IMG/VR virus record: IMGVR_UViG_3300020029_000037 | Location: 1-6,075 of that record | Strand: one strand, 5' to 3' | From: a virus | DNA length: 6,075 nt | Part shown: positions 1 through 6,075 of the stretch, one piece after another | How the letters are laid out: every line of letters begins with the position of its first letter | How positions within the stretch are numbered: the first letter of the stretch is position 1 | Notes under the pieces: generated by a model | Told to the model about the DNA's origin: nothing | Databases searched by the model: none | The model's input: the letters and a program-made list of their open reading frames with translations, nothing else | Program-made: the position numbers and the translations under genes

Positions 1-121
1 GCCAGAATTGGAGAATGTCCAAATCCAGCCAGGTAGGGGGATCGAAATCAGGCATCTTACGAGAAGAGGCGGAAAAGCGCATTATTTGCTTTTGCTCCCA
101 CGTATATGTCTCTCTACGGGA
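1..121. repeat. Terminal direct repeat, copy 1 (identical to 5955-6075); overlap from a circular contig
   Basis: Base-by-base comparison shows all 121 positions are identical to 5955-6075. Confidence 0.97.
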
Positions 122-1039
122 TACGGAGGATTTGAGATTGAACCGTTCAACACACAAAGACACAATACGCTTAACCAGAGGAGACTTGCTAAAACGTGCA
201 TAAGCATCAGCAGCGGCAATCGAACGCGAGACTTCGTCTTCTTGTTTAAGATATCTAAGATAGTATCGAGGAATCGAGTAATTGTAATTGATACGCTTCT
301 CAAAATCAAAATAAGACCACGTCGAAACACGAGTAGAAGGACGAGGCATAAAACCAAGGAAATCACCAACGCCAGCAGATACGAATTTTCTCGTATAACG
401 GCGATGTTGGAGGAGGCAAGATAAAGGTGTAAGGTTTCCATTTACGGTAACGTATTTGTCCGAAATTTCTTCGGGATTAAACTGAATCTGTTTAGTAACA
501 TACTTAACGCAATAACGAGCACGCTTATGGGTAGCTTTCGCTAACCACACAAAACCAAGATCTCGAACAGTAGAACGAATCGTATTGTACAAGACATCGG
601 TGCCAAACAAAAAGCCATGAAAATGCAATCGAGGCTCATTTCCTGTTTCTGGGTGAGTACCAAACTCCTGAAAAAAAGCGTGTTTAAACGAATGGCCTAG
701 CTTATGGCGCAGACGTTCATTGAAGCGGCGGATGAACCAAGAAGGATCAAGCAAGGCTTTGTCGTAATACTTCGGAGCAATCGTTATTGTAATAAAAATA
801 GCCTGCCGACTATTAGCCTTACAATAAGCCAACTCACGCTCGAGGCGAACGAACCAATCATTGCGTTGACGGCGCAGACACTCTTCGCACCTTCCGCAGG
901 GGACCATAAGCCACTGGCGGGCGATATCCCAGGGGCGAAGGGCTAAGGCAGACTTAGCAACATCGGAACCGTCGCGACAAGGGTTCTTTTTGTCGAAATA
1001 ACGACGATTACGTATCCATATGGGCGATAAGCAAGGCAT
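1..1039 (-). CDS. VP4: Replication initiator protein (HUH rolling-circle endonuclease, Microviridae A/VP4 type), N-terminal 346 codons; continues across the circular junction
   Basis: Manual translation of the - strand from ATG (1037-1039) has no stop down to position 1. The protein begins MPCLSPIWIRNRRYFDKKNPCRDG. It has a Cys cluster PCGRCEEC (878-901), RCR motif 1 FITITI (779-796), the HUH motif LHFHGFLF (H139/H141, nt 617-625) and the two-tyrosine motif YCVKYVTK (Y176/Y180, nt 500-514). The ORF is missing from the supplied track because it has no stop inside the left edge. Confidence 0.92.
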   Translation of the reverse strand, partial: MPCLSPIWIRNRRYFDKKNPCRDGSDVAKSALALRPWDIARQWLMVPCGRCEECLRRQRNDWFVRLERELAYCKANSRQAIFITITIAPKYYDKALLDPSWFIRRFNERLRHKLGHSFKHAFFQEFGTHPETGNEPRLHFHGFLFGTDVLYNTIRSTVRDLGFVWLAKATHKRARYCVKYVTKQIQFNPEEISDKYVTVNGNLTPLSCLLQHRRYTRKFVSAGVGDFLGFMPRPSTRVSTWSYFDFEKRINYNYSIPRYYLRYLKQEDEVSRSIAAADAYARFSKSPLVKRIVSLCVERFNLKSSVSRRETYTWEQKQIMRFSASSRKMPDFDPPTWLDLDILQFW

Positions 1040-1239
1040 TAGAACAAGCTCTGAAGACAATCAAACTTAATACAAGGCTTCTCGAGGCGACAACGAATGA
1101 GGTAATCTTCAGCGGGGGCTTTGTCGGCAAACCAAGCGATAATAACTCGTTTTTTGCCGCGATATGCACCAACGGAGTAGCGACAGGGAACGCAATTAAC
1201 TATTGGAGAAAATCTAGGCCGGAAATCAAAATAATCCAT
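1039..1239 (-). CDS. Hypothetical 66-aa Cys-rich protein, translationally coupled to Rep
   Basis: ATG at 1237-1239. The stop TAA (1039-1041) overlaps the Rep ATG (1037-1039), giving TAATG. It is the first ORF after the main intergenic region. It has five Cys (C16-x2-C19 ... C50-x5-C56-x4-C61) and a net basic charge. I recognise no family. Confidence 0.55.
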   Translation of the reverse strand: MDYFDFRPRFSPIVNCVPCRYSVGAYRGKKRVIIAWFADKAPAEDYLIRCRLEKPCIKFDCLQSLF

Positions 1240-1258
1240 ATCTGAAAAATATTATTAT

Positions 1259-1287
1259 GCGCTTCGAAAGACGGTACTTTCGAGCGC
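1259..1287. other. Stable hairpin next to an AT-rich tract, just upstream of the first gene
   Basis: gcgc(t)tcgaaag pairs with ctttcgagcgc: 11 bp with one bulged T (1263/1264) and a 6-nt loop (1271-1276). On the - strand it is followed by GCATAATAATATTTTTCAGAT and then ATG. Confidence 0.6.
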
Positions 1288-1297
1288 GAAAACTATT

Positions 1298-1355
1298 CCG
1301 TTCGCCGCCCGACGGCCTTAACGGCCGAGACGCTTCGCGTCTTCGGGCTCCACGG
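1298..1355 (-). other. GC-rich three-way junction (Y-shaped fold) with a GCGAAGC mini-hairpin on the - (viral) strand; candidate ssDNA origin or priming element
   Basis: Outer stem 1307-1312 (gcccga) pairs with 1343-1348 (tcgggc). Arm A is 1313-1317 (cggcc) paired with 1323-1327 (ggccg), with a 5-nt loop. Arm B is 1328-1333 (agacgc) paired with 1337-1342 (gcgtct), with a 3-nt loop. No junction nucleotides are unpaired. An optional 4-bp extension pairs 1298-1301 with 1352-1355. On the - strand arm B reads AGACGCGAAGCGTCT. Confidence 0.6.
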
Positions 1356-1375
1356 CTCACTTCATGAGCGAATAT

Positions 1376-1391
1376 ACCGAATAAATTCGGT
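1376..1391. other. Small hairpin in the main intergenic region
   Basis: accgaa-taaa-ttcggt: a 6-bp stem with a 4-nt loop. Confidence 0.4.
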
Positions 1392-1404
1392 GAATTTGAG
1401 AGCT

Positions 1405-1438
1405 AAAAAAATCCCAGGGGAGAGCGACTCCCCTGGGA
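1405..1438 (-). terminator. Rho-independent terminator closing the - strand transcription unit
   Basis: The - strand reads TCCCAGGGGAG-tcgct-CTCCCCTGGGA followed by TTTTTTT (A-run 1405-1411 on the + strand). The stem is 11 bp (8 G:C) with a 5-nt loop and a U7 tail. It starts 46 nt after the stop of the last ORF (1485-1487). There is no T-run on the + strand side, so it works in one direction only. Confidence 0.8.
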
Positions 1439-1484
1439 GCCAACGGACTAAAGGACTCGGCCTCCAAGCGGACGAGTTACTATT

Positions 1485-1808
1485 TTAGTCCCTTTTCCCT
1501 TCTTCTTTCGCCGTGCTTTCATCACAATCAAGTTCAAGATCAAACATAAGGACAATCGTATTGTCGAAGAACTCAATGCAAAAATTGGAAAAAACTCCGC
1601 AAGTGCCAATGAGATCGGAAACTTCCGAGTGATCGATGTAGAGCGAATCACTAATGCTCGAACTCTTCAGATAAGACGCAATAGGAGACTTCGCGATAGC
1701 ATCAAAAGGAATAGAAACAAACTGAGCGTCTTTGACGCGACCTACTTGGACGAGGTCAATTTTTAAAGCCGGATTAACCCGACGAATAACAACATGAATC
1801 TGTGTCAT
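1485..1808 (-). CDS. Hypothetical protein, 107 aa from ATG 1806-1808 (the track's 120-aa version starts at a TTG at 1845-1847)
   Basis: This is the last ORF before the terminator. The ATG lies 11 nt after the stop of the upstream ORF (1820-1822). The track's start at 1847 is TTG and would overlap the upstream gene by 28 nt. The protein has an acidic C-tail, DLELDCDESTAKEEGKRD. I recognise no family. Confidence 0.55.
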   Translation of the reverse strand: MTQIHVVIRRVNPALKIDLVQVGRVKDAQFVSIPFDAIAKSPIASYLKSSSISDSLYIDHSEVSDLIGTCGVFSNFCIEFFDNTIVLMFDLELDCDESTAKEEGKRD

Positions 1809-1819
1809 AATAATGTGGC

Positions 1820-2140
1820 TTAAAGTTTTACCTGAAATTCGGCGCAAAAATGCTCCCAGGCGTTAGACTGATTTATCCAAAATTCGGCACCTTCGGGCGT
1901 CGAATAAAACAAGAATGCAGAAGTGACAAGATGACTAGGACCAAAGCTAGTACCGCGAAGAGAATGTCGAATATGAGAGCGCAGACGGTCGCGGAAGCTC
2001 TTGTAAGGCGAGAAGTCGCGCTCGTAATTCGCCTTGAAGGCAGCGAATACTCCTTGGCGAACAAGCCACTCGGTAAATGCATACTCTACAATGTCAACTA
2101 ACAGCTCGTCGTTTCTAACATTTTTGCAAGATCTTTTCAT
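1820..2140 (-). CDS. Hypothetical protein, 106 aa
   Basis: ATG at 2138-2140, TAA at 1820-1822. It is co-oriented with the other genes and follows an 86-nt gap after the pilot gene. It has a basic N-terminus and an aromatic-rich C-terminal block, AFLFYSTPEGAEFWINQSNAWEHF. I recognise no family. Confidence 0.6.
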   Translation of the reverse strand: MKRSCKNVRNDELLVDIVEYAFTEWLVRQGVFAAFKANYERDFSPYKSFRDRLRSHIRHSLRGTSFGPSHLVTSAFLFYSTPEGAEFWINQSNAWEHFCAEFQVKL

Positions 2141-2166
2141 AATAAAATGGTTATTGGTTTACAACG

Positions 2167-2197
2167 CAAACATAGAGCAAAGGAAATAAATAGCAAA
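2167..2197 (-). promoter_or_regulatory. Candidate Bacteroidota-type promoter (TTTG -33 / TAnnTTTG -7) upstream of the 106-aa ORF
   Basis: The - strand reads TTTG(2197-2194)-19 nt-TATGTTTG(2174-2167), then 26 nt to the ATG at 2140. This is weak evidence: TAnnTTTG alone also occurs inside coding sequence at 1062-1069, 1541-1548, 1942-1949, 3900-3907 and 4574-4581. Confidence 0.28.
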
Positions 2198-2226
2198 GTT
2201 CTAGAAGTCGAAAAAGTTGTTCAATT

Positions 2227-3483
2227 TCACCTTACATAGCGACGGCTGGACTTTGTGGTACCAGCGTACCTGCCGTCCTTGCCATAAATCTCTCTACTTT
2301 CATCATAATCAACGGGAGAAGGACGCTTGGTTACAGATGTGCCGGCGACGGCCATGGCGCCAACCAAAGCGGTTCTCGCAAGGCTATAACCAAAAGCATT
2401 CTTACTTGAGCGGTTTTGGAACCAGCGGCCTGAAAGGTCTTGCTCACCTTCAGAAGCGGCGAGGCCCATAAGTTTTTGATGAATCTGGCGACCTGTCATC
2501 TTCGTTGTCTTGCCGGTAGGCTTACCCTTTTCGTTAACCTCCGGAACGTCGACGAGTGCATCCCAATTGAGATTGAACCACTCGCGAAGATCAGCCAAAT
2601 TAACCTTACGTATCTCAGACTCAACGTCTAAGACGTCACCGGAAGCGGCAGATTCGTAGGCGGCGGCGAAATCTCGAGCAATCTGAGCAGCGTAAACAGC
2701 ATCGAAGTATTTGTCATTATACTTCTTGATCTGATTCGCTTCTTCAACGTGTTTCGAATACATAGCGACAAAATCTTGAAACTTGTACGTAGCCATAAGA
2801 TCAGCATACTCGGCATCAGCAGCATGAATATCAGCCAAAGAGCGATTAAGGCGAATTAATTCGGAAACATTGTCAATGTGATGCTCTAAGGATTTCTTTT
2901 CCAACTCATCCATTTCCTTTCGCCAATCTGCGCTATGAGTATTGCCTCTCATGAGTTCAGCCTCAGCATTATCGCGATTAGCAGCAGCCTCATTGCGATT
3001 AACCGAAGAATGAGCCATCATGTTTTGTGCAATAGCAGTGGGATCAGTGGCTGCAAAACCACCAGGAGCAATGGGCGAGCCACCTGAAGGGCCGGAGGCA
3101 GAAGGCATAGGGGCAGAGCCACCAGACATCGTGGCGTTGACGCCGACACCCGAAGAGCCTAAAACGGCGGCAGGCGTTACACCAGCCTTCAAGTAGCGGT
3201 CGAAAACCTTCGTAGGGTCATTATATGCATTCTCATAATCAAACTGTCTCTGCCAATTAGCATAGGAAAGTTCAGACTGCTTCTGCATCTGCTCGAGGGC
3301 ATACTTTTGCTGAAGCGCCATTTGTTTCTGCTGAAATCTCCACTGACGGCGGGCGCTCATGCCGCCAAAAAGTTGGCCTAAAAAGCCATTAATTAAACCA
3401 GTAGTGCCAGTAGAAGCAGCAGATTCACCAAGAGAACGACCGAAGGAGGCGGAGGCAGCAGCAGCAGCAACAGGGGTAGCCAT
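2227..3483 (-). CDS. VP2: DNA pilot / minor capsid protein (Microviridae H/VP2 type), 418 aa
   Basis: The N-terminus is Ala/Gly-rich (MATPVAAAAASASF..GLINGFLGQLFGG). A Q-rich block is followed by NAYNDPTKVFDRYLKAGVTPAAVLG (3157-3225), matching the YNxP...R...AG(L/V)(N/T)P signature I recall for gokushovirus/alpavirus VP2. The central region is long, helical and rich in charged residues, as in pilot proteins. Its size and its position downstream of the capsid gene also fit. Confidence 0.85.
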   Translation of the reverse strand: MATPVAAAAASASFGRSLGESAASTGTTGLINGFLGQLFGGMSARRQWRFQQKQMALQQKYALEQMQKQSELSYANWQRQFDYENAYNDPTKVFDRYLKAGVTPAAVLGSSGVGVNATMSGGSAPMPSASGPSGGSPIAPGGFAATDPTAIAQNMMAHSSVNRNEAAANRDNAEAELMRGNTHSADWRKEMDELEKKSLEHHIDNVSELIRLNRSLADIHAADAEYADLMATYKFQDFVAMYSKHVEEANQIKKYNDKYFDAVYAAQIARDFAAAYESAASGDVLDVESEIRKVNLADLREWFNLNWDALVDVPEVNEKGKPTGKTTKMTGRQIHQKLMGLAASEGEQDLSGRWFQNRSSKNAFGYSLARTALVGAMAVAGTSVTKRPSPVDYDESREIYGKDGRYAGTTKSSRRYVR

Positions 3484-3484
3484 A

Positions 3485-3676
3485 CTACACGTTAATTAAA
3501 TTGTTAGAACGAATAATGTAGTCAACACGTACTGTGTCGATATGAACGCCACTGCGCTGCATTCTAGCTTGAGCAGAACACGATGACAAGAAGAAGGCAG
3601 CTAAGGCGGCGACAATGGAGGAAACGAGTGTCCAAAAAGCTTTCGACTTGTAAAAAGGGGTTCTAGTATCTGACAT
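3485..3676 (-). CDS. Small putative lipoprotein, 63 aa (31-aa mature lipopeptide); candidate lysis or exclusion factor
   Basis: ATG at 3674-3676. The stop TAG (3485-3487) lies 1 nt from the VP2 ATG. The n-region is MSDTRTPFYKSK, the h-region is AFWTLVSSIVAALAAFF, and the lipobox is L30-S31-S32-C33 (3578-3589), which fits [LVI][ASTVI][GAS]C. Confidence 0.65.
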   Translation of the reverse strand: MSDTRTPFYKSKAFWTLVSSIVAALAAFFLSSCSAQARMQRSGVHIDTVRVDYIIRSNNLINV

Positions 3677-3788
3677 AATCTCGAAAAATTAAAGAACGAT
3701 AGAAAAATGCGCGGCCTCTCCTGCAGTCGTTACCAATAACCTTTAGCAATTCACGAACTCTTGCAAAAGGGGTCCGCGCACGTAACAT
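3663..3788 (-). CDS. Unlisted 41-aa Arg-rich ORF (candidate J/VP8-like DNA-binding peptide)
   Basis: My own translation: ATG at 3786-3788 to TAG at 3663-3665 gives MLRARTPFARVRELLKVIGNDCRRGRAFFYRSLIFRDYVRY, with 11 basic and 3 acidic residues. It fills the otherwise non-coding 134-nt gap and overlaps the next gene by 14 nt. It is below the track's size cutoff. Confidence 0.25.
   Translation of the reverse strand: MLRARTPFARVRELLKVIGNDCRRGRAFFYRSLIFRDYVRY
3703..3780 (-). other. Long-range GC stem closing a 59-nt interior, followed by T5 on the - strand; possible attenuator/partial terminator or ssDNA structural element
   Basis: tgcgcgg (3708-3714) pairs with ccgcgca (3774-3780), 7 bp with 6 G:C. 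After a 1-nt bulge the stem can extend through 3715-3719 pairing with 3768-3772. On the - strand the 3' arm is followed directly by TTTTT (3707-3703). Confidence 0.3.
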
Positions 3789-3810
3789 ATATCATCGAGT
3801 AAAGAAAGAG

Positions 3811-4107
3811 CTATTTTTCTTCAGAATCAGAGGACTTTGAAGTAGACTTAGCCTTATCTAACTGAGAATCAATAAGTTCTTGCCCAACTTCGAGGCCGTC
3901 AAACTTATCCATACGAGAGAAGGAGTTAGGGTCGAAATCAATTTCAGGGTTAAATTTCTCACCCTTCTCGAAATCAGAAGGTTCAGCCGTCACATCTGGA
4001 CGACCAGGAAGGACGTCGACGGAGCCAGAGCCGTCAAGAACAGAAAGAATGCGCTGACCACGAGAAACGTAAGTAGGGGTATCCTCAAGAAGCCAATCAA
4101 GTGCCAT
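3811..4107 (-). CDS. Acidic 98-aa protein; candidate scaffolding protein
   Basis: ATG at 4105-4107, 12 nt after the capsid stop; TAG at 3811-3813. It is strongly acidic (many D/E, C-tail KSSDSEEK). Small acidic proteins encoded beside the capsid gene are scaffolds in known microviruses. I see no diagnostic motif. Confidence 0.65.
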   Translation of the reverse strand: MALDWLLEDTPTYVSRGQRILSVLDGSGSVDVLPGRPDVTAEPSDFEKGEKFNPEIDFDPNSFSRMDKFDGLEVGQELIDSQLDKAKSTSKSSDSEEK

Positions 4108-4119
4108 AAAATCAAAATA

Positions 4120-5919
4120 TTAACGATTAGACAAACGGGTTGCAAAAGTTTTGTTAACCAAATTCTTCTTCTGAACCGCATAAGATAGATTTATGAAGAA
4201 ATTATCCTCTACGTTAGAAAAGAAAGGTGAATTAACCTGTGCCATATCCACGAAAAGCGCAGGATAATAATTAGCTTGAGCGGAGCCTAGGTACGAAAAG
4301 CCAAGCGATCTCTGCTGAACCCAATACGAATAGATAGGTTTAGGGGTAGATACAGAAGGAGCAGGATACGAAGACAAAGATCCTAATACTTCATCATAGG
4401 ACGAACGAAATTCATTGAAACAAGGCTCGTAGGCGACGGCAAGGCCAAGGTTCGAACCCGCGGCATTGCTAAAAAGCCGTGCTGCAGGAACATCCTGATA
4501 TCCAATGTCGTTATAAATGGGGTTGAAGTAATCAGAGCCTTGATAATTCAAATAATCGGGCGTTACGCCACTCCAAAAATAAATAGGACGAATGCTTAGC
4601 ATATCAATCATATAGCCAGGCTCGCGGAAGTAATAAGACTGTCGGCGACCGAGGCGATCGTTGAAGGCGATAGCACCACCTTGCTGACCAAGGGGACCTG
4701 CGGACGAATCTCCGCCGAAATTATTGAATCCGGCTTGATTCATAACAACCTGAACATTAACAGTCTGCGAAGCGCTAAACAGCAATTTAGGTCGATCGAC
4801 GTGTTCGATCTTTGAAGCAAAAAAAGTTTCCAGCCAGTCACTATAGCGAGAACCTCCAGCGCCAAGCAAATCCTTGTATTCCTGAAGTCGCGAAGCGATA
4901 GCCAGCTGTGGAATAGTGCTTACACCCGACATAGAAACAGCGGATGAGGTTCCCACGGGGATGAGGCGACTGAATCGATCGGGGTTCGAAGGCACAACAG
5001 CCATAGGATGCGCAAACAGAAAAGCCGAAATACCAGTAAGGGAGGAGCTACCTACGGCGGTGGAAAACTGACCAGTAGGGCCATCTCCAGAAATAACATT
5101 AGCACCACTGGGACGTGTGGTAGAAACAGGGTAGCCGTCTTGATCGCCGCCAGCTGGAAGTTGAGAATTAATTATCTGAAAAAACAGGTTACCTCGATTA
5201 AAGGTGTTATTTGTGCTCGAAACAGCTGACGGGTAAAACTGACTCTCAAAATAAGCATCAAGAAATTCTAGGTTAGCGAATTCCTGCTTGAAAAAAGAAG
5301 CGCTAGTACTAAAAGAGTACGAGTCGGGGAGAATCGACCAGGAAGCAGGCCATGCGATGGAATACAAGGACCACTGCGAGTAGCTATAATAATTTCGAAC
5401 GATGTCCCAATAAGCTAAATAAGTATCAGCATTTGCCCACTGATTAACCGCAGCGCCGGAAGGAAGACTAGCGGTGTAGGGAGGCTGATTAGAAAGTTGC
5501 AGCGACGTCTTGTTGGAAACGCGAAGCCAAGACATAAGCGAATTAGGAAAGGCGCGGGTAGTACCAATAGCGGAATTGGGGGTAGGAGTGCCCGAGGTGC
5601 CAACAAGGGCGGTAATCCAATTCAAACTCAACTCGTTCATATCGAACTTACTGCTATTCGTACGAAGCTCAGGGTGATACAGCTGAAGAGGCACCCAAAA
5701 ACGGTGAAGTCGAATAACATAGGGATTGAACGTTGGGACAGCAAGAGGATTGCTGCGAACGTCAACGCCTTGCTCAATAGATACGCGATCTCGGGCATTA
5801 ATAAAATCAATTCGCACTGGATATAAAATACCCGGTGTACACGTAAAGGCCTTACTCTCGGGGACATCATAGCGAGAGTAACCATTTACAGCGTGAGAAA
5901 TAAAAGGTTGTTTTCCCAT
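4120..5919 (-). CDS. VP1: Major capsid protein (Microviridae F/VP1 type), 599 aa
   Basis: This is the largest ORF, with ATG at 5917-5919. The N-terminal block PGILYPVRIDFINARDRVSIEQ...IRLHRFWVPLQLY parallels the G-L-P...PGD...FFFVP-RL block of VP1 proteins. The block IASRLQEYKDLLGAGGSRYSDWLETFF..VDRPKLL (aa 341-380) parallels the conserved LQ-W-E--ARGGTRY-E-I---FGV--D-RLQRPE block, recalled from memory. Confidence 0.95.
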   Translation of the reverse strand: MGKQPFISHAVNGYSRYDVPESKAFTCTPGILYPVRIDFINARDRVSIEQGVDVRSNPLAVPTFNPYVIRLHRFWVPLQLYHPELRTNSSKFDMNELSLNWITALVGTSGTPTPNSAIGTTRAFPNSLMSWLRVSNKTSLQLSNQPPYTASLPSGAAVNQWANADTYLAYWDIVRNYYSYSQWSLYSIAWPASWSILPDSYSFSTSASFFKQEFANLEFLDAYFESQFYPSAVSSTNNTFNRGNLFFQIINSQLPAGGDQDGYPVSTTRPSGANVISGDGPTGQFSTAVGSSSLTGISAFLFAHPMAVVPSNPDRFSRLIPVGTSSAVSMSGVSTIPQLAIASRLQEYKDLLGAGGSRYSDWLETFFASKIEHVDRPKLLFSASQTVNVQVVMNQAGFNNFGGDSSAGPLGQQGGAIAFNDRLGRRQSYYFREPGYMIDMLSIRPIYFWSGVTPDYLNYQGSDYFNPIYNDIGYQDVPAARLFSNAAGSNLGLAVAYEPCFNEFRSSYDEVLGSLSSYPAPSVSTPKPIYSYWVQQRSLGFSYLGSAQANYYPALFVDMAQVNSPFFSNVEDNFFINLSYAVQKKNLVNKTFATRLSNR

Positions 5920-5922
5920 AAA

Positions 5923-6075
5923 TTAAATAATTAGTTGAAGTTTGTAATGATCTCGCCAGAATTGGAGAATGTCCAAATCCAGCCAGGTAGGGGGATCGAA
6001 ATCAGGCATCTTACGAGAAGAGGCGGAAAAGCGCATTATTTGCTTTTGCTCCCACGTATATGTCTCTCTACGGGA
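5923..6075 (-). CDS. VP4: C-terminal end of the same Rep gene, including the stop codon; 5955-6075 duplicates 1-121
   Basis: The same frame continues 5954->5926 (RDHYKLQLII) to TAA at 5923-5925, 3 nt before the capsid ATG. Total length is 356 aa after circularisation. Confidence 0.88.
   Translation of the reverse strand, partial: SRRETYTWEQKQIMRFSASSRKMPDFDPPTWLDLDILQFWRDHYKLQLII
5955..6075. repeat. Terminal direct repeat, copy 2 (identical to 1-121)
   Basis: Same comparison. Position 5955 corresponds to position 1 and 6075 to 121. Confidence 0.97.

Follow-up and report, generated by a model that had tools for sequence, protein, structure and literature searches.

A covarying three-way junction on the packaged strand of a microvirus: a putative, optional origin-type cassette

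Known single-strand initiation signals and DNA mini-hairpins

The genome of phiX174 contains GCGAAGC exactly once, on the viral strand at 2358, within the F-G intergenic region (2285-2394). An earlier note on the DNA studied here had linked this heptamer to the phiX174 origin, and the sequence bears this link out. The primosome-recognition hairpin of phiX174 has been placed ahead of gene G in the same intergenic region (PMC9865509). In G4, GCGAAAGC is found at 3977, within the annotated RNA primer (3970-3997) and beside oric. The corresponding mini-hairpin of the St-1 and alpha3 origins is GCGTTAGC (Hirao review, PMC13037366). The mini-hairpin record further includes ssiA of plasmid RSF1010, which is capped by CCGAAGG, and the hairpin promoter of N4 (PMC13037366).

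Within the GCGNAGC class of mini-hairpins (PMC13037366, PMC3201870), those of the GCGAAGC type are nuclease-resistant and are bound poorly by single-strand-binding protein (PMC13037366, PMC3201870). The DNA mini-hairpins GCGAAGC and GCGAAAGC melt at 76.5 C, whereas r(GCGAAAGC), the RNA version, melts at 39 C (PMC13037366). A second class, d(cGNNAg), is named as a stable DNA tetraloop in a work cited by PMC3201870. Both d(GCGNAGC) and d(cGNNAg) (Hirao; Bevilacqua), which stand out among DNA loops for their exceptional stability, define a structural motif and no functional family. In the element described here, a three-way junction that we call Y, two such caps sit on the covarying arms of a single structure.

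Rolling-circle plasmids have single-strand origins (sso) and Ff phages have minus-strand origins, both of which are strand-specific, highly structured stretches of 100-200 nt without coding function, set apart from the unit of Rep and nick site. Plasmid sso and the M13 minus-strand origin are dispensable, and sso come in several unrelated structural types that are interchangeable between replicons. The terminal hairpins of parvoviruses such as AAV form the ends of linear genomes and self-prime complementary-strand synthesis from the 3' end. Like Y, they belong to a virus with single-stranded DNA and mount two short palindromic arms on a longer stem, but the genome studied here is circular and, therefore, the parvoviral mechanism cannot apply to it.

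For microviruses other than the phiX type, including the gokushovirus-like ones, our search of the literature found no experimentally defined complementary-strand origin, which agrees with the statement of the earlier note that none was known for gokushovirus- or alpavirus-like microviruses. Conserved hairpins have been predicted in two small microvirus clades, where a role in negative-strand initiation was not certifiable (PMC9865509).

Y resembles the G4-type origins (G4, St-1, alpha3, phiK) in being a cluster of stable hairpins in non-coding DNA of the packaged strand, in carrying a mini-hairpin of the GCGN(N)AGC class, and in the role proposed for it, i.e. a site kept free of single-strand-binding protein. 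However, G4 has three separate hairpins in place of a three-way junction, and Y is optional, cassette-like and without sequence similarity to that origin. The primosome assembly site of phiX174 and Y each have GCGAAGC in an intergenic region, on the viral strand, which is the only feature seen in both; Y would also be, like that site, a signal that depends on single-strand structure. The phiX174 site consists of one long A/T-rich hairpin with a flanking mini-hairpin and has no homology to Y. A sensitive blastn search of the spacer against 50,697 phage records returned only two unclassified faecal microviruses and none of the G4, St-1, alpha3 or phiX174 origins. Neither a primase start motif nor a CTG start site could be identified in the element.

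The RSF1010 signals ssiA and ssiB, which are recognized by the RepB' primase, offer a further parallel as single-strand initiation hairpins capped by CCGAAGG, a heptamer that is found in a second junction type described below. They differ in being simple hairpins that serve a plasmid-encoded primase; the phage studied here encodes no primase, and Y is a junction. The closest likeness in behaviour is to the sso and Ff minus-strand origins, since the Y module is also non-coding, structured, dispensable, represented by several types, and exchanged. Two differences stand beside it. The conserved motifs of ssoA are absent, and a sister cassette in the record MG945515 is inverted, which a true sso would not tolerate.

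The three-way junction and its spacer

The window analysed here (the whole stretch of 6,075 nt, from IMG/VR record IMGVR_UViG_3300020029_000037) has direct terminal repeats according to its IMG/VR record and represents a complete circular genome (Table 1). The - strand carries every gene, including that of Rep, which matches Pfam REP_ORF2-G2P; no primase gene is found among them, and a Shine-Dalgarno sequence precedes 0 of the start codons. The closest GenBank relatives are unclassified faecal microviruses with 72-76% identity. The host is probably not an enterobacterium, and a VP1 search of 185,579 species genomes for a prophage or a host gave 0 relatives. Microviruses package the strand of mRNA sense. 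Since all genes lie on the - strand, GCGAAGC is situated on the packaged strand, as had been proposed earlier.

Table 1. Features of the window around and beyond the three-way junction; positions are those of the window
Feature	Position	Strand	Remarks
Complete circular microvirus genome	5,954 nt		window bases 1-121 recur at 5955-6075
VP1/F-like capsid gene	4120-5919	-	
VP2-sized gene	2227-3483	-	
66-aa ORF (Cys-rich protein), start of Rep operon	1039-1239	-	ATG at 1239
Several small ORFs besides VP1, VP2-sized gene and Rep		-	
Non-coding spacer	1240..1447	-	from stop of 24-aa basic micro-ORF to ATG of 66-aa ORF/Rep operon
Intrinsic terminator	1405..1438	-	11-bp GC-rich stem 1438..1412, then T7
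Hairpin H1	1376..1391	-	ACCGAA-TTTA-TTCGGT; conserved ATA after it
Hairpin H2	1355..1369	-	GCTCAT-GAA-GTGAGC; hairpin in this genome only
Three-way junction (Y)	1307-1348	-	minimum-energy DNA fold, covariation, RNAalifold
Y outer stem	1307-1312/1343-1348		6 bp
Y arm 1	1313-1317/1323-1327		5 bp; + strand loop TTAAC
Arm 1 loop GTTAA	1318..1322	-	closed by C:G
Y arm 2	1328-1333/1337-1342		6 bp; + strand loop TTC
d(GCGAAGC) mini-hairpin, tip of arm 2	1332..1338	-	loop GAA, closed by C:G
Hairpin/palindrome H3	1259..1287	-	GCGCTCGAAAG TACCGT CTTTCGAAGCGC; 11-6-11, overlaps promoter-like site
Promoter-like site at H3	-35-like 1283..1278, CATAAT 1259..1254	-	

Along the - strand, the spacer is ordered as terminator, H1, purine-rich linker, Y, H3 and the ATG of the Rep operon. 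The 245-nt stretch 1240-1484, which includes the spacer, folds at -60.2 kcal/mol (z -8.0). Y comes after a strong intrinsic terminator on this strand, and the -10-like boxes that follow it sit right before the next ATG. Y does not have the form of an intrinsic terminator itself: it is followed by GGCGAACGGAATAG with no T-run, and a terminator scan lists 1438..1412 with its T7 and not Y. A scan of the whole window against Rfam 15 gave no relevant match, only a sub-threshold U6atac elsewhere.

The neighbouring hairpins differ in how they are retained. A stem homologous to the terminator occurs in almost all types of the intergenic region. H1 shows exchange of paired bases at alignment columns 19/26, where 33 of 56 sequences have A-T, 22 have G-C and one has C-G, and it is gained or lost jointly with Y, e.g. 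by the indel of ~97 nt that separates genomes L122 and L107. At the site of H2, relatives have the purine-rich linker GTGAAGTGRAGCC, whose sequence is conserved while the hairpin is not. H3 is nearly invariant, its loop included, with one symmetric double change in L155; it is missing from L122, L128 and L134, all of which still carry Y.

We also considered, as a candidate nick site, the 37 nt after the 120-aa ORF, which we take to resemble the nick region of f1 gene II, GTTCTTTAAT. This candidate was rejected because the segment is coding: in another frame it is the end of a 24-aa basic micro-ORF (...VTRPLGGRVL*) that is conserved across all intergenic-region types, with synonymous variation and TAA, TAG or TGA stops.

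Folding with DNA parameters gives Y as the minimum-energy structure on each strand, at -20.7 kcal/mol on the - strand (z -3.5; 0 of 200 shuffles were as good) and at -19.2 kcal/mol on the + strand (z -3.9); nearest-neighbour folding thus favours the - strand by only 1.5 kcal/mol, and the exceptional stability of the mini-hairpin is that published for the isolated heptamer (PMC13037366). The main points of the earlier description are confirmed in these analyses. The junction is found where it had been reported, with stems of 6, 5 and 6 bp, and its second arm reads AGACGCGAAGCGTCT on the - strand with d(GCGAAGC) at the tip. The 60 nt around it are the richest in GC of the whole genome, at 71.7% for the windows starting at 1297-1299 against 45.8% overall. 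No second three-way junction whose stems are all perfect and have 5 bp or more exists in the genome. When the genome was shuffled with its dinucleotides kept, 1 of 200 shuffles produced a junction of this kind; of 5000 shuffled versions of the 58-mer, 0 did.

One detail of the earlier description, the absence of unpaired junction bases, is true of this genome and not of its relatives. The A-T pair 1328/1342, which closes the GCGAAGC arm, is found in this genome only. Of 24 relatives, 23 have A..C in its place, which leaves the family form with two unpaired bases at the junction. The outermost CCGT/ACGG pairing (1298-1301/1352-1355) is likewise not retained by the relatives.

Relatives were gathered by way of the neighbouring protein, by VP1, which is blind to the motif, and by DNA patterns. 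The final pattern constrained the flanks alone; both arms and four positions of the outer stem could vary, and it yielded 33 distinct versions of Y. All 627 of the 627 stem positions examined form standard pairs, which, since nearly all versions come from one sample series and the sequences are closely related, shows maintenance of pairing and not many independent events. The four stem positions left free by the pattern are paired in 33 of 33 versions. Changes on both sides were observed in five pairs, distributed over all three stems: C-G/G-C/A-T at one position and C-G/T-A/G-C at another of the outer stem, A-T and G-C in arm 2, and G-C/A-T/C-G at one position and C-G/T-A at another of arm 1. 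The covariation score was reached by 0 of 500 shuffles, and only 16-53% stay paired when the two sides of each pair are offset by 1-3 columns. RNAalifold on 56 whole modules, with RNA parameters, independently gives the same Y and supports H1 too, and an earlier set of 24 sequences agrees with the covariation. The fold is under selection, and the prediction that relatives would keep it through compensatory substitutions has held.

The loops are restricted in a different way. Among 34 distinct versions from relatives, the loop of arm 2 is GAA in 14, GCA in 11, GTA in 5, GGA in 3 and ACA in 1. Its GC/GC flanks are invariant, so that the heptamer stays within the d(GCGNAGC) class with all four bases at N and the one ACA exception; the assignment of GCGAAGC to this class of DNA mini-hairpins is therefore sustained by the relatives. 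The loop of arm 1 is GTTAA in 15, GTTA in 11, GTTGA in 4, GTCA in 2 and GCTA in 1 of the 33 distinct versions, with a constant first G, a constant last A and a closing C:G pair. It has the form C-GNNA-G in 14 of the 33, while the 5-nt loops GTTAA and GTTGA fall outside the d(cGNNAg) class as it is defined. The arm with the G-N-A loop, GAAGACGCG-N-AGCGTCC, has the same stem in 31 of the 33. We had taken CCGTTAAGG as a motif shared with the type C cassettes described below; since its loop varies (GTTA, GTTGA, GTCA, GCTA), it is not an invariant site, and the motif was rejected.

Loops that run from G to A with free middle bases point to a sheared G.A pair on the gene-sense strand, and we know of no stabilising fold for the T..C loops of the opposite strand. 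The loop classes give the main argument for the gene-sense strand and argue, with moderate force, for DNA over RNA. Three T.G variants also occur on the gene-sense strand, although the evidence from them is weakened by the fixed A..C at the junction, which is G.T on the other strand. Among triloop hairpins over 78 genomes, 27 distinct GNA loops stand against 14 TNC loops, a bias that is confounded by coding sequence and shared ancestry and is only suggestive.

Exchange of the module among related phages

In the sample gathered by VP1, 75 of 80 genomes were informative. The Y junction (type A) is present in 42 of the 75 (56%), two of which (L131 and L163) have a tandem duplication of 109 nt and thus two Ys. 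Another 7 (9%) carry type B and its variants, a different three-way junction with arms capped by GNA triloops, and 8 (11%) carry type C, a long imperfect hairpin of ~100 nt. Only the terminator hairpin is found in 17 (~23%; types D and D'), and 1 of the 75 has a short remnant hairpin. In nine type D genomes, a check of the whole genome revealed neither a Y-like motif nor any further gap with strong structure. Several of the short forms have the appearance of a type A ancestor shortened by deletion at microhomologies.

The cassette types do not follow Rep. Across them, Rep is 76-91% identical to that of the window, and ~44% of such relatives are without Y. The types are interleaved on the Rep tree, requiring at least 7 changes, and well-supported Rep clades mix types (L098 of type A with L101 of type B; L024 of type A with L025 of type C). 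Y is therefore neither the cognate site of Rep nor essential. Together with the ~23% of relatives that have no cassette, this independence from Rep excludes an essential cis element; Y can thus be neither the only complementary-strand origin nor a packaging signal nor the site nicked by Rep. The proposal of a complementary-strand origin, with which the earlier note had begun, is accordingly a reasonable idea in that motif class and strand fit it, but not in the sense of an essential origin. Whatever role is left has to be one that is optional, portable, dependent on structure and confined to the gene-sense strand.

In these respects Y behaves like an sso: it is a structured non-coding module separate from the Rep/nick-site unit, and across the 75 informative relatives it is dispensable and exchangeable. 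A role for Y as the origin or termination site of rolling-circle replication or as a packaging signal, acting through Rep, is already disfavoured and very unlikely; its spacer does lie directly upstream of the Rep operon, Rep matches REP_ORF2-G2P, and the intergenic region of filamentous phages holds both origins and the packaging signal, but the loops vary, so that Y offers no invariant nick motif, Y is missing from ~44% of the relatives, and in the microvirus OM869680, described below, a similar junction lies away from rep.

The Y and type B junctions all lie on the coding strand, an agreement to be read in the light of their shared ancestry. In MG945515, a record marked as unverified, a sister cassette Z (a long hairpin) and H3 are inverted with respect to the genes; Y is not involved. 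We also searched bacterial genomes with the Y pattern, and the 120 matches listed were all due to chance, coming from high-GC genomes and having stems that are not complementary. No true copy of Y was found outside this phage group.

The same design recurs in other microviruses. The type B junction was found in eight GenBank relatives, where it stands atop a terminator-like stem with the arms ACAGCC-GAA-GGCTGT and CCGC-GAA-GCGG, the first of which covaries with ACAACC/GGTTGT. These relatives carry ACAGCCGAAGGCTGT, which contains the heptamer CCGAAGG. Being inside a terminator-like stem, the type B junction would be transcribed. Further variants of a three-way junction are located on the coding strand of the main intergenic region in MG945790, L148 and OM869680, and are followed by another hairpin and then by a TATAAT-like box just before the next ATG. 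In L148, the second arm has an unrelated stem, ATCCAC/GTGGAT, in which the GGA loop is kept. OM869680 is an unrelated microvirus from rodent faeces with a different gene order; its arms are ACAGGC-GAA-GCCTGT and CCGGC-GTA-GCCGG, and its junction does not adjoin rep. The first arm is less strict in these junctions, where AAC and AAA loops occur too.

Possible role of the junction

We tentatively read Y as a dispensable, exchangeable complementary-strand initiation signal on the packaged strand, comparable to a plasmid sso, and would give this reading, which leans on analogy, a probability of roughly 0.4. Y would most likely mark or enhance the site from which host enzymes, possibly RNA polymerase, primase or a primosome of the PriA type, begin to make the complementary strand once the phage has infected, on an incoming circle that would otherwise be coated by single-strand-binding protein. 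The arms may snap into hyper-stable C-GNA-G and C-GNN(N)A-G loops on the short three-way junction, leaving a nuclease-resistant island that is poorly coated. The priming machinery of the host could then recognize this island together with the GAAGACGCG-N-AGCGTCC arm and the purine-rich linker. Such an element would be strand-specific, Rep-independent, dispensable and swapped as a cassette, like the single-strand origins of plasmids. Dependence on PriA in particular is pure conjecture.

This reading draws on the selected fold, on loop classes whose stability is specific to DNA, and on the occurrence of the same motif class at known origins. Position, independence from Rep, the recurring junction design, and dispensability and exchange as in sso and M13 point in the same direction. 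Other observations speak against it. The ~23% of relatives with the terminator hairpin only must make their complementary strand without Y. Furthermore, the strand evidence cannot tell a function in DNA from one in RNA, since mRNA and packaged strand agree in sense. The inverted sister cassette of MG945515 and the lack of similarity to the G4 and phiX174 origins also count against priming.

The first alternative, which we consider unlikely, is that Y acts as RNA. Transcription would reach it past the terminator or would begin at the conserved GGTATATA box upstream, with Y in the leader, and Y would serve as a protector of 3' ends, as an extra terminator or insulator, or as a regulator of the Rep operon. 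The identity of RNA sense and packaged strand suits this view, as do the recovery of the fold by RNAalifold with RNA parameters and the type B junction, whose two GAA arms top a terminator-like stem. There is moreover a conserved TATATA-like box, which in types A and C precedes Y and in types B and D' immediately precedes the ATG. However, -10-like and -7-like boxes that are better conserved lie downstream of Y, adjoining the ATG, and Y follows an 11-bp terminator with T7 while having no T-run of its own. The loops GTTA, GTCA and GCTA are not GNRA loops, no Rfam family matches, and, given the melting temperatures quoted above, the mini-hairpin would be far less stable as RNA. Y would thus seem to act at the level of DNA.

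Slightly less likely is a selfish or neutral passenger, i.e. a hairpin cassette spread by recombination or single-strand transposition without benefit to the phage, its structure being kept for its own mobility or arising as a by-product of hairpin-driven rearrangement. Presence that varies among close relatives by clean indels (L107 against L122), the tandem duplications in L131 and L163, the swaps that are independent of both Rep and VP1, and the sister cassette in opposite orientation in another lineage would all be expected of such an element. Against it, Y always occupies the same site in the same orientation; terminal inverted repeats and target duplications were not seen, the deletion variants resemble microhomology deletions, and no true copy appeared among the 120 bacterial matches listed or outside the phage group. 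In addition, the strong purifying selection on the loop class and on the 17-nt arm sequence suggests recognition by a factor.

A protein could in principle bind Y as duplex or cruciform DNA, making it an operator, e.g. for the 66-aa Cys-rich protein, or an integration site for a tyrosine recombinase of the host, which we regard as improbable. Conservation of GAAGACGCG-N-AGCGTCC in sequence as well as in pairing is compatible with a duplex site, and the neighbouring H3, an 11-6-11 palindrome with a conserved spacer that overlaps a promoter-like site, has the look of one; the inversion of Z and H3 in MG945515 fits a site that works in either orientation. The loops that run only from G to A and the free covariation of two stems are nevertheless typical of a folded single strand, and the stems are only 5-6 bp long. 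No prophage relatives were found in the 185,579 species genomes, and the 66-aa gene is present with all intergenic-region types, including those without Y. A purely protective or decoy structure on the incoming strand, blocking exonucleases or titrating or evading host defences that sense single-stranded DNA without any role in priming, is highly improbable: mini-hairpins resist nucleases and heat (PMC13037366), and counter-defence elements, too, are often as optional and variable as this cassette, but a genome that is circular lacks ends in need of protection, we know of no precedent, and no defence or anti-defence gene is associated.

We therefore return to the initiation signal as the best reading, in which Y would be a known kind of element in a structural form of its own, a putative and optional origin-type cassette. 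As such, it is the best candidate yet for the site at which copying of the incoming strand may start in phages of this kind.

To our knowledge, complementary-strand origins within the Microviridae have been defined experimentally only for the coliphage groups of phiX174 and G4, and we know of no mapped signal for second-strand synthesis in the far more numerous microviruses of the gut and the environment. Y provides a concrete, short (~100 nt) and testable candidate for such a signal, for which nature supplies the controls in the form of near-isogenic genomes that have Y, two Ys, another cassette or no cassette at all. The element further widens what is recorded from nature for the d(GCGNAGC) and d(cGNNAg) loops, here kept under selection on a packaged single strand. 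A wider idea, which we hold to be doubtful, is that gut microviruses carry interchangeable single-strand origin cassettes, either long hairpins or three-way junctions with mini-hairpin caps, which are swapped by recombination and set which hosts can convert the incoming strand to duplex; the junction could then mimic a stalled fork for a restart primosome of the PriA type. If true, the cassette would be a determinant of host range that acts before any phage gene is expressed, in parallel with the role of sso in the host range of plasmids, and would be useful in engineering single-stranded DNA vectors for Bacteroidota-like hosts.

The H3 palindrome and duplication of the junction

As listed below, H3 is an imperfect palindrome, and both its arms and the 6-nt spacer at its centre are near-invariant among the relatives. 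One relative, L155, carries a symmetric double change in H3 (TCAAAAG/CTTTTGA), and in three of the retrieved sequences (L122, L128 and L134) the hairpin has been lost independently of the three-way junction Y. In appearance, H3 resembles an operator or a site of the recombinase type.

Two complete copies of Y are present in L131 and L163, where a 109-nt tandem duplication yields an intergenic region of 310 nt. The H3 loop and the hairpin H1 share a CCG microhomology, and since the duplication is joined at this point, hairpin-mediated template switching is suggested as its origin.

Features discussed in this part, with their coordinates
Feature	Sequence record	Positions	Strand	Remarks
TAnnTTT-like box	window	1240-1262
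H3	window	1259-1287		11-6-11, GCGCTCGAAAG TACCGT CTTTCGAAGCGC; overlap with the 66-aa/Rep operon's promoter-like site
Micro-ORF	window	1448-1522	-	24 aa, very basic (MKARRKKKGKGTKIVTRPLGGRVL); out of frame with the 120-aa ORF, whose end it overlaps
GAAGACGCGAAGCGTCC hairpin region	L059	1330-1480
Long-hairpin cassette with H3	MG945515.1 (L344/L345)	5771-5948		in VP2-VP4 spacer
Non-coding region	OM869680.1 (L346)	2143-2626		484 nt; canonical terminator and three-way junction, the arms of which carry GAA and GTA caps

Related elements in other genomes

MG945515.1, a dog-faeces microvirus of other gene order, holds H3 together with the long-hairpin cassette (the ~100-nt imperfect hairpin that replaces Y in some relatives), and the whole is inverted with respect to all annotated genes of this record, which is marked UNVERIFIED. 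The non-coding region of microvirus OM869680.1 contains an additional conserved downstream hairpin (GGTCGCAGTCGGCC..GGCCGAATCGACC), common to MG945790 and L148, and a TATAAT located 10 nt upstream of the next ATG.

In the spacer that separates their converging rep and cap genes, two 2.2-kb contigs of circular Rep-encoding single-stranded-DNA viruses (L059 and L077) have the identical GAAGACGCGAAGCGTCC hairpin, enclosed by a 9-bp G/C-rich stem (GGGGGGCGG/CCGCCCCCC). This occurrence may be due to chance, because the contigs, which come from the same sample series, were retrieved using exactly that 16-mer. The 4.4-kb contigs L047 and L062, from an unrelated microvirus, have two GCGAAGC heptamers spaced 55 nt apart, both within a putative replication-protein coding region.

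The box and the basic micro-ORF

The TAnnTTT-like box is kept at equivalent sites in every intergenic-region type, ending 3-7 nt 5' of the ATG of the 66-aa ORF, and a Shine-Dalgarno sequence was found at no gene. Both features would fit near-leaderless transcripts in a Bacteroidota-like host. The micro-ORF on the spacer's other side is kept throughout the relatives, whose versions show synonymous changes and differ in the stop codon. The putative product is similar in size and charge to the J/VP8-type DNA-packaging peptides of microviruses.

Follow-up and report, generated by a model that had tools for sequence, protein, structure and literature searches.

The window analyzed here, that is the whole stretch of 6,075 nt, is a complete circular microvirus genome in which the first and last 121 nt are identical, giving a unit of 5954 nt. 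Every gene in it is coded on the minus strand. The Rep gene spans the circular junction and the major capsid protein gene runs from 5919 to 4120 (minus strand), both being identified by Pfam and PHROG matches. Between the capsid gene and a noncoding block lies a gene for an acidic protein of 98 aa (3811..4107, minus strand), conserved in 78 loci with 85.9% mean identity. We looked for its family in Pfam and PHROGs and found none; its product is probably a scaffolding-type protein. The noncoding block that follows has 119 nt (3690..3808, minus strand) and is ultraconserved. Directly downstream of it we found, from the ORF list and the comparative data, a prolipoprotein gene of 63 codons plus stop (3485..3676, minus strand, with the ATG at 3676-3674 and the TAG at 3487-3485). 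The next gene is that of the DNA pilot protein (VP2/H-like, 2227..3483, minus strand), which matches the pilot protein PHROG 8689 with E = 1.8e-9. A preliminary description had given the prolipoprotein gene an ATG start and a stop 1 nt away from the pilot gene, and the coordinates confirm both, with a 1-nt spacer before the ATG of the pilot gene at 3483. Further small ORFs on the minus strand come after the pilot gene in the gene order. Shine-Dalgarno sequences were found at none of the genes of the window, and the scan for sigma-70 promoters and terminators around the lipoprotein gene gave nothing better than shuffled sequences. The only Rfam match in the window was U6atac, at chance level. 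The nearest GenBank records are unclassified Microviridae from the faeces of pig, deer, civet, lemur and rodent, with 72-83% nucleotide identity over part of the genome.

The protein starts with the n-region MSDTRTPFYKSK (codons 1-12, 3641..3676, minus strand), with a net charge of +2 (D3, R5, K10, K12). The h-region AFWTLVSSIVAALAAFF (codons 13-29, 3590..3640, minus strand) covers the 17 residues from A13 to F29, and its Kyte-Doolittle maximum over 19 residues (1.98) is the top value among the products of the window. It is followed by the lipobox L30-S31-S32-C33 (3578..3589, minus strand), detected as a match to PROSITE PS51257. Cys33 (codon TGT, 3580-3578), at which lipidation is predicted, opens the predicted mature lipopeptide CSAQARMQRSGVHIDTVRVDYIIRSNNLINV, which covers codons 33-63 (3488..3580, minus strand) and has 31 aa and a net charge of +2. 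This peptide shows an alternating pattern of the beta-strand type. The PS51257 pattern reads {DERK}(6)-[LIVMFWSTAG](2)-[LIVMFYSTAGCQ]-[AGS]-C, with the additional rules that the Cys lies at position 15-35 and that a K or R is found within the first 7 residues. The window protein conforms to the pattern (AALAAF-FL-S-S-C33) and to both rules (R5). However, the pattern on its own is weak evidence, since 37 of 300 mononucleotide shuffles of the genome yielded at least one ATG ORF of at least 40 aa that follows the PS51257 rule, and therefore the reality of the gene has to rest on conservation. An AlphaFold2 model (from alignment A1) consisted of a single continuous helix with a mean pLDDT of 73.6 and a pTM of 0.36, of moderate confidence and uninformative.

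Conservation indicates that the 63-codon ORF is a genuine gene under strong purifying selection. Among 79 distinct relatives from IMG/VR the length was exactly 63 codons in every case (79/79), and the entropy at codon positions 1, 2 and 3 was 0.26, 0.14 and 1.11 respectively. In the same set of relatives pS was 0.63, near saturation, and pN was 0.083, giving a dN/dS of about 0.06. By parts, the dN/dS was 0.047 for the hydrophobic region plus lipobox and 0.061 for the mature part (residues 34-60). The mean identity of the lipoprotein across the clade (87.5%) equals that of Rep, while the values for the capsid and pilot proteins are lower, 71% and 63% respectively. The kept length, the low dN/dS and the saturated synonymous sites uphold the previous proposal of a real, independently translated gene. 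As a sample selected independently of the gene, we took the 80 IMG/VR loci with the highest capsid protein similarity. The gene was found in 78 of them, the exceptions being one stored fragment and one contig that breaks at the gene; a gene loss in the latter (L160) was ruled out, the contig ending right at this point. The possibility raised before, that the ORF is absent or disrupted in close relatives, is contradicted by this sample, with the ORF intact in all the informative genomes. Of the 20 nearest GenBank microviruses 19 carry it, labelled as 'hypothetical protein' or left unannotated. A word-indexed search of 5.8 billion proteins retrieved 408 clusters with 83-95% identity, on contigs of about 6 kb. 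We also considered the fusion with the pilot protein that appears as a feature of MG945498, and discarded it because this annotation reads the region in another frame.

The 119-nt block begins right behind the 98-aa gene and ends 13 nt short of the ATG of the lipoprotein gene. Nearly every nucleotide in it is conserved at 90-100% and three-base periodicity is absent. It was found in all the clade loci (80/80). Genomes whose mature peptide is of quite another type also have it immediately ahead of the gene, with 75-96% identity. The DNA fold of the block had a z of -1.96, and we consider it a candidate origin or promoter. A 41-aa ORF of the window (3788->3663, minus strand) runs through this region, and its in-frame counterpart elsewhere yields database entries of 100 aa. 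Its frame with respect to the lipoprotein gene varies: a stop is found 1-4 codons upstream in 32 genomes, the two are in frame in about 30, and the others are shifted. This changing frame relation, together with the conservation of every nucleotide and the lack of codon periodicity, rules out the 41-aa ORF or the 100-aa fusion as a true gene. Since the 119-nt stretch is noncoding, the gene is the 63-codon ORF with its own ATG. It had been described as standalone and not overprinted, and this stands because the 41-aa ORF, the sole one on the minus strand that overlaps it, is noncoding.

An exhaustive HMMER search was run over 1.84 billion cluster representatives and gave 64 clusters. The only invariant column in the alignment of 44 representatives (A2) is the Cys33 of the lipobox. 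In the 131 distinct members derived from loci, position -1 is always S or G (A also appears in a few of the cluster representatives of A2), position -2 is S, A, T, V or G and occasionally E, and the Cys is located at position 30-35. The PS51257 rule holds for 125 of these 131, and the failures mostly have Glu at -2 (FFLESC). In a few members (P0146, P0154, P0156 and Dulem viruses 210 and 222) the hydrophobic leader is unrelated, while the lipobox and the mature peptide are kept. In 123 of the 131 members the flank at the n-region carries more positive charge than the 15-residue stretch that follows the Cys, in 8 the two are equal and in none is the n-flank the less positive, so that insertion in the N-in/C-out orientation is favoured. 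The mature peptides have 31-35 aa across the family, with a net charge of +2 or +3 in nearly all, and belong to discrete types: that of the window (AQARVQRSGVHIDTVRVDYIIRSNN), the ...HYVVQSASSVKSGDTTRTTITYEQIGNFKRP type, the ...HRVQQTATSFSGKDSVVMTIIYDSRGNIKKL type and others, different between clades and tightly conserved within each clade. Working lipoprotein signals in Bacteroides thetaiotaomicron have backbones of 16-34 residues, and export to the surface or to vesicles in this bacterium needs a motif at +2 to +6, which is offset by positive charges (PMC11554821). The 32-residue signal backbone of the window protein falls inside this range. Acidic residues are absent from +2 to +6 in all 131 members, which points to a periplasm-facing location. 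All in all, a prolipoprotein of the Sec/SPII type, with Cys33 as the predicted lipidation site, is well supported by the comparison of sequences. The type II signal proposed earlier (charged n-region, core of about 17 residues, LSSC lipobox and a 31-aa remainder) is thus corroborated both by the PS51257 match and by the invariance of the Cys in the family.

The distribution of the conservation along the protein is peculiar. Signal peptides are ordinarily the fastest to diverge, but in this family the mean pairwise identity was 0.69 for the h-region versus 0.38 for the n-region and 0.33 for the mature part. The consensus of the hydrophobic region is SKKFWTLVAAIVAALxAFF, and small residues recur at positions 19/20, 23/24 and 26/27, like in helix-packing motifs. 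When members with different mature types were compared, the codons of the h-region had pS values of 0.66-0.79 versus pN values of 0.10-0.20, indicating that the constraint acts at the level of the protein. In the same codons the synonymous sites are saturated, which rules out that the conservation of the signal peptide is a by-product of the DNA of the neighbouring cis element. Part of the excess conservation of the h-region may be due to ascertainment, since the members were found partly through that segment. Still, the pattern suggests a sequence-specific role for the signal helix. A simple model of a targeting signal plus an active lipopeptide does not predict a helix more conserved than the mature peptide.

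All the genomic contexts examined were microvirus genomes or microvirus prophages. The gene occurs in three settings. It can adjoin the pilot gene on the upstream side, which is the arrangement of the window; it can lie about 450-650 nt ahead of Rep or open a prophage; or it can take a long form of 190-202 aa that abuts Rep. Expression with the late genes, as proposed in the preliminary description, is consistent with the pilot adjacency in the window, but this is one context among several, other members being located upstream of Rep, at the edge of a prophage or fused to a basic tail. A prophage of Alistipes montrealensis kh20 contains a member of the family, and further prophages lie between bacterial genes for a Rce1-like protease and a S41 peptidase. 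The relatives are Bacteroidales prophages, which together with the absence of Shine-Dalgarno sequences makes a member of the Bacteroidota a candidate host for the window clade. In the long forms the lipoprotein module is fused, through an overprinted stretch, to a very basic J-like tail, and the ORF of roughly half of the distant clusters finishes with a tail resembling the small basic DNA-binding proteins of microviruses. In the clade of the window this basic tail is a separate gene of 24 aa. The probability of the long-form frame being open by chance was 0.07-0.32 per genome.

We have searched for this protein among the known families. Scans against Pfam, PHROGs, NCBIfam and PADLOC and a profile search of the PDB sequences gave nothing above chance. 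Specifically, no Pfam-A family was found at E <= 1, including PF02402 and Microvir_lysis, and the only PHROG was 14165, of unassigned function, with a chance-level E of 0.092. PHROGs did not provide any spanin match either, and there was no match to the Llp/Cor family in Pfam, PHROGs or PADLOC. The profile scans of Pfam and PHROGs agree in this respect with the previous placement of the protein outside the known spanin, Llp, Cor and E families. From its sequence, the gene seems to be of the small phage lipoprotein kind, here in ssDNA microviruses of Bacteroidales-type hosts, and the family resembles the colicin lysis proteins (BRP), Rz1, Llp/Cor and E in design only, without membership in any of them. 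In a literature search we found no paper describing a lipoprotein gene in microviruses.

The closest design is that of the colicin lysis proteins or BRP (PF02402, for example ColE1 Kil and pCloDF13 BRP), prolipoproteins of very small size that leave a mature lipopeptide of some 30 aa. The mature peptide of the BRP has about 27-35 aa, so that it was too strong to say, as had been done earlier, that a mature lipopeptide of 31 aa fits no known class. The BRP is also a case of one small gene compromising the envelope without an enzyme, the effect that we propose for the gene of the window. Its cleaved signal peptide is stable and adds to the effect, which would match the conserved signal helix found here. 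On the other hand, the window protein has no sequence relationship to the BRP, a longer signal (32 aa) and a cationic mature part, and its gene belongs to a phage rather than to a plasmid colicin operon, with a Bacteroidales-type host instead of an enterobacterium. The quasi-lysis produced by the BRP runs through the outer-membrane phospholipase A. The o-spanins (Rz1) are small phage lipoproteins too, and they act in the final stage of lysis, as we propose for the protein of the window. However, this genome codes for no inner-membrane spanin partner, other membrane protein, holin or endolysin, and the mature part in the window lacks the proline-rich stretch and extra Cys.

Our leading guess for the role of the lipoprotein, to which we give a probability of roughly 0.4, is that of an envelope effector for host lysis or release. 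Lysis would be the most likely role because this is the sole membrane-directed product of a genome that codes for no cell-wall hydrolase. Actually, the lipoprotein is the only product of the window with a hydrophobic segment of transmembrane grade, and none of the genome products gave a match to a murein hydrolase, a holin or any enzyme of this kind in Pfam, PHROG or NCBIfam. As we envisage it, the positively charged n-region would remain in the cytoplasm and the 17-residue helix would insert with the N-in/C-out orientation. Cys33 would then be acylated by Lgt, and LspA would cleave before it, leaving a cationic lipopeptide of 31 aa, prone to form a beta-hairpin, on the periplasmic side. With no acidic export signal, flipping of the lipopeptide to the cell surface would not be expected. 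The protein could act in this way as a single-gene lysis protein on the BRP design, with the conserved signal helix probably adding to the lytic effect, as the stable signal peptide of the BRP does.

Among the microviruses, the lysis mechanism is known for phiX174 only, and other gut microviruses encode a M15 peptidase that is thought to serve as endolysin (PMC3394797). The bearers of this peptidase include an isolate, the Bacteroides fragilis phage phiHBP1. The M15 peptidase was found in none of 141 genomes bearing the lipoprotein family, and the lipoprotein family in none of 6 peptidase-bearing microviruses, including phiHBP1. Used as a single query against IMG/VR, the peptidase of phiHBP1 retrieved 3 loci only. 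The genomes with peptidase belong to a different clade, with other Rep size and gene order, so that the complementarity is confounded by phylogeny and only suggestive. Several observations count against a lysis lipoprotein. Known single-gene lysis proteins are fast-evolving and often overprinted, whereas this gene is among the most conserved of the genome. In addition, the temperate relatives would need a lysis gene to be silenced in the prophage, and the first position at the prophage edge is typical of lysogenic-conversion genes. The very basic tail of the long forms is awkward for an exported protein, the Glu at -2 of some members (FFLESC) falls outside the PROSITE pattern, and the AlphaFold2 model showed no more than a single long helix of moderate confidence.

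The prophage location leads to the main alternative, superinfection exclusion or receptor masking, in which the lipopeptide in the envelope would block the receptor or the DNA-entry route of the same or related microviruses, or might shield the released progeny from debris as happens with T5 Llp and Cor. We regard it as possible but doubtful. The protein shares with T5 Llp and Cor (phi80/N15) the condition of a small phage lipoprotein of the envelope, and the family occurs in temperate relatives where it can be the first gene at the prophage edge. Clade-specific and tightly kept mature types are what would be expected if the peptide pairs with a surface protein of the host and varies along with it, and in the window clade the gene adjoins the gene for the pilot (entry) protein, with which it is probably co-translated. 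But exclusion genes are usually accessory and patchy, and this one is universal and core-like, its conservation matching that of Rep within a genome of 6 kb. Besides, the mature part in the window has half the size of those of Llp and Cor, to which the family has no similarity, and the strongest constraint falls on the signal helix and not on the putative receptor-binding part. If exclusion were the function, the clade would be left without any lysis candidate. A role in morphogenesis or entry seems less likely still, the lipoprotein being in this case a membrane anchor that localises the assembly or the DNA packaging, or that aids the pilot protein in the delivery of the DNA. It would agree with the single nucleotide that separates the gene from the pilot gene in the window clade, with the DNA-binding-like basic tail of about half of the distant clusters and with the core-gene level of conservation. 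Against this, the gene is away from the pilot gene in many genomes, and the basic tail as a separate 24-aa gene in the window clade indicates that the two modules work independently. An exported lipopeptide would also be on the wrong side of the membrane for packaging in the cytoplasm, and we know of no microvirus that requires a membrane-anchored factor for morphogenesis or entry.

The conservation of the helix could have a different explanation if the protein stays uncleaved and works as a transmembrane inhibitor of the phiX174 E type (E inhibits MraY), with the helix binding and inhibiting, in a sequence-specific way, a membrane enzyme of envelope synthesis and the Cys motif serving another purpose. 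E is also a microvirus protein of less than 100 aa with a conserved N-terminal hydrophobic helix and a replaceable C-terminal part, as the C-terminal part is between the members of this family. Here the helix is the most conserved part, under selection at the protein level, and its recurrent small residues resemble helix-packing motifs; the partly overprinted long-form relatives recall the organisation of gene E. Nevertheless, we consider this improbable. The sole invariant residue is a Cys that always has a small residue before it (S or G, in a few cases A), exactly as in a lipobox, and the members with unrelated hydrophobic segments still have the lipobox and the mature peptide. The charge bias (N-in/C-out) is the opposite to that of E, the helix has no Pro and there is no similarity to E or Pfam match to its family. 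The gene of the window, in addition, overlaps no coding gene and its synonymous sites are free to vary. Back to the lysis reading, a more speculative version of it, rather unlikely in our opinion, makes the signal helix itself the effector. The helix would be a sequence-specific Ala/Ser-zipper, maintained by selection on the protein in microvirus clades with mature peptides too divergent to be recognised as related. Either inserted or released by LspA, it would jam or inhibit an essential machine of the Bacteroidales envelope, candidate targets being a lipid II enzyme or flippase, or else the pathway that processes and sorts lipoproteins. If true, single-gene lysis proteins would include a new class, acting through a hijacked lipoprotein pathway, and the exchangeable cationic lipopeptide would become a second, host-specific module.

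Few phages of the mammalian gut are as abundant as the microviruses, and their route of release outside phiX174 is a gap (PMC3394797). The gene described here provides a concrete, universal and very small candidate for lysis (or exclusion) in a large clade of gut microviruses, with hundreds of natural variants at hand for a structure-function reading. Should it act in lysis, phages would have their first single-gene lysis system of the lipoprotein type, and a vulnerable target in the Bacteroidales envelope would be flagged; should it act in exclusion, no such factor would have been known in microviruses before. There are also consequences for the database records, many of which give the spurious 100-aa protein, omit the gene or hide it under a pilot-protein feature. 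One nr entry (DAU60727.1) does already carry the name 'lipoprotein', given by automated annotation.

Immediately 5' of the lipoprotein gene lies a noncoding block of 119 nt (3690-3808, minus strand), constant in its position and present in all 80 of the clade loci, the close relatives of the window genome. Its conservation, between 90 and 100% per nucleotide, exceeded that of most of the coding sequence, and in genomes with other mature-peptide types (different parts after the lipobox Cys) the block was found at 75-96%. It holds a GCGCGG...CCGCGC stem followed by T5, its fold as DNA gave a z of -1.96, and we take the stretch ACTCGATGATATATG within it to resemble the phiX174 origin. We consider this block a candidate origin or promoter. 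A 41-aa ORF overlapping it (3663-3788, minus strand) and the "100-aa" database proteins were rejected as genes, being read-throughs of the noncoding block.

As for other expression signals, the Bacteroidetes-type promoter pattern TTTG-N(17-23)-TAnnTTTG had its sole match in the genome at 2167-2197 on the minus strand, 5' of a 106-aa ORF. By chance 0.25 matches were expected, and at least one appeared in 44 of 200 shuffles. A Shine-Dalgarno sequence was found at none of the genes of the window. The termini carry an exact direct repeat of 121 nt (1-121 and 5955-6075), and therefore the record represents a circular genome of 5954 nt, with the Rep gene spanning the junction.

We have also found a short ORF of 24 codons starting with ATG, MKARRKKKGKGTKIVTRPLGGRVL (1448-1522, minus strand), that was without annotation in the GenBank relatives inspected. 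The ORF and its ATG were kept in 74 of 75 clade loci, and the in-frame stretch 5' of it was variable, ranging from 26 to 118 codons. On size and composition, its predicted product looks like the J-like small basic DNA-binding proteins of microviruses. A homologue of this separate ORF appears fused to the lipoprotein frame in other genomes. Among the distant clusters, roughly half have a lipoprotein ORF that lacks a stop after ca. 63 codons and continues as a predicted long form (L081, 1512-2114; L083, 8001-8609; also L094, L103, L115 and L130), whose C-terminal end would be this homologue, the conserved basic tail ...RRGGRRGKGRPKGTKxxPLGGSHL. Before reaching it, the long-form ORF crosses for about 110 codons a conserved gene of 120-135 aa located in the +2 frame, with the motifs FDPxILPVYTC, SELFG and LWGKMF. 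The probability of the frame of this predicted 200-aa fusion being open by chance was between 0.07 and 0.32 per genome.

In the databases the lipoprotein gene can be concealed by annotation. The "similar to VP2" feature of MG945498.1 (L084, 2987-4612) begins some 200 nt too early and in a different reading frame, and for this reason the lipoprotein gene is hidden in that record; MG945683, MG945680 and MG945716 show the same misplaced start and masking. Members of the family were found as well in microvirus prophages integrated in Bacteroidales-type chromosomes, such as L083 in Alistipes montrealensis kh20 (NZ_JAGYXY010000001, 123486-139680). The L082 and L153 prophages are flanked by genes for an Rce1-like protease and an S41 peptidase, and the gene content of both prophages begins with the lipoprotein gene. 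In the members with the second mature-peptide type (L085, 3507-3704; L086, 2428-2625; L087, 3402-3599; L142, 735-932) position -2 of the lipobox is Glu (FFLESC), an unusual residue there that places them outside the PROSITE pattern.

The peptidase-bearing gut microviruses, which are devoid of the lipoprotein family, have annotated tiny ORFs of 36-40 aa. The product of the one in L147 (3245-3367) has a single strongly hydrophobic segment and a basic tail, and that of L146 (5615-5725) has a weaker hydrophobic segment. Both could act alongside the M15 peptidase, the presumed endolysin of that clade, as its holin-like partners.
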